This document shows positions 1 through 64,000 of a DNA stretch of 64,000 nucleotides, one piece after another (the first letter of the stretch is position 1; every line of letters starts with the position of its first letter). A model generated the notes under the pieces. The model did no database searches. It had not been told where the DNA came from and worked only from the letters and a program-made list of their open reading frames with translations. This DNA is from Candidatus Hadarchaeota archaeon (lineage in GTDB: Archaea; CAYQAE01; CAYVLA01). The stretch lies in contig CAZUNO010000009.1 in the NCBI GenBank assembly GCA_964621445.1, positions 1-64,000 on the forward strand. Direction: 5' to 3'. A program made the position numbers and the translations under genes.

Positions 1-2031
1 GATACCGACGGCAGGGTCGTCATCTGGAACAGAGCGGCTGAAGAGATAAGCGGTTATAGGTCCGAGGAGGTCGTGGGGCACAATAAGATATGGAAATGGC
101 TCTACCCCGACAAAAAGTATAGAGAATACGTAACTGAGACAGCAGAAAGAATCATTAAGGACCGGGAAGTGGTTGAGGATTTTGAGACCAGGATCAAGAC
201 CAAGGATGGGGATGAGAGAGTCATCTCCTGGTACTCGAGAGGCCTTAAGGACAGCGAAGGTAGAATCATCGGCTCAGTAGCCCTGAAAAGAGACATCACG
301 GACCGGAAAAAGGCGGTGGAGGAAGTGGAGGAACGGAATAAAGAACTCATGCACCGGGTTGCCATGGAGATGCTGGTCACCCAGCTGTCAACCAGCTTCA
401 TAGGCTGCCCATCATGTGAAGTTGACGAACGACTAGACACCGCTCTACGAAAGATCGGAGAGTTCACCGGCGTTGACCGTTCCTATATCTTCCTCTTCTC
501 CAACGATGGAGAAACCATGAGCAACACCCACGAATGGTGTGCCCCGAAAACCAGACCACAGATCCAGAATCTACAGCAACTACCCGCCGATACCTTCCCC
601 TGGTGGATGGAGAAGCTAAAGAGATTCGAAAACATACACATACCCCGGGTCTCCGACCTACCGGACGAGGCTGAGGAAGAGAAACAGATACTGCAATCAC
701 AGGAAATAAAATCCGTCCTCGTAGTGCCCCTGGTAATGAGTGGATCGGCCAGGGGATTCATGGGCCTGGACTCCGTCCACAGAGCAAAGACCTGGCCAGA
801 GCTAGATATAAGGCTGCTAAGAACCGTAGCCGGAGCGATCTCAGGCACCCTGGAAAGAAAACAGACAGAGGACAAACTGAAGGAAAGCGAGGAAAGATAC
901 CGCACCATATTCGAATCCGCTAACGACGCCGTGGTTTTACTATCCCCAGAAGGAAAAATACTGGAAATAAACCAGAGAGCAGGGGAAATTTTCGGGTACA
1001 AACCCCAAAAATTCAAAGGAAAAACCATACAGGAATTACTCCAACTATTCCCCCAAAACAGCCTGAAAAAGATCGGTGAAAAATTTACCAAACGCATGAA
1101 AGGCAGCCATACCGAACCCTACGAGGTAGAACTCGTAGATGGAAACGGGAAGAAAAGAACCGTAGAGATAAACGCCAGCCCCATAAAAAAAGACGGCCAG
1201 ATAGTGGGAGATATGGCCATTCTAAGAGACATAACCCAACGAAAAAGAAACGAACAAAAACTAAGAGAGTACTCCCACCACCTAGAAGACATCGTAGAGA
1301 AACGAACCAAACAACTCAAAGAAAAAGAACGCCTATCAGCCATAGGAGAGACCACAACCATGGTAGGGCACGACCTCCGCAACCCGCTACAGGCAATAGT
1401 CAACAACCTCTACCTAGCCAACAAAAAAATCCAAGAAATGACACCCCAAGAGAAAGAGATCGTAAAAAAAGCCGGAATACGCCACATACACAGAACCATA
1501 GAGCAACAAAGCCAATACATGAACAAGATCGTCTCCGACCTCCAGGACTACGCCAGACCCATTCAACCAGAATTCCAAGAAACCAACATCCACAAACTAA
1601 TAGAACAAGTCGTAAAAAGTACAGAAATCCCCCGCAACATACAAACCACAATAAAAACCCCTCACAACCTCCCCAAAATTCAGGTAGACCCCGGGATGTT
1701 GAGAAGAGCCATAACCAACCTAGTCACCAACGCCATACAGGCAATGCCCAACCGAGGCCAACTAACCATAAAAATAGAAAACACAGAGAACCAAGCAACA
1801 ATCAAATTCCGAGACACCGGAACCGGAGTAAATCAAAAGGACCGAGACAAGATTTTCGAACCCATGTACACCACAAAGGCCCAAGGACAGGGATTCGGAC
1901 TACCAGTATGTAAAAGAATAATCCAGGCCCACCAAGGAAAAATCACATACAGAAACAACCAAAACCAAGGAACAACCTTCACCGTAACCCTACCCAACAC
2001 CCAACAAAAAAACCATGGGAATACTAGTTGA
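1..2031 (+). CDS. PAS-GAF-PAS sensor histidine kinase (5' truncated by window edge)
   Basis: Frame 1 is open from base 1 (DTDGRVVIWNRAAEEISGY, PAS). It has a GAF segment, a second PAS, H-box HDLRNPL, N-box NLVTNAIQAM, G1 DTGTG and G2 GQGFGL. Confidence 0.93.
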   Translation, partial: DTDGRVVIWNRAAEEISGYRSEEVVGHNKIWKWLYPDKKYREYVTETAERIIKDREVVEDFETRIKTKDGDERVISWYSRGLKDSEGRIIGSVALKRDITDRKKAVEEVEERNKELMHRVAMEMLVTQLSTSFIGCPSCEVDERLDTALRKIGEFTGVDRSYIFLFSNDGETMSNTHEWCAPKTRPQIQNLQQLPADTFPWWMEKLKRFENIHIPRVSDLPDEAEEEKQILQSQEIKSVLVVPLVMSGSARGFMGLDSVHRAKTWPELDIRLLRTVAGAISGTLERKQTEDKLKESEERYRTIFESANDAVVLLSPEGKILEINQRAGEIFGYKPQKFKGKTIQELLQLFPQNSLKKIGEKFTKRMKGSHTEPYEVELVDGNGKKRTVEINASPIKKDGQIVGDMAILRDITQRKRNEQKLREYSHHLEDIVEKRTKQLKEKERLSAIGETTTMVGHDLRNPLQAIVNNLYLANKKIQEMTPQEKEIVKKAGIRHIHRTIEQQSQYMNKIVSDLQDYARPIQPEFQETNIHKLIEQVVKSTEIPRNIQTTIKTPHNLPKIQVDPGMLRRAITNLVTNAIQAMPNRGQLTIKIENTENQATIKFRDTGTGVNQKDRDKIFEPMYTTKAQGQGFGLPVCKRIIQAHQGKITYRNNQNQGTTFTVTLPNTQQKNHGNTS

Positions 2032-2640
2032 TCGAAAACGAGGCATGGTCAGATCATAATTATTCCGAGAATACGTCCTAATGGAGTTGAACGTCAGGAA
2101 GGGATAATTGGATTGCCAGCCTTAAACGGCTCTATCTAAATGGAAACGGAGCCAGAATCCTTCATCGCCTGCCCCAAACTTACATTACACTCCACAGTCA
2201 ATCTCTTCAGGGGTTCTTCTCTATCCCCGGAGCTGAATACCACGCCCCTTCAAATTCGGTATCTCGCGGCTAGCTCCAGGCCTCGGCCACTTCCCCAGCT
2301 TTATATTTCGTTTTTCTCCCCCAAATGCATAGAAGGAGTTGGTGTATGGAGTTCAGTTCACGCTTGGTTAGCTCCCTGATGATCAATCTCGATCCCACCC
2401 GAATAACAAGTCAATGCTCAACATGTTTAGCTAGGATAAGAATACTAATCTGTCCGAATCCTTAGGATAGATAGCAAGGTCTATCTTCATTAGCTCCAAT
2501 CGAGGAACTCTAAGCCAGATCGATATTCCAGGCTTTCAGATAGGCCTGGTGCTGGTAAGCCCCAAAGAAAGATACAGTTATGATATCGGACATTGAATAT
2601 CCGCCCCGTCCCACATGGACCAAGTAGAGGTTGACCGGAA

Positions 2641-3990
2641 TTGACAGGCGATACGAAACACACCAGGACGCCGGGACCTGCCCGTCTCCAGAAGCAGTTC
2701 TCGATCGAACCCTTCGGTGGGTCCATCATGAAGATCGCCGATATTAACGATGATGGCCGCCAGGAGCTGCTTTTACTGCAGAGCGCGGGCCAGTTCTGCA
2801 GCGAGATAGAGAATCCCGAAGGGGTATCCATCGAGAGCCTTGACCCCTCGCTATACTGCCTGACCGCGGTATCCCTGGAGGGCGAGGTCCTGTGGCAGGT
2901 AGGGGAGCCATACGAGAATCCCGGAGTCCCTTTCATCTCTCACGGGGGGAGCAGCATCATAGTTCGGGATGTCGATGGTGATGGTCACTGCGAGGTCCTG
3001 TCCGTTCAGGCCGGTCGCTTATCCATTCTTGACGGTCACACCGGGGTGGAAAAGGCCTCCACGAACCTTCCCACGGACAATTACATCATGCTTGAGACGG
3101 CTGATTTCGACCCGGCGGAAAAAGGTCTGCAGATAATCTGCAAGGTTAACAACCGATCCTACCCCCCTTGGCCCTACGCAAACCCTCTAATCGTATTGAA
3201 CTGCGATCTCTCCATCTACCAGGAACCCCTTGCCATTCCCGGGGCCGGGCATAACATGATATCCATGGATCTCAACAATGACGGGCGCGACGAGCTCCTC
3301 GTAGGATACAGCCTGCTGGACCATGATCTGGAGGAGATGTGGAGGGTTGATTTCGGGGAGGGATTTGACTACATACAAAATCACGCGGACCACATCGCGG
3401 TGAGCGATATTGATGGGGACGGTGACCTGGAGATAATGTATTCCGGGTCCCAGGATTTCTTCGTGGCCGATCTTGAGGGAAACGTGATCTGGAAGACAAA
3501 CGCCGGGCACAGCCAGATATCCGTTCCCGGTCCCTTTGGCCCCGGGGGCGAGACCAGGATAATCATGAGCGAGAAGAATAGAGGAGGGTGGGGTTTGTCG
3601 TCCACCGGTGACGTCCTTTGGAACCGAGCCGATATCAACGGATACGTGCTGTCCCAAATCAACTGGCATCAGGAAGTGCCAAGGACATGGGCCGTGTTTC
3701 AGCCCCAGTTGAAGCCCTTCGACAGCCCCCCCATACACAGCAAACCGGCCTGGAGCCGCCAACTGTGGCCATGCCTAATGGACGGAAATGGCCAAATGCA
3801 CGACATAATCCCCTGGAAGGACGACTACTCCCATCCGCCCTACGAGATCTGGTCCCACCGTTCCTACGACTGCGGTCTAAGGTACGAGACCCTCTCCGCG
3901 GACATAGACGGCGACGGCCTGGACGAAATGCTGGTCTTCAACCGCCACAGAGTTTGGATATTTCATTCAGCCGAGACGGGAAAGGACTGA
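2641..3990 (+). CDS. FG-GAP/VCBS-repeat beta-propeller protein (rhamnogalacturonan-lyase-like fold)
   Basis: Repeated DxDGDGxxE Ca-binding motifs (DINDDGRQE, DVDGDGHCE, DLNNDGRDE, DIDGDGDLE, DIDGDGLDE); no obvious signal peptide. Confidence 0.75.
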   Translation: MTGDTKHTRTPGPARLQKQFSIEPFGGSIMKIADINDDGRQELLLLQSAGQFCSEIENPEGVSIESLDPSLYCLTAVSLEGEVLWQVGEPYENPGVPFISHGGSSIIVRDVDGDGHCEVLSVQAGRLSILDGHTGVEKASTNLPTDNYIMLETADFDPAEKGLQIICKVNNRSYPPWPYANPLIVLNCDLSIYQEPLAIPGAGHNMISMDLNNDGRDELLVGYSLLDHDLEEMWRVDFGEGFDYIQNHADHIAVSDIDGDGDLEIMYSGSQDFFVADLEGNVIWKTNAGHSQISVPGPFGPGGETRIIMSEKNRGGWGLSSTGDVLWNRADINGYVLSQINWHQEVPRTWAVFQPQLKPFDSPPIHSKPAWSRQLWPCLMDGNGQMHDIIPWKDDYSHPPYEIWSHRSYDCGLRYETLSADIDGDGLDEMLVFNRHRVWIFHSAETGKD

Positions 3991-4008
3991 TTTCCGATCC
4001 TTCAAATA

Positions 4009-5010
4009 TCAAGACAGCTTGACGTTGGCCAGGCCCTCGTCGGCGGCTTGCTGGGCGGCCAGCGTCTTAGCGGTTGAATCCAGGCATTCCCTGGTTGTCA
4101 AAAGGGGCTCATAATCGCTCCTCCCGCTTATTTCAGCGACGATATCGTTAACAAAGTTAGTATCGTTGAGCATACGCGGGGGGACTTCCCTCTCCGCTTG
4201 GTTATCTTTCCTGAGAACTATTTTCCTGCCGAGGTCAATTTCGAGGGCCCCTTCAGTACCGATAAAATGAAAAGTCCACGGAGAGGAATGCCCCTCGGGA
4301 GTCTTGTATGAGGCATCGATGAACACTCCCGCTTCGTTGGCAAGTTTGAAACTCGCCATGGCTACATCCTGAAAAAAGGGCACGCTCTTAGGTTCGAAAT
4401 GTGCGGTGTGGGCGGACAGGACCTCGGCTATCTCGATCCCCGTTATCCATTGGATTGAATCGACGCCATGGACCATAAGATCGTTAATCGTTCCCTCCTG
4501 TGCGCCCTCTTCGAAGTACCAGTCGGGCCTTCCCGACCGGTAGTTCAGCCCGTGGTACCCGGTTACTATTCCGTTCGTTATCTCGCCGATTTCCCCATCC
4601 TGAACCAGCTTTCTGGCCGTTTGGATGGCCGGGCTGCTCCGCAGGGAGAGGCCCACGGTAAGGCTCAACCTCTTTTCCGCGACAAGTTTTTCTATACTCT
4701 CCAGCTCTTCCGGACGCGTGCATAGGGGCTTGTCGGAAATCACGTGTTTGCCCGTTTCCAGGGCCTTTATTGCCTGTCTCCCTCTTTTTGCGTAAATATC
4801 GCAGATTGCCAGTATGTCAAAGTCGACTTCCTCCAGCATTTCATCAAAAACCCGGAAGTCCACATTGATATCGCACCTGTCAATGATATCTGCGCACTCC
4901 TGTGGTTCCTCCTCGCAGCAGGCGACGATTTCGAGATCGGGGTGGTCCCGGACCTTGCTGACGATGGAAGCGATATGACCGTGCCTGAATCCTGAAATTG
5001 CGACTTTCAT
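4009..5010 (-). CDS. Gfo/Idh/MocA family NAD(P)-dependent oxidoreductase
   Basis: N-terminal Rossmann strand, GKHVISDKP motif, GTINDLMVHGVD catalytic segment; SD AGGAGG upstream. Confidence 0.9.
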   Translation of the reverse strand: MKVAISGFRHGHIASIVSKVRDHPDLEIVACCEEEPQECADIIDRCDINVDFRVFDEMLEEVDFDILAICDIYAKRGRQAIKALETGKHVISDKPLCTRPEELESIEKLVAEKRLSLTVGLSLRSSPAIQTARKLVQDGEIGEITNGIVTGYHGLNYRSGRPDWYFEEGAQEGTINDLMVHGVDSIQWITGIEIAEVLSAHTAHFEPKSVPFFQDVAMASFKLANEAGVFIDASYKTPEGHSSPWTFHFIGTEGALEIDLGRKIVLRKDNQAEREVPPRMLNDTNFVNDIVAEISGRSDYEPLLTTRECLDSTAKTLAAQQAADEGLANVKLS

Positions 5011-5224
5011 GGCTAATTACCTCCTGGACATGGTATTTCATGCCTATTGTAACTTGTGGATCTCCACGCCATTCCGACCGAACGCCCGTTAATCAATCTT
5101 TCAGAGATGGCGCTCTGCGGATCAATGCTTTTCACCGCGAAAAATATCCCTTTCCGGCATGGGGAGGGCATCCGGTGTGACTGACCTGAGGCCTGGGTCG
5201 CAGTCCAAACCCGGGGTAACTCCT

Positions 5225-6736
5225 CTATGAGGGAGCCCGCATACGAGTTATTACTCTCTCCTCCAGTTCCTCGAGGTCAGCATCGTGGCTTATAAAATCC
5301 AGTACCTGCCCGTCCCCCACTCGCTCGGCCTCCTCGACCAGCAGCGAGAGGAAATGCTTTCTTTTCTCTCGGCACCTGGGTTCGTAGAAACGGTTGCAAA
5401 TCTCCTCGGGATCCTCCTCCAGATCGTAGAGCTCGCAGAGATCGGAGAAGTTCCAGACGAGCTTCCATCTCCCGTCGGTTACCATCCGCGCCGAGTAATG
5501 TCCATACCAGTCGCCGTGGTACTGGGCGTAATGCACGCGGCGTGGCCACTGGTGGTCCTTTCCGGCAAAGGTCCTCAGCGAGCGGCCGTGGAGGGGCTGA
5601 TCGCCCATCTTCCCCTGCCGTCCCCCGGCCATAAGGTCCACGCAGGTGGCAGTGACATCCATGAGGTGCACAGGCTCGCCCACCCTCTTGCTGGCTCTTT
5701 GCTTAGGCGGCTTGAAAATCAGGGGGATGCGGTAGATCTCGTCGTACATGTAGGAGCCCTTGCTGGGAAATCCGTGTGAATTTGCCATGTCGCCGTGGTC
5801 CGCGGTGAAAAAAATCGCCGTATCCTCGTAAAGGCCTTCCTTCTTGAGATAATCTATATTCTCGCCCAGGCATTGATCGATGAGTTCCAGGTAGGAAAAG
5901 CAAGCTGACAGTTTTTGTTTCAGATTATTGTCGCGATCCTCATTGGCGAGGTCCCCCTGGCTCATTTTCGCCACCACCTGCAGTTTTTGCTGGTTAATCG
6001 GTTTGCCATCCAGGGGATCGTTTCGGTTTGGCCACAGAGGGATATCCTCCGGCTCGTAGCGTATGCCGAATTCCTCCGGCACTAGCCAGGGAGAATGTGG
6101 GCCCGGGAAGGAGCAGAAGGCGAGGAACGGGCGCTGCCGGTCGCGATCGCCAATAAATTCCCGGCAGTAGCGAGCCGCCGCCACATCAGGGAAGTCCTGT
6201 ATGGGCACCCCTACCGTTCCGGAAACCTGGCCGGGTGGGATATCGCGGTTCCCCTTTTCCTCAACCAACTCTCCCAGTTTGAGGTTAGGGTGCCAGTGAG
6301 AACTCGAAAGATAGGAGGGGCCGTTCTCCGAGGGACGGGGATGGGTGACATGGAAACGGGAATCGAACAGGTCGTCCGCCGGCCCGATGTGCCATTTCCC
6401 GAAATAGCCGGTCTGATACGCTGTAGCGCCGTCTGCCCAGTCCTGGATCATGCTCACCTCCGGGCGGAGGTGATGGCAATAGCTGTACCCAGGGGTGGAG
6501 TTATTGAACATATGATGATCGTGGGCGTAGAGCCCGGTCATCAGGCTTGCCCTGGCGGGCGAACATATCGCCGTCGGTGTGTAGGCATTGTCGAAAACAA
6601 TCGAGTCCGCCGCGAGGGCGTCGATATTTGGTGTCCGCACCAGGTCGCTTCCATAGCAGCCAAGCAGGTCCACTCTCAACTGGTCACAAAACATAACCAG
6701 AACGTTCTTCTTCTCCATGTCCGGATCTCCTTTCAA
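5225..6736 (-). CDS. Sulfatase (Cys/formylglycine type)
   Basis: DQLR, RTPNID, CSPARASLMTG, GKWH, FTADHGD. The true start may be the second Met (MEKKNVL). Confidence 0.92.
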   Translation of the reverse strand: MKGDPDMEKKNVLVMFCDQLRVDLLGCYGSDLVRTPNIDALAADSIVFDNAYTPTAICSPARASLMTGLYAHDHHMFNNSTPGYSYCHHLRPEVSMIQDWADGATAYQTGYFGKWHIGPADDLFDSRFHVTHPRPSENGPSYLSSSHWHPNLKLGELVEEKGNRDIPPGQVSGTVGVPIQDFPDVAAARYCREFIGDRDRQRPFLAFCSFPGPHSPWLVPEEFGIRYEPEDIPLWPNRNDPLDGKPINQQKLQVVAKMSQGDLANEDRDNNLKQKLSACFSYLELIDQCLGENIDYLKKEGLYEDTAIFFTADHGDMANSHGFPSKGSYMYDEIYRIPLIFKPPKQRASKRVGEPVHLMDVTATCVDLMAGGRQGKMGDQPLHGRSLRTFAGKDHQWPRRVHYAQYHGDWYGHYSARMVTDGRWKLVWNFSDLCELYDLEEDPEEICNRFYEPRCREKRKHFLSLLVEEAERVGDGQVLDFISHDADLEELEERVITRMRAPS

Positions 6737-6855
6737 GGCCCAAATCGGTGCATCTCACAATTAAAGAGTTACGTCTTCACTGGAGGACCGCTTCCGGGAA
6801 TGACTCCCTTTTTTAGTATCAGGTGGCGGTTAGCCCAAGACCTTTATGGATCGGC

Positions 6856-8274
6856 TTAATCCCTGAATTGAAATGCGTAGAGATCGGCATTGGTGAGGTA
6901 AAACCTGACCCGGACCGGCTGCCCGGCCAGTGATCCAAGCTTCCGGTCCCCCTTCCATTCCACGGGAAGGTGGACCGAATTATAGGTAACAGGTACCGCC
7001 TCCTCGCGGCTTAAGCCCTGGATCGGATGGCCATCAGGATCCATCATCTCCACCTCCACCGACCCTCCTCCGGCAGCGTCGGCATTCAGCTCCAGCCGGT
7101 CACCCCGGAACCTCAGGGGCGGGGTGGTGAACCACCCGCCGTCAATGCCACCGCTGACGCTCACGAAGCCGTCAAGTCGCAGGACGGCCCTGCCTATTCC
7201 CGAAAGCTCCTCACCGGCTGTGGTGTCTAGATCTCCGCTGGGACCGTGTTCCCGGTTCGAACCCACGTAGTATATCCAGAGCTCATCACCCATGCGGACC
7301 GGACGCGGCATCGCCCAGACGAACCGGGAGTCGAAACGGCCCTCGGGACCTAGTCCCATGAAGGGTCTCCGACCTCCCAACCGCTTGAACTCCTTTCCGT
7401 CACGGCTGACGGCCAGCTGGACATCTATGGCCGAGGGACCGGATCCCTCCTTCTCCCAGTCCACCCAGTGCCAAAATGTCTGGAGCAGCATGATATAGAC
7501 CCCGTGGTAGGGAAAAACAGCCGCCCCGTAGAAATCAACCGGCGGGCTCGATTCCCCAGGTTCGTGGGTGGACCAGTCACGCTCGTCGGGAGCCATGATT
7601 ATCTGCTCCTCCTCCCATTCCTCCAGGTCGTCGGATTCCAGGCGCCTGACGGTCCGGAATCGGCACGATTGGTCCTCATCCGATTCAACCCACTTACGTG
7701 TGTAGATAAGGTAACGGCCCTCGTCCCGGTCCCAGAAAACGATGCTTTGGGTGTCCTTGTCACCGATCTCGGGCGTGGCGTACAGGCTCCAGCGGATGCC
7801 GTCGGGCGAGCTGTGCATCTGTAGGTCGCCGGATGGATAGACCTTGGTCTGGGTCTTGTACCTGTGTTCGGGGGGAGCGTTGGGGTCCTTCCATACCGCG
7901 GCCCCCGCGACCTTGGGTCCTGGTATGACTATATTGTTGGCCTTTGACCCTTCGATCTCGTGCAGGCCGATCTCCGGCTTTTTGAAGTGGATCCCGTCCT
8001 CGGACTCGGCATAGGCGACCCGCAAATTTTCGGCCCGGCGGGAATCGTACCAGATCCGGATCTTCCCATCTTCCTTGAGAACGGAGCTGTAGCTGCCGAT
8101 ACTCTCTCCCCGCCCCTCCGGGTCTCTATCCCACCGGCGGTCAGGCGCTATCAGGATTTCTCCATCGCGTCGGGGGGTATGCATTCTCCGGCCGATGTTG
8201 TGCTTGGAGTCCACCAGGAAGCCGTCAAGAAAGACCTGCTTCTCGGTTCCGATGTTGATGATTTGGTCGTTCAT
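6856..8274 (-). CDS. Five-bladed beta-propeller glycoside hydrolase-like protein with C-terminal beta-sandwich
   Basis: YAESEDGIHF, SSPDGIRW and VSRDGKEF blade motifs; LRLDGFVS...LYAFQF C-terminus typical of GH32-like proteins. Confidence 0.7.
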   Translation of the reverse strand: MNDQIINIGTEKQVFLDGFLVDSKHNIGRRMHTPRRDGEILIAPDRRWDRDPEGRGESIGSYSSVLKEDGKIRIWYDSRRAENLRVAYAESEDGIHFKKPEIGLHEIEGSKANNIVIPGPKVAGAAVWKDPNAPPEHRYKTQTKVYPSGDLQMHSSPDGIRWSLYATPEIGDKDTQSIVFWDRDEGRYLIYTRKWVESDEDQSCRFRTVRRLESDDLEEWEEEQIIMAPDERDWSTHEPGESSPPVDFYGAAVFPYHGVYIMLLQTFWHWVDWEKEGSGPSAIDVQLAVSRDGKEFKRLGGRRPFMGLGPEGRFDSRFVWAMPRPVRMGDELWIYYVGSNREHGPSGDLDTTAGEELSGIGRAVLRLDGFVSVSGGIDGGWFTTPPLRFRGDRLELNADAAGGGSVEVEMMDPDGHPIQGLSREEAVPVTYNSVHLPVEWKGDRKLGSLAGQPVRVRFYLTNADLYAFQFRD

Positions 8275-8454
8275 CTCTCGTACCTATCATCCTCGACCCA
8301 TTCCACCATATATTTGCTGTGTTACTCATTTCCATCGAAACGCTGGGACCGGAAGTGCAATTCCTTCCTTGAGTCATCCATTTCCACCACACGGTAATTT
8401 GATTAAGGTAAAGAGGATAAAGATCAGTAATCATGAGTAGGGAGTGAGGGAATA

Positions 8455-9687
8455 ATGTCGGAAGAGAAAAAACCCCGCGTTCGAGCCGTCCGCTGCGATC
8501 ACTCGGCCAGCGATGAGCAGGTGTATGAGGCCTTAAAACGTGCAATCAATCCACTGGAATCCGCCTGGCAAAAACTTGAGAAAGCCGAAAAAATCACGGT
8601 CAAGCTAAACCAGGCATGGCCAGAGGAAAAACTGGTATATCACAAGGACCGTCTCCAGGAACTAGTTGACTTCTCGGTGGCCCGGGCACTCTTTCGCCTG
8701 CTGCGGGAGAGGACCGATGCCGAATTACTTTGCACCGAGATCAGCACCAGGGCCGAAAATAATCCGGACCTCACAACCATTGACACCATCACCCTGATGC
8801 CCGTTCTCCGCGAATTCGATGTTGAGTTCGTGGACGGGGACAACCCGCCACACAGGACCTACACCGTGCCCGGCGGCGGTGCCATGTTCAGCCAGTACCT
8901 CCTTCCCACCTCGGTGGTTGACACGGACGCTTTGATATCGGTTCAGACCATGAAGAGCCATAAATTCATGGGCGTAACCCTGTGCCTCAAGAACCTTTTT
9001 GGCCTGATGCCCATGGAACCCCACGGGCGCTCCCGACGTTATTTCCATCACCTGGTGCGTCTTCCCTACGTGCTCGTTGATATAGGACGGATTATCAACC
9101 CCACCCTGAATATTCTGGATGGGCTGGTCGGGCAATCAGGGAAGGAGTGGGGAGGAGAGCCACGTGTCTGCAACACCCTGGTCGCCGGTGACCAAGTCAT
9201 CGCCACCGATGCCTGTGCCACCCACCTCATGGGACAGGACCCCCGGGGGGACTGGCCCCATCAACCCTTCGTGCGGGACCGAAACTCCATTCGAATAGCG
9301 CATGAGAGTGGCTTTGGCACCGCTAGCCTGGACGAGATCGATTTCCAATCGGAAGTTGACTCCCCGGTTGCCTCATTCAGAACGGAGGAGACCGATCCCT
9401 TTGAGACCGTACTTGCCTGGCGCCGATCTACCTGTGAACAGGCCCTGTACTACAGGGATCATCGTGATGGATTCCTTGACGACTACGCGGGGGAATACAT
9501 CCTGCTCCAGGACGGAAAAGTAAGGTGGCACGGAAAATCCAGCTACATCGGGGAGAGCAGGCGCAAGCTTGCAGGTCCAAACAAGCTCAGCGCCCTGTGG
9601 TTCAAGCACGTTGACCCCGACCGTGCCGAGGGAGAGCATTACCAGAGGTATGAGGAAACTCTTCGACGGCTAGAAGAACTGGACTAG
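8455..9687 (+). CDS. DUF362 family protein with C-terminal extension
   Basis: VKLN, MKSH...GVTLCLKNLFG, ILDGLVG, DQVIATDA motifs. Confidence 0.8.
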   Translation: MSEEKKPRVRAVRCDHSASDEQVYEALKRAINPLESAWQKLEKAEKITVKLNQAWPEEKLVYHKDRLQELVDFSVARALFRLLRERTDAELLCTEISTRAENNPDLTTIDTITLMPVLREFDVEFVDGDNPPHRTYTVPGGGAMFSQYLLPTSVVDTDALISVQTMKSHKFMGVTLCLKNLFGLMPMEPHGRSRRYFHHLVRLPYVLVDIGRIINPTLNILDGLVGQSGKEWGGEPRVCNTLVAGDQVIATDACATHLMGQDPRGDWPHQPFVRDRNSIRIAHESGFGTASLDEIDFQSEVDSPVASFRTEETDPFETVLAWRRSTCEQALYYRDHRDGFLDDYAGEYILLQDGKVRWHGKSSYIGESRRKLAGPNKLSALWFKHVDPDRAEGEHYQRYEETLRRLEELD

Positions 9688-9751
9688 TCCAAAATCACCC
9701 CCAGGACCGCCAACATCGCCCTGGACTATCTCCCGGTTAGGGGCTTAACCA

Positions 9752-10340
9752 CTAGAGGAATGCACGCGCTATGAGATGTAGAGCGGTCCAGGTAATCAGC
9801 GCCAGGAGGTATCCAGCAGTGCCCGCCGATGCCACGGCGGAAAGAATGAAAACCACCAGTACTATAAATATCATCGAGAGGTAAACCCTGCCCAGGAATG
9901 AGTCTAGAAAATTACTCCTTATGCTCCTTGATAGTGATCGCACTCCGTGAAGAATCCAGGCCAGGGTAGCCCCGCAAAAGACCATTCCGAAGGTATGGGG
10001 GCCAGGTTTTGCCGAAGCCAAAGCAATCCGAGTATGGCTGGAAATCCTAACCAGAAAGGCCGATTCCATCTGTGCTCCTTGGCGTACAACCAGGTCGCCA
10101 CCCAATCCCCTGGGGACACGCTGATTAGTTCGTAATACCCGCAACCTCCATATCAATTTGACGGGGAGCAACATAAACCGTGGAGATCGAAATGCCTCAT
10201 GACATGTGAAGATCATCCGGCAGGACGATCATAGGAGTATGCTAAGGTATTGGAGATGCGTAGAGAGGGCATCGATCCGGGATTCCAGTACCAACAGAGA
10301 TGCTCGGGTTTTCCTCCTCGATATCCATCCCTGATCGCCC
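9752..10340 (-). pseudogene. Probable decayed membrane-protein gene
   Basis: Hydrophobic C-terminal part in the 9752..10216 ORF; the upstream sequence is broken into short frames with no clear start. Confidence 0.3.
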
Positions 10341-10500
10341 CCATGCTAAACCGGTCATATTTCCATGCCTCCATGCCCAATTATAAAATTCCCCCATCGC
10401 AAAACAGGATCCGTCGCCCAGGGGGCACACATGTTGGCTAGCTGGCGGAGGGCAGGTAGATCGGCCATGAATCACGGGGAGCCCAATTGATATCCAGCAA

Positions 10501-11775
10501 CTATTGCAGTCGGTGGACCTCAAGGTCCAGTATCTTCCCAGCTTCCAACAGAGCATCCATCCAGTGTCCAAGGGTCATTGAAGCGTGCTGGGACCCCACT
10601 ATCATCTCGGGTACCTTCTCCACATCGCCATCAACCGTCATGTGAACGATCTCCCTACAGTGAATGCCATCCTCGGTACCCACGATATTTCCTTCGATTA
10701 CGCTGATGGATTCCAGAGATTTTTCCATGTTAATCAGGGTCATGGGCTGTCCGGGCTCGATATCTGCATATGCGGTGACCCCGAACTTCCGGCCGTGATA
10801 ATCCCTGACCGTGAAGCCTCCAGAGGCAAGGGAAAGGGGAATTATATCGTGTTCTAAGCTTACTTCCCCCTCACGGGCCTCAAACCTTCCCTTGCTGCTG
10901 CCGAAGTTTCCCATGGTGACCGCTTGCTGACTTACGGCATGGAGAAGGAGAGATGCCAACATGGCCGTGATATCTCCCTCACAGGCACACAGTATGCCCT
11001 CATCGATTAGACGGTTAAAGGCCAGGCAGGGCACCACCGGTCTTTCCTCGGTGAAACGGCCGCAGTTTACAGTCAGACCATTAGCGTCCTCTCTATCACA
11101 AAGCTTACGCAAGGCTAGATAGACCCTGGTGGCGTCGAGTAGGTCTTTATCATCCGGTTCAATGACATTCTCGAAATCATTTTTCCATTCCTCGAGGTCT
11201 TCACCTACCTCATCCTCCGTGAACCGATCGAAGTACCGATAGAACTCATTGGTCTCTATATGCCTGGTTCTAACCCCGAATTTCTCCTCCAGCAGGGGGA
11301 AATCATAAGGCCCTTTTGGTGCCGAGAATGATGGAATCTCGCCAATGTAGAGGAATTTGCTCTCCTTCAGGTATTTTTGGGCCCGGAGACCCCTTAGGAA
11401 CTGGTCATCGGCCCTGGCGATTGGAAGACCCAGGTTGGATATAGTGCGCATCTCTAGGGGAACCGATCCCCGGGAGCGGACCAGAAGAGCGTCGGTATCC
11501 AGGCTGATCTGCTTCCTCAAGGACCTCATATGACCGTGTTCAATTACCACCAATGGCTCTTCGATCTCCACAAAGTCAACGTTAATCTCCTCCTCAAAGT
11601 CCTGGACCATCCTCTTCGAGGATTCCTCTGCCTCTTCACGGGTTATGCCGGGGAAATTTGGGGTGCCGGAAACATCCGCGGAACACACGCTGCCATAGAC
11701 ATCGGTGTAGTGATGGAGCCCCACGTACACGGGCTTTATCTTTACGATTCCTCTCTTCCTCTGGTTGGGTATCAT
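10501..11775 (-). CDS. L-fucose/L-arabinose isomerase-like protein
   Basis: PCLAFNRLIDEGILCACEGDITA motif; GIHCR and SQHAS segments of the FucI/AraA C-terminal domain. Start uncertain (11775-11814). Confidence 0.72.
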   Translation of the reverse strand: MIPNQRKRGIVKIKPVYVGLHHYTDVYGSVCSADVSGTPNFPGITREEAEESSKRMVQDFEEEINVDFVEIEEPLVVIEHGHMRSLRKQISLDTDALLVRSRGSVPLEMRTISNLGLPIARADDQFLRGLRAQKYLKESKFLYIGEIPSFSAPKGPYDFPLLEEKFGVRTRHIETNEFYRYFDRFTEDEVGEDLEEWKNDFENVIEPDDKDLLDATRVYLALRKLCDREDANGLTVNCGRFTEERPVVPCLAFNRLIDEGILCACEGDITAMLASLLLHAVSQQAVTMGNFGSSKGRFEAREGEVSLEHDIIPLSLASGGFTVRDYHGRKFGVTAYADIEPGQPMTLINMEKSLESISVIEGNIVGTEDGIHCREIVHMTVDGDVEKVPEMIVGSQHASMTLGHWMDALLEAGKILDLEVHRLQ

Positions 11776-11992
11776 CAATTTTACCCAAAGGTCCAAGGAC
11801 TTTAGTGTTTCCACCTGTTGAGATCAAGCATTATCCATCATGAGATAGATAGGTATGAGGTCATCAAATCCGGATAACTGGGAAGATCTAAAGATTAGTA
11901 AATTCCGGACTATGGTTCACACTATCTCCATAAAATTCATATGCACTGTCAAGTTCCAGTGCGTCGATATCCTGCCAGGGCCTGTCTGATCC

Positions 11993-12289
11993 TTATTCCT
12001 CGGCCATCTCGTCTACCTCTTCGGCCCCGTCGGCCAGGAAGCCTTCCTCGTCTTCAAGCAGTATGTTTAGTAGTCTCTGGAACTCGCCTGCGTGGACCTT
12101 CTCCTCGTCAGCCACATCCTGCAGAACTTCCTTGGCCAGCTCATTCTCAGTTGCATCGGCCAGGGCCTCATAGAGGTGTATGGCCTCTTCCTCGGCTGCC
12201 AGCGATAGACGCAAAGCTCTAGCAAGCTCCCTCGAGGTCAGCTTTCGATCCGGCGTAACCCCGCTAAACGGGTCTAGAAATTCGGGCAT
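11993..12289 (-). CDS. Short ferritin-like (rubrerythrin/EncFtn-type) protein
   Basis: EEEAIHLYE and DEEKVHAGEF di-iron motifs; SD GGAGGAG. Confidence 0.88.
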   Translation of the reverse strand: MPEFLDPFSGVTPDRKLTSRELARALRLSLAAEEEAIHLYEALADATENELAKEVLQDVADEEKVHAGEFQRLLNILLEDEEGFLADGAEEVDEMAEE

Positions 12290-12392
12290 TATATCTCCTC
12301 CCGCATGTTAAGATTATACTCTTAAAAGATTTAACGTTATCAACCGAAATTACGCAATTTGCACCTCGGAAGAAAACAGGCATCACGGGCCA

Positions 12393-12857
12393 TTAATCCA
12401 GGATAACGACCTTGCAGCTGCTTCCCCTACAGACCCTTTCCTTCACGGAACCCGAAAGGAGCTTGTCTATGCTCGATTTATCCGATGAATGTATTATCAC
12501 GTGGGACGGTTCAAATTTCTCAATCGCATTCAGAATAATTTTCGATGCCCTTCCCTCTCTCTCCTTCTTCTCGGTGGGAATTCCCAGGGCCTGGCTTATT
12601 CCAAGAATCTTGTCCGAATATCCCGATGCTCGTATCTCCTGGTCCCTCACTAGATGGCCCTTTAATGTCCTGAGATCCGAGGTACCCAGATAGCTCTCTA
12701 TGGTCCCGCTGGACTCCCGGGTCTCGGATATGCTGAGAACTATGACTTTTTCGGGTTCCTGTTGCTGGATCAATTTTCTAATCGTGTCCAGGCTCTTCCT
12801 CTTGTATGGTCTCCGGTAGCAGGCAATCAGTATCTTCCCGGCTCTATCTCCAACCAT
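12393..12857 (-). CDS. Universal stress protein (UspA family)
   Basis: C-terminal LLSGSVKERVCRGSSCKVVIL and GRASKIIL motifs. Confidence 0.8.
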   Translation of the reverse strand: MVGDRAGKILIACYRRPYKRKSLDTIRKLIQQQEPEKVIVLSISETRESSGTIESYLGTSDLRTLKGHLVRDQEIRASGYSDKILGISQALGIPTEKKEREGRASKIILNAIEKFEPSHVIIHSSDKSSIDKLLSGSVKERVCRGSSCKVVILD

Positions 12858-12861
12858 CCTC

Positions 12862-14298
12862 TCACCATAGACCTATTATCTTCCACCATCCTAAGCCGAC
12901 GGTCATGAACACGCATATGCCAATTAAATTTAGAGTTAGACCCGGTTTTAGAAAATCCCTCGTTCTTAGAAGCCCGGTGTCATAAACCATGGCAGAGCCG
13001 GGCGTGCCAATTATGAACATGAACGCGAATGCCGAGGGAAGGGCGACAACAAACATGGCCAGCTGAGGGTCCAGGCCCAGGCTGGAGGCACTGAACAGGG
13101 TGAGAACTATGGGAAGGATGGTGCCTGTGGCAGCGCTGTTGCTCATAACTTCGGAAAGAAAGATGGTCAAGGTGACGACCGCCAATATCAGTATGATGGG
13201 GCGTCCGATAAATGAGGAGATTAGATTTCTGGCGATGAAATCTGCCGCATTCGTCTCCTGTGAAAGGGCAAACGCGAGGGTTATGGCCCCGGCATAGAGG
13301 AATATGATGCCCCACGGTAGCTTGCTCTCCACATCCTCCCAGCTCAGGGTTCCGGTCATCCCCAGGAGCCCTGCAATAAAAACGGCCACCGTTGCCATCC
13401 CGATAATCGTCCCGAAGGTCGCCCAAAGCAGGAAAGCCAGGGCCAGGAAAAAGATGACCTTGACCTCGCTAAAGGAGAGATCTCCCATCTCCTTCACCTC
13501 TTCCTGTAGGTAGTCCCTCAGGTATTTCATGTCAATTTTCTCAGGTGGATAGAAATAGAGCATGACCATGAAAAGCAGGAACAGCATCACGAACACGATA
13601 GGTGCTGCCGCGATGAACCAGCCCAGGAAACTGATCGTCGTTTCAGGATACTGCTGATGGAAAATGGAGATGGCCAGCGGGTTCCTGGCTCCTCCCAACA
13701 GGGTTCCCATGCTCCCAACCGATGAACCATAGGCAAGTGATAGTAACACCGCCTTGGAGAAGTTCGTCCTCTCCATCTCCCTCTTTCCCGCTCGGAGGAC
13801 GCTCAATGTTATTGGGATGAGAAGGGCAACCACACCGTGCGCCGGCATTGTCATGGACAGCAGGGCGGAGATGAGTATTATTCCCAGCAGGAAGGTCCGG
13901 GGAGAGGAACCGAATCTTCTGAGGAAGGTTAGGGCTATCCTCTTGTCCAGATCATGTTTACTCAGGGAAAAGGCAAGGATAATCGCGCCCAGTAGGAAGA
14001 AGATCGTGCTGGACCCCGCTCCCTGAAAGGCACTATCCGGAGAAAAAACTCCGGTGGCCACCAAAGAGGCGGAAATGAAGAAGAAGGTCATGGGGAAGGA
14101 AATGGGCCTGGTGATCCATAGAATGATGGTGGCAGCAAATACTGCTATCCCGCTCTGCCCCTCGCGGGAAAGACCACTCGGATTGGGCCCAAAATGCATA
14201 ACCAGGAAAACGGTCAAGGCCAGTATTATGGCCAGCCATCTCTCCTTGTTCTCCGGGGCCCGAAGTCTCTTCAGATTGAGGTCCAAGTGATAATCCAC
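12862..14298 (-). CDS. DASS/SLC13 family anion:Na+ symporter
   Basis: Many TM helices; SSVGSMGTLLGGARNP, LSEVMSNSAA and IGTPGSAM motifs. Confidence 0.9.
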   Translation of the reverse strand: MDYHLDLNLKRLRAPENKERWLAIILALTVFLVMHFGPNPSGLSREGQSGIAVFAATIILWITRPISFPMTFFFISASLVATGVFSPDSAFQGAGSSTIFFLLGAIILAFSLSKHDLDKRIALTFLRRFGSSPRTFLLGIILISALLSMTMPAHGVVALLIPITLSVLRAGKREMERTNFSKAVLLSLAYGSSVGSMGTLLGGARNPLAISIFHQQYPETTISFLGWFIAAAPIVFVMLFLLFMVMLYFYPPEKIDMKYLRDYLQEEVKEMGDLSFSEVKVIFFLALAFLLWATFGTIIGMATVAVFIAGLLGMTGTLSWEDVESKLPWGIIFLYAGAITLAFALSQETNAADFIARNLISSFIGRPIILILAVVTLTIFLSEVMSNSAATGTILPIVLTLFSASSLGLDPQLAMFVVALPSAFAFMFIIGTPGSAMVYDTGLLRTRDFLKPGLTLNLIGICVFMTVGLGWWKIIGLW

Positions 14299-14416
14299 CG
14301 GTCCGATTAAGGTATGAAATTGAGTTTACATTTCAGGGAAAGGTTCACTTTTTTTATTTTGTCCAAGTTGGATCAGGGCCCAAATCCGCTTGACATGAAT
14401 TCAGTAGCAGAGACCG

Positions 14417-15172
14417 CTATTTCTTCCGGAACCTGTGAATTATCATTATAGCTACCATGGCCAGGCATATTCCTAGTATGTCCAGAGTTTTAATTCTCCA
14501 GCCGCCCTCGCCAAAAACGATCCGGAACTCGGGTCCGGATGGTACACCGGTTGTTATGTGCCAAATAATTCCAATGGTCCCGTCAGCCCTCCAGGTCTTG
14601 GCGGAGTTAGCCCTCGGTTCCCAATCCTTCGGTGGCTTACTGGAAGGTGGATAGATCCTGACCATAAGTTCCTCCGTATCCACCTCCAGAAAGGGGACCT
14701 TTAGCCTGACCAGAGTATTGGCGCCGGTCCTACCAAAAAGAAAATCCTTGGTTGTTGCCCCGATGGAATCTCCCAGGTTTTCAAGGCGATACTTCAATAT
14801 CAGGGTAACCTCCTGCCCTGCATATAACCTATCAGCAAGCAGTATGGTGACCAGGGTTTTATTTCCCTCGATCTCCGTCTCAACCTCCAGGTCGGTAGCA
14901 TCCCTGGTCCGGGCAATTAGGTTATCTTCGAGATCCCGTAACTCTCTGCTCGAATATGGGAAGGTGACATTTACCCTGCTCACGGACCCCTGGTAGCAGT
15001 ATAGGCTGAGGGACTGGGTGACGAACATGCTGGTACCTCCTCCATAGATGCTAGCTTCCACCGACTCGGAGGTGCAGTAGTAACCTAGAGCCATTACCGG
15101 AGGGCAAAGGATCGCCGCGCCCATCAAGGAAAATGCGAAAATGAATAAGCCCCGTCCTTTTCCACCGGCCAT
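14417..15172 (-). CDS. Hypothetical surface protein (signal peptide, beta-rich domain, C-terminal TM with basic tail)
   Basis: The ATG at 15172 gives the signal-like MAGGKGRGLFIFAFSLMGAAIL; C-terminus ILGICLAMVAIMIIHRFRKK. Confidence 0.65.
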   Translation of the reverse strand: MAGGKGRGLFIFAFSLMGAAILCPPVMALGYYCTSESVEASIYGGGTSMFVTQSLSLYCYQGSVSRVNVTFPYSSRELRDLEDNLIARTRDATDLEVETEIEGNKTLVTILLADRLYAGQEVTLILKYRLENLGDSIGATTKDFLFGRTGANTLVRLKVPFLEVDTEELMVRIYPPSSKPPKDWEPRANSAKTWRADGTIGIIWHITTGVPSGPEFRIVFGEGGWRIKTLDILGICLAMVAIMIIHRFRKK

Positions 15173-15319
15173 TCTATTGTACCCCCGATTTCTGTGTCGA
15201 GCCTCAGATCCATAAATGTATACCATCCGGGAATTCAGGGACAGCCACTTCCACACGGAACTCCTCAGAGGTGAAACAAATATAGACCGCCAGTCAAAAG
15301 CAACATCGGTAGAACCGAA

Positions 15320-16432
15320 ATGAATCCGGATTATGATCCGAGTTCCAAGGCATTCTTCACCCCGGAATGGTTTGCAGCCCAGCAAGGCAAGAAAATGGAG
15401 CCCCCCAGGGGAGGGCTACTCCTGGCCGGCTGCTCGGCGGGATCCTATCTGTCCAAGAGCGTCGCCGATAGGTACGAGGAACTGCTAGAGAAGGCCGGGA
15501 GCAACTGTGAAATACTGTACATGGACGACATCGATAGGCGTTTTACGGACTCCGAGACCTGCGTTAGGCTTGACATGCATGTCGGTGGTTTTGACGTATT
15601 CCTTTTCCAGGCTCTCTTCGACCCAACCTCCGAACTCAGCATCGACCAGAACTACATGGCCTTCCTTATCGCCGCCAGAACCTTCAAGGAACACGGGGCC
15701 AAGCACGTAACCGGAGTTCTCCCCTATCTCGCATATGCCCGGCAGGACAAGCCAACCTCATTCACCCGAGAACCCACCACCGCTCGTCTCATGGCCGACC
15801 TAAGCATAGAGGCGGGCATAGATTCGTTAATCGCCTGGGACCCACATGCGGGGCAGATCAGAGGGTTCTATGGCAGCGTTCCCGTGAACATGCTTGAATC
15901 GTTAACCCTGTTCATCAACGAATTTGATGATTTTAGAGCCAGGGATGACGTCATAACCGTTTCACCCGACGCAGGGGCCTCAAAATTCATAACCCACTTC
16001 GGCCGTGCCCTGGACATCAAATGTGCCATAGGTTCCAAGTACCGTCCCGAGCCCGAGAAGGTGGTCATGTCGGAGATTATAGGGGATTTCACCGACAAGA
16101 AGATAGCCATCATACTTGATGACATCCTCAGCAGCGGGGGAACGGTCCACGCCCTCACAAAAAAGCTGGTTGAGGAAAAGGGAATTGAAGAGGTATACTT
16201 AGGGGTATCCCACAACCTGTGCCTCCCAAAGGCCAGGGAGAGAATGAAGGAGCTAAACGAGGATTACGGTCTGAAAGAGTTCGTGGTCACCAACAGCATA
16301 CCCCAGACCGAGGATTTCTGTTCCCTGGACTTCCTCAAGGTCCGGTGCCTGTCAGACACCTTTGCCAGAACCATCAACCGCATCCACTATAGTCGCTCGG
16401 TGAGCGAGGTTTTCTACAGGCCCCGGGCCTAA
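15320..16432 (+). CDS. prs: Ribose-phosphate pyrophosphokinase
   Basis: FTDSET, PYLAYARQDK, SPDAGA, ILDDILSSGGT, VVTNSIP. Confidence 0.93.
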   Translation: MNPDYDPSSKAFFTPEWFAAQQGKKMEPPRGGLLLAGCSAGSYLSKSVADRYEELLEKAGSNCEILYMDDIDRRFTDSETCVRLDMHVGGFDVFLFQALFDPTSELSIDQNYMAFLIAARTFKEHGAKHVTGVLPYLAYARQDKPTSFTREPTTARLMADLSIEAGIDSLIAWDPHAGQIRGFYGSVPVNMLESLTLFINEFDDFRARDDVITVSPDAGASKFITHFGRALDIKCAIGSKYRPEPEKVVMSEIIGDFTDKKIAIILDDILSSGGTVHALTKKLVEEKGIEEVYLGVSHNLCLPKARERMKELNEDYGLKEFVVTNSIPQTEDFCSLDFLKVRCLSDTFARTINRIHYSRSVSEVFYRPRA

Positions 16433-16481
16433 AGGAATTCGGCAGAACCGTTAGGACATCTAGATAATCCATGATTCTTTG

Positions 16482-16523
16482 TCGATGATGATTACCCGGG
16501 TCTGAACGTCAACATGCCACTGA
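16482..16523 (+). ncRNA. Candidate box C/D guide sRNA
   Basis: ATGATGA (16485-91), TTACCCGGGT, CTGA (16502-05), then a second CTGA (16520-23), in an intergenic gap. The guide is complementary to the conserved archaeal 16S tract ACCCGGGUAG. Confidence 0.45.
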
Positions 16524-16544
16524 TTGACGGTTTTTCGAGAGGCT

Positions 16545-17618
16545 CTAGCCGGTGGTCTGATCCACATAGAACCAATCGCTCTCCAGCACCTTCAGTTTCA
16601 GGGACGCCAGAACCCTCTCCCCATTCTCACGGGGCTCCGAAATGTAATATGTCAGGTAAACCCTCCCATCAACGAAGGTAACGCTGGTGTAACAGTAGGT
16701 GCGTGAATGGTCGCTCTCGATATTTTTTACCCCACCCCAACTCTTGCCTTCATCCCTGGATATGGCCGAGGTTAACGGCGTTCTCCTGGAGAAGGGCTCG
16801 CCATCCGTTCTCTGACTCCGATCATTCCATATGACCAGTAGATCCCGGGTGGATGGAATTCTCTTAATGGAAACCGGAGATACAGGTGCTTCCAGTTCCG
16901 TCGGTCCTGGCGCCGACCAGGTCTCTCCCCCGTCCAGGGAACGGGACTGGTATATGTAGCCAAGATCACACCTCATGAACATCAGCAACGAACCGTCCTT
17001 CAGTTCCACCACCCCTGGTTCCTGCATTCCGGATTCCGAGCCCTCTACCTGCAACCTGGAATCTGAAGGCTCCCAGCTCTCTCCCCGGTCATCGGAGTAG
17101 AAAACGGTAGACCAGTTCGCCCCCCCGGACCTTTCGGGATATGTACATGCGGGGACGATCAGCCTGCCGTCCGAGAGCTGGACCAGCCGATCGTTATTCA
17201 CCACATGATATCCCTTCTGGGGCGTGGCGCAAACGGCCTCGGACCAGGAGCCTCCCTCGTCATCGGATTTCCTGAAATAGGCTCTGCAATCCTGCTGGGA
17301 ATTCTTGACCAGATATAGAAGTGCCATATCCCCCGAGTGCAGCCTTTCCAGGCTCACCGACATCACGTTCATATCGCCCGTATTTGGCTGCAGGACGAAG
17401 CCGTCCTCCCAGTTAATTCCCCGGTCCCTAGATATTCGGCCCACCACCCTGGCCGATGAGTGATCGGAGCTCCCACCGTAAAACTGGGTATAGGTCAGGA
17501 GCAGGGAGCCGTCCTTCAACTCTATCATGTCCCCCTCGCCCCTTCTGGGGATGGATTCATCTATCCACCACACCTTCTCGTAGATCTCTAGATCATTCAA
17601 AGAAAGTTCTCCCTTCAC
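16545..17618 (-). CDS. BNR/Asp-box sialidase-like glycoside hydrolase
   Basis: Five Asp-boxes (SRDRGINW, SDDEGGSW, SDDRGESW, SLDGGETW, SRDEGKSW); QEPGVVEL, RTPL, YCYTS. Confidence 0.85.
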   Translation of the reverse strand: MKGELSLNDLEIYEKVWWIDESIPRRGEGDMIELKDGSLLLTYTQFYGGSSDHSSARVVGRISRDRGINWEDGFVLQPNTGDMNVMSVSLERLHSGDMALLYLVKNSQQDCRAYFRKSDDEGGSWSEAVCATPQKGYHVVNNDRLVQLSDGRLIVPACTYPERSGGANWSTVFYSDDRGESWEPSDSRLQVEGSESGMQEPGVVELKDGSLLMFMRCDLGYIYQSRSLDGGETWSAPGPTELEAPVSPVSIKRIPSTRDLLVIWNDRSQRTDGEPFSRRTPLTSAISRDEGKSWGGVKNIESDHSRTYCYTSVTFVDGRVYLTYYISEPRENGERVLASLKLKVLESDWFYVDQTTG

Positions 17619-18340
17619 ATATATTGAACGCCGAACTCCTTGGTCTTAATGCCCACCTTATCGACGTGCTTTTTGGCAATTCTCGCCAGCCTAGAGAGCC
17701 TATTGGGGGCCGGTGACTCGACCTTCTCCAGAGAGCTATCCAGAAGATCGCCCTCGGGTCTAAACTGCTGTAGGTAATATACATCACAGCCCTCGATAAG
17801 CGGAGCGATGATTTCAATATCCCTCGGACCCACCAGACCGGGAACCACGGTAGTACGTATTTCCACGGTGGCCCTCGATTGGATGGATCTCTCGACTGAC
17901 TCGATTACCCTGTCGGCCATCTCGGCACTTACCCCGGCGACCTCTCCGTATCTTTCGGGCGCGGACTTGAAATCTATACTCACCCTATCGACGAGTCCCT
18001 TCCCCAACATCCTCTCCAATACCTCCGGCCTTGACCCATTGGTGTCGATGAGCACCCCCCGTTCCCTTGATTTTATGTAGGAGGCCAGGTCCATCACCGC
18101 CTCCTCCTGAAGGGTCGGTTCTCCCCCGGAGAAAACCACTCCATCGATCCACATCAGGTTTTCCTCTATCTTTTCCTTGAACTCCTCTACCTCCATCTGG
18201 TTACCGGAGTTCATGGGTATTATTCCAGAATTCTGACAGAAGGGGCACCTGAAGTTGCATCCGGCCAGCCATACTATCATGGCGCACTTGCCGGGCCAAT
18301 CCACGGTGGTAGGTATGAGATAATCGCCGATTCTCAACAC
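17615..18340 (-). CDS. nrdG: Anaerobic ribonucleotide reductase activating protein (radical SAM)
   Basis: DWPG, GCNFRCPFCQN, FSGGEPTLQ, DTNGS, EIRTTVVP, YYLQQF. Confidence 0.85.
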   Translation of the reverse strand: MLRIGDYLIPTTVDWPGKCAMIVWLAGCNFRCPFCQNSGIIPMNSGNQMEVEEFKEKIEENLMWIDGVVFSGGEPTLQEEAVMDLASYIKSRERGVLIDTNGSRPEVLERMLGKGLVDRVSIDFKSAPERYGEVAGVSAEMADRVIESVERSIQSRATVEIRTTVVPGLVGPRDIEIIAPLIEGCDVYYLQQFRPEGDLLDSSLEKVESPAPNRLSRLARIAKKHVDKVGIKTKEFGVQYM

Positions 18341-18414
18341 TTATCTCCCTTTATGCTAATCCAGAGATGTAGAATAATGTGTTCGTATACGACCACATTG
18401 TGGCGCGGATTCCT

Positions 18415-19143
18415 CTAGGCCCCTTCCCATTCCTCGAGGGTCTTCACAAGTATATCGGGGTGATCAGTATCTATACCGTCAACCCCCATGTTCAGGGCGG
18501 CCAACATCCCCTCTTGGTTGTCCATCTCACCAAGGGTATCAACGTAGACCTCACCTCCGGCCCCGTGCACCTCCTCCACGGCCTCGGGGGTCCAATCCAC
18601 AATATTGGAATCCAATACCTCTGCCGGCAGGTTATTCACTATCGCTGCTGGAATACCCGGTACCCTTAGCCATATACCGGGTCCCGGCATAACCCGCAGA
18701 CCCGGTTCTAACTCCTTAAGTTTGGCTAAGGTATCCAGATCCGAATAGACCACCGTGTCCCCGATCATCCCATACCTAGACAGCGTTGCCAAGACAGGGT
18801 CCAGGGGCGCTTCCTTGAGATCGAGATAGATGCCTATGTGACCCTCACACACCTCCAGGACCTCCTGAAAAGTTGGTATCGACAGGCCCCGGAAACGGTC
18901 ATCAAACCAGGACCCGGCATCGAGACCCTTCAACTCATCCAATGCCAAATCGCTAACTTTTCCCGAACCATCAGTGACCCTATCAACGGTCTCATCATGG
19001 CTCAAAACAAGGTGGGCGTCCTTTGTGCATCTGATGTCTATCTCCACGTAATCTAGACCCATATCTATGGCCGCCTTGAACGCGGGAATGGTGTTCTCCG
19101 GTGCCATCTCGTTTACTCCGCGATGAGCTATCTTTACCACCAT
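18415..19143 (-). CDS. Glycerophosphodiester phosphodiesterase
   Basis: IAHRG, PENTIPAF, VEIDI, HDETVDR, GVDGIDTD. Confidence 0.92.
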   Translation of the reverse strand: MVVKIAHRGVNEMAPENTIPAFKAAIDMGLDYVEIDIRCTKDAHLVLSHDETVDRVTDGSGKVSDLALDELKGLDAGSWFDDRFRGLSIPTFQEVLEVCEGHIGIYLDLKEAPLDPVLATLSRYGMIGDTVVYSDLDTLAKLKELEPGLRVMPGPGIWLRVPGIPAAIVNNLPAEVLDSNIVDWTPEAVEEVHGAGGEVYVDTLGEMDNQEGMLAALNMGVDGIDTDHPDILVKTLEEWEGA

Positions 19144-19202
19144 AACTATCGCTTTCAGAATCGGCACAGATATTAAAACTCTGACCTCGAAGATATTCGC
19201 AC

Positions 19203-19619
19203 ATGGGAAAAGGTTACGACACGCTGAACAAGCTGGTCGAGTTCGAAAGAAGGCGTTCCAGAAAGGCCGTACCGCTGCCCGAAAAATATGTGGAACTGCT
19301 CGACGAGGAGGAGCCCTTCTTCAAAACTAGAGGAGACGAGAAATACCCGGTTAATCCCGATGAACTCGATTTGATCAGGGCCCACCTTCAGGAACGGGAC
19401 CTGGAAAAGGCCCGACTGCCCATCTTCCTAAAACCTGCTCCTTCACTGGGCTCCCATTTCTATCAAATTCTGGGGGTAGAGAAGGGAACGGAATCCGAAC
19501 ATATTCACTCGAAAATAGTTTTTGGGATTCTGGAAACCAAACCACGTAGTTATCTCCACACATATGAGGTTCACAGGGTTAAGAGGATAATACCTAGCCT
19601 CATCCATATTTTCTACTGA
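19203..19619 (+). CDS. DUF61 family archaeal protein
   Basis: ELLDEEEPFFKTRG...PDEL...RLPI pattern and length match the family as recalled. Confidence 0.65.
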   Translation: MGKGYDTLNKLVEFERRRSRKAVPLPEKYVELLDEEEPFFKTRGDEKYPVNPDELDLIRAHLQERDLEKARLPIFLKPAPSLGSHFYQILGVEKGTESEHIHSKIVFGILETKPRSYLHTYEVHRVKRIIPSLIHIFY

Positions 19620-19639
19620 TTCTGCACCATTTAGGTAAT

Positions 19640-20536
19640 CTAGTCCATAGGAACGGTGACCCTTCTAGATGACCCGGTGGCCGTGAGGTAGATGCCAAGG
19701 AGAATCAGAGGAGAGGCCGCCACAACCCATGAACTGGGAACCTCCCTCAGGACCATCAGTGCCAGCAGGGAGGATAAAACCGGCTCGCCAAGCGTGGAAA
19801 CGGCGATTATCTTGGGGTCAAGGAATTTTAGAAGATAATTATATAGGGTATGCCCAAGGTGACTGGGCACAACTCCCAGGCAAAGGAGTATGGCATAGTC
19901 CAGTGAGTTCAGACCAAGAAGGTCAATTCCCTGCACCATGCATGTTCCAAGTAGTACGACCGCGGCTACCCCATAGACCAGGAATACATAGGTGAGCAAG
20001 GGTATCTTTTGTCGTAGCCTCCTTCCGGCCACCAAATACAGGGATACCGCCACAGCCCCTCCCAGGGCCAAGACCTCGCCCCGGAAACCCATTCCAAAAC
20101 CCATTCTATCTCCGGTTATGAGGAACACGCCTATCAGGGCAACACCTATTCCAATCGCCGCCCTGGTTGTTGTTTTTTCCTCCAGGAAAACACCACCTAG
20201 TAAGGCAACGAATACCGGCGACATGGAAACCAAAAACACCGAGGCGGCAACGGTGGTGAAGTAGAGAGAGGTTATCCAAAGGGCGAAATGAAGTGCCAGA
20301 CACACCCCCGTGAGGACTAGCAACAAGGCATCCTTCCTTGATATAAGGGAAACTCCCGGAAGGCCCCTCCAGGCAATGAATGGCACCAGAACAAGAGTAG
20401 CAAAAGTCAACCTCAGGGCGGCAACAGACATAGGCCCGGTCGAGGTAAGGCGGATCAGAATTGCGGCCGTCGAGACGGAGAGCACGCTCACAGCTAGGCT
20501 CAAGCCAATTCTAATCCCCGATGGGCTATCATCCAA
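19640..20536 (-). CDS. EamA/DMT family transporter
   Basis: About 10 TM helices in two repeats; ALHFALWITSL, GHTLYN, LGEPV. Confidence 0.9.
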   Translation of the reverse strand: MDDSPSGIRIGLSLAVSVLSVSTAAILIRLTSTGPMSVAALRLTFATLVLVPFIAWRGLPGVSLISRKDALLLVLTGVCLALHFALWITSLYFTTVAASVFLVSMSPVFVALLGGVFLEEKTTTRAAIGIGVALIGVFLITGDRMGFGMGFRGEVLALGGAVAVSLYLVAGRRLRQKIPLLTYVFLVYGVAAVVLLGTCMVQGIDLLGLNSLDYAILLCLGVVPSHLGHTLYNYLLKFLDPKIIAVSTLGEPVLSSLLALMVLREVPSSWVVAASPLILLGIYLTATGSSRRVTVPMD

Positions 20537-20617
20537 GCAAATGCACTGTCCTACAGGAAAGTTGACGCCTTCTTGACATCATATGTCAAAAACGTTAGCT
20601 TTTTATTGCAGCGCTGC

Positions 20618-20654
20618 TAAATAAATACTGAGGTTAGTAACATAAGGTTACTAA
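20618..20654 (+). promoter_or_regulatory. TATA-like box plus Phr/HSR1-type heat-shock operator
   Basis: TAAATAAATA (20618-27) followed by the perfect inverted repeat TTAGTAAC-N5-GTTACTAA (20634-54), matching the TAAC-N5-GTTA heat-shock operators of Archaeoglobus HSR1 and Pyrococcus Phr. Confidence 0.8.
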
Positions 20655-20715
20655 GTTTGCCAAGGTAACTTGGTGATTAAAGACCTAACAAGAAGCGATC
20701 AGGAGGTGAAAAAGA

Positions 20716-21306
20716 ATGAGTTGGTGGCCAAGAAAACGTCGGGACCGATCAAAGGACCCATTCGATTGGCTGGAGGACGAATTCTTCCGTAGAACCCCCT
20801 TCTCGAGGGGTTACCTCAGCGACCTCGATGAAAATTTCAGACGTATGAGAGAGGAAATGGATGAGCTCATGCGAAAAGCCAGGGAAGGAGAACTGAAATC
20901 CCCCGAAGAAGGCGGCCCCTATGTCTACGGATGGTCAATGAGGATGGGCCCAGACGGAGAACCCCACGTAGAGGAATTTGGCAACACTCGTGGCATCGCA
21001 GCCAAGCCTAAGGCCGGGCTGCCATCGGGCAGGGAGCCTTTGGTGGACGTTGTTGAAAGCGGCGACCAGGTGAAGGTTACAGCAGAGATTCCAGGGGTAA
21101 GCAAAGAGGACGTCAACCTGGAAACCACCGAAAACAGCCTGGTCATTGACGTTGACACTGAGAAGAGAAGGTACTACAAGGAAATCGATCTTCACAGCAA
21201 CGTCGACGCAGAATCCGCAAAAGCCACGTACAACAATGGGGTACTGGAAGTCTGTCTGGATAAGATGGCCCCGAAGAAGAAGGGCAAGAAGATAAACATC
21301 GAGTAA
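20716..21306 (+). CDS. hsp20: Archaeal small heat-shock protein Hsp20
   Basis: GPYVYGWSMRMGPDGEP..EFGN, REPLVDV, AKATYNNGVLEV; SD AGGAGGTGA. Confidence 0.95.
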   Translation: MSWWPRKRRDRSKDPFDWLEDEFFRRTPFSRGYLSDLDENFRRMREEMDELMRKAREGELKSPEEGGPYVYGWSMRMGPDGEPHVEEFGNTRGIAAKPKAGLPSGREPLVDVVESGDQVKVTAEIPGVSKEDVNLETTENSLVIDVDTEKRRYYKEIDLHSNVDAESAKATYNNGVLEVCLDKMAPKKKGKKINIE

Positions 21307-21313
21307 ACTCAAG

Positions 21314-21348
21314 GCCCCCTCAGGGGGCTTTTTTTCTTTTTATTTTTT
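21314..21348 (+). terminator. Hairpin plus T-tract terminator after hsp20
   Basis: GCCCCC-TCA-GGGGGC followed by TTTTTTTCTTTTTATTTTTT. Confidence 0.7.
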
Positions 21349-21356
21349 GATCGGAG

Positions 21357-22010
21357 GTGATGGCGATGCAGGATCTGGACACCATATTGATGATACTACA
21401 GAATGCGACAAGGAGAAGGATATTGCGAAGACTAACCATAGAATCCCATTATCCTCTTCAACTGGCCAAGCAGCTCAAGCTCAGCACCCAGGCCATCAGC
21501 AAGCACCTCGAGCTCCTGGAAAAGCATGGGCTGGTGGAGTGTCAACGCATTCACAGCAACCGCGGACCAAAGCGTAAGTGCTATTATGCGGTGACCGGGT
21601 TCTCCTTGCGGCTGGGCGTAGGACCCAACCTATTTGACGCCAAGGTATCCGACCTTTTGGAGCCCGGGGAAAAGATGGATACGTCCAGAGAGGAGCTGGA
21701 GACCGAGGGATCGAGAACGAGTCTCCTGGATATCAAGTCCAGCTTAAAAACACTCAATAAACAGATCTCCAGCATGGACGAGGAGATGTCACAGCTCCTG
21801 AAGGAAAAGGAGGAACATATGGCCAGAGCCAATCAGCTTATCAAGGATCTCTTTGACCGTTACGAGGAAAGAGAGATTCTACATTACATCCTCGCTCACG
21901 AGGACTATTCCCTCCCGGAGATGTCCAGGAGTTTGGGCCTCAGGGAGGAGGAAATTCGGATCGTACTGAATAGATTAACCAAGATGAATCTGTTAGAAGA
22001 GGAGGAATAG
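21357..22010 (+). CDS. ArsR-type heat-shock regulator (Phr/HSR1-like)
   Basis: [34 protein letters not shown] wHTH; coiled coil; lies between hsp20 and cdc48. Confidence 0.85.
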
Positions 22011-22015
22011 AGAGA

Positions 22016-24259
22016 ATGTCGAACGGAAACGATTCAGCAGTTTTGCGAGTGGCCGACGCTCGACCAAAGGACGTCGGCAGAGGTATTGCTAGAATGGACC
22101 CCCAGGTAGTGGACAGGCTAGGTCTCAAGTCCGGAGACGTCATATCCATCGAGGGGAACAAGTCAACGGTAGCCATTTCCTGGCCCGGGTACATGGATGA
22201 CATAGGAACGGGGGTAATAAGAATAGATGGAAACATCCGGCGAAACGCCGGGGCCAACATTGACGAGAAGGTCACCGTCCGCCATATCGACTCCCCCAAG
22301 CGGGCACAGAAGGTTACCTTTGCCCCAACCGAACCCCTTCACATCGGAGGCGGGGTTGGCAGGTACCTGGCCCAGATGCTGGAGGGTCGGGTGGTAACCC
22401 GAGGAGATCTGGTACAGCTGAACATAATGGGAAACAAGATCGACCTGGTGGTTACCGCCGTCCAGCCCAGGGCCAATGCTGTTATGCTAACCGAGAAAAC
22501 GCAGATCCAGCTGAGCGACAAGCCCGCCAGCCAGGCGCAGGTCGAGGTTCCCAGGGTAAGCTACGAGGATATCGGAGGCCTGTCAGAGGAGATTCAAAAG
22601 GTACGTGAGATGATCGAGCTTCCCCTACGACACCCGGAGCTATTCGAGAAATTGGGGGTTGAAGCCCCCACTGGCGTACTTCTTCACGGGCCACCAGGAA
22701 CCGGAAAGACCCTGCTTGCCAAGGCCGTGGCCGGGGAGACCAGCTCTAACTTCTATAGCCTGAGCGGTCCGGAGATAATGAGCAAGTACTACGGCCAAAG
22801 CGAGGAAAACCTGCGTGAGATGTTCAAGGAAGCCCAGGAAAACGCGCCCTCCATCATCTTCATAGATGAGCTTGATTCAATCGCTCCCAAGAGGGAAGAG
22901 GTTAGCGGCGAGGTCGAGCGAAGGGTGGTGGCCCAGCTCCTGGCCCTCATGGATGGACTGGAGAGCAGGGGCAAAGTTGTGGTAATTGGAGCCACCAATA
23001 GACCCAACGCCCTGGACCCGGCACTCCGTCGCCCCGGAAGATTTGACCGGGAAATAGAGATAGGCATACCGGACGTCGATGCCCGCCAGGAGATACTGAT
23101 GATCCACACCAGGGGAATGCCCCTCCAGGAAGTGGACCTGGAAGAGGTAGCCAACGTTACCCACGGATTTACCGGTGCTGACCTGGCGGCACTGACCAAG
23201 GAGGCCGCCATGCGGGCCATACGTAAGGTACTGCCCAACATAGATCTGGAGGCGGAGAGCATCCCCGCCGAGGTTCTGAACGACCTCAAGGTCAGCAGAG
23301 ATGACGTGTTCACGGCCATGAGAGAGATCGAGCCCTCTGCCCTCAGAGAGGTCATGATCCAGACTCCAAACGTCCACTGGACCGACATCGGTGGCCTAGA
23401 GGAAGCCAAGCAGGAGCTCCGGGAGTCCGTCGAGTGGCCACTCAGATACGGTGACCTCTTCAAGCACATGAAGGCCGAACCACCGAAGGGTGTTCTTCTC
23501 TACGGCCCACCGGGCACCGGTAAGACCCTTTTGGCCAAGGCGGTGGCAACGGAAAGCGAGTCAAACTTCATAAGCGTGAAAGGACCGGAATTCCTTTCCA
23601 AGTGGGTTGGAGAGAGCGAGAAGGCCGTTAGGGAGACCTTCAGAAAGGCCAAGATGGCCGCGCCCTGCATCATCTTCTTCGATGAGATAGACTCGATCAT
23701 CCCCACCAGGGGTGGCATAATGGGCGACTCCCACGTCACTGAGAGGGTTATCAGCCAGTTCCTTACCGAGATAGATGGGCTTGAGGACCTGAATGACGTA
23801 ACGGTTATAGCGGCCACAAACCGGCCTGACATAATCGATCCCGCCCTGCTCCGACCGGGACGTTTCGACCGAAGGATTTTCATACCAGTTCCTGATAGCG
23901 AGGCGCGGAAGGAGATCTTCCAGATCCATACTCGGGACAAGCCCCTGGCTCCCGACGTCGATCTCGATCGACTTGCGGAGCAGGCCGAGAACTACACGGG
24001 GGCGGACATAGCCGCGATCTGCAATGAAGCGGTGATGCTGGCAATCAGAGGTTATGTCCAGTCCGGGGCAAAGATGGAGGAGGAGGAACTCTCCAAGGCC
24101 AAGGTGACTATGGAGCATTTCGAGAAGTCCCTATCCAAGGTTGAGCCGCTCACGCCCGAGGATCTGGAATCCTTCCAGAAGGCCCTGTCCAGATTCCGGA
24201 GAGGAAAGGCAGAGGAGGAGGAAGGCACAGAGGAAAGGACTACCGAGCCATATGTGTAA
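22016..24259 (+). CDS. cdc48: CDC48/VCP (VAT) AAA+ ATPase
   Basis: N-domain DVGRGIAR; two AAA modules (GPPGTGKT twice, DELD/DEID, RPGRFDR twice); penultimate Tyr at the C-terminus. Confidence 0.97.
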
Positions 24260-24304
24260 AACCGATAGAGGCAGAGCAATAGATGGATTCCCCGAGGAGA
24301 TGAC

Positions 24305-24802
24305 GTGGCTGGTGAACATGAGCAAGGTGTCCTCGTAGTACTTACTGGACTTCCGGCTAGTGGAAAGACTACGGTGGCAAGGAAACTGGAGGAGGAAAGG
24401 GAGGACCTTGAGATAATCTCTTCCGATAGCATTCGAAGGAAGGGTAAACCCAGCCAACTATGGGAAAGAATGCTAGATATGGTCGAGGAAGAGCTGGGTA
24501 GGGATAGAGTGGTTATGGTGGACGCCACCAACTACACGGAGGGACACAGGGAGAGATTCATCTCCGCTGCCCGCGAGGGCGACTGCCCCTTCTTAGTGGT
24601 TTTCTTCAAGGCCAAGCTCGACTCCCTGCTATCCAGGAACCTTCTCAGGGACGAGAAGATACCCTCGGATGCCATCCGCCGTTTAACCAAGCTCTTCGAG
24701 GAGCCTGAGGGGGAAAATGTCCTAATCGTGGATACCGAGGAGATGGACCCCCAGGAGGCATCTCGAATCCTTGATAAGCGCATTCGGGAATTGCGGTCGT
24801 GA
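24305..24802 (+). CDS. Small P-loop kinase (AAA_33; PSTK/Kti12-like N-domain)
   Basis: LTGLPASGKTT, SSDSIR, VDATN, RN..R lid. Confidence 0.8.
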   Translation: MAGEHEQGVLVVLTGLPASGKTTVARKLEEEREDLEIISSDSIRRKGKPSQLWERMLDMVEEELGRDRVVMVDATNYTEGHRERFISAAREGDCPFLVVFFKAKLDSLLSRNLLRDEKIPSDAIRRLTKLFEEPEGENVLIVDTEEMDPQEASRILDKRIRELRS

Positions 24803-26037
24803 GAAACTTGAAATGGGAATTTCCTTCATGGTTCTCAAGGGCCATCCCGGTGTTGACCCTTTGCCTGGTGCTCCCATCCCTAGTTTCCCCGGTTCTAGCC
24901 GTGGGGGAGGGGACCAGGGTCAGCGTGATCTACGCTGGAGACCCCTTCCCCGGAATCACCCCCTATGTGCACATGAAGGTCGAGCCCTTTCTCCGAGTCA
25001 CCCCCATTCAGGCATCCAGGGACCACTATGCGGGCATAAGTTCGGAGGATATTAGGAGGGCCATTAGGATCTACATGCCAAGGCGGTATGAGGATCTGGT
25101 GGCAGATTATGAGGTGGTTATTCTTAGCGACGCCAACGTAAATAGCTTCACCAATAAGCATCTTCTCTGGTTCCGGGAATCCGTTAAGGAGGAAGGAATG
25201 GGATTATCGATGATGGGCGGACATGAAAGCTTCGGTGGGTCAACCGGCCACCCGGACTGGGGAAAGACGCCTGTTGGTGATGCCCTGCCCGTGGATACCC
25301 AGCCCGATCAGTACATGGATGGAAAGGTAACCATATTGAAGGAGGATAATCCATTTATCTCCAGCCTCCCGTGGCGCCCCGACCTCCCATTTCTCCAGGA
25401 ATACGCCTCAAACATAGTGAATCGTAGGCCATCAACCCAGGTGCTGGCCATAGACACAATTGACAATACTGGTTATGATAATCCCTTCTTCTCCACCTGG
25501 AAATATGGCCAGGGAAGGACATTTGCCATGACCGGAGACTGGACCCCCGGAGGCGGCATTCAATTCCTGAGGTGGGACTACGTACCCGACTTCGCAACCA
25601 ATCTCATGCTTTACTGCTCCCAGAGGCCCATACCCCAGGATATAGAGCTTGTCCATAACGTGAGGTTCGGCCTGGAACAGCTGGCCTACCAGCGTGCCCT
25701 GATGGACTCCCTTATCGATTTTGTGGAGAGATTTGGGGCAAAACCTGATAGGATACTGGAGAGGCTGACCGACTTCGACACGAAAAGACAGGAGGTCATA
25801 GATCTGTACCTGGAACAGGAGTTTGAGGAGGTCAGATCACTTATGGACGAGGCCTCGGGACTCCTGGAGGAGGCAAACAAGGTGGCAGAGAGGGTGAAAA
25901 GCGAGGCCCTTTTCTGGGTCTATGTCTCCGAATGGCTCGCAGTAACCGCTACTTTTCTCATATCGGGGCTCTTGGTTTGGTCCCTGATGATTAGGAGGAG
26001 TCTATATCGAGAGGTATCGACAACTAGGTATGACTAG
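24799..26037 (+). CDS. Secreted, membrane-anchored protein with glutamine-amidotransferase-like domain (paralog of 60375..61619)
   Basis: Signal peptide; YEVVILSDA, GLSMMGGHESFGG, WGKTPVGDALPV, WKYGQGRT; helical region; C-terminal TM. Confidence 0.75.
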   Translation: MRNLKWEFPSWFSRAIPVLTLCLVLPSLVSPVLAVGEGTRVSVIYAGDPFPGITPYVHMKVEPFLRVTPIQASRDHYAGISSEDIRRAIRIYMPRRYEDLVADYEVVILSDANVNSFTNKHLLWFRESVKEEGMGLSMMGGHESFGGSTGHPDWGKTPVGDALPVDTQPDQYMDGKVTILKEDNPFISSLPWRPDLPFLQEYASNIVNRRPSTQVLAIDTIDNTGYDNPFFSTWKYGQGRTFAMTGDWTPGGGIQFLRWDYVPDFATNLMLYCSQRPIPQDIELVHNVRFGLEQLAYQRALMDSLIDFVERFGAKPDRILERLTDFDTKRQEVIDLYLEQEFEEVRSLMDEASGLLEEANKVAERVKSEALFWVYVSEWLAVTATFLISGLLVWSLMIRRSLYREVSTTRYD

Positions 26038-27272
26038 TTTGTTTCCTCTTCATCCATTTCCTTAAGCTCTTTCTTAATCAGCTTTCTGGCAAGATGCCGG
26101 TCATTCCAGTTTATGAATATGGTTATCTCGGCCTTACTGGTCGAGACCTCTATCACATTCACATCATTTTTCCCCAGAGGGAGGAGGGCCTCGGAGACCA
26201 TACCCGGGGTGTATATAAGCTTTCTCCCGGTAATGGTTATCATGGCACATCTCTTGCTCTTGGTCACCGCCCTGGCTGGGCCGTCGGATCGGGCCAATCT
26301 ATGAAGTGCATTTACCGCATCCTCCGCACGATCATAATCGACGAAAAAGGTGATCGACCATCTACCTGTGCTCACGCTCAGGATATTGATCCCCTGGTTC
26401 GAAATGGCCTCCGAGAACTCCGCGAGCAACCCTGATACGTTGCTCATCTTGTCCCCAACTATGGTGATCGCGCTCACCGGCTTGTCATTCACTACGATCT
26501 CCAGCTTAGAATCGGCCGAGCCCATTATCTCAGTTCCTCCTGAATCCAATTCCTTACGGTGGTAATCAACTATGCGTGCTTTCTGATTCTCGATCTTGAA
26601 GTTCAGTGCCTTGAAATTCATGACCTGGGCTCCGCCCAGGCTGAGATCCCAAAGCTCCTCTATATATATTGACCTTAGCAGCTTCGCGTCCCTAACTATG
26701 CGCGGGTCAGCGGACATAACGCCCTTTACGTCGGTAACGATGATGACCTCGTCTGCCTCCAGGCAGTAGCCCAGGAGGAATGCCGTCTGATCACTGGCCC
26801 CCCTCCCCATGGTGGTTACCCTTCCTTGGGGGCCTCTTCCCAGAAACCCGCATATAACCGGCACCTTACCCTTCTCCAGCAGGGGCATTAGGTATTTCTT
26901 ACAGCGTCTTTTAGTTTCCCTCAAATTCACATCCGCATCCTGGAAACGGTCATTGGTGACGATCGGCCAACTCTCCATCGAGGGATCCAAGAATTTTGCG
27001 TCAACGCCCGCTGCATCCAAAAGGCCCCAGAGCAGACGCACGCTCATACGTTCCCCCAGGGATAGAATCTCATCTACAGCCCGGTCCGATAGATCAACTT
27101 TAAGGGACCTTATGAGTTCCAGGGACCTATCGGTGGAACTCCCCATCGCGGAAACCACCACGATCGGGGTATGCCCCTTCTTTATTAACCTCTGGATGCC
27201 TCGGCGGGCTCTTTTCAGCCTGGCCGGCGTACCTATGCTCGTGCCGCCGAACTTGACTACCTTTACTGCCAT
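26034..27272 (-). CDS. lysC: Aspartate kinase
   Basis: VVKFGGTS, VVVSAMG, TTMGRGASD, TDVKGVMSADPR; two ACT domains. Confidence 0.93.
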   Translation of the reverse strand: MAVKVVKFGGTSIGTPARLKRARRGIQRLIKKGHTPIVVVSAMGSSTDRSLELIRSLKVDLSDRAVDEILSLGERMSVRLLWGLLDAAGVDAKFLDPSMESWPIVTNDRFQDADVNLRETKRRCKKYLMPLLEKGKVPVICGFLGRGPQGRVTTMGRGASDQTAFLLGYCLEADEVIIVTDVKGVMSADPRIVRDAKLLRSIYIEELWDLSLGGAQVMNFKALNFKIENQKARIVDYHRKELDSGGTEIMGSADSKLEIVVNDKPVSAITIVGDKMSNVSGLLAEFSEAISNQGINILSVSTGRWSITFFVDYDRAEDAVNALHRLARSDGPARAVTKSKRCAMITITGRKLIYTPGMVSEALLPLGKNDVNVIEVSTSKAEITIFINWNDRHLARKLIKKELKEMDEEETN

Positions 27273-27310
27273 TGATCTCCCCGCCGGTTCAAGCAATCAG
27301 TGTTAAATGT

Positions 27311-27970
27311 TCACTCAGGGAACTTAAATCCAGGCCCGTCCATCTGGTTAAGCTCTCCAATATTCATTCTCAGCGGCCCCATCATCTCCCCCAGGTATGA
27401 GTTCTCAAGACAACCACCAACCAAGGGGCGTAGAAATCTTATATCCCGGATCAGCTTGAATACCTTGCTCCTCGCCGATTTCGAGTCGGCAAAAACAGGG
27501 ACATCAAAGGTTAATCTCTTTCTCAGATCCATCAATTTGGAAATCGGCATGCCCTGAAAACACGAGACGACATCCACGTCCTGGGGGAGAATGTTTTTCA
27601 GCTGCAAGGAAGCCGAACCCTCCCTGGGCCTGATGTATCCAGTTTCCCCATCAACGGATGCCTTGGGACTAAGCGGCGAAATGATTATCTGCTTACTGAA
27701 CGCGGCCCTCAAATCCTCCACGGATCCAATCGCCGCCTCGTAGGGGGAACAGATAACCACCACATCCGAGCCCTCTATGGCCCCGTAATTCTCATCTGGA
27801 TCCACATCGGCCTTCATGTTCAGATCCGCTAGGGATGATCTTACCCTATCACAGGCTTCCTTGGCCCTATCATAGCTACGATCCCCCAGTATCACCTCGT
27901 GGTTATCCCCCCACCTCAGGGCCAGCCCGATACCCAGTGATTCCGTCCCGTCCATCATCGCTATCTTCAG
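27311..27970 (-). CDS. npdG: NADPH-dependent F420 reductase-like protein (degenerate dinucleotide-binding loop)
   Basis: KIAMMDGTESLGIGLALRW, VILGDR, EGSAS, DVVSCFQ, DVPVFAD, LRPLVGG. Start is CTG 27970 or ATG 27958. Confidence 0.7.
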   Translation of the reverse strand: MKIAMMDGTESLGIGLALRWGDNHEVILGDRSYDRAKEACDRVRSSLADLNMKADVDPDENYGAIEGSDVVVICSPYEAAIGSVEDLRAAFSKQIIISPLSPKASVDGETGYIRPREGSASLQLKNILPQDVDVVSCFQGMPISKLMDLRKRLTFDVPVFADSKSARSKVFKLIRDIRFLRPLVGGCLENSYLGEMMGPLRMNIGELNQMDGPGFKFPE

Positions 27971-28009
27971 ATCAGATCCCCCTGCTCAACATCCAAGGCA
28001 TTAGCGCCC

Positions 28010-28507
28010 TCAGGGAAGGTATTTCTGCAGAAAACGTATTCCTCTTCCCGTAACCCGGTACTTCACTCCCCTTCCCCTTTTCCCTACCTCTCGTATAAGC
28101 CCGTTTAGAGATAGGATATCGATCAGCCTATTCAGCCCGGATTCCCGGAAGCTCTGGCCCACACCGGCCTCTCGTATTAGGGTGTTCTTGGTGAACTCAG
28201 TTCCCCGAGACCCATGGTCTCTAACCGCCTGAATCAGGCTGAATAACTTGTATTTGGAGAACAAGCCGATTATGCCTTTAAGGGCTCTCCTTTCCTCCGG
28301 CGATTCCAGACGGGAATCTATGTCATCCAAACGCCCCTCGACTTCGGAAAGCCTGTTTCCCATCCCAACCTCCAGATATTTGGCTACTTCCGAGGAAAAG
28401 AATGAGAGGATGGCCCTATTCTCCTCCGAAAGGACCTCACCCGGGTCCGACGGAGACCCCAAGACCAATTCCTGCTTCCTTGCTTTCGGCTTTTTTTCCT
28501 TATCCAA
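28010..28507 (-). CDS. Hypothetical protein with C-terminal winged-helix-like segment
   Basis: LIDILSLNGLIREV...KYRVTGRGIRFL wing motif; TTG start. Confidence 0.6.
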   Translation of the reverse strand: MDKEKKPKARKQELVLGSPSDPGEVLSEENRAILSFFSSEVAKYLEVGMGNRLSEVEGRLDDIDSRLESPEERRALKGIIGLFSKYKLFSLIQAVRDHGSRGTEFTKNTLIREAGVGQSFRESGLNRLIDILSLNGLIREVGKRGRGVKYRVTGRGIRFLQKYLP

Positions 28508-28562
28508 TATCTTTACCTATGGGCATAGTTTTAAGCTGGAAATTAAACTCTTTTCAATAACG

Positions 28563-29771
28563 ATGAGCGAAGAATGTGAAAAGGACGAAAAGGAAGATAT
28601 CCTCAAAAGCGAGGACGGAAGGGTGGTCATCGAAGATGACTCGGGGTCCCTGTTAAGGGACAAGCACTTCGGTGACGAGCACGGAGAACTCACGCCTATA
28701 GAGGTCCTTTACCTGCTGGAAAGAAGGGGATTCAAACTACTGAGATCGGGAAAGGAGGTAGAATTTAAGGATTTTCTGCTTGAAAACGCACGAAAGGACC
28801 CCAGAATACTGGTCAAATATGTGGTCTATCGTGATTGGAGGGACAGGGGGGTTTTCCCCTTTGAGATGAATGCCATTCCCCAGAACTTTAAACCCGGAAC
28901 CCATAAATCCAAGGATTACCCCACCAAGAGCAGCCGTCTCCCCTCCGTACAGGACATGACCATGTATTTCTTCCCTGAGACCGAGATGTCCATCATCTTC
29001 GACAGGGAGATAGCCGAGGAATTGTACTACCAGGCCTGGTTCGGCCAGCTCGGCAAGTATAAGCAGGAGAAAGCAGGGGATAACCTTTCCCTTGACCTAA
29101 TTGAGACGCTGTACCTCTTTGATCAGGATAGCATGGATATTCGTCTGGTCGACAGCTCATCCGGAGATGAAATGAATTACTCGGACCTCGCCCAGTTCGC
29201 CCTCCAGAGACATGACGAGATAGAGGACCTTCTGGATGTCTATTCGGACTGGAGGGATTCCGGATACATAGTAAAAACCGGATTTAAGTTCGGGGCCCAT
29301 TTCCGGATTTATTTCCCAGATGCGGGCACCGACAAGGAAAACTGGGTTCATTCCAAACACGTGCTCCACGTCTTCCCAAAATCGTATAGAATGCTGATGA
29401 GCGAGTGGGGCCGGATAATCCGGTTAAGCCAAAGCGTCCGCAAGACCTTCATTCTGGGGGTGCCCCGGGTTTCCGAGGACGACTACGAGGACCAGGAAAG
29501 GGCTGACCTCTTGCTATACCACAGGACAAAGAACGGAGTCGAGGACCCGAAAAGCGACTCTCCAACCTTTCTATGTCTTACGATCCCCGAGACCCTCAGG
29601 ATGAGCGGCCTGGAACTGGCCAATGCCCTTCGGGAGGCGGAGAGCATGGGGTTGCAGCTCCTCATTGCCGTCGTCGATCGTGAGACGGACATTAATTACT
29701 ATGTGGCAAGGAAGATCGGCCTCAAGGGAGCCAGGAATGGATACTACGAGATATACTGGTACAGGCCTTAG
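28563..29771 (+). CDS. endA: tRNA-intron endonuclease, three-unit epsilon2 type
   Basis: 402 aa; duplicated E.LYL and Y.DWR..G units; WFGQLGKYK loop; KTGFKFGAHFRIY, HSKHVLHVFP, SVRKTF; YYEIYWYRP C-terminus. Confidence 0.9.
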   Translation: MSEECEKDEKEDILKSEDGRVVIEDDSGSLLRDKHFGDEHGELTPIEVLYLLERRGFKLLRSGKEVEFKDFLLENARKDPRILVKYVVYRDWRDRGVFPFEMNAIPQNFKPGTHKSKDYPTKSSRLPSVQDMTMYFFPETEMSIIFDREIAEELYYQAWFGQLGKYKQEKAGDNLSLDLIETLYLFDQDSMDIRLVDSSSGDEMNYSDLAQFALQRHDEIEDLLDVYSDWRDSGYIVKTGFKFGAHFRIYFPDAGTDKENWVHSKHVLHVFPKSYRMLMSEWGRIIRLSQSVRKTFILGVPRVSEDDYEDQERADLLLYHRTKNGVEDPKSDSPTFLCLTIPETLRMSGLELANALREAESMGLQLLIAVVDRETDINYYVARKIGLKGARNGYYEIYWYRP

Positions 29772-29843
29772 GGCGAGAAACAGATATCAAAGGACCTTCC
29801 AACGGCTAAGAAACCCGATTTTGGGATTGGGTTAGGTTTTACC

Positions 29844-31154
29844 ATGAATCCAGCCAAGGCTGACTTCACTCCCCCCAGAGGCATGAGGGACATAACTCCC
29901 GAAGAGATGAATAAGAGGAGATACGTACGTCAGAAGATCGAATCGGTGTTCTCGCTTTTCGGGTACGATTTCGTAGACCCCACCCATATAGAGAGGATAG
30001 AGACCATCTTTGCCAAGGCCGGCCCTGAGATCGAAAAGGAGATATACGCCTTCGACGACAAGGGTGGCCGACGTCTAGGATTAAGGTTTGATCTCACCGT
30101 GGGCATGGCCCGCATGGTCGCCAGCAATCCAGACTGGCCCAAGCCCCTGAGGATAGCAGCCATATCCAACATCTGGAGATACGACCAACCTCAATACGGC
30201 AGGTATCGCTCAGTTGAGCAATGGGACGTGGAACTTTTCGGCAGCACGCAACCCTCGGCAGACGCGGAAATAGTCCAGCTGAGCTCTAGGATAATGGAGG
30301 ACTTGGATCTCGACCAATACAGAATCCCCGTCAACGACAGGAACATCATGGACCAATTCCTCAGACACCTTCAGCTGGAAGCGGACAAAGCGGCCATTCT
30401 AAGGATAATGGACAAGCGGGGTAAAATTACCCGTGATGAAATGACTCGAATGCTCCAGGAGCTGAACATAGATGATTCGCAGATCGACCTAATATTTGAT
30501 TTTTCATCTCAGCAGGGGGATATCTATGAGGTATGTGAATTCCTTCGAGAATGCGGCCACATTCAGGACACCAATTCAATCCAGAGGATGGAGGAAATCG
30601 GTGGCATACTGGAGGAATCGATGGGCCTTGAGAGGATAGAATTCGATCTCAGTCTGGTAAGAGGACTTGATTACTACACGGGATTCGTTTTCGAGTGCTT
30701 CGACGCCCAGGATGAAAGTCTGGGCTCCGTTTTCGGAGGAGGGAGGTTTGATGGACTGGTCGGCCTTTACGGCAGGCCCTCCCCTGCCGTTGGTTGCGCG
30801 GGAGGGATAACTCGCCTAATTCTGGCCCTGGAAAACAAGGACCTTATTCCGGAGAGCATTTTCAACAACCCACAGGTACTGGTGGCCCCCGTAACTGAGA
30901 AGGAGATGCCTAAGGCAATGAAAATAGCATCCGATCTCCGGCAAAACGGTGTGGGTGCCGTGGTTGATGTGATGAGCAGGAACCTTTCAAAGAATCTTGA
31001 TCACGCCAACAGGATGGGCCACCCGTTCGTGATTATCGTGGGCAGCAGGGATCTCTCGAAAGGAGTGGTAACTCTTAGGAACATGAAATCCGGAGAGGAG
31101 GACCAGGTGGAAATTGACCGCGTGTCCAAAGCGATAACTAACGAGAAAATCTGA
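29844..31154 (+). CDS. hisS: Histidyl-tRNA synthetase
   Basis: PRGMRD, LRFDLT, WRYDQPQYGRYR, LVRGLDYYTG, GGGRFDGL; anticodon-binding domain. Confidence 0.96.
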   Translation: MNPAKADFTPPRGMRDITPEEMNKRRYVRQKIESVFSLFGYDFVDPTHIERIETIFAKAGPEIEKEIYAFDDKGGRRLGLRFDLTVGMARMVASNPDWPKPLRIAAISNIWRYDQPQYGRYRSVEQWDVELFGSTQPSADAEIVQLSSRIMEDLDLDQYRIPVNDRNIMDQFLRHLQLEADKAAILRIMDKRGKITRDEMTRMLQELNIDDSQIDLIFDFSSQQGDIYEVCEFLRECGHIQDTNSIQRMEEIGGILEESMGLERIEFDLSLVRGLDYYTGFVFECFDAQDESLGSVFGGGRFDGLVGLYGRPSPAVGCAGGITRLILALENKDLIPESIFNNPQVLVAPVTEKEMPKAMKIASDLRQNGVGAVVDVMSRNLSKNLDHANRMGHPFVIIVGSRDLSKGVVTLRNMKSGEEDQVEIDRVSKAITNEKI

Positions 31155-32463
31155 CCGGCCGCGTTTCCAGGGTGGATAGGTCAACAAAAAAAACCGTGCC
31201 CGCACCCTTCTCCTCGTCATTAGACTTCCAGGATGGGCAGCCCAGAAGGAGGACCCCCTTATACCGGGATTGACATAGCAGGTGTCTGTGACCGGTGCAA
31301 AGTATGCTAGGCACTTTTTTTATCAGGAAGGGGTCAACGCCGGATGGTGCCAGGGGCACGCCGGAGCCGTAGGTCGGTGCCAAATGCCTCCTGATTAGCA
31401 TCTGTCTCATCAGTTCGCAGGGGTCATCCTCCCCCAGAGATGATGCCCAGTCATCAAGGGATTTTCCGTGATATAGCATTACTGGCACGCCGTCCATGGC
31501 TATGGTGCATGGATTACTACCGTGCTTGAAGTTACTCACATCAGAGAATATCCTCAATATATCGTCGAAGAAACCGGACTGTGGCTCAAGAACCCCGGAG
31601 GCATCGGTCTCCCCCGGTATGGCAAAGATGGAGATATGTTCGGGTATCCGTGAAACAATCCGGGCTAATTCCTCGTATAGATCCAGGGGGTTTCCGGCCT
31701 CTTCATCGATCAAGTCACCGGCCAAGACCACGAATCTAAGTGGATCAGGAATCTTGGAAGACTCGGCGCTCTCTCCGGTCAGCGCTTCCACGAAACCTCT
31801 GAATGCGTCCTCCATGAAATCGTCGCCGCCGAGATGGAGGTCCGAGAGGAATGCAACGTAGGACCTCTCATCCGCTACCACCTTCTCTCCTTCCTCTATA
31901 TCGGGCATCTGGATCTCCTCGGCGATTAGCATCTCATCATCCTTGGAGTAACGACCGCGGATGCCGATGGTCTCGTCCAATACCAATTCCCCGTGGCCAG
32001 AAGATTTCGGGAGCCTAACCGCCAGCTGTTCCCGTCCATCCTCTACCAGAAGCTCTAAGCCCTGCTCGGTTGCTTTTTTCTCGCTAATCATCCCCACAGC
32101 GGATACGTCTTGCCCCTCTGTCTCCTTTACCTGGCCTAAATCCAGGCAACTCCCATAACCCTCCTTTCTCTTCACCATCTCGGCCAGACGGTCGAATCTG
32201 TTCTGAAAGTGTCTCAGATAGTCTATCCTGGAGTCCGACTCCGATCCCCGAGCATCCGCTATCAATTCGATTTCATGGGCTGCTTCTTCTTGAGTCTCGC
32301 TTTCAAGGTCCTCCTTCCCCGCCATTCCCATTTCCCTTCCCTGGAGCTCCGAAGCTACTTTCCTTATTCGATCTTCGTCCATACTAGAGGCATATTCCAG
32401 GGCCCCCGGGGTGAGTAGGATTCCCTTATCCAGAAACGTCTGCACTATTCGCTTTTTATCCAT
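31138..32463 (-). CDS. DNA polymerase D small subunit (DP1)-like protein, exonuclease motif altered
   Basis: N-terminal KGILLTP, HFQNRF, OB fold, SDLHLG, AGDLID, PGETD, YHGKSLDD, RRHLAPTYG, TGHRH. Confidence 0.85.
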   Translation of the reverse strand: MDKKRIVQTFLDKGILLTPGALEYASSMDEDRIRKVASELQGREMGMAGKEDLESETQEEAAHEIELIADARGSESDSRIDYLRHFQNRFDRLAEMVKRKEGYGSCLDLGQVKETEGQDVSAVGMISEKKATEQGLELLVEDGREQLAVRLPKSSGHGELVLDETIGIRGRYSKDDEMLIAEEIQMPDIEEGEKVVADERSYVAFLSDLHLGGDDFMEDAFRGFVEALTGESAESSKIPDPLRFVVLAGDLIDEEAGNPLDLYEELARIVSRIPEHISIFAIPGETDASGVLEPQSGFFDDILRIFSDVSNFKHGSNPCTIAMDGVPVMLYHGKSLDDWASSLGEDDPCELMRQMLIRRHLAPTYGSGVPLAPSGVDPFLIKKVPSILCTGHRHLLCQSRYKGVLLLGCPSWKSNDEEKGAGTVFFVDLSTLETRPVRFSR

Positions 32464-32489
32464 ATTACTCAGCTTCGCCCCAGTTGACC

Positions 32490-32987
32490 CTATGATAGGT
32501 CGTGAATAATGGCTTCTCTCCTTCCGGTATCAAGGAGAGCCACGGTCGCTCTGCCGCTAAGATAGCCACAGGCCTCCCCCGGATTCACGGCCAATGTATC
32601 ACCGGTGTCTCTAACTGAGGGCTCATGGGTATGACCATGAACGAGAAAGGGAAAACGACCCGATTCGAGAATAGCTTCCACTGTGGGGGTGCTGGTACCA
32701 TGCGTTACCGCGATTTTCTCTCCCTCAATATCAAAATCGGCAAATTCCAGCCCCACTTGGGCATTTATATCCTGGAATATTGAATTTAAACCCAGGATCT
32801 CCCCATCGTTATTGCCGTAAACTCCATAAATCCTGCCCGAAAAGCATTCGAATTTCTTGGCCGAGAAAGGAGCCACCCAGTCGCCAGCATGGATAACTGC
32901 GTTAACATCCCGGTTCTTAAAGAAATCGACTGCCTTTGAGATCATGCCTTGGTTGTCATGTGTATCGCTGATCAAACCCACCTTCAA
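32490..32987 (-). CDS. MJ0936/YfcE family metallophosphoesterase
   Basis: ISDTHDN, HAGD, GNNDG, THG, HGHTH, NPGE. Confidence 0.93.
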   Translation of the reverse strand: MKVGLISDTHDNQGMISKAVDFFKNRDVNAVIHAGDWVAPFSAKKFECFSGRIYGVYGNNDGEILGLNSIFQDINAQVGLEFADFDIEGEKIAVTHGTSTPTVEAILESGRFPFLVHGHTHEPSVRDTGDTLAVNPGEACGYLSGRATVALLDTGRREAIIHDLS

Positions 32988-33112
32988 TTTTTAGCCCCTA
33001 GCTGGGTGCCCAATCTAAGATATTTATATGTATTATACCCCGCCTGGGCCGTCTGGGACTATCCTTATTGGTTCCCAAAAAACTATTCAACCCGCCAAAT
33101 TCCACTGGATTT

Positions 33113-34750
33113 CTATTCCCCGAGTATTTCTTTGAGATCTTCCTTTGGGTTTGATATTGGCATGATATTGAATTTGTCCACAAGGACATCGAGAACCATT
33201 GGTTCCACGAAGGCAGGCAGGGTGGGCCCCAGACGCATATCCTCGATACCTAAATATAACAACGTCAGAAGAATGGCCACGGCTTTTTGTTCGTACCACG
33301 AAAGCACAAATGATAGAGGGAGATCATTGACTTCTGAATCCAAGGCTTTTGAAAGGGCGAGTGCGATTTGGATCGCCGAATAGGCGTCATTACACTGCCC
33401 TATGTCCAGTAGCCGGGGAATTCCCCCGATATCTCCGAAATCCAGCTTATTGAACCTGTACTTCCCGCATGCCAGGGTCAGAATTATGCAATCGCTGGGC
33501 ACGGATTGCGCTAATTCCGTGTAGTAATTCCGGCCCGGCTTTGCTCCGTCGCACCCACCGATCAGGAAGAAATGACGTATATCGCCGTTCCCCACCGCTT
33601 CTATAACCTGGTCCGCAACCTTGTTAACTGCATCTCGACCAAATCCAACAGTTATAGTTCGTGGCTCCCCATCTTTCTGAAATCCAGGTTGAGAAAGAGC
33701 AGCCTCGATGACCGGTGAATAGTCTCCATCACCAATATGAGTCACCCCTGGCCAACCCGTGGGGCCGGAAGTAAAAATCCTATCCTTGTAGCTATTCTTG
33801 GGCTTCATCAAGCAGTTCGTGGTCATCAAAATAGCCCCCGGGAACTTCTCGAACTCCTTTCGCTGAAGCTGCCATGCACCCCCATAATTGCCAACCAGGT
33901 GATCGTATTTATTCAGTTCCGGGTACCCATGACAGGGAAGCATTTCTCCATGAGTATAGACTTTGACCCCCGTTCCCCGCGTCTGTTCCAACAACTCCTT
34001 TAGATCCTTCAGATCGTGGCCAGAAACAACGATCGCTTTTCCCTGTACAGGCGTCACACGTACCTTGGTGGGCTCCGGATGACCATAGGTCCCGGTATTG
34101 CCGGCATCGAGCAACTTCATTGCCCGTAAATTCAACTCACCCGTTTCAAGCGCCTTGTTCAAAAGCTCTTCCTGGTCACAAGGTCCAGAGGCTATATAAC
34201 TCAGCATCTCGTGGAACCAATCATACAGTTCCTCGTCCCCCTGTCCTAATACCCGAGCATGATAGGTGTATGCACCTGCACCCTTAAGCCCATACACAAT
34301 CAGCTCCTGCAAACCAGCTATATCTGGACCGAACCTATCGATACGGCTCTGGACCCCTACATCCTCCCCCTGGGCGATCAGACCCTCGAGGTCCTGAGCC
34401 GGGTGCCAGTTCTCTATCCATGCCATTTCGTCGCCAGAACCGACATCAAGATCTCCACACATATCAAGGGCAATCTCTCTCAACTCCGCCCCGCGGTGGA
34501 TAAAATTCTCGAAATCCCTAGCATCGAAGTTGACGTTTGTCAGCGTGGTAAACAAGGCCCAGGGCACGAATTCATCAACATCTTTATTCCGTTTCCCGCC
34601 CTTACGGGCCCGATGAGCGCAAACAGATAAACCCATCACCACTTGACGAAGAAGATCCTGAAGTGCCGCCACGTCGGGGTCCTTCCCACAAACACCATGC
34701 ACGGTACAGCCTTCACCTTTAGCCGTCTGTTCACATTGATAACAAAACAT
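33113..34750 (-). CDS. hcp: Hybrid cluster protein (hydroxylamine reductase)
   Basis: MFCYQCEQT..GC...GVCGK, SGHDL, THGEMLP, GGCDG, GQCNDAYS, SWYEQKA. Confidence 0.97.
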   Translation of the reverse strand: MFCYQCEQTAKGEGCTVHGVCGKDPDVAALQDLLRQVVMGLSVCAHRARKGGKRNKDVDEFVPWALFTTLTNVNFDARDFENFIHRGAELREIALDMCGDLDVGSGDEMAWIENWHPAQDLEGLIAQGEDVGVQSRIDRFGPDIAGLQELIVYGLKGAGAYTYHARVLGQGDEELYDWFHEMLSYIASGPCDQEELLNKALETGELNLRAMKLLDAGNTGTYGHPEPTKVRVTPVQGKAIVVSGHDLKDLKELLEQTRGTGVKVYTHGEMLPCHGYPELNKYDHLVGNYGGAWQLQRKEFEKFPGAILMTTNCLMKPKNSYKDRIFTSGPTGWPGVTHIGDGDYSPVIEAALSQPGFQKDGEPRTITVGFGRDAVNKVADQVIEAVGNGDIRHFFLIGGCDGAKPGRNYYTELAQSVPSDCIILTLACGKYRFNKLDFGDIGGIPRLLDIGQCNDAYSAIQIALALSKALDSEVNDLPLSFVLSWYEQKAVAILLTLLYLGIEDMRLGPTLPAFVEPMVLDVLVDKFNIMPISNPKEDLKEILGE

Positions 34751-34984
34751 TAGATTCTACCACGCTTTTTCATTGAAAAATCAACCTAAATTCAGCAGTT
34801 CCAAACCATACTTGGCAAAGTAAAGAACTATTCTCGCAAGGAACGGCCTCTTCCTGTGCATCACCCCCGGAAAGGGGATCGACAAACAGGTCAGATTACC
34901 TCAATGAAGGTCCCTGGGGGTAGAAAAAACCTTTATATGTAATTCGAAAGCCTTTCGCTCCAAGAAAGGCTTGAACAGTAAGGT

Positions 34985-36214
34985 TTGCTCGTTTCGGAGG
35001 GGCATGATTTGAAGAGATTCAACTGCATGGATGATATCGAGGTAGCCGACAAGACCGTTCTGGTCAGGGTAGACATCAATACGAGTATCGACGAGAATGG
35101 TCCACAGATGAGTGAAAGGATCGAGGCCGCTTCCCGGACAATACAGGAGCTATCGGCCCGAAAGGCGAAGGTGGTGGTACTGGCCCACCAGGGCAGGGCC
35201 GGGGACCAGGACTTCGCGTCCCTCCAGGACCATGCCGGACTTTTATCGCAGCTCATGAAAACCGAGGTCAAGTTCATAGATGATATTATGGGTCCGGCGG
35301 CCAGGAAGACAATATCGGAGTTGGAGAAAGGAGATGTACTACTCCTGGAAAACACCCGCTTCCTGGCAGAGGAGACCCTTAACCGTGAACCCGAAGAGCA
35401 CGCCAACAGCTTCCTGGTCAAGAAGTTACTGCCTCTTGCTGATATCTTCATCAATGACGCCTTCTCTGCCGCTCACAGGTCCCATGCATCATTGGTTGGC
35501 TTTACTGTTGATTTGCCGAAAGCACTCGGTCTAACCATGGAAAGGGAGATATCCTCCATATCCAAGGCCATGCAATCCCCCGAGAAGCCCTGCGTATACG
35601 TTCTGGGTGGTCTCAAGCCCGAGGAGGCATTCAATGTCATGCTTAACGGACTTGAAGGAGAGAGCATAGACCAGGCTCTTACCTGTGGGGTCGTGGGAAG
35701 GATATGTCTCCGGGCCAAGGGAGTTGACACCGGACCGGAGGATGATAAGTTCTTCCAGAAGAAAGGGTTCGACGATTTCGTCCCCGAGGCCAGGAAGATA
35801 ATCGATAAATTCGGTGAAAAGGTCCTGACCCCCGTCGATGTCGGAGCCTTCAAGGACCAGCAAAGGGTGGACATCGACGTCTCGGATCTGCCAACTGATC
35901 TGGAGATATTCGATATAGGTCCCGACACCGTTGACAAGTACGGCGATCTGATAGACTCTGCCAGGACCGTGGTTATGAATGGCCCTGCCGGGGTCTACGA
36001 GGAGCCGAAATTCGGCCTGGGTACCGAGGGTCTATTGAAATCTATTTCGAATTCCGATGCCTTCTCATTGATGGGCGGTGGCCATACCCTCAAGGCCATG
36101 GATAAGCTGGGCTTCTTCAAGGAGGACTTTTCCTATGTGAGTCTCGCCGGCGGGGCGTTGATAAGCTATCTAAGTGGCGAGAAAATGCCTGCAATTGAAG
36201 CGCTAAGAATATAG
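34985..36214 (+). CDS. pgk: Phosphoglycerate kinase
   Basis: VRVDIN, AHQGR, LLENTRF, NDAFSAAHRSHAS, NGPAGVYE, SLAGGA. The start may be TTG 35009; BRE/TATA (GAAAAAACCTTTATA) lies upstream. Confidence 0.96.
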   Translation: MLVSEGHDLKRFNCMDDIEVADKTVLVRVDINTSIDENGPQMSERIEAASRTIQELSARKAKVVVLAHQGRAGDQDFASLQDHAGLLSQLMKTEVKFIDDIMGPAARKTISELEKGDVLLLENTRFLAEETLNREPEEHANSFLVKKLLPLADIFINDAFSAAHRSHASLVGFTVDLPKALGLTMEREISSISKAMQSPEKPCVYVLGGLKPEEAFNVMLNGLEGESIDQALTCGVVGRICLRAKGVDTGPEDDKFFQKKGFDDFVPEARKIIDKFGEKVLTPVDVGAFKDQQRVDIDVSDLPTDLEIFDIGPDTVDKYGDLIDSARTVVMNGPAGVYEEPKFGLGTEGLLKSISNSDAFSLMGGGHTLKAMDKLGFFKEDFSYVSLAGGALISYLSGEKMPAIEALRI

Positions 36215-36287
36215 AACCTTTGGAATTACCCGAAAGCTTTTCATATCGGAAAATACACAGTACTTCTCTCCCTCCCGGAGGCCTTAT

Positions 36288-37220
36288 TTGTCCTCGCAGA
36301 ACATTCTGGTGGAGTCACACGGACATAGGACGCCATTCTCTAAGGGTATTCTTGCACAGTCCCTAAAGGCGGCTGGAATAGACGAGGCATCAGCCAACCG
36401 TATAGCTAGGAATATTGAGGGCCATCTTCTAGAGGAGGAGAAGTACAAAGTTCAGCGTAGAGAGATAAGAAAACTCGCAGTGGAGCACATTGAGTCCCTC
36501 ATAGGGGAGAGCGGGGCCGAGAAGTATTTGACCTGGCGTCAACTCCAGCATGGACGCGAGCCGATGGTCATTCTCATAAGCGGTGCCACAGGTGTAGGCA
36601 AGTCCACCACAGCAGCTCAGCTAGCCCATCGGCTGGGCATAATGCATGTGATAGGGACTGATGCGGTGAGAGAGGTCATGAGAAAGATCATATCTCCCGA
36701 TCTGATGCCCACTCTACACCTATCTTCCTACACGGCCTGGAAGGCGCTCAAGACACCTGGAACCGGGGGAAAGGACTCCACTGTTGCAGGCTTTGAAAGG
36801 CATGCAAAATATGTTCTTGTAGGGGTTGAGGCGGTCATAGAGAGAGCCCTGAGAGAGGGGCTCAGCATAATTATCGAGGGAGTGCACCTGGTACCGGGTT
36901 TCATACGTAAGGAGATAATGAACCGGCCCAACGTCGTATTGGTCGTTGTCACTGCCAGCGGGGAGGAGCAGCACCGGAGTCGCATGTATACAAGGTCCGA
37001 GTCGATAGCCACCAAGCGACCCGTTGATAGCTATATAAAGGAGTTCTCCAGGATCCGCACTATTCAGAACTATGTGGTAAAAAGGGCAAAGGAAAAGGAC
37101 CTCCTAATCATCCAAAACGACGCAATAGAGGAGACCATCGACAAGGTATTCGAAGAGGTAATGAGCCGAGCTAGAAAGATAGTCTTCGACAAGAAAACAA
37201 ATGAAAAGGAAGAGGACTAG
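36288..37220 (+). CDS. pgk2: 2-phosphoglycerate kinase (ATP-cone plus P-loop)
   Basis: PFSKGILAQSL ATP-cone, ISGATGVGKST, IGTDAVREVMR, IIEGVHLVPG. Confidence 0.9.
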   Translation: MSSQNILVESHGHRTPFSKGILAQSLKAAGIDEASANRIARNIEGHLLEEEKYKVQRREIRKLAVEHIESLIGESGAEKYLTWRQLQHGREPMVILISGATGVGKSTTAAQLAHRLGIMHVIGTDAVREVMRKIISPDLMPTLHLSSYTAWKALKTPGTGGKDSTVAGFERHAKYVLVGVEAVIERALREGLSIIIEGVHLVPGFIRKEIMNRPNVVLVVVTASGEEQHRSRMYTRSESIATKRPVDSYIKEFSRIRTIQNYVVKRAKEKDLLIIQNDAIEETIDKVFEEVMSRARKIVFDKKTNEKEED

Positions 37221-37948
37221 ACGAGCTCCTCTTCTACCAGATCCGGCTCCTCCGGACGCAGACCTTCCAGACCCTCTTCACCCTCAAGGCCTTCAACGCC
37301 TTCAATGGCTTCGCCCGGCTCGATTCCAAGGAGAGCGGCTTCTGCAGCTGCCCTTTCCCTGGCTTCCTCCTTCTTCCTTCGGGCCTCACGTTCCTCTTCC
37401 AGCTTCTCAAGTTCTGCTATTCTATCCAGCTTGGATTCGTCAACTTCCACGTACTCGATATCGCTGTGGCAAGGCATGGGGAGCTTCATTCTGGCCCTTC
37501 TGAGGGATTCGCGTGCTATGGATTCCTTATTCTCATAAACCCATACCGACATTAGCGGTTGTCCCTTCTGGACCCTTGCCGCACATCCAACGGGTCTGCC
37601 GAAGGAACCTCTCATTCCCGTCTGATATCTATCGGCTCCGGCCCCCGTGGCCATGGAGTTCTCCCTCAGTATGTGATGTGGATAGACCCTTATTTTGAGA
37701 TGGTAGCCCCACTTCTCGGTTGCCTTCATTAGGTACCTGTTGGCCATTACCCTTGATGCCTCGAGGGAGTTATGCCGGACTTGACCCATTTCATCGGCGT
37801 ACAGCGTTGCCTTTACGGGAAACTTCGCGGTTCTTGCCCCCATATCGAAGGTCACTATCTTCTTTCCGGGAATCCCGCTTATATACTCCTTTTTGGTATA
37901 GGGCCTTCCCTTCAACTGTCTATAGCATCTATTGGGTCTTACTGGCAT
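37217..37948 (-). CDS. rpl10e: 50S ribosomal protein uL16 (L10e) with acidic C-terminal extension
   Basis: RPNRCYR, RHNSLEASR, RVYPHHILREN, GAGADR..GMR.SFGRP. Confidence 0.96.
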   Translation of the reverse strand: MPVRPNRCYRQLKGRPYTKKEYISGIPGKKIVTFDMGARTAKFPVKATLYADEMGQVRHNSLEASRVMANRYLMKATEKWGYHLKIRVYPHHILRENSMATGAGADRYQTGMRGSFGRPVGCAARVQKGQPLMSVWVYENKESIARESLRRARMKLPMPCHSDIEYVEVDESKLDRIAELEKLEEEREARRKKEEARERAAAEAALLGIEPGEAIEGVEGLEGEEGLEGLRPEEPDLVEEELV

Positions 37949-38042
37949 GAACATCAACTCGATGAAATTATTCCCTAAACTACGGCCGGAAGCAAAGGTA
38001 GGTTTTCGCCATTTTAAATATTTTCACATCCAGGCCAGGTTT

Positions 38043-39221
38043 CTAATTGGGCAGGTCCCTCTGGGAGAGTATCTTCAAATCAGGCGGCTTCTTGGTGACG
38101 TTTCCTATCTTCGCACCCACAACATACCTTACATTAGCGACCGATCCAACGTCGATCAGCCTCTGGGTGACGATCCCGTCAAGGATAACCGCCATTACCC
38201 CTTCTGAGCCCTTGAAGGTGGAGATGAGCTTGGAGACGTCGACCTCGGCCATTACATCAAGTTCCTTGTCTAGGAGCTTGGCCTTTCGGGAACCCTGTAT
38301 CTCGTTGAATACCTCACTGAACTTCTTCATCTCGGAGCTATCTTCCCTTTTCTTCTTTTTACGCTGCTGGAAGTATTGATCTACTGAAATCCTGTTCTTA
38401 AGGTATTCGATTATCTGCTTTCTACTCATATCCTCGACGCTTTCTCCAGGAGGACCCTGGGCCACGTACGAGATGTCGGCAACCTGGAAGAGCTCCCTGA
38501 GAATGAGTTCTCCTCCCCTGTCTCCATCCACGAAAGCTATGGTCGTCTTCTTCTTCGACAGATTGGCTATCGACTTGGGAATGTTCGTCCCCTCTACCGC
38601 TATGCAGTTCTTGACTCCGGCCTTCAAAAGATTTAGAATATCCGCTCGGCCCTCCACGATTATCAGGGAGTCGGAATCCTTTATCCCGGGGCCGGCCGGG
38701 AGCTTCTCTCGGCCATACTTGGTTATCTCCCCCACCTCAAAGGACTGCTTTAGCTCGCTGCTAATCTCAGAGGTATCTATGGTGACGTCCTCGAATAGGG
38801 TGTTCAGAATCTGTTTGGCCCTTTCAACCAGAACTCTCCTCTTCGCCGCCCTGACGTCCTCGATCCTGAGCACATTTATCCGCGCCTCGCAGGGACCGAC
38901 CCTGTCCACCGTCTCCAGAGATGCGGCTAGAATTGCCGTATCTATCTTATCCAGGCTACTCGGAAGTCTAATAACCCCGGTAGAACGGCCGCCTCTGGAC
39001 TTTATCTCCGCCTCGATTCTTCCTATCCTGCCCGTCTTTAGCAGTTCCCTGAGATCCAGATCATCCCCGAGCAAGCCCTCGGTCTGGCCGAAAATGGCAC
39101 CTATGACATCGGGTCTCTCAACAACGCCATCGGTCTCTATCTGCGCATAGATTTCGTACTTAGTCGTCGACTCTGCTTGATCCTCGATATTCTTCTTATT
39201 CTTCTTATTCTTCTTTGACAT
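38043..39221 (-). CDS. dnaG: Archaeal DnaG (exosome-associated TOPRIM protein)
   Basis: GVVERPDVIGAIFGQTEGLLG, IVEGRAD, FVDGDRGG, LDGIVTQRL. Confidence 0.96.
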   Translation of the reverse strand: MSKKNKKNKKNIEDQAESTTKYEIYAQIETDGVVERPDVIGAIFGQTEGLLGDDLDLRELLKTGRIGRIEAEIKSRGGRSTGVIRLPSSLDKIDTAILAASLETVDRVGPCEARINVLRIEDVRAAKRRVLVERAKQILNTLFEDVTIDTSEISSELKQSFEVGEITKYGREKLPAGPGIKDSDSLIIVEGRADILNLLKAGVKNCIAVEGTNIPKSIANLSKKKTTIAFVDGDRGGELILRELFQVADISYVAQGPPGESVEDMSRKQIIEYLKNRISVDQYFQQRKKKKREDSSEMKKFSEVFNEIQGSRKAKLLDKELDVMAEVDVSKLISTFKGSEGVMAVILDGIVTQRLIDVGSVANVRYVVGAKIGNVTKKPPDLKILSQRDLPN

Positions 39222-39328
39222 GTGACCACCAAAATATCAACACAATTTACATTACTGGACTCGAAATGCGAAAGGAAAAGTACAGTAACCCAGGATGAAT
39301 TACCGACCACCTGTGGAATGAGCCACTA

Positions 39329-39607
39329 TCAGGACCCATCCGAGGGTAGATTTTCAATAACCCTATCAACTACATCTTCATTGATGTAGATTCGAACCAA
39401 TTTTCTCCGACTTCTTCTACCACGTACAATCTCGATATTTTTTGTACCAAATACCTTGTAAAGGATCCCGAGCAGCTCCCTGTTTGCTTTTCCCTTCTTA
39501 GCGGGTGAAGTTACCTTGACCTTTATTTCATCCTCCTTTCTTTGAATCGATGAACGAGCTGAGTTTGGCGAAACTCTAACTCTTACGAGCTTTTCATTTC
39601 TTCCCAT
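39329..39607 (-). CDS. DUF167 (YggU/UPF0235) family protein
   Basis: VRVSPNS, VKVTSPAKKGKANREL, IVRGRRSRRKLV. Confidence 0.9.
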   Translation of the reverse strand: MGRNEKLVRVRVSPNSARSSIQRKEDEIKVKVTSPAKKGKANRELLGILYKVFGTKNIEIVRGRRSRRKLVRIYINEDVVDRVIENLPSDGS

Positions 39608-39818
39608 GCTACTACGTCCGTTCCCCGCAAGGGGGGGGGGGGCGCCTGTAACCTTCTACACTAACTCCTGGGCTTCATCGTACGGGTTAATCCTCCCTCG
39701 ACCCAGATGTCCTCGTGGAAGGATATATCGGCGCCTCCCTGTTGCTATGCGGGGTTGTCCGCCAGATCATCGTCTTAGGATTGACCAGTAACTCTCCGTG
39801 GGACCCAAACGTATAGCA
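39607..39818 (-). ncRNA. Unassigned ~210-nt structured RNA or 5' leader of DUF167-dnaG
   Basis: Terminal stem UGCUAUACGUUUG/CGGACGUAGUAGCA (G.U pairs form only on the - strand); long arm GGGAGGCGCC...GGCGCCCCCC with a K-turn-like GA/GA; hairpin CCCC-UUGC-GGGG; own promoter. Confidence 0.7.
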
Positions 39819-39838
39819 ATATTACTATTGTTGCGTCC

Positions 39839-39855
39839 TATAAATAAGTTTTTCG
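39839..39855 (-). promoter_or_regulatory. BRE-TATA promoter for the structured RNA/DUF167
   Basis: The - strand reads CGAAAAACTTATTTATA, ending 20 nt before the 5' end of the stem. Confidence 0.75.
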
Positions 39856-39968
39856 TACGGATAAAAACCGCGCCTTCGCGAAATCCATGAAACAGGCCTT
39901 GAGGAAATTCCGAGGACCGGCATTCAAATCGGGAGATATATATCAGAAATGCCCTTAGTAGAGTTCCA

Positions 39969-40556
39969 GTGTTAACAAAATCGGTTATCAGGCGAAAGCT
40001 GGTACTGCTAGCCCTGGGAATCTACATGATTGGATTCGCCCTCGGAGTGGCGATGAAGCTCAACTATCCTGAAGCCGCCGGAATGATAGAGGACCAGATT
40101 TCAAGGATATCGGCCCAGTTCGAGGATATTGAGAGCCCGGTTAGGATCTACTCCAAGATACTTCTGCATAATCTGGCCGTTTGCGCCATAATGTCCTTTG
40201 CCGGCATAATATTCGCCCTTCCGCCCCTCTTCATTCTATTCATAAACGGTATTCCCCTTGGAATCGTTCTCTCCGGGTCGGACAAACCCTTATGGGTATT
40301 TCTCACCGCCATACTACCTCACGGGGTATTTGAGCTATCGGCCACCTTCATTGCCGGTGCTTTGGGAATCCTATTGGGGGTCGACGCCTTCCAGCTGATT
40401 CAGAACTGGATGAAGGGAGAAGGAGAAGCCTCCACGAGGATACTTCTCTCCGACCTCAGGAAGATACTCAAGGCATTTGCCCTGGTAATAATCCTTCTGG
40501 CCGTTGCCGCCGGTGTTGAAACCTTTCTCTTCTTCTTTTATCGGGCCAGCGCGTAG
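39969..40556 (+). CDS. SpoIIM family membrane protein
   Basis: ILLHNL, LFINGIPLG, ILPHGVFEL, AAGVET. Confidence 0.88.
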   Translation: MLTKSVIRRKLVLLALGIYMIGFALGVAMKLNYPEAAGMIEDQISRISAQFEDIESPVRIYSKILLHNLAVCAIMSFAGIIFALPPLFILFINGIPLGIVLSGSDKPLWVFLTAILPHGVFELSATFIAGALGILLGVDAFQLIQNWMKGEGEASTRILLSDLRKILKAFALVIILLAVAAGVETFLFFFYRASA

Positions 40557-40862
40557 TCACATTAGCCAGGTGAAGTGAAACTTTATTTCACAGTTGGGGC
40601 AGGTATAGAAACCTCCCTCATACCTTACCTTCCGGTGTCCGCAGTTGGGGCAGAATCTTACCATTATCTTGAGGTCCGCATCCCTCACATACCAGCCTGA
40701 ACCGACCCTGAAGAAAAGGTCCTCTTCCTTGAGTACTTCCCTTAGTTCAGACGTCCTGTCCGACTTCAAGCCGATGGCTTTTCTGAGATCCCCAAGACGC
40801 ACCGGGTTCCTCTTTCTCCTGATGTAGGTCTCTGCCCTTTTCTTCAGACTATCTTTCTTCAC
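40557..40862 (-). CDS. Small basic protein with C-terminal zinc ribbon
   Basis: CPNCG...CPNC; HTH-like N-terminus. Confidence 0.7.
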   Translation of the reverse strand: MKKDSLKKRAETYIRRKRNPVRLGDLRKAIGLKSDRTSELREVLKEEDLFFRVGSGWYVRDADLKIMVRFCPNCGHRKVRYEGGFYTCPNCEIKFHFTWLM

Positions 40863-40904
40863 GGAAATAGATGTAATGGACCCCTTATATCTTGATCGAA
40901 AATG

Positions 40905-40932
40905 AAAAAAACCAGGGCGGGTTACCGCCCTG
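40905..40932 (-). terminator. Hairpin plus U-tract terminator after the BMP gene
   Basis: The - strand reads CAGGGCGG-TAAC-CCGCCCTG-G-TTTTTTT. Confidence 0.75.
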
Positions 40933-40955
40933 AATGGTTGCTTTTAGTGCAGAGT

Positions 40956-42245
40956 TCACTCTAGACTTCCGACCACGTTGTCAGCGAGCCAATCTAGAGA
41001 CCAAAGGGTCTGGATGCTAGCTCTCTTTCCTTCCTCTATCTTTAACTCGCCATTCTGGTCATAGATGGGACCGGTGAATGGATCGAAGCCGACGTTGACG
41101 TCCTTCATCTGCTCAACCCTCTTCATGACCAGGTCATAGACGCTGATCTCGCCCAAAACCTCGTCATTCACCGTCACCGCCTTGAGGGCAGACTCGAACT
41201 TAGGATTGATGGGAGTGCCAAATTCTGCTCCCAGTTCGACTCCTCCCTCTGCCAGGAGCCAGTTATAGTCCCTAGCATCCCACGTATCGGTGTACAACCT
41301 CATGATGATCTGTTCGTACAATCTCTCCCAGTGTACCAGCTGACCGCTAACACACGAGTCTTCCCCGTACTCCTGCATCGGACTATAGTGGCTGAACGAG
41401 TATATCGTATTGCCAGAATCCGTGTTCTGTTCCGCAATCTGTACTATGGTTGGAGAATCCTCGGTGAAGGCGAACACGTCACACCCCTCGGCGATCAGAG
41501 CATTGGCGGCCTCGGTGGCCTTATCCGGATTGTACCAGTCCTTTATCCACCTTACATGGACATCAGCCTCGGGGTTTACCTCCTTTGCTCCGATGGCAAA
41601 CGCATTGATGTGTCGCTTGACCTCGGGTATCGGGAAGGCGCCCACATACGCCAATTTATTGCTCTCAGTGAGCGCTCCTGCCATCAGCCCATTCAGGTAG
41701 TAAAGCTGGTAGAAATCGGCAAAGTAGGTACCCAGATTCTCCCTGCGCTCATACCCGGAGCAGTGCATCAGTAGTTTATCAGGGTTATTTTCGGCGTATT
41801 CCACGGTGGGGACCATGAAATCGAAGCTCGTGGTGAACACCATGTCGCATTTCTCCTCATCGAAGAGTCGCCGTATTGCATCAAGGCAGTCAGCCTTGGC
41901 AACGTCCTCAACATACACAGTTTCCAGCCACGGGAACTTGTCCTCAACATGGAGACGCCCTTGCTCGTGGGCATGGGACCATCCGTAGTCTCCGATCGGC
42001 CCCACATAGATGAAGCCAACCTTGAGCTTTGCCGATTCCTTTAGAATATCGGGCGAAACTTCCGATATGGCATCCTTGATATCCTGTTCACCGGCCGTTT
42101 CCAGATATTGCTCGACATCGCTTTGGGTTACGTTCTCTGCACCCTTTCCAGGGGCCATGTAGTAGGCCACCCCGGCCGCAATTACTGCAACCACGATGGC
42201 CACTACCACATACCCAACATAATTTGTAGATTCAGAAGATTCCAC
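40956..42245 (-). CDS. BMP family ABC substrate-binding protein (nucleoside/purine type)
   Basis: N-terminal TM anchor; KVGFIYVGPIGDYGWSHAH, FPIPEV.RHINAF. Confidence 0.92.
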   Translation of the reverse strand: MESSESTNYVGYVVVAIVVAVIAAGVAYYMAPGKGAENVTQSDVEQYLETAGEQDIKDAISEVSPDILKESAKLKVGFIYVGPIGDYGWSHAHEQGRLHVEDKFPWLETVYVEDVAKADCLDAIRRLFDEEKCDMVFTTSFDFMVPTVEYAENNPDKLLMHCSGYERRENLGTYFADFYQLYYLNGLMAGALTESNKLAYVGAFPIPEVKRHINAFAIGAKEVNPEADVHVRWIKDWYNPDKATEAANALIAEGCDVFAFTEDSPTIVQIAEQNTDSGNTIYSFSHYSPMQEYGEDSCVSGQLVHWERLYEQIIMRLYTDTWDARDYNWLLAEGGVELGAEFGTPINPKFESALKAVTVNDEVLGEISVYDLVMKRVEQMKDVNVGFDPFTGPIYDQNGELKIEEGKRASIQTLWSLDWLADNVVGSLE

Positions 42246-42330
42246 TCGGCCCTCTCCTATGGCGCTGTTCAGCGCCCAATTTGGACCAAACCCTTGTCAT
42301 TGAAATAGATTTTGCCGCTTTCGGATCCCT

Positions 42331-43260
42331 TCACTGTTCCTCCCGGGAATAGGAAGTGGATAAAGCCCCAGGGGCACCCATCCGCTTTCTTATGGACTCC
42401 TTGGATATGATAACCAGGGTTATCATAGTCACCAGGTAAGGTAAGGCCTGGAGAAGGCTGGTGTGCACTCCAAGGGGCTGAAGTTTGTAGGGAAGGACGA
42501 AGAGAAGCCCGAACATGTAGGAAGCGGCTATTGCCCTCAGTGGTCGCCAAAATGCGAAGATGGTTAGCGCTATCACAATCCACCCCCTCCCACCGCTCAT
42601 CCCCTGAGTCCAGGAGGGCACGTAGGCCAGGGAGAGGTAGGCACCCGCCAGTCCGGCCAAAAGTCCGCCTATGTATACGCTTAGATGTCGAACCCTGTAT
42701 ACGTTGATCCCTGAAACGTCTGCCGCGGCGGGATTCTCCCCACATGATCTGATATTTAGACCCAATCTGGTTCGAAAGAGGACAAACCACCCCAGCACTG
42801 CAATAATTAGCGAGAGGTAGACCAAGGGATCCTGGTTAAATAGAATCTTGCCCAGTATGGGTATCCTGGAAAGTAGGGGTATCTCCAAGGGGTCCAGGGT
42901 AGCCCCCGGGGGTTTTCCAACATAGCTCTTGCCAAGCAGGCCACTGATGCCTAGGCCCAGCATGGTCAACGCCAGGCCGGATACAACTTGATTTGCCCTA
43001 AGGTTTACAGTGGCCACGCTGTGAACGAGGGAAAGGGCGCCACCAGCGAGTGCTGCAGCGATTAGTCCTAGCCATGGATTTCCAGTGGACAGACATACCC
43101 CAAAAGCAACTACCGCACCCATGCTCATCATGCCCTCAACGCCCAGGTTCAATATTCCCGATCTCTCGGCATAAATCTCCCCTAGCGTCCCCAGAAGCAA
43201 AGGAGTGCCGTAGATGATCATTCTTCGGAGAGTGAATATGGCCTCCTCTTCGAAAGTCAA
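42331..43260 (-). CDS. Nucleoside-type ABC transporter permease
   Basis: ERSGILNLGVEG, GENPAAAD..GI, GRGWIVIAL. Confidence 0.92.
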   Translation of the reverse strand: MTFEEEAIFTLRRMIIYGTPLLLGTLGEIYAERSGILNLGVEGMMSMGAVVAFGVCLSTGNPWLGLIAAALAGGALSLVHSVATVNLRANQVVSGLALTMLGLGISGLLGKSYVGKPPGATLDPLEIPLLSRIPILGKILFNQDPLVYLSLIIAVLGWFVLFRTRLGLNIRSCGENPAAADVSGINVYRVRHLSVYIGGLLAGLAGAYLSLAYVPSWTQGMSGGRGWIVIALTIFAFWRPLRAIAASYMFGLLFVLPYKLQPLGVHTSLLQALPYLVTMITLVIISKESIRKRMGAPGALSTSYSREEQ

Positions 43261-44348
43261 CCTCTCCCCTCCCTTTCGATCTTGATCTCGTACTTCCTGA
43301 GAATCTCCGTTGAAACCAAAAGTAGAAGTATCAGCCCCATGAATATGTCTATTGACGCCGCCGGGACTCCTCCCGTCCTAACCGCATTACCCCCTACCAG
43401 CAGGCCGGAAACAAATATGGAGGACACCACCACACCGAGCGGATTAAGCCTGGCCAGCCAGGCCACTATAATGGCCGTAAAACCATACCCGGCAGAGATA
43501 TCCAGGGGGTAAGAAAGCTTTCCGTGAACTCCGGCGACCTCTCCCACCCCCGCCAGTCCCGCGAGGCCACCGCTAATCAGCCCGATAATGATCAGGGTCT
43601 TGGCATAGCTGATGCCAGCGTATTTACCGGCCTTTGGATTCTCCCCTGTAACCTTGATCTCATAACCCGACCTCGTCCTGGATAGGAAGAAGTAGAGACC
43701 CAGCGAGGCAACGATGGCCATAATCAGTGTTGGATAGGCGATCCTGGTTCCTGGAAGAAGAGGAACCCTAGCCGCCTGTACAAAGGGGTCCGTGTAGGGG
43801 TAGCCGTGTTGGGTTGGGCCCTTCCAGGGACCGTCCACCAGATAGGTCACGAAGTATATGGCCACATAATTGAGCATGAGAGTGGTGATAACCTCGTTAA
43901 CCTTCAACTTGGCCCTGAGCAGGGCGGGTATCATACACCACGCGGCACCGAGCAGGGACCCCAGGGCAAACATTGCAGGGAGCAGGACCCAGGACGGCGT
44001 CTCCTGAAAAGACAAAGCCAGCCAGGTGGCACCCGCGGCACCCGCGAGTATCTGACCCTCGGCCCCGATATTCCAGAACACGGCGCGAAAGGCGATGGCC
44101 AGGCCTGCCCCACATAGCATCAGGGGGATGGCCTTCCTCATTATCTCCTTCCAACCACTCAGGCTACCGAAGGACCCTAGCAGAATCCTCTCGTAGGCAA
44201 AGATGGGGCTGACCCCTATCAGGGAGAAGAAGAGCCCGCCCAGTATTATGCCCAATATGATCATGGAAACGGTAACCAGGAACCCCTTGCTACCTAGTTC
44301 CTCTTTCCGTCTCCTTATTCTAATCCTGGGAAGCCAACCCATAACCAT
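43257..44348 (-). CDS. Nucleoside-type ABC transporter permease
   Basis: WNIGAEGQ, NEVITTLMLNY, GENPKAGKYAGI, GYGFTAIIVAWL. Confidence 0.92.
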   Translation of the reverse strand: MVMGWLPRIRIRRRKEELGSKGFLVTVSMIILGIILGGLFFSLIGVSPIFAYERILLGSFGSLSGWKEIMRKAIPLMLCGAGLAIAFRAVFWNIGAEGQILAGAAGATWLALSFQETPSWVLLPAMFALGSLLGAAWCMIPALLRAKLKVNEVITTLMLNYVAIYFVTYLVDGPWKGPTQHGYPYTDPFVQAARVPLLPGTRIAYPTLIMAIVASLGLYFFLSRTRSGYEIKVTGENPKAGKYAGISYAKTLIIIGLISGGLAGLAGVGEVAGVHGKLSYPLDISAGYGFTAIIVAWLARLNPLGVVVSSIFVSGLLVGGNAVRTGGVPAASIDIFMGLILLLLVSTEILRKYEIKIEREGRG

Positions 44349-45871
44349 TATGAAAGAGCACCTCCCATCAACATGCCCACCCTCTCCCTGGTTGCCCCAT
44401 CTCTATCCAGTATCTCCACTATTTGCCCGTCGGAGATTACCGCTATCCTGTCACTCAGCGTGAATATCTCATCGAGGTCCTCCGAATCCAGGAACACCGA
44501 TGCCCCTCTACCTGCCTCGTTCAGAAGCCGCTTCCTGATATCGCTGGCCGCCTTGACATCCAAACCGGAGGTAGGATGGGAGGCGATTATCAACCTAGGT
44601 TCTCTCGAGGTCTCCCTAGCCAGTATCAATCGTTGGATATTCCCCCCGGACAATTTCTTCACCGGCGTACCCGTGGAGGGAGTAAAAATGGAATATTCAT
44701 CGATCATCTCCCTTGCAAAGTCCTCGATCTCCTCTCGGTTGAGCATGATCCCGCTGGAGAAAGGTTCTTGCCAGTACTTCCTTAGGACAAGATTTTCAGC
44801 GACGCTCATCCCCTCCACCACGCCGAACTCAACCCTGTCCTCTGGTATGTAGGCAACTCCCAGCGATACGATACGCCTGGGATTAGCGTTGGTTACATCC
44901 TGGCCATCGATCACTACAGTTCCAGAAACCGAGGGCCGGAGGCCGGTTATTGCCTCCACCAGCTCCCTCTGACCGTTCCCTGCTACTCCAGCTACACCCA
45001 GTATTTCGCCCGCGTGAACCTCGAATGAAACGTCACTGACGGCCTCATACCCGCGGTCCCCCAAAACCGAGAAGTTTTCCACCTTCATAACCTCCTTGGC
45101 CTCAACGGTTCCCATTCTCTTGGCCGGCTGCGAGAGGTGTTCACCGACCATCATCCTGGCCAGCTCCTCCCTGCTGGTTTCCTCTATATCCTTGGAGCCG
45201 ACCAGCTTTCCGTTCCTGAGTACGGTTACCCAGTCGGCGACGGACATGACCTCGTTCAGCTTGTGGGTAATGAATATCAGAGCTTTACCCCTCTCGGCCA
45301 TTAGCCTGAGAGCCGAGAACAGGTCCCTGGACTCGATGGGTGTCAGAACCGAGGTCGGCTCGTCCAGTATTATCATTCTGGCCCCTGAAAATAGAGCCTT
45401 TAGTATCTCTATGGTCTTCTTCTCTCCCGCCGATAACTGCCATACCTCGGCCTCGGGATCCACTTTGAGACCGTAGACATCGGAGTATTTATCCACCCAA
45501 TCCTTTACCTGATCCTCCGGGAAGAGCAGGCTGCCTTCAGGGAGCCCCAACGAAATGTTTTCTGCAACCGAACTAGGATTTACCAACATGAAGTGTTGGT
45601 GAACCATCCCAACACCCAGGTCCCTGGCATCCATTGGGGACCGTATATTGACCTTTTCCCCCTGGATGCGTATCTCGCCCGAATCCTGGCGGTAAATGCC
45701 GTATAATATATTCACCAGCGTGGTCTTTCCCGCCCCGTTCTCCCCCAGAAGAGCATGAATCTCCCCGGCCTTCACGGTGAGGTCTATGCCATCGTTGGCC
45801 ACCACCCCAGGGAAGCTCTTGGTAATTCCCTTGGCCTCCAATACGATATCGCCATTTTCAGGCTGAGGCAA
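44348..45871 (-). CDS. Nucleoside-type ABC transporter ATP-binding protein (two NBDs)
   Basis: GENGAGKTT, LDEPT, ITHKL, GVAGNGQ, LSGGNIQ. TTG start at 45871 is inferred from family length. Confidence 0.92.
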   Translation of the reverse strand: MPQPENGDIVLEAKGITKSFPGVVANDGIDLTVKAGEIHALLGENGAGKTTLVNILYGIYRQDSGEIRIQGEKVNIRSPMDARDLGVGMVHQHFMLVNPSSVAENISLGLPEGSLLFPEDQVKDWVDKYSDVYGLKVDPEAEVWQLSAGEKKTIEILKALFSGARMIILDEPTSVLTPIESRDLFSALRLMAERGKALIFITHKLNEVMSVADWVTVLRNGKLVGSKDIEETSREELARMMVGEHLSQPAKRMGTVEAKEVMKVENFSVLGDRGYEAVSDVSFEVHAGEILGVAGVAGNGQRELVEAITGLRPSVSGTVVIDGQDVTNANPRRIVSLGVAYIPEDRVEFGVVEGMSVAENLVLRKYWQEPFSSGIMLNREEIEDFAREMIDEYSIFTPSTGTPVKKLSGGNIQRLILARETSREPRLIIASHPTSGLDVKAASDIRKRLLNEAGRGASVFLDSEDLDEIFTLSDRIAVISDGQIVEILDRDGATRERVGMLMGGALS

Positions 45872-46054
45872 CGAAAGAGATGTTCCCGTCCTCTCCCCAC
45901 TGAGAACTCTCAGAAAGGACCTCGCCTGGGACCCAAATGACGACAGGGAACCTTGTCCGGGGATACTCCCACCTGGACTGGGCCTCTCGGAGATGGGATA
46001 AAAGACTTTTCTAGATTTGGAAGTGCCGCCCGCACAGACCCCGAGGCATATCAA

Positions 46055-49000
46055 TCAGGACCCGCTCTTGAGCTGTTCCCGGGCCAAAAATGTGGCCGAT
46101 AACGAGATTATCCAGAGCCCCAGGCCCAGCAATCCATTCTCAGTTATTTGGAATCCCCTGAAATCCCTTCGGTATTGAAGATCTGTGTCAGCGTCAAAGA
46201 TACCGTTCGAATTGGTATCCAGGACGATGTCATAGGAACCGAGCTCCAGCCGGTTTTCCCAAACCGGATAGGTGGAAGAACCGGACGGAGCCACTATTTC
46301 ATCATAGCCATCGGTGGAAATGTCCACCAGCGGTTCACCACTCCTCGCTTTCCCGTCTCTAACCACGCGAAACCGGAGCGAATAGTCCCTGGGGGATACC
46401 ACCGTAACGTAAACGGTATCGGTGATGGAGTAATCGACCTTCTCCCCGCCCCGCTCATCCGATGCAAAAAATCGGATATCGGGGGTTGCCGCTAGGGAGA
46501 TGGCAAGTGACTCGTTAACGCTAACCCACCTTTCCAACCGTTGATAGCCGGTCTTGTTAATCGATACCCGCCATTCTCCCTCCTCAAGCCATATATCCAA
46601 CGGGAATTCCTCTACCAGGTATTCTTCTCGACCCACACAAACCGAGAGGTCGGCCAGGGGAACTAGATTGACAGCGTCCCTAACAACGATCGATACCTGG
46701 TGCATCTCCTTCTGGCTGCTTATACCGGCGGTTGTATTTTGGGAACTGGAATCTCCGTCATCATCCATAACCTCCAACATAATCTCATATTTTCCGGGCC
46801 CGGAATATGTATGATTGACCACCATTCCGGTCCCCGTCGTACCGTCCCCGAAGGCCCAGCGGTAGGTAACCACCCTGCCGTCCACGTCATAGGACCATGA
46901 CCCGTCAAAGGTCACCGGTTCTCCCACAGAGCCCGAGTAGGGTCCGTGTGGATCGGCTCTCGGCAGGCGGTTCGAAGGCCTGATCTCTATGAAACCATTC
47001 TGGACATGATTATCCCGGGGATCTCTTTCCCAGGCAAGTACCTCTGCTCTGGCAGCTATGGTCCTCTCACCCATACTGGCTTCCGAGGTATCCCAAGTAA
47101 ATTCATAAATTCTCTCGGTTCCCGAATCCAGCTCCGCCTCGAATGAGCCCACAACCTCCTCTCCCCATTCAATCCAAATTGACATATTCTGATCCGTTGA
47201 CCCCTTGTTCTCGATACCAATGCTGATCTCCACGTCCTTTCCCCTGTGAACGCTTCTGGTTCCCGGGAGAACAGAATTTACCCTTATATCAGGCGCTGCC
47301 TCAACCTCCACCAATCCCCACTCCAGGTAATTATCTCCAACTGAGGTTTCTCCCTCCAGAGGTTCAAGAACCAGGCAGAGCATCGCTTTTCCTGCCTCGA
47401 TGTCCGATGTGTTCCACATAAAACTGGTATTCACCGTGGACCCGGAAGATATGGAGAAAATCTTCTCGGTATCTCTGCTGGAATTAAATTCGAGGGCCAG
47501 AACTCCCTGTTGAGTCGAGCCTCCATAATTCTTGATTTTGACCCAAACGTCAACCCTCTGCCCCTGAACTGGAGAATCGTTGGAGATGGTTACCTCTAGA
47601 ATTCCTAGGTCCGGCCTCGGAAGCACCTCAAAGCTGGATTGGCTCTCCGTATCCGTTCCGTCCGCCATCCCATTCCTATTGAGGTCCAACCAGGCCCTGT
47701 AAAGGCCCTCTTCGCCTATATCTCCCACTGGCGTGCAGGAAATACGCCCTTCCCCGTCCGCAGTTATCTCCTTCTCCAGGGAGGCAAGGGTTGGGTCCAT
47801 ATCCTGATCGGAATGCCCGATATAGGCGTCAAAGGTGATGTTTGACGGGAAGCCGCTGCCGGAGATATGTATGGTGTCCCCTGGAAAGAAGTGATCTCTC
47901 TCGCGGCCTAACTCGTCACAGAAGTCAAGCTTCATCTCAGGAGGATCGTCTCCCAGCCAGAAATAGACGTAACAGGATGGCGGCCCGGTGTAGTCCCCTC
48001 TCACCTGGGCACCCACGACATGGTAACAACCGCTTCCCTGGCCCTGAGGCAGGAACTGTATGTCGAATTCTCCTTCAGACGACACCTCGCCGGCCTTTAC
48101 AAACAGGTCATCCCAGATTATCTTTACGCTGGCGTTGGGTGGAAATCCCTGACCCACGACATTTACCGTTGAACCCGGCAAAGCGTTTTCCGGTTCCAGA
48201 TACATCTCCATCGGCCATTGGGAAACTTCAAATGTCCGATTTACGTGATCCAAGCCCGGGAACCCGGTAGATATGCTTAGCTCATGAGCTCCCAGGTCGA
48301 TGGTCCTATTCAATTGATAATCCATCTGGAAGCAACCCTCAACATCTATCACTCCACCTCCGACCTTCACCCCGTCCACCAGTGCAAAATACACCGATTC
48401 CGGGGGGTAATTACAGCCAATTACGGTTATCAACCCTCCCGGGTACTGATGGTCGGAAACTACTCCCGTTTCTGCCCTCCACTGGGTTATGTTTAGTCTG
48501 TAATTTCTAGTCGGGGGTCCCGAATAACCATCGACGGTAAAGGTCAAATCATGGAGACCTAATGCAATATCCCTTGATAGAACAATGGATATGGTAAAGT
48601 TACCATCCCCGCTGGTAATTCCGGAAAATCTCTTTGAGGAATCCATATAGACCTCGAAGTCCGCTGCGGGTGGGAACTGGCTTCCGGTTAAGGTCAGATT
48701 GGAGCCTGGATGAATATCGGATGGCCGGATATCTACCAATAGGGGCCATTGGGTTAGATTGAAGGAGAGTTCCGCCTTGGGAGGACCTGTGAACTGGGGT
48801 GTCACCCCTGAGATCGTATGTTCCCCCAGAGTGGCGTTATTCCTGAACTCATGGACAAAGCTGAACCTCCCACGAGAACTCGTGTTCCCTGATCCTATTT
48901 CCTCATTATCAAGGCTGACCACAAACCGGGTATTAGGAGGGAAGAATCTGCCTTTCACGGTGACGTTGCTGCCGGGGTGTCGATGAATTGGCTCCAGGGT

Positions 49001-49858
49001 GATCTCACAGGGCCATTGAATTACCTCAAAATCAATGTAGGTCCTCGGGGGACCGGTGTATTTCGTTGCGGTAATCTCCAGGACATGATTTCCCGTGGAT
49101 ATGTGTGGCGAAATCTGATAATTCCTGGAGAATTCTCCCCGTGCATCGGACGTGCCCACCCGAACCGAAGCTCCGTCGAGCAATATCTCGTATCTCGATA
49201 GGGGAGGTAGATGGGATCCGGATATGGACACGAAGGCGCCTGGATATGGGTCTGAGGGGTCAATTACCAATTCCGGCTCCCACTGGTCTACCTTTAGCAC
49301 CTCAGCTGCCGATGGGGGACCCGCAAACATGGGAGCCTTTCCAGTGACCTCGCAATCGCCAACCAGCATTTGTTTTGGTACCGAGTAAAGACGGCAAAAG
49401 GTACCATTCTCATCGGTAGCACCCTCTAGAGTGGCGTTACCACAGATATCCACTCTATAGAAAGCATTCGGCGGGTAGCCCCGTCCGCAGATCGTCAGGT
49501 CCTGGCCTGGTTTGAGAATACTTGGGCTCAGATTCATCGCCGCGGGCCATTGAACGACCCGTATCTCCGTTGAGGCGTTTATTGACCCCGAAACGGCCGT
49601 GAGGTTGTGCAATCCTATTGTTGTCTGCCTGGGAAGGGTCATCTTTCGGTGAAATGTACCGCCAGGATAGCTAGTGTCGCTAGCCACGCTCTCATTATCT
49701 ATGAAAATCTCGAAATCTGCTGAGCCGGGAAACCCGGAACCGCTCACGGTAATCCTCGTACCCGGATGTGGTGATTCCTCCTCGACCACCACCGTGGGAG
49801 ATGCTAGTACCCCACAAATAGCGGAAATCATGCATAGGAAGACCGGGATGGCGATCAT
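46055..49858 (-). CDS. Large surface protein: tandem Ig-like repeats, two CARDB-like domains, PKD domain, C-terminal TM
   Basis: Signal peptide; ~90-aa repeats (PG..I.V.G..FP); PDL/PDI CARDB starts; FDGSWSYD.DG...Y.WAFGDG PKD motif; C-terminal hydrophobic helix. Confidence 0.85.
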   Translation of the reverse strand: MIAIPVFLCMISAICGVLASPTVVVEEESPHPGTRITVSGSGFPGSADFEIFIDNESVASDTSYPGGTFHRKMTLPRQTTIGLHNLTAVSGSINASTEIRVVQWPAAMNLSPSILKPGQDLTICGRGYPPNAFYRVDICGNATLEGATDENGTFCRLYSVPKQMLVGDCEVTGKAPMFAGPPSAAEVLKVDQWEPELVIDPSDPYPGAFVSISGSHLPPLSRYEILLDGASVRVGTSDARGEFSRNYQISPHISTGNHVLEITATKYTGPPRTYIDFEVIQWPCEITLEPIHRHPGSNVTVKGRFFPPNTRFVVSLDNEEIGSGNTSSRGRFSFVHEFRNNATLGEHTISGVTPQFTGPPKAELSFNLTQWPLLVDIRPSDIHPGSNLTLTGSQFPPAADFEVYMDSSKRFSGITSGDGNFTISIVLSRDIALGLHDLTFTVDGYSGPPTRNYRLNITQWRAETGVVSDHQYPGGLITVIGCNYPPESVYFALVDGVKVGGGVIDVEGCFQMDYQLNRTIDLGAHELSISTGFPGLDHVNRTFEVSQWPMEMYLEPENALPGSTVNVVGQGFPPNASVKIIWDDLFVKAGEVSSEGEFDIQFLPQGQGSGCYHVVGAQVRGDYTGPPSCYVYFWLGDDPPEMKLDFCDELGRERDHFFPGDTIHISGSGFPSNITFDAYIGHSDQDMDPTLASLEKEITADGEGRISCTPVGDIGEEGLYRAWLDLNRNGMADGTDTESQSSFEVLPRPDLGILEVTISNDSPVQGQRVDVWVKIKNYGGSTQQGVLALEFNSSRDTEKIFSISSGSTVNTSFMWNTSDIEAGKAMLCLVLEPLEGETSVGDNYLEWGLVEVEAAPDIRVNSVLPGTRSVHRGKDVEISIGIENKGSTDQNMSIWIEWGEEVVGSFEAELDSGTERIYEFTWDTSEASMGERTIAARAEVLAWERDPRDNHVQNGFIEIRPSNRLPRADPHGPYSGSVGEPVTFDGSWSYDVDGRVVTYRWAFGDGTTGTGMVVNHTYSGPGKYEIMLEVMDDDGDSSSQNTTAGISSQKEMHQVSIVVRDAVNLVPLADLSVCVGREEYLVEEFPLDIWLEEGEWRVSINKTGYQRLERWVSVNESLAISLAATPDIRFFASDERGGEKVDYSITDTVYVTVVSPRDYSLRFRVVRDGKARSGEPLVDISTDGYDEIVAPSGSSTYPVWENRLELGSYDIVLDTNSNGIFDADTDLQYRRDFRGFQITENGLLGLGLWIISLSATFLAREQLKSGS

Positions 49859-49935
49859 CTTATTCCTTATGCCAAACACCCCGACAGTAACTCCGCGATT
49901 CAGATAAGTATGTTTCGAAACCCAATGCGTCAAGT

Positions 49936-50721
49936 TTAGGGGAAGATGAACAGGACAAAAACAACATACAGGCAGCATAGGGAACAGATCATCAAGTCGC
50001 CTCTACCGAAATGGCTTTTTCTCAGATAGGTCCTTTTTCGTGACGAACCAAATCCCCGGCCTTCCATGGAAATTGAAATTTGGTCCACCCTTGTTAGCGC
50101 CGACACAAGCAAGGGGTACAACGTGTATCGGGCAACTCTCAGTAAGGTTCTTGGCCCCGGCTTATCTATCTTCAGACCCCTTGCGATCTGGGCCGTCCTC
50201 ACCGTATTGGCCTCGATCTGGAAAAGTGGTATAAACCGGAGCGCAAGTATCAGGGTGAACCCATATCGATATGGTATGCCTCTTTCCATCAGCGAGTAAG
50301 CCATTATTGAGGGATCGGTGGTTCCCACAAATACCAGGCTCGACACTATTATTATCATCAGCCTCAAGGCTATTCTGGCCCCGGTGGTGATGCCCCCGGT
50401 GGTGATAACCAGGGGACCAAGGGGTCCCAGGTCAAGACCAATCAGAGGGCCGCCGCTCCTGTTGAACAGGGCCTGGAGCAGGAACAAAACAAGACAGAGA
50501 CCGGTAATGGCCCTTATCCTCCGCATTCCGGCCATAAAACCCATTCCCGATGCCCCCACCAGTCCCAGAGTAATGAGGATAGTTAGGATCATTACCAGCA
50601 AACTGGTCGAAAACAGGGCTATCAGGCAGAAAGAGATTAGCATGACTATCTTGGAAAGAGGGTCCATTTTATGCAGAAACGAATGACCTGGAACATATCC
50701 AATTCTTCTCAATTTTTCCAC
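49936..50721 (-). CDS. ecfT: ECF transporter transmembrane T component
   Basis: SFLHKMDP, ALRFIP, AQIARG, SMEGRGF. Confidence 0.93.
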   Translation of the reverse strand: MEKLRRIGYVPGHSFLHKMDPLSKIVMLISFCLIALFSTSLLVMILTILITLGLVGASGMGFMAGMRRIRAITGLCLVLFLLQALFNRSGGPLIGLDLGPLGPLVITTGGITTGARIALRLMIIIVSSLVFVGTTDPSIMAYSLMERGIPYRYGFTLILALRFIPLFQIEANTVRTAQIARGLKIDKPGPRTLLRVARYTLYPLLVSALTRVDQISISMEGRGFGSSRKRTYLRKSHFGRGDLMICSLCCLYVVFVLFIFP

Positions 50722-52163
50722 CTGGTGGGCAGGTAATAATCCTCGCCCGACCGTTCAAGGTATCGGAAGACATCATTCGGCCTTCCTTCCCGGACTATCC
50801 TCCCTCGTCTCAGGAAAACTAATCTGCTGCAATATCGGTCAACGAAATTGGGGTCGTGGGTGGTGATCACGCAACTGGAACCGTCCTCAACTCGGGGTAT
50901 TACTACCTCCATGATCCTCTCCACGTTATCCATGTCCTGTCCTATGAAAGGTTCATCCAGGAGGTATAGTTTGGGCCTGTAAACGGCCACCGAAGCCACA
51001 TTAACCCTTCTCTTCTCCCCCGTGCTGAGGCTGTAGGGTGACTCATCGGCGTACTTGACGAGATGTAGGGACTCCAGCATCTCACCAGTCCCTCGCTCAA
51101 TCTCCCGATTCTTCATACCGAAGTTACGGGGGCCAAACTCCACCTCGCGTCTAACCGTCATCTCAACTATCTGGTGGGTTGGGTTCTGGAAGATAATTCC
51201 CACATCCCGTGATACCTCGGAGGTTGGCCCCACCATATTGCCGTCAATCAGCACCTCTCCCTGGTCAAGTTCCAGAAGTCCAACCAAACAGGCGAGGAGA
51301 GTGGTCTTTCCTGAACCATTATCACCCATGAGACCGATGATTTCCCCCCGATTTACCTCCAAGTCTATTCCCTTCAGCACCTTCTTGCCCCCTAAACTTA
51401 TGCAAGCATTTCTAGTCACCGCTAGAGGTGCGGGCCCGATTTCTCCCTCTACACCAACATCCCTCGGGTGATATTCTCTAACATGGGATGGAATGGAATG
51501 AGATACGTTGATGTGCCCTTCGGATAATTTTCCCACCTTCATTTTCCTCGGCCCCAACCAGTCATATCGATGCTCAATGAGCACTATGGTAACTCCTCTG
51601 GCGTTAAGGGAATCCAACACTACTCTAAGTTCTCTCTTTGATGGAGGATCCAGGCTGGAGGTTGGTTCATCTAAAATCAGGATCTCTGGCTCCAGGGCCA
51701 GGATGGAGGCAATGGCAACCTTCTGCTTCTCACCTCCTGATAACTCAGCTATGTTCCTGGTTATCAGATGATCCCCCTTTACCGAACGCAGTGCCCACTC
51801 AATCCGCTGTCTCATATCTGCCTCTTTCATCCCCATGTTTTCTGGGCCAAAGGCAACCTCATCCTCCACTCTCAGTGTAACTATTTGAGAATCCGGGTCC
51901 TGTTGGACTAGACCGATAACCGTGACCAGGTCCTCCCTATCACGCGAGAAAACGCTCTCCCCATCGATTCTCACATCGCCCGCCAGGTGCCCATCATCCG
52001 GGCCGAGGAAGCCCGTCGCCAGTTTTGCCAGAGTACTCTTGCCGCTACCGCTTTCGCCGGTTATTAGTATGAAATCCCCACCCCCCACCTCGAGATTCAT
52101 GTTTTTGATTACCGGTTCGGCACTTCCCGGATATCTAAAGGTGAGGTCTTTGAAATCTAACAA
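50709..52163 (-). CDS. ECF transporter fused double ATPase (A-A')
   Basis: GESGSGKS, QDPDSQ, LSGGEKQ, LDEP; second NBD GDNGSGKT, FQNP, LSTGEKR. Confidence 0.93.
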   Translation of the reverse strand: MLDFKDLTFRYPGSAEPVIKNMNLEVGGGDFILITGESGSGKSTLAKLATGFLGPDDGHLAGDVRIDGESVFSRDREDLVTVIGLVQQDPDSQIVTLRVEDEVAFGPENMGMKEADMRQRIEWALRSVKGDHLITRNIAELSGGEKQKVAIASILALEPEILILDEPTSSLDPPSKRELRVVLDSLNARGVTIVLIEHRYDWLGPRKMKVGKLSEGHINVSHSIPSHVREYHPRDVGVEGEIGPAPLAVTRNACISLGGKKVLKGIDLEVNRGEIIGLMGDNGSGKTTLLACLVGLLELDQGEVLIDGNMVGPTSEVSRDVGIIFQNPTHQIVEMTVRREVEFGPRNFGMKNREIERGTGEMLESLHLVKYADESPYSLSTGEKRRVNVASVAVYRPKLYLLDEPFIGQDMDNVERIMEVVIPRVEDGSSCVITTHDPNFVDRYCSRLVFLRRGRIVREGRPNDVFRYLERSGEDYYLPTRWKN

Positions 52164-52165
52164 TC

Positions 52166-53179
52166 TCAGATCAGCTCTATGAAGGAGATCTTGCGGACCC
52201 AAAGTGATCCATCAAGGTTATCTGCAACTAAACTAAATTCGCCCTCTTCCTCCTCCACAATTATTGTTTTATCATTTCTCACCCGTTTCAGTTCAAGCTT
52301 CACCTTATATCCATCCTCAGCAACCAGCCTCACTCCAGTTGCATTGGGTTTTGGAATGGCCTCCTCAATTACCAGAGCCAGGGGGACCCCCGTGTAGTTA
52401 CGAGGTTCAAGGTGGACGTAAGATCCCTCCAACTCCGCTTCAACGGTAATTACATCATCCCTGAAATCTTCCTCCTTGTAGCTATATGGGTTCTCGACCA
52501 GACCCCTTACCTCTATGCCCTGCCCAACACCCCAGGAGTAAACGGTGGAGTAATACCAAATTGAACCCGCTAGCAAAAGTACCACTACGATGTACCCGAT
52601 GGCAGCCACCCCTTTTGAGACTTCATCCCGGTCAGGGACGGTAACTATCCCCGAATGGATAAGGGAAGCTAGCACCCCTTTGGCAAAATAACCCGCGAAC
52701 AACACCCCGCTGGCAAATGCCAGGAGGGTTATTCCCAATATAAAGTAGATAGGTACCCCGGAAAGAAATAGCAGCTGAAAAACGAAGACATTTGATGCCG
52801 TGCTCAACCCACCTGACAACATCATGGTGAATCCCTGATTTGATTTTGATCTTAGCATCAGGACATCAACTATAAGACCCTCCACCAGGGATACGAGAAC
52901 GACTATCACCCCGTGAACGCTTCCCATAAGAAGCTCAATAACACCCTTGGAAAGGCCGGTCAGAGTGCCAGAACCATTTCTCCTGGTGGTCCCCCTGGCC
53001 AATAGTATCCAGAAAACATGGAGACCGGCCAGAAACTGGCCGGCACCGAAGGGCGTTCCCACGAAATTGTTTACCAGGTTGGCCAAATAACCTATGTAGG
53101 TGCTTGAGACCCCTCCCAGGCCACTAATCACCGCTATGGTCACAAGATCTCTGGTAGAGAAACTGGAAGGTAGCTTCAT
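52166..53179 (-). CDS. ECF S component (YkoE-like) fused to an extracellular molybdopterin-oxidoreductase-like domain
   Basis: FSTRDLVTIAVI S-component start, TM helices, then IEVRGLVENP, YTGVPL, AEDGY, WVRKISFIE. Confidence 0.8.
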   Translation of the reverse strand: MKLPSSFSTRDLVTIAVISGLGGVSSTYIGYLANLVNNFVGTPFGAGQFLAGLHVFWILLARGTTRRNGSGTLTGLSKGVIELLMGSVHGVIVVLVSLVEGLIVDVLMLRSKSNQGFTMMLSGGLSTASNVFVFQLLFLSGVPIYFILGITLLAFASGVLFAGYFAKGVLASLIHSGIVTVPDRDEVSKGVAAIGYIVVVLLLAGSIWYYSTVYSWGVGQGIEVRGLVENPYSYKEEDFRDDVITVEAELEGSYVHLEPRNYTGVPLALVIEEAIPKPNATGVRLVAEDGYKVKLELKRVRNDKTIIVEEEEGEFSLVADNLDGSLWVRKISFIELI

Positions 53180-53212
53180 GCTGAATCGCTCCCGTCCGGG
53201 TTCAACCGCTCA

Positions 53213-55105
53213 TCACTGCCCCGGTACATGATATATTATCTTTACTAAATTGCTTACCATATACTTACTTGACAGATCGCTGCCAACAACCCTCAGAGGC
53301 CCCTCATCCTCAGGCAGAACCTCGCCATCCTTCTTGTAAGCAAGAATGATATCATCATTCCTAGCAACCAGGGTGCTGTTCAAAGTCCTCGAATAACCAT
53401 CACCAGCAATGACCTCAACACCATAACCCCCAGCAGCCAGATCATCATCAAAAAGATAATGACCCTCCGGATCCATCTTACCATCCACAATACTAAGCAC
53501 AACCCACAAAGGAAAACCAGAATACATATGAGTCTCATCATGCATAGTAACCTCCACCGAGGTACGATGAGTCCCACAAGTGGCACCGGAGATGAAAGAA
53601 GACCTGTTCAACACAGCATTCACACTACCCGAAAGCTCGACATCCCAATCCTTAACAGGCTGGTTTACCACTATTTCGGCAACCTCCTTCACCCAGTAGT
53701 GACCATCGGTTATCTGTCCCGAATCGCCAACGTAACCAAGGCGGAGAGGACCTCCGCTGAAATCACTGCTTCCGTCCATTTCATAGATCAACACTCCATC
53801 AACACCCCCCATCCCGGTTTCCGTGCCCTGGCTATCATAGGTGATAACCTGACCCTCGATCTCCTCGTGGGAAAGCATCATGCTATAGCCATCTGAGGCA
53901 ATAACCTCCACGCTGTAATTTGCTGGCAGGTCTCCGGTCATTTCTATTAGAGGCTCTATGGGAGCCCCAACCACCTCGTAGGGTCCCCGAACTGTTCCTG
54001 TGACCTTCTTGAATCCCGCACTTCCCTCAATGTTCTCCATTCTGATTATGTCCGAAAGGAACAGTTGCTTAGTCTTCTCACCCTCTACCTTTAACTTCCA
54101 CAGGGTGTAGAACTCAATGCTATCCACGTCCTCAACCAAGATGCCCTCTCCCACCAAAGCGGGGGCAGCTAGGGAATCTCCATCGGCCATCTGGGCAATA
54201 ATCATCTGACTTTCAGACAGGGCCCTGCTATCCAGGCTAGTACTGTTGGCCCCTGAAACCCTTACCTCATAGCCACTTTGCGCATAACTAAGGTTGAAAG
54301 TGGAGTCACCTATTTTGGGACCACCATCCACCAGGCCAAGAATCCTGGATATCTCCAGGCCACTCCAACTTGTCCCCGACGCTCTTGTGATGTTGGTTAG
54401 ATTTCCGTACGAAAGTGATTCAAATTCCGACCTCGACAGGTCCATGGAACGGCTCCCGTTTAACGTCATCGTCCATTCGGTTTCCGGCGACCGCTCTCGC
54501 GTAATCTCGAATTTCCACGTGTCTCTAACCAAACGGGATCCAGCTGATGGATTTACGAAATATCCATGACCAGCTCCCGATGTGTATCTCACGTCGATAT
54601 TACTCAGATCCCCGTCTTCAGGTAAGAACACCGTTCTAGGGCCTTTCTCCCAACCGGGTATATCCTCTCCATCGAGGGAGAATGCGAGTATGAAATCCCC
54701 CTGAAGACTCTCCCAGTATGGGCTTGGATAAACGTTATAATAGTTATACTCCTGAAAATACCCGTCGGTACTGGAAATGGTCAGTATGTCACCAGGTTCC
54801 ATGCCCCCGACCTTTTCTACCAGTTCCGAGATCTTAACCCCTTCAAAGGTCGACGATTCTCCCCAATTACCGAGTCGATTCTCGTATCGCATATCACCGG
54901 ACATGGAATCCATATCCTTGAGCTCACTAAAGTCGAGGATAACCTCCGATCCCTCTCTCCCTATCAAGGTAATGTTTGCATAGGTCTTGTTCTCCGATTC
55001 CGAGGGACCGGAAAATAGGAACCAGACGAATCCTCCTCCTATTATTACTATGGCTACCAATATGAGGGCTAGTTGCTTTCCATTTTGATCTCCGTTACCA
55101 GACAT
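53213..55105 (-). CDS. Membrane-anchored protein with four tandem molybdopterin-oxidoreductase (sulfite-oxidase fold)-like domains
   Basis: N-terminal TM; repeated motif set GV.I/GFPL, S.DGY, LAY..DG...GPLR, WVK.V..I. Confidence 0.78.
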   Translation of the reverse strand: MSGNGDQNGKQLALILVAIVIIGGGFVWFLFSGPSESENKTYANITLIGREGSEVILDFSELKDMDSMSGDMRYENRLGNWGESSTFEGVKISELVEKVGGMEPGDILTISSTDGYFQEYNYYNVYPSPYWESLQGDFILAFSLDGEDIPGWEKGPRTVFLPEDGDLSNIDVRYTSGAGHGYFVNPSAGSRLVRDTWKFEITRERSPETEWTMTLNGSRSMDLSRSEFESLSYGNLTNITRASGTSWSGLEISRILGLVDGGPKIGDSTFNLSYAQSGYEVRVSGANSTSLDSRALSESQMIIAQMADGDSLAAPALVGEGILVEDVDSIEFYTLWKLKVEGEKTKQLFLSDIIRMENIEGSAGFKKVTGTVRGPYEVVGAPIEPLIEMTGDLPANYSVEVIASDGYSMMLSHEEIEGQVITYDSQGTETGMGGVDGVLIYEMDGSSDFSGGPLRLGYVGDSGQITDGHYWVKEVAEIVVNQPVKDWDVELSGSVNAVLNRSSFISGATCGTHRTSVEVTMHDETHMYSGFPLWVVLSIVDGKMDPEGHYLFDDDLAAGGYGVEVIAGDGYSRTLNSTLVARNDDIILAYKKDGEVLPEDEGPLRVVGSDLSSKYMVSNLVKIIYHVPGQ

Positions 55106-55111
55106 GATCAC

Positions 55112-55153
55112 ACCGATATGCACGGCCATGCATAACGGTCTTTAAACTCTTTC
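55112..55153 (-). promoter_or_regulatory. BRE/TATA with ModE-box-like operator
   Basis: The - strand reads GAAAGAGTTTAAAG immediately followed by the palindrome ACCGTTATGCA-N6-TGCATATCGGT (55112-55139). Confidence 0.7.
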
Positions 55154-55258
55154 CTACCAGTTAGGTTTGGCTCCATATCGATCATCAATGAAGGAATCCG
55201 CCATCTTTTTGAACTTCTCACAAGCGACCGGATCATCTTCAACAATGCTTTTTACCAT
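55154..55258 (-). CDS. Putative 34-aa small protein
   Basis: SD GGAGGAG, then ATG, MVKSIVEDDPVACEKFKKMADSFIDDRYGAKPNW, TAG; below the ORF-track cutoff. Confidence 0.4.
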   Translation of the reverse strand: MVKSIVEDDPVACEKFKKMADSFIDDRYGAKPNW

Positions 55259-55291
55259 TTCAACTCCTCCACCAGCCCATCATTTCACCGG

Positions 55292-55669
55292 ATGCGTGTA
55301 AAGAAAATGAAGCACCCATTGGTTGGCATCGGAGCGGCGGGAATCGTATCCACACTTGCCTTTACGCTCTTCATTCTGCCCCAGTCTCCGTCCTTCGAGG
55401 TGGGGGATGTAGTCGACACTACCATTCTTCTGAGTCTCGGATTCACCGCTCTACTTGCAGTTGGTTTGGCCAGGATGGCTAGAGGGATAAACCCCAGGAA
55501 CCAGGGCCAGTCACCCTCAACCGCGGGTTGGTCAACGAGGTGCCCGGATTGTGGTCGATTCATTGAAAGAAGGAGAACCTACTGCCCCCAATGCGGCGCT
55601 GATCTAAGGTTTGAGAGGGGAAATCCGCCGCGATCCCTGGCCTGCGAAAATTCAGATGATTCTGGTTAA
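55292..55669 (+). CDS. Small membrane protein with double-CxxC zinc ribbon
   Basis: Two TM helices, then CPDCG...YCPQCGA. Confidence 0.7.
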   Translation: MRVKKMKHPLVGIGAAGIVSTLAFTLFILPQSPSFEVGDVVDTTILLSLGFTALLAVGLARMARGINPRNQGQSPSTAGWSTRCPDCGRFIERRRTYCPQCGADLRFERGNPPRSLACENSDDSG

Positions 55670-57043
55670 AGGTAGATCGGATCTGGCAATCGGCCTGAAT
55701 TTGCTTCTCATTCTGATATTCTCAGGAGGGCAATCAATGTCCTGCAGAACGGAGAGAAATTCTCCATGTGCCGACCTTGCATCCTCTTCACGCCACTCCA
55801 TGAGGTTACATTCCTCCCCAGGATCGTTCCCCAGGTCAAAATATTCGCTTTCACACTCATCTCCACCATATACATAGAGGTAATTGGAGGTCCTAAGAGA
55901 TGTGGGAGGCCGAACTTCGCGGTCCTGAACATAGGTATGACTCGACACCGCCCATTCTCTACCCCTTTGGTTCCCACGGACCACCGGAAGCATGGATATT
56001 CCCTGTACGGTTTCCGGGATCGATGCTCCAGCTGCATCCAGTATGGTTGGCATAAGGTCTGGTGGCTGGAAGAATGCGGGACATGATCCCGGTTTTAGTC
56101 CGGGCATCCTTATGATCAAGGGGATATGGGAGATCGTCCCGTACAGGGGCCACCTCCTGGTTATCCGGTTCTCCCTGTCAAGTTCCACCTTTCCTATAAA
56201 ACCATGCTCACCATGATAGAAACCATGATCGCTAGTGAGGATGATGCAGGTTTCATCATATATACCCATGCCCTTCAAGGTGTCCAGGAGATGCCCGACC
56301 CATCGATCAACAAGACTCACTTCCCCGGCGTACATGAACATCATGTGCTTTATCTCTGAGCTAGTCGCGTAATCCGATGACTCGTATGCGGGTTCGAAAA
56401 GCTCCTGCCCTTCATATCCGGGATCATATTGATCTATATAGTATCTCGGAGGGTTCCAGGGCTCGTGTGGATCAAAAGTATCGACGGAAAGGAAGAAGGT
56501 GTCATCCAAGGAATGTATTTTCTCCAGCAGGCAGGAAGCTCGTCTCATAGTCCTCGCAACGAACCGATCCTCCTCGCATTTCCACGTGGATTCCACCTTC
56601 TTGATCCTTCGTAGCCTCTCCAAAGGCACTCTGAGCTTCCTCTTTTCGGCAGGAAGGTCGATTGCGCCCCCCTCTTCGACCTCAACTCCATGCCCGGCCT
56701 GCCCTTCTATCAATTCGAATTGCTGAAATCCTCTCCTGTGGGGTGAGTTTGATGGCGTGTCGGTAATCATGCCAGTTTGGAATCCATCCTTCTGAAGGAT
56801 CTCAGGTAGCACAGCGTGGCTCGGATCCCAGGTATCTCGCCAACTTAGGTAGGGAAAGGTGAACCTCCCGGAATACAGGTCCCTTCTCATTGGGCCAGTG
56901 GGAAAACTGGCTGCAAAGAAGTTGGTGAATGTCACCGATTCTCGGGCCAAGGAGTCTATCCGCGGGGTTCTTATCCAAGTGTTGCCATAGCAGCTCAAAT
57001 AGTCCTGTCGAAGCGAATCGCAGACGATAAGCAGGATATTCAT
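55652..57043 (-). CDS. Sulfatase-like hydrolase with Thr at the nucleophile position
   Basis: DSLRQD, RTPRID, SFPTGPMR, DPHEPW, TSDHG. Confidence 0.85.
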   Translation of the reverse strand: MNILLIVCDSLRQDYLSCYGNTWIRTPRIDSLARESVTFTNFFAASFPTGPMRRDLYSGRFTFPYLSWRDTWDPSHAVLPEILQKDGFQTGMITDTPSNSPHRRGFQQFELIEGQAGHGVEVEEGGAIDLPAEKRKLRVPLERLRRIKKVESTWKCEEDRFVARTMRRASCLLEKIHSLDDTFFLSVDTFDPHEPWNPPRYYIDQYDPGYEGQELFEPAYESSDYATSSEIKHMMFMYAGEVSLVDRWVGHLLDTLKGMGIYDETCIILTSDHGFYHGEHGFIGKVELDRENRITRRWPLYGTISHIPLIIRMPGLKPGSCPAFFQPPDLMPTILDAAGASIPETVQGISMLPVVRGNQRGREWAVSSHTYVQDREVRPPTSLRTSNYLYVYGGDECESEYFDLGNDPGEECNLMEWREEDARSAHGEFLSVLQDIDCPPENIRMRSKFRPIARSDLPLTRII

Positions 57044-57096
57044 TCAAATCACTCCTATACAGCTATCATAAATCTCAAAAGAAGACGAGACCGTCA

Positions 57097-57960
57097 TCAC
57101 ATCTCCTTGAGTGCCCTTAAACGGGATTGAATCTGGGAGATATGCTTATCTCTCGCTTCCTGCCGCATAGATGTCGCCTTCACCGTGTAGAGCTTGTCCA
57201 GAAACTGGCGCCTTGAATGGAGTTTCATGAACTCTCTAAAATCCATTTTCTCAGGGATGGCCCTTCCGCAAGTAGAACAGAGTTCCCTTTCCCTGACCCA
57301 GGTGCCGCAGAAAGGACATGTGCCGAGCTTGTTTGGCGATACCTCATCCATGGGCAGATCATTTTCTATATTCTCGATATCCATGCCAAGGGATCTAACC
57401 ACTAGTTCACACAGAAAAAATGTCTCATTGTGAAGAAAGGTCATCGAGTAGGTGAAGTTCTCATCTCTCATCGGCCTTCCACTGGTAAGAAAAGACCATC
57501 TTCTAGCCTCCTCTTTCGATATCTGTTCGGGGACAAGTGTCAGGTCGGTTACGAGGGAGGTGATGCCCTGCTTTTCAAGTATCCTGGAAATAACATACTC
57601 CAGGTGGTAGTAACATCGGATATCTCCATTAATCTCCACCGACATGGTATCCATCTGGACCCTGTGGTATCTCTTGAACTCCAAAACCAGGTTTTCCCTA
57701 ACTTCCTCCCCCAAGAGAAATTCATGCTTTATCTTTGCCCGGATCTTACGAGGAATAATGCCTTTGGTCTCCCCCTCATCCTTACCCTCGCCTTCTCTCT
57801 CAAATGCAGGAACAAGGGTCTCCGTGGACCCTCTTTGACACTCCAAACACTTCCCTCCAAATCCATGCGCCGGACAAAACCACCTGCCGCATTGACATTT
57901 TTTGAGATCAAAATCATTCCCACAGGCATAGCATTTTCTTCCCTTTCCAAAGAGCCTCAA
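57097..57960 (-). CDS. Hypothetical protein with N-terminal AN1/B-box-like Cys/His cluster and a zinc ribbon
   Basis: CYAC...CQCGRWFCPAH...CLEC; CPFCG...CSTCG. Confidence 0.65.
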   Translation of the reverse strand: MRLFGKGRKCYACGNDFDLKKCQCGRWFCPAHGFGGKCLECQRGSTETLVPAFEREGEGKDEGETKGIIPRKIRAKIKHEFLLGEEVRENLVLEFKRYHRVQMDTMSVEINGDIRCYYHLEYVISRILEKQGITSLVTDLTLVPEQISKEEARRWSFLTSGRPMRDENFTYSMTFLHNETFFLCELVVRSLGMDIENIENDLPMDEVSPNKLGTCPFCGTWVRERELCSTCGRAIPEKMDFREFMKLHSRRQFLDKLYTVKATSMRQEARDKHISQIQSRLRALKEM

Positions 57961-58054
57961 AGGAATACCACTCTAGATAAGGCTTCCTCCAATAAGAATT
58001 CCCCTTTCAACCGGGCCGGTATAGGTTTGAGTCAATGGTGGAACAGTTTACAGA

Positions 58055-58915
58055 TCACACGGGAAGACTTCTTATCGGCACATGATGGGTATCCATGGCG
58101 AATGCCTCCCCCCGGTAGGAATAGATTAAGGCGCCCCGTTGGTCTGCAACCGCTTTGGTCCACCGTTTGTAGCTGTCAATGTCCTCAACCGTTTCCGCGT
58201 AAGCATTGTCCAGAATCTCCAGCTTCGTCTCATAGGGCTCCCCGCTGATATCGCAAACAACCATCGGTGCTTGCACCTGTGATCGGTATTCAAACCTGAA
58301 GCTAGGGCTCTCATAGTAGAAAATTCCCATGGGCAGCCATGGACTAAGCACGGGGTCGGCATTGGGTCCCTTGAAAAGATCCTTCTCTAGTTGGTCCGAG
58401 GTGTAGTACTTTGCCTCCTCCAGGTAGGTGTTGCTGCCAGCGTGGTAAACCGACTCCAATACTGCCTCCGATACCGCCCGGTGAGTCCGGTGCCTATCCT
58501 CCGGGTGAGGTAAGAAGACCCATTGAGGGCGGATCTCCCGCATCTTGTTTGCTAACTTGCCGATTATCTCGTCATTAAACCCGGAATCGATATCGAAGTC
58601 AAGACACCTAGAATTAACCTCATCACACCCCAGGGACTGGAGTGCCTTGTCGAATTCCTCCAGCCTTCTCTTCTCGGCGCCCTTGACAAGAAGAACGATG
58701 ATCTGGGATCCGTGGAACCTTGCGTATTTGTATATCATCCCCCCACATGAGATGGTTTCGTCGTCCGGGTGAGGAGAAAAAACCAGTATCCTCTCGGGCA
58801 CCAGGATGGGAATCTCTTCGTACTCCCTTCCAAAAACCTTGGCAGCACCCGGATTAAAGTTCACCCTTATGGTCTTGAATGGCTTGAAACTCAACGGATC
58901 ATCTCCTGAATTCAA
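58055..58915 (-). CDS. PIG-L/LmbE family deacetylase
   Basis: FSPHPDDE..SCGG, R.EEF..A, DRHRTH, GEAF. Confidence 0.9.
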   Translation of the reverse strand: MNSGDDPLSFKPFKTIRVNFNPGAAKVFGREYEEIPILVPERILVFSPHPDDETISCGGMIYKYARFHGSQIIVLLVKGAEKRRLEEFDKALQSLGCDEVNSRCLDFDIDSGFNDEIIGKLANKMREIRPQWVFLPHPEDRHRTHRAVSEAVLESVYHAGSNTYLEEAKYYTSDQLEKDLFKGPNADPVLSPWLPMGIFYYESPSFRFEYRSQVQAPMVVCDISGEPYETKLEILDNAYAETVEDIDSYKRWTKAVADQRGALIYSYRGEAFAMDTHHVPIRSLPV

Positions 58916-59127
58916 CCCTCCCTTTGTTTTCTCCCCTTAATGAGTTTACCCATCCTCTCATGCAGAAATAAGCCGTAGACGATTAGACCCAGACCAATTA
59001 TGAAGAGTATGTAAAGGACCACGGTTATCGCCCCCTCGTAATCACCAGCCCTTCCCTTCATGAGCAAGGCCATTATTATACCCAGGATAAGGAACAGTCC
59101 CAGCTCCTGAAGTTCCTTCGGGTCCAA
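58912..59127 (-). CDS. Small two-TM membrane protein
   Basis: Two hydrophobic helices and a basic tail; its stop overlaps the start of the PIG-L gene (TTGA). Confidence 0.65.
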   Translation of the reverse strand: MDPKELQELGLFLILGIIMALLMKGRAGDYEGAITVVLYILFIIGLGLIVYGLFLHERMGKLIKGRKQREG

Positions 59128-59236
59128 GGCAATTACCGGTTGTCTCTCTGTCCTATTGTATATATTTTCATCCTCCCGGATGGTCCCCGAAACGGGTCCG
59201 ATAAATTATTATTCGGACACCCAGGTTCTTCCAGTG

Positions 59237-60333
59237 ATGGATACAGTTTTAGGTCTGATTTTAGTGGCCGTCGCAACCTCTCTGGGGTGGGGACTTAGAG
59301 GTGAGTGGGGTCACTGGTGGGGGGCGACGGTTCCCGGTGCCTTCTGTGGAATGTCACTATGGCTGGGCTTCGGCACGGTGAGCAATGGTTGGCAGATGAT
59401 CGTTCTAGGTGCGGTTATGGCCGTAAGCCTATCCCTTGGAGGCGTTCTCAGCTATGGACGCATAGTGGGATATGTAAAGGGGCAACATGATAGGCCTCCC
59501 CTATTCGGAGTCCTGGCCCTATTTCTGGTCGGGGGACTCTGGGGTTTCTTCGGCGGAACTGCCCTGGGGCTGATAGCCTCAGAAAAGGATTATGTCTTCG
59601 GGGATATGGCACTGTGGGCGGTTTTGTCCTCCATAGCCGCTTTTGGCTGCTATAAGCTACTGGTAAAAGGTCTTGACCTCCACCTCTCCCCACCCCGCAG
59701 TGATGCATGGGCACCGGTTCTAGGTGCCGCCCTGGGCACCCTGGCCTTCTTCATGATCTATCCCGGGGACTGGTTGGTTGTAGGATTCGGCCTCATAGGC
59801 TGGGCTGGCTTCGGAGGGGGATTCTCCCTGGGATCATTGATTCATCGCTTCTGCCATAATGCTGGATTGGATGTCGACTCCTGGAAATTCATGGAGCACA
59901 GCGTAGGATTCTGGGGAGGTCTCTCCCTTGGAATTGCAGCCTTTCTAAACAACGGGTTGGTCAAATGCCCACCAGCCCCCCGGTCCTACTTACCGCCGGT
60001 CTGGTTGCAATATGGTTGGTGCCCTACATGAATATAACGGATAACGTTCGGTACTGGTCAATGGAAAGGGAATGGATTACACGCCGTTGGTATACAATAT
60101 TCCAGGTCTTTGCTCTTCTCTCCCTGATTCCATTTCTATATGTGCTTCAATTGGCCTTAACGGCATGGAGTGGTCTGAACCACCTAAACATGATAATTAC
60201 GGCCATGATCTGGTTCTTTGTATTGATGGCCATGGCGAAATTCAGATTTAAGATCAGGGGAAAACGGATCCTGGTTAACGGAACTTTCATCATCCAGGCC
60301 GCTTTATGCACCGTGATAATCTGGGTCCTATGA
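59237..60333 (+). pseudogene. Gly-rich polytopic membrane protein split by a frameshift near 59963-59981
   Basis: ORFs 59156..60031 and 59965..60333 overlap; the hydrophobic pattern continues only if the frame changes. Confidence 0.6.
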
Positions 60334-60374
60334 TCTCGATCCGAGGAGATTTAAGTGCCTGACACAATTGTGTC

Positions 60375-61619
60375 TTGATGGTTAATTGGAAATTTTTCAT
60401 CGTTTTTTTCCTTATCTTTGTGAGCCAGGCTTCCGGCTCTACAGATGTTGATTCCCTGGAGGTACTCTGCACCGGCCACGCCTCGGGAATGCCCCTAATG
60501 GCATCCATACTGAAACGTGAGCCAATGACCGATTCGGTAATAATCCCCACCCGGATTGGGAGCCACAACGTCAACCTTGATGGATCCACAATTCGGAGAT
60601 ACATGAGGCTCTATTTTCCTAGGACCTTCCAAGACTTGACCTCCAAATACGAATTCCTTCTTCTGGAGCAGATAGACAGCAGCTACTTCACCCAGAAACA
60701 ATTCCAATGGATGAGGAGGGCAGTTGAGGAGGAGGGACTTGGAGGATTACAGGATCGGAGCGTGATGAGCATGCACCGGGTTTACTCGGATGCTTGGGCA
60801 CAGTCCCCATTGTCCGACGCCTTTCCAAACGATGCAGATATCGTGGTTGAGGTCGACTATCACAGAAATGGTCCTCTGGAGGTCATAATTAACGAGGACC
60901 CGGGCATCCCGGATGTGGTGAAACGATATCAGGATGTCCTCAACCTAAACATTGGGGCCTGGGGCAGCAACCTAATGATCCCCAAAGAGGGCTCCCAAAT
61001 CTACACCTGGTCCAAGACCGGCCAGTTTCCAGAATTCGCCTTCCCGATAAAGGGCCTTTTCCCTCATATACTGGGATGGCAGTATGGAAAGGGATATACG
61101 TGGTCGGTCCAGGATATACTTGGCTCCAGCTTCTGGCATGAGGGGATCAACCCATATGGAACGGACGTAATGATCGCCATGATGATGTACAGCACGGGAA
61201 GAAAGCTACCAGAGGATGTCGTCCTTGTCCACAAGCTGAGATCTAGATTTTCAAATTATCTTGAAAGCAAGAGCTACATTTTCTCGTTGATAGAGTTCGT
61301 GGACAAGTTCGGTGCCAACACACAGGATGTCGAGGAGGAGATTCATGCCCTAGATCTCAGGTGGACCGACTGCAAGGACCTGTACATGCAACAGGCCTAT
61401 GACGACTCCTGGAATTCCTTGGAAAGCGTTCTCCAGGAACTTAGCACGCTGAGAAAGGAGGCAATTGAACTAAAGGAGTCCGCCCTGTTCTGGGTCTATG
61501 CCACAGAATGGCTAGCCATAACCGGTACATTCCTGATAACAGGCTTCGTGGTCTGGACTCTCATGGTTAAGAGGAGGCTTTTCAGGTCCGTTAGTTCCAC
61601 CAAATTGAAGTCGATCTAG
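60375..61619 (+). CDS. Secreted, membrane-anchored protein (paralog of 24799..26037)
   Basis: Shared IRR..R.Y.PR...DL, W.R.AV.EEG.G, W.YG.G.T and C-terminal ALFWVY..EWLA.T.TFLI.G..VW.LM..R.L.R.VS.T. Confidence 0.78.
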   Translation: MMVNWKFFIVFFLIFVSQASGSTDVDSLEVLCTGHASGMPLMASILKREPMTDSVIIPTRIGSHNVNLDGSTIRRYMRLYFPRTFQDLTSKYEFLLLEQIDSSYFTQKQFQWMRRAVEEEGLGGLQDRSVMSMHRVYSDAWAQSPLSDAFPNDADIVVEVDYHRNGPLEVIINEDPGIPDVVKRYQDVLNLNIGAWGSNLMIPKEGSQIYTWSKTGQFPEFAFPIKGLFPHILGWQYGKGYTWSVQDILGSSFWHEGINPYGTDVMIAMMMYSTGRKLPEDVVLVHKLRSRFSNYLESKSYIFSLIEFVDKFGANTQDVEEEIHALDLRWTDCKDLYMQQAYDDSWNSLESVLQELSTLRKEAIELKESALFWVYATEWLAITGTFLITGFVVWTLMVKRRLFRSVSSTKLKSI

Positions 61620-61694
61620 ACAAACCTCGATAAGAGTTATATACGAATCGCAGCCAATATTATACAAGTTACAGCTTGAATAAGAGGTATTAGA

Positions 61695-62597
61695 ATGGCC
61701 GAAAAGATCGTAGGAACCGATAGGCTCAAGAGAGGATTTGCCAAGATGCAGAAGGGCGGGGTAATAATGGATGTCGTCGACGCCGACCAAGCTGGCATCG
61801 CCGAGGACGCCGGTGCCGTCGCCGTCATGGCTCTCCATGCCGTTCCCGCCGATATCAGGGCTGCTGGTGGAGTGGCTAGGATGGCCAACCCAGAGAAGGT
61901 TCAGGAGATCATGGACGCGGTCTCCGTACCGGTGATGGCAAAGGTCAGAATAGGGCATTTTGCCGAGGCCCAGGTGCTGGAGGAAATCGGCGTGGACATG
62001 ATCGATGAAAGCGAGGTACTTACCCCCGCCGATCAAGCCAACCATATAGATAAGAAGAAATTTGACATTCCCTTCGTCTGTGGGGCACGGGATCTGGGGG
62101 AGGCACTGCGCCGGATAGACGAAGGTGCAGCCATGATACGGACAAAGGGCGAGGCTGGAACCGGCAACGTGGTCGAGGCTGTCAGGCACATGAGGACGGT
62201 TAACAAACAGATAGCGGAACTCAGGGGGCTGGCCGATATCTGCGATGATATTGAACTTTTGGCCAAGGCTCGAGAATATGGGGCAACCCTGGATCTGGTG
62301 AGAGAGGTGGCCAAACTAGGCAGGCTACCCGTCGTCAACTTCGCGGCCGGGGGCATAGCAACCCCGGCGGATGCCTCCCTGTGCATGCAGCTCGGTGTGG
62401 ACGGCGTTTTCGTTGGCAGCGGAATATTCAAGTCCGAATCACCTGAAAAAATGGGCAGTGCCATAGTCGAGGCCACCCACAACTACAAGGATCCGAAAAT
62501 CGTGCTCGATTCATCCAGGTCCCTGGGAGAACCCATGAAGGGCCTGGAGATATCAGACCTGCCCTCCGATCAAAGGCTTCAGGAAAGAGGCGTATAG
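61695..62597 (+). CDS. pdxS: PLP synthase subunit PdxS
   Basis: [46 protein letters not shown]. Confidence 0.97.
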
Positions 62598-62634
62598 CTA
62601 GGACCCTGTTTTCACGCCCGAGGAGAGGGATTGC

Positions 62635-63273
62635 TTGCCTACGAAAAGCCCAGATCAATTAGTGGTTCTGGGTTTTCAAGGCAACGTCGCTGAACATGTG
62701 GAAGCCCTGCGATCTGCGGTTGACCGCCTTTCCCTGGACGCGGAAGTGAAATCGGGAACGGATCCAGGATCAATAAGAAAGGCCAGCGCGGTCTCCATCC
62801 CCGGGGGAGAAAGCACCACCATATCCAGGCTCATAGCACGTAGGGGTCTAAAAAGGGATCTGATTCACCTGGCCCGGGAGGGTAAACCCATTCTCGGTAC
62901 ATGTGCCGGGCTTATCCTATTGGCCAGAGAGGTGAATGGGCAGGACGTCACCAAACACCCCGGATTTCCGGCCGTAATGGATATTTCAGTGCAGAGAAAT
63001 GCCTTCGGTCGCCAGCGAGAGAGTTTCGAAACCGAGCTGGAGTTGAGATTTCCGGAAAGGACCATGAGGGAAACAGGGGTCTTCATCCGCGCCCCGATGA
63101 TAGAGGAAACCCGAGGCGAATGCTGGCCCATCTCCTGGATCGATGGTGCCATAGTAGCGGCCACAGAGGGAAATATAATCGGGACCTGCTTCCACCCGGA
63201 GCTAACTAGAGAATCTCGTATATACGATCACCTTCTCCTCAGGGCCGGTATGGGGGATGGGCAGGCTGACTGA
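62635..63273 (+). CDS. pdxT: PLP synthase glutaminase subunit PdxT
   Basis: QGNVAEH, PGGESTT, GTCAGLI, RNAFGRQ..SFE, FIRAP, FHPELT. Confidence 0.96.
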   Translation: MPTKSPDQLVVLGFQGNVAEHVEALRSAVDRLSLDAEVKSGTDPGSIRKASAVSIPGGESTTISRLIARRGLKRDLIHLAREGKPILGTCAGLILLAREVNGQDVTKHPGFPAVMDISVQRNAFGRQRESFETELELRFPERTMRETGVFIRAPMIEETRGECWPISWIDGAIVAATEGNIIGTCFHPELTRESRIYDHLLLRAGMGDGQAD

Positions 63274-64000
63274 ACAGGCATTCCTGGGCTTTCAATGCAA
63301 TAGATGTGGATTAACCAGATCCAGCCCTGGAAATTTTCACTGTGATTCCTGCGATGGGGGTGTATTCGAGGCCCGGTACGATCTATCCGCCATCTCAGAA
63401 ATGCCCAAGGACGAAAGCCCATCGGTCTGGAAATACGCCAAGCTTCTCCCCCCCGTCGAGTCCAGCATAACCCTTGGAGAAGGAGGAACGCCGCTTTTCG
63501 AATGTGAGAGGGCCATTTCCAATAGGAGGATATTTCTTAAGGATGAATCGAGAAACCCCACCTCCTCCTTTACAGACCGGGGAAGCACGGTCGCCGTTAG
63601 CGCCTCGCTAAATTCCGGTATTTCCAGGGTCGTTTGCGCCACCCATGGTGACACGGGGGCCTCCGTGGCCGCCTACTCATCAAAGGGCGGACTTCCATGC
63701 ACCATCTTCGCTCCCACCTCGGCGGAGGCCAGCAAGCTACTCCAGACCCTGGTCTACGGGGCAAAGCTCGTGAGAATTCCTGGTGCCTTTAGAAATTCCC
63801 TGGAAAGATGCAAGGCTGCTTGCAGGGAGGGGTGTACTAACCTTACCCTCGAGACGAACGTCCACGCTGTCGAGGGCGAAAAGACCACTGGAATTGAAAT
63901 AGCCGATCAGCTGGGATGGACAGCGCCCGATTTCGTGGTTGTCCCGGCGGGCACGGGAACCAATCTCTACGCCACCTGGAAGGGCTACAAGGAGATGGAG
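63257..64000 (+). CDS. Threonine synthase-like protein lacking the PLP lysine (3' truncated by window edge)
   Basis: Hand translation: CNRC...CDSC, VWKY, TLGEGGTPL, KDESRNPTSSFTDRG, ATHGDTGAS, EGEKTT..EIA.QLGW..PD. Absent from the ORF track because it has no stop in the window. Confidence 0.85.
   Translation, partial: MGRLTEQAFLGFQCNRCGLTRSSPGNFHCDSCDGGVFEARYDLSAISEMPKDESPSVWKYAKLLPPVESSITLGEGGTPLFECERAISNRRIFLKDESRNPTSSFTDRGSTVAVSASLNSGISRVVCATHGDTGASVAAYSSKGGLPCTIFAPTSAEASKLLQTLVYGAKLVRIPGAFRNSLERCKAACREGCTNLTLETNVHAVEGEKTTGIEIADQLGWTAPDFVVVPAGTGTNLYATWKGYKEME

Follow-up and report, generated by a model that had tools for sequence, protein, structure and literature searches.

The question raised by this locus is what kind of RNA is encoded on the - strand of the window (the whole 64,000-nt stretch of Candidatus Hadarchaeota DNA that was analysed), where a structured RNA gene (approximately 39818..39607) lies upstream of DUF167 and dnaG. 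The initial annotation proposed a novel class of ncRNA or a translational switch tied to DnaG, with an H/ACA-type guide as an alternative. The first two proposals are not supported as stated, and the alternative is favoured by homology with HgcG, by synteny, by covariation and by H/ACA geometry. The RNA gene is real and most likely of an ordinary kind, a diverged form of a guide RNA already known in archaea for directing pseudouridylation of 23S rRNA. It is very probably a two-hairpin box H/ACA guide sRNA derived from the three-hairpin Pf7/Pab40/Afu4 RNA (HgcG, RF00064) by loss of the first hairpin. This assignment is based on conservation, covariation, homology and synteny with HgcG, H/ACA geometry, complementarity to rRNA and the presence of the protein genes.

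Genomic context and promoter

The features of the locus are as follows:

39848-39855, - strand: BRE-like CGAAAAAC, a sequence match with a putative promoter role
39839-39844, - strand: TATA box TTTATA, a sequence match; the whole putative promoter block is 39839..39855
39631..39642, - strand: C12 homopolymer (G12 on the + strand), its length unreliable or polymorphic between assemblies
39607..39628, - strand: 3' tail of the RNA, overlapping the DUF167 start codon
39329..39607, - strand: DUF167 (YggU family) gene, 92 aa (PF02594, 68.8 bits)
38043..39221, - strand: archaeal DnaG (Toprim) gene
37217-37957: rpl10e/uL16 gene, after dnaG

The BRE/TATA reported ahead of the RNA on the - strand is present as described (39839-39855) and lies 22 nt upstream of the first conserved base of the RNA (39818), which is the start of UGCUAUACG. 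This promoter block (AAAAACTTATTTATA) is kept in all four genomes that carry the RNA, while its flanks diverge. At the other end, the DUF167 start overlaps the last base of the RNA's tail stem (ATG at 39607). The absence of SRP, RNase P and tRNA signatures was confirmed: the SRP RNA and RNase P RNA genes are found elsewhere in the source genome (C16:48115-48423 and C17:11560-11900, respectively) and no tRNA was detected within the 64-kb window. A literature search for DUF167 together with DnaG gave no paper naming DUF167 among the matches listed.

The G12 run, for which verification with reads had been advised, was compared with other DNA assemblies instead; the run itself is present and its length is not stable. 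Indeed, it is three letters shorter in one contig and five letters shorter, with substitutions, in a near relative, the best-matching other contig ends within it, and relatives read CUCCCAC at this position.

Conservation, fold and covariation

The minimum-free-energy fold of the RNA (-85.3 kcal/mol) is more stable than those of shuffled sequences (-71.5 +/- 4.8 kcal/mol; z -2.85), of which 2 out of 200 fold as well as the native RNA. Blastn located the RNA in three other genomes (G001-G003), where some 215 nt of non-coding DNA show 77-79% identity and the promoter is conserved. A search with an RNA model built from the window RNA (hereafter R1) located it in four of the five genomes of the phylum and at seven metagenome loci, giving, together with the genomes, eight distinct sequences. 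In the alignment of these eight sequences, which are close kin and do not represent independent tests, 97.1% of the cells are paired and 6 of 51 pairs show double changes, a result reached by none of 500 shuffles; slid controls gave 35-46% paired cells. The proposed structured RNA is thus borne out by its folding better than shuffles, by the covariation of its stems and by its conservation in the phylum. With regard to its parts, the long arm with tandem G.A is present and kept in the eight distinct related sequences, as is the internal CAUAGCA (39743-39749) proposed as a second partner for the 5' end; the hairpin with the GGUCA/UGAUC core and the CCCC-UUGC-GGGG hairpin occur in this genome only and are not retained by relatives.

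Homology with the HgcG family

No Rfam match was obtained at gathering thresholds over the whole window, or at E<=10 over 39300-40200, and the Rfam HgcG model gave no match in G000 (the source genome) to G003 at E<=0.01. The Rfam comparison suggested earlier as a check for a known family therefore gives no significant match, even at E<=10, and the RNA lies below the HgcG gathering threshold of 77 bits. Homology with RF00064 (HgcG = Pab40/Pf7/Afu4) was shown indirectly, on the basis of a blastn match, R1 matches at HgcG loci, synteny and joint covariation. Indeed (i) a weak blastn match (E 1.5e-4) was found in a genome of another phylum, G034, within motif 2 of an HgcG match that scores 76.6 bits (E 2e-20), just under the gathering score, and this HgcG-type RNA is likewise directly upstream of DUF167 and dnaG; (ii) R1 matches 13 of 30 HgcG loci at E<=1 (best scores 40.6, 35.2 and 33.5 bits), all of these matches falling inside the HgcG match and aligning to motifs 2 and 3; (iii) at the 30 HgcG loci, the nearest downstream ORF is DUF167 in six cases and DnaG in two, a position directly upstream of DUF167-dnaG being common to 8 of the 30 HgcG-type loci, and DUF167 is followed by DnaG at L044, L045, L055 and L059; (iv) in a joint alignment of 19 sequences, fitted to the model so that the pairing figure is inflated, 93.5% of the cells are paired and 46 of 51 pairs show double changes (0/500 shuffles; slid controls 38-49% paired). 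The covariation check proposed earlier, run on both the family alignment and the joint alignment, thus revealed compensatory changes in both.

Of the three H/ACA motifs of HgcG, only motifs 2 and 3 are present in the RNA, and the promoter stands 22 nt before motif 2. The sister family, represented by G004, encodes a three-motif HgcG (50.6 bits) near the end of a contig, with DUF167 downstream. On another contig of the same genome, dnaG begins 42 nt from the contig end, and the dnaG locus there is uninformative for the RNA.

Hairpin architecture

Two hairpins with the layout of archaeal H/ACA sRNAs are predicted:

39743..39818, - strand: H/ACA motif A, equivalent to HgcG/Pab40 motif 2
39810-39818 with 39743-39751, - strand: motif A lower stem
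39802-39809, - strand: motif A 5' guide
39752-39758, - strand: motif A 3' guide
39795-39801 with 39759-39766, - strand: motif A upper stem, with one bulged C
39793-39794 with CGAUGA at 39767-39772, - strand: G.A of the predicted motif A K-turn
39740..39742, - strand: motif A ACA box, immediately 3' of the lower stem and 14-15 nt from the pocket top
39647..39722, - strand: H/ACA motif B, equivalent to HgcG/Pab40 motif 3, aligned to L042
39714-39722 with 39652-39660, - strand: motif B lower stem
39708-39713, - strand: motif B 5' guide
39661-39666, - strand: motif B 3' guide
39701-39707 with 39667-39673, - strand: motif B upper stem
39692-39700 with 39673-39680, - strand: predicted motif B K-turn
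39647-39649, - strand: motif B ACA, 2 nt past the stem and abutting the extra helix
39730-39739 with 39637-39646 (span 39637..39739), - strand: family-specific outer helix enclosing motif B and its ACA

The published descriptor of archaeal H/ACA sRNAs, as given in excerpts of PMC2377435, comprises a lower stem of at least 7 bp and a pocket of 5-11 nt per strand. Both hairpins agree with it, and their stems covary: motif A has a 9-nt lower stem with one A.C mismatch and a pocket of 8/7 nt, and motif B a lower stem of 8-9 bp and a pocket of 6/6 nt. All eight pairs of the motif A lower stem show double changes over the 19 sequences. A tandem G.A with a 3-nt bulge on the 3' strand, predicted to form a K-turn whose non-canonical stem faces the pocket, is found in both hairpins; in motif A, GA is read by eye on both strands in 19/19 aligned sequences. 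The K-turn and L7Ae binding put forward in the initial annotation would fit the H/ACA reading. The upper stems (7 bp in both hairpins, that of motif B ending in G.U or G-C) fall outside the rule of 5-6 bp between pocket and K-turn stated in the same excerpts; since outgroup homologues such as L042 have upper stems of 7-8 bp, this deviation is common to accepted members of the family.

An ANA box, in both cases ACA, is located 3' of each lower stem. The motif A box is invariant in the eight family sequences, with ACA or AUA in most of the outgroup rows aligned at this position, and the motif B box is invariant as well. The box-to-target-U distance is reported as 15 +/- 1 nt in an excerpt of PMC7075261 and as 14-15 nt in those of PMC2377435. 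Motif A (14-15 nt) fits both ranges, whereas motif B (16 nt) falls inside the former and outside the latter. The outer helix around motif B is kept in L018 via changes on both strands and is missing from outgroup RNAs such as L042. We rejected an alternative drawing of the second hairpin in which the outer helix serves as the lower stem and the variable loop as the pocket, because the guide columns would then be variable in the family and outgroups are without the helix.

Predicted protein partners, guides and 23S rRNA targets

The source genome encodes Cbf5 (420.4 bits), Nop10 (78.7 bits) and L7Ae (98.7 bits), all over the cut-off, and a Gar1 candidate (26.6 bits) under its cut-off of 29.3. 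Transcription of the RNA would be driven by its own BRE/TATA promoter. In each hairpin, L7Ae would bind the K-turn and Cbf5-Nop10(-Gar1) the lower stem together with the ACA box, and the pocket would base-pair with the 23S rRNA to either side of a uridine that Cbf5 could convert to pseudouridine. We infer the expression of the RNA, its assembly into an RNP, its ends, the modified positions and its possible excision from a longer DUF167-dnaG transcript.

The 23S rRNA gene of this genome lies at C17:12023-15055 on the - strand. The motif A blocks AACCC and GGUC are complementary to GGGUU and GACC, which flank U2680, the third U of the conserved GGGUUUAGACC stretch in this 23S rRNA, a stretch that we take to adjoin the peptidyl-transferase centre. 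The corresponding blocks of motif B are GUUA and GAGGA-CA, whose complements around U2011 are UAAC and UG(A)UCCUC. These pairings are short, hairpin A forming 5+4 bp and hairpin B 4+7 bp, the latter with one bulged base in the target, and a stronger complement of hairpin A exists at U2648, in the A-loop, which makes the target of this hairpin ambiguous. U2680 is the predicted target of hairpin A, with U2648 as an alternative or additional one, and U2011, perhaps also U2013, in helix 69 is that predicted for hairpin B.

With shuffled guides as control, hairpin A has two sites against a mean of 2.4 (a count reached by a fraction of 0.64 of the shuffles) and hairpin B three against 1.0 (reached by 0.12); since such sites are not rare among shuffled guides, the target calls rest on identity with the sites of homologues and not on statistics. 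Indeed, the equivalent of Pab 2678 is the target predicted for motif 2 of Pf7/Afu4/Pho40, according to excerpts of PMC2377435, and it is the same as that predicted here for motif A. In Haloferax, as described in part of PMC7075261, the sR-h45 RNA of about 200 nt forms two stem-loops, of which the 5' one targets a position between helices 90 and 93 and the 3' one targets helix 69. Judging by conserved sequence context and similar numbering, U2680 and U2011 presumably correspond to the published Pyrococcus/Haloferax positions and to the E. coli numbering.

The guide blocks are invariant within the family, and GGUC(C) and CAACCC persist in other phyla, in which the stems have changed. G001-G003 do not differ at the H69 and A-loop sites; an exact match to the U2680 stretch was obtained in G002 and G003 but not in G001. 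A first strict H/ACA target scan with the RNAalifold pocket gave no target, the pocket being later redrawn from the outgroup comparison, and a second scan with several pocket readings gave weak sites only.

3' tail and DUF167 start codon

The stem described as closing over the DUF167 AUG exists as a pairing: in the predicted minimum-free-energy fold, UGCUAUACGUUUG forms 13 bp with the tail CGGACGUAGUAGCA (39607-39620), the last A of which is the A of the DUF167 ATG at 39607. The part of the claim that did not hold is its generality, as the AUG is within the stem in only 4 of 8 sequences. The tail GCGGGG (39623-39628) is in addition complementary to CCCCGC, in the 3' guide and stem of motif A. 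For the full-length sequence, the tail-closed fold is predicted to be the most stable, and the guide of motif A would be concealed in it.

A cis-acting leader or translational switch of DUF167, and perhaps of dnaG, either as the sole role of the RNA or layered on a guide RNA, is on balance unlikely. The 5' end would pair either with the internal CGCAUAGCA, leaving the start codon free, or with the 3' tail, sequestering it. No T-run of at least 4 is present between the RNA and the DUF167 ATG, so that read-through is likely; in the source genome the tail-closed fold reaches -85.1 kcal/mol vs -74.6 kcal/mol when the 5' end is constrained to pair with the internal strand, and changes at three places in this genome leave both alternative pairings possible. 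A tail-closed fold can be drawn in all eight sequences, with a closing stem of 7-13 bp, and pairing of the tail beats shuffled tails in five of the eight for the 5' end (<=0.018) and in four for CCCCGCG (<=0.024), but these sequences are close kin and do not constitute independent tests. Similarly, the tail elements GCGGGG and GUAGCA are retained despite their position outside the H/ACA core, but the internal and 5' strands are almost invariant and no true covariation supports the tail stems. The gene to be controlled also argues against such a role: DUF167 is frameshifted and without a start in three of the eight sequences (G001, L014 and L019), in which the RNA and its tail are kept, and in G002 the start lies further downstream. 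Moreover, the core shares ancestry with a guide RNA that acts in trans and has other neighbours in most lineages, and no ligand or protein sensor is evident. Pairing of the AUG is dispensable for explaining the conservation of the RNA and is not conserved as a start-codon mask.

It is similarly doubtful, as a variant combining both functions, that the guide RNA forms the 5' leader of a DUF167-dnaG(-rpl10e) transcript and that the tail acts as a built-in antagonist coupling DUF167/DnaG expression to H/ACA RNP assembly. In the full-length naked transcript, the tail would occupy the 3' guide of motif A and the 5' strand of its lower stem, hiding both guide and start codon. Once Cbf5 and L7Ae bind, or the transcript is processed, the two-hairpin fold would be imposed and the start codon released. 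If this were true, expression of DUF167 and of the exosome subunit DnaG would be coupled to H/ACA RNP assembly, and the sRNA-DUF167 linkage in seven archaeal families would point to a role of DUF167 in the H/ACA RNP or in rRNA maturation.

Guide RNA, relic or new class

A guide function could also have been lost. The RNA would then be an H/ACA-derived relic that keeps its structure and its binding of L7Ae and Cbf5 and no longer guides pseudouridylation, being for example a chaperone of rRNA folding, or simply decaying; this is quite improbable. The short and irregular guide pairings, the non-standard box spacing of motif B and its enclosure by a helix, and the loss of motif 1 are in line with a relic, but the guide blocks are invariant in the family and retained across phyla, the guides match sites reported or predicted as targets of homologues, and the compensatory changes that maintain the stems argue against decay. 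That the RNA represents a new K-turn class without relatives among the known families is very improbable: it has no Rfam match at any threshold, but the reciprocal R1 matches at HgcG loci, the shared blocks of HgcG motif 2, the common synteny and the joint covariation speak against this reading.

Comparison with known H/ACA RNAs

The guide RNA described here shares with Pf7/Pab40/Pho40/Afu4 the motif 2 blocks (UUGGGUCCC, GAG, CGAUGA and CAACCC), the layout of motif 3 (guide, stem of 6-7 bp, K-turn, GUUA guide, ACA) and the placement of ACA boxes and K-turns. It differs from HgcG in having two hairpins instead of three, with motif 1 missing and the promoter abutting motif 2, in the extra helix of 8-9 bp around motif 3 and its ACA, in a 3' tail able to pair with the 5' end of the RNA and with one of the guides, in motif 3 guides altered together with a changed helix 69 sequence, and in being undetected by the Rfam model. 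Compared by description with Haloferax sR-h45 (excerpts of PMC7075261), it is similar in size (about 200 nt), in its two stem-loops with a K-turn in each, in the predicted sites of the 5' and 3' loops and in an ANA box between the loops. The loops of sR-h45 are separated by a 56-nt linker, whereas the linker here consists of the ACA only, and the configuration of the unpaired helix 69 target (UNUN in Haloferax) may differ.

With this RNA, an unannotated, very probable H/ACA guide is added to a sparsely sampled archaeal phylum (five species genomes in the collection searched), and the Rfam HgcG model is shown to miss diverged and shortened members of the family. Current knowledge is not overturned by this RNA gene. 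The assignment predicts checkable pseudouridines near the functional centre of 23S rRNA, and the recurrent sRNA-DUF167-dnaG arrangement offers a lead on the function of DUF167 and on the maturation of guide RNAs from mRNA leaders.

Two side matches were discarded, namely a weak R1 match in the source genome (C2:50322-50482, E 0.06), which looks like chance and has no Rfam match, and a 19-mer match in L021, a contig labelled as belonging to a beta-proteobacterial bin, which is not the RNA. Eukaryotic hairpin-hinge-hairpin-tail H/ACA snoRNAs also have two guide hairpins with an ANA-type box after each; the RNA of this locus differs from them by its archaeal K-turn/L7Ae feature, by the lack of an ANANNA hinge consensus and by its probable origin through loss of one of three archaeal motifs.

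Genomic locus and predicted fold

A 361-nt spacer separates a SpoIIM-family membrane protein gene from the divergent DUF167 gene, and the structured RNA lies inside this spacer. Its conserved sequence extends from 39818, 22 nt beyond a TTTATA element, to the DUF167 ATG at 39607.

Features of the locus
39969-40556, plus strand: SpoIIM-family membrane protein gene, divergent from DUF167
39848-39855, minus strand: BRE-like CGAAAAAC, putative promoter, read from the sequence
39839-39844, minus strand: TATA-type TTTATA, putative promoter, read from the sequence
39329-39607, minus strand: DUF167, followed by dnaG and rpl10e

The predicted fold of a 231-nt stretch reaches -85.3 kcal/mol, versus -71.5 +/- 4.8 for shuffles (z -2.85; 2 of 200 shuffles folded equally well). 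The pairings listed in the initial annotation are present in the sequence, including a 13-bp closing stem that ends at the A of the DUF167 ATG and belongs to the predicted optimum fold. The reported lack of SRP, RNase P and tRNA signatures also holds: the SRP RNA (196.5 bits) and RNase P RNA (203.2 bits) of this genome (G000) are encoded on other contigs, and ARAGORN predicted no tRNA in the window.

Conservation and covariation

By blastn, matches to the stretch were obtained in 5 of the 41 genomes searched. The collection used contains only five species genomes of the phylum. Three further members of the family (G001-G003) carry the non-coding stretch at 77-79% identity, with gene context and promoter block preserved. 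The covariance model of the RNA (R1) retrieved it in four of the five genomes of the phylum; in the remaining one (G004, sister family, same class), the dnaG locus is unreadable because dnaG begins 42 nt from a contig end. One metagenome scan added seven loci. In total, a full-length R1 match was found in all 11 sources searched, representing eight distinct sequences. One contig (L021), from a bin assigned to a beta proteobacterium, shares exactly 19 bases with the conserved block of the RNA but had no RNA-model match, and the agreement was put down to chance.

In the alignment of the eight family sequences, 97.1% of the cells are paired, with changes on both sides at 6 of 51 pairs; none of 500 shuffles equalled it and slid controls gave 35-46%. 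The family consensus consists of two hairpins with an ACA between them, and the 5' end is paired with an internal CGC(G/A)UAGCA, in agreement with the internal CAUAGCA proposed earlier as an alternative partner. This pairing includes a U-A in G000 where the other family sequences have C-G. The consensus differs from the fold in which the 3' tail is paired with the 5' end (tail-closed fold).

Homology with the HgcG/Pab40 family

No Rfam family matched the window at gathering scores, nor the interval 39300-40200 even at E<=10. The fifth blastn match, however faint, joined hairpin 1 of the RNA to a genome of another phylum (G034; 58 nt, 77%, E 1.5e-4), at a place that falls inside a match to RF00064 (E 2e-20; 76.6 bits, with the gathering score set at 77), namely HgcG, the H/ACA sRNA Pab40 of Pyrococcus abyssi. 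In the Rfam alignment of the G034 sequence, the blocks shared with our RNA correspond to the second of three H/ACA motifs. With RF00064 as the query, 36 of 151 genomes gave matches at E<=0.01, and in 12 the cut-off was exceeded; G000-G003 gave none at E<=0.01, and G004 has a three-motif RNA scoring 50.6 bits. Conversely, R1 matched 13 of 30 HgcG loci at E<=1, each time within the HgcG match (best scores 40.6, 35.2 and 33.5 bits), and spans HgcG motifs 2 and 3 end to end.

A model-guided joint alignment of the eight family sequences and 11 outgroup RNAs (n=19) has 93.5% of its cells paired and both-sided changes at 46 of 51 pairs, bearing in mind that fitting to a model favours pairing; none of 500 shuffles equalled it, and slid controls gave 38-49%. 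Nevertheless, all eight pairs of the motif A lower stem are fully changed from one lineage to another, whereas GGUC(C), GAG, (C)GAUGA and CAACCC are kept as blocks. We take the RNA to be homologous to motifs 2 and 3 of the Pf7/Pab40/Afu4-type RNA; motif 1 is absent because the promoter abuts motif 2.

The blastn match, the R1 matches and the joint covariation argue against the new class of ncRNA that the initial annotation favoured and, together with the two H/ACA hairpins, for the H/ACA-type guide that it named as an alternative. The element is a conserved, real and expressed-looking RNA gene, very probably of a known kind: a diverged member, with two motifs, of the Pf7/Pab40/Afu4 family of H/ACA guides. 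What is modestly new in it is the loss of motif 1, a helix enclosing motif B, a self-complementary tail over the DUF167 start and the failure of the Rfam model to detect it. Furthermore, G000 encodes Cbf5 (420.4 bits), Nop10 (78.7 bits) and L7Ae (98.7 bits), all over cut-off, and a Gar1-like ORF slightly under it (26.6 bits for a cut-off of 29.3).

H/ACA anatomy

The two H/ACA hairpins, motifs A and B, correspond to motifs 2 and 3 of HgcG.

Elements of the RNA (minus strand)
39810-39818 with 39743-39751: motif A lower stem
Motif A pocket strands: UUUGGGUC and ACAACCC
Motif A upper stem: CCACGGA with UCUGG(C)GG (UCCGU(C)GG in relatives; 7 bp, one bulged C)
Motif A K-turn: GA on the 5' strand, C-GAU-GA on the 3' strand
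39740-39742: motif A ACA
39730-39739 with 39637-39646: outer helix around motif B, an addition of this family
39714-39722 with 39652-39660: motif B lower stem
Motif B pocket strands: AGGACA and AGUUAG
39701-39707 with 39667-39673: motif B upper stem
Motif B K-turn: N-GA-G on the 5' strand, C-GAN-GA-A on the 3' strand
39647-39649: motif B ACA

The ACA box lies 14-15 nt from the pocket top in motif A and 16 nt in motif B; the published distances are 14-15 nt (PMC2377435) and 15 +/- 1 (PMC7075261). Both upper stems have 7 bp, and their outgroup homologues 7-8 bp; the rule stated in PMC2377435 is 5-6 bp. The outer helix, preserved in one family sequence (L018) by changes on both strands, was considered as the motif B lower stem and dropped, the outgroup alignment (e.g. 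L042) indicating that the inner motif is ancestral.

Predicted 23S rRNA targets

The 23S and 16S rRNA genes of G000 were located. On contig C17, the RNase P RNA gene (11560-11900, plus strand) and the 23S rRNA gene (12023-15055, minus strand) are convergent, the former lying about 120 bases from the 23S 3' end.

The motif A guides are complementary to 23S rRNA on both sides of U2680 and A2681, which stay unpaired: AACCC matches GGGUU (2675-2679) and GGUC matches GACC (2682-2685). From conserved context and near-identical numbering, we assume U2680 to be the site published for P. abyssi (2678) and Haloferax (2605), and to be equivalent to E. coli U2586. According to PMC2377435, motif 2 of Pf7, Afu4 and Pho40 is predicted to target the equivalent of P. 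abyssi 23S 2678, a pseudouridine in Haloarcula. In Haloferax sR-h45, the 5' stem-loop is responsible for pseudouridine 2605, located between helices 90 and 93, and the 3' stem-loop for pseudouridines 1940 and 1942, in helix 69 (PMC7075261). Our RNA shares its architecture and predicted targets with sR-h45, provided that U2680 is the equivalent site. A better complement of motif A is found at U2648 in the A-loop (6+5 bp within the pocket, UAC unpaired, 15 nt to the ACA), close to the site first proposed for Afu4 motif 2 (PMC2377435). Since one motif may guide several sites, as the same source states, U2680 and U2648 are both candidate targets.

In motif B, GUUA pairs with UAAC (2007-2010) and, around one bulged target base, GAGGA-CA with UG(A)UCCUC (2013-2020), leaving U2011 and A2012 unpaired in helix 69. 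The outgroup motif B guides (GUUAC, GGGUCA) are unlike those of this family at the corresponding places. In this family, the helix 69 stem (23S 2000-2021 of G000; C17, minus strand) is presumably unlike the usual archaeal sequence as well, and it looks as if guide and target had co-changed. G001, G002 and G003 all carry the helix 69 and A-loop sites unchanged; for the U2680 stretch, the exact pattern matched G002 and G003 but not G001. In a scan allowing irregular pairing, motif A had 2 sites versus a shuffled-guide mean of 2.4, and motif B 3 versus 1.0; as shuffled guides match as many sites, it is accordance with the homologues, rather than statistics, that supports the target calls.

The 3' tail and the DUF167 start

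Past the second ACA and the outer helix, the tail is variable, but GCGGGG and (N)GUAGCA are kept. Together with the variable bases next to it, GUAGCA can form 7-13 bp with the 5' end in all eight sequences, and GCGGGG with the preceding AC can pair with CCCCGCGU, i.e. the motif A 3' guide and part of the lower stem. The tail-closed fold is the predicted optimum in most family sequences (in G000, -85.1 kcal/mol versus -74.6 when the 5' end is constrained to pair with the internal strand), and would, as modelled, inactivate motif A. The pairing of the tail with the 5' end beats shuffled tails at <=0.018 in five of the eight sequences (0.07-0.27 in the other three), and that with CCCCGCG at <=0.024 in four; these statistics are suggestive only, given the close kinship of the sequences and the near invariance of the partner strands.

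The initial annotation had proposed a novel ncRNA or a translational switch. Pairing over the AUG does exist in G000, but the AUG is inside the stem in four of the eight sequences, DUF167 starts further downstream in G002, and in G001, L014 and L019 the gene has a disrupted frame and lacks a start, although RNA and tail are kept. We consider such a control of DUF167 quite unlikely, and retain the H/ACA guide reading. The frameshifted DUF167 copies (L002:1742-1948 in G001; L014; L019) lie downstream of an intact RNA, and dnaG beyond is intact where examined (G001). No T-run of at least four follows the RNA, so read-through into DUF167-dnaG is likely; the sRNA may be matured from the DUF167-dnaG leader. 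Among RNA sequencing runs, none was found to contain the locus.

The length of the G12/C12 run (39631-39642), flagged earlier for verification, is not to be trusted: it is 12, 9 or about 7 across assemblies of the same or near-identical organisms, with three fewer letters in one contig, five fewer and two substitutions in a near relative, and a contig break inside the run in one other assembly. Family relatives read CUCCCAC at this place, which sits in the tail, outside both H/ACA motifs.

Gene neighbourhood of HgcG-type RNAs

Downstream of the G034 RNA, and on its strand, come DUF167 (88.3 bits), a small Toprim protein and DnaG, a context like that of the window, and in G004 DUF167 is the first ORF downstream of the three-motif RNA. 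The neighbour, defined as the first same-strand ORF with 55 aa or more and a start between -60 and +350 from the RNA 3' end, was assigned by Pfam at 30 HgcG-type loci: DUF167 (6/30; L044, L045, L047, L049, L055, L059), DnaG-type Toprim (2/30; L058, L062), Ham1 (4/30), TRM5/TYW2 (3/30), PIN_5 (2/30), other families (7/30) and no family (6/30). The eight DUF167/DnaG loci represent six archaeal families, seven with the family studied here. The distance from the last ACA/AUA box of the RNA to the DUF167 start is often no more than a few tens of bases. Such an arrangement may point to co-transcription and to a connection of the DUF167 protein with the H/ACA RNP or with rRNA maturation.

At four loci of a single family (f25; L046, L048, L052, L056), where the HgcG-type matches are weaker (46-52 bits), the gene immediately downstream belongs to the Ham1 family (RdgB-like). 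Bacterial DUF167 (yggU) neighbours the Ham1-family gene rdgB, and the Ham1 and DUF167 contexts of HgcG-type RNAs may be related.
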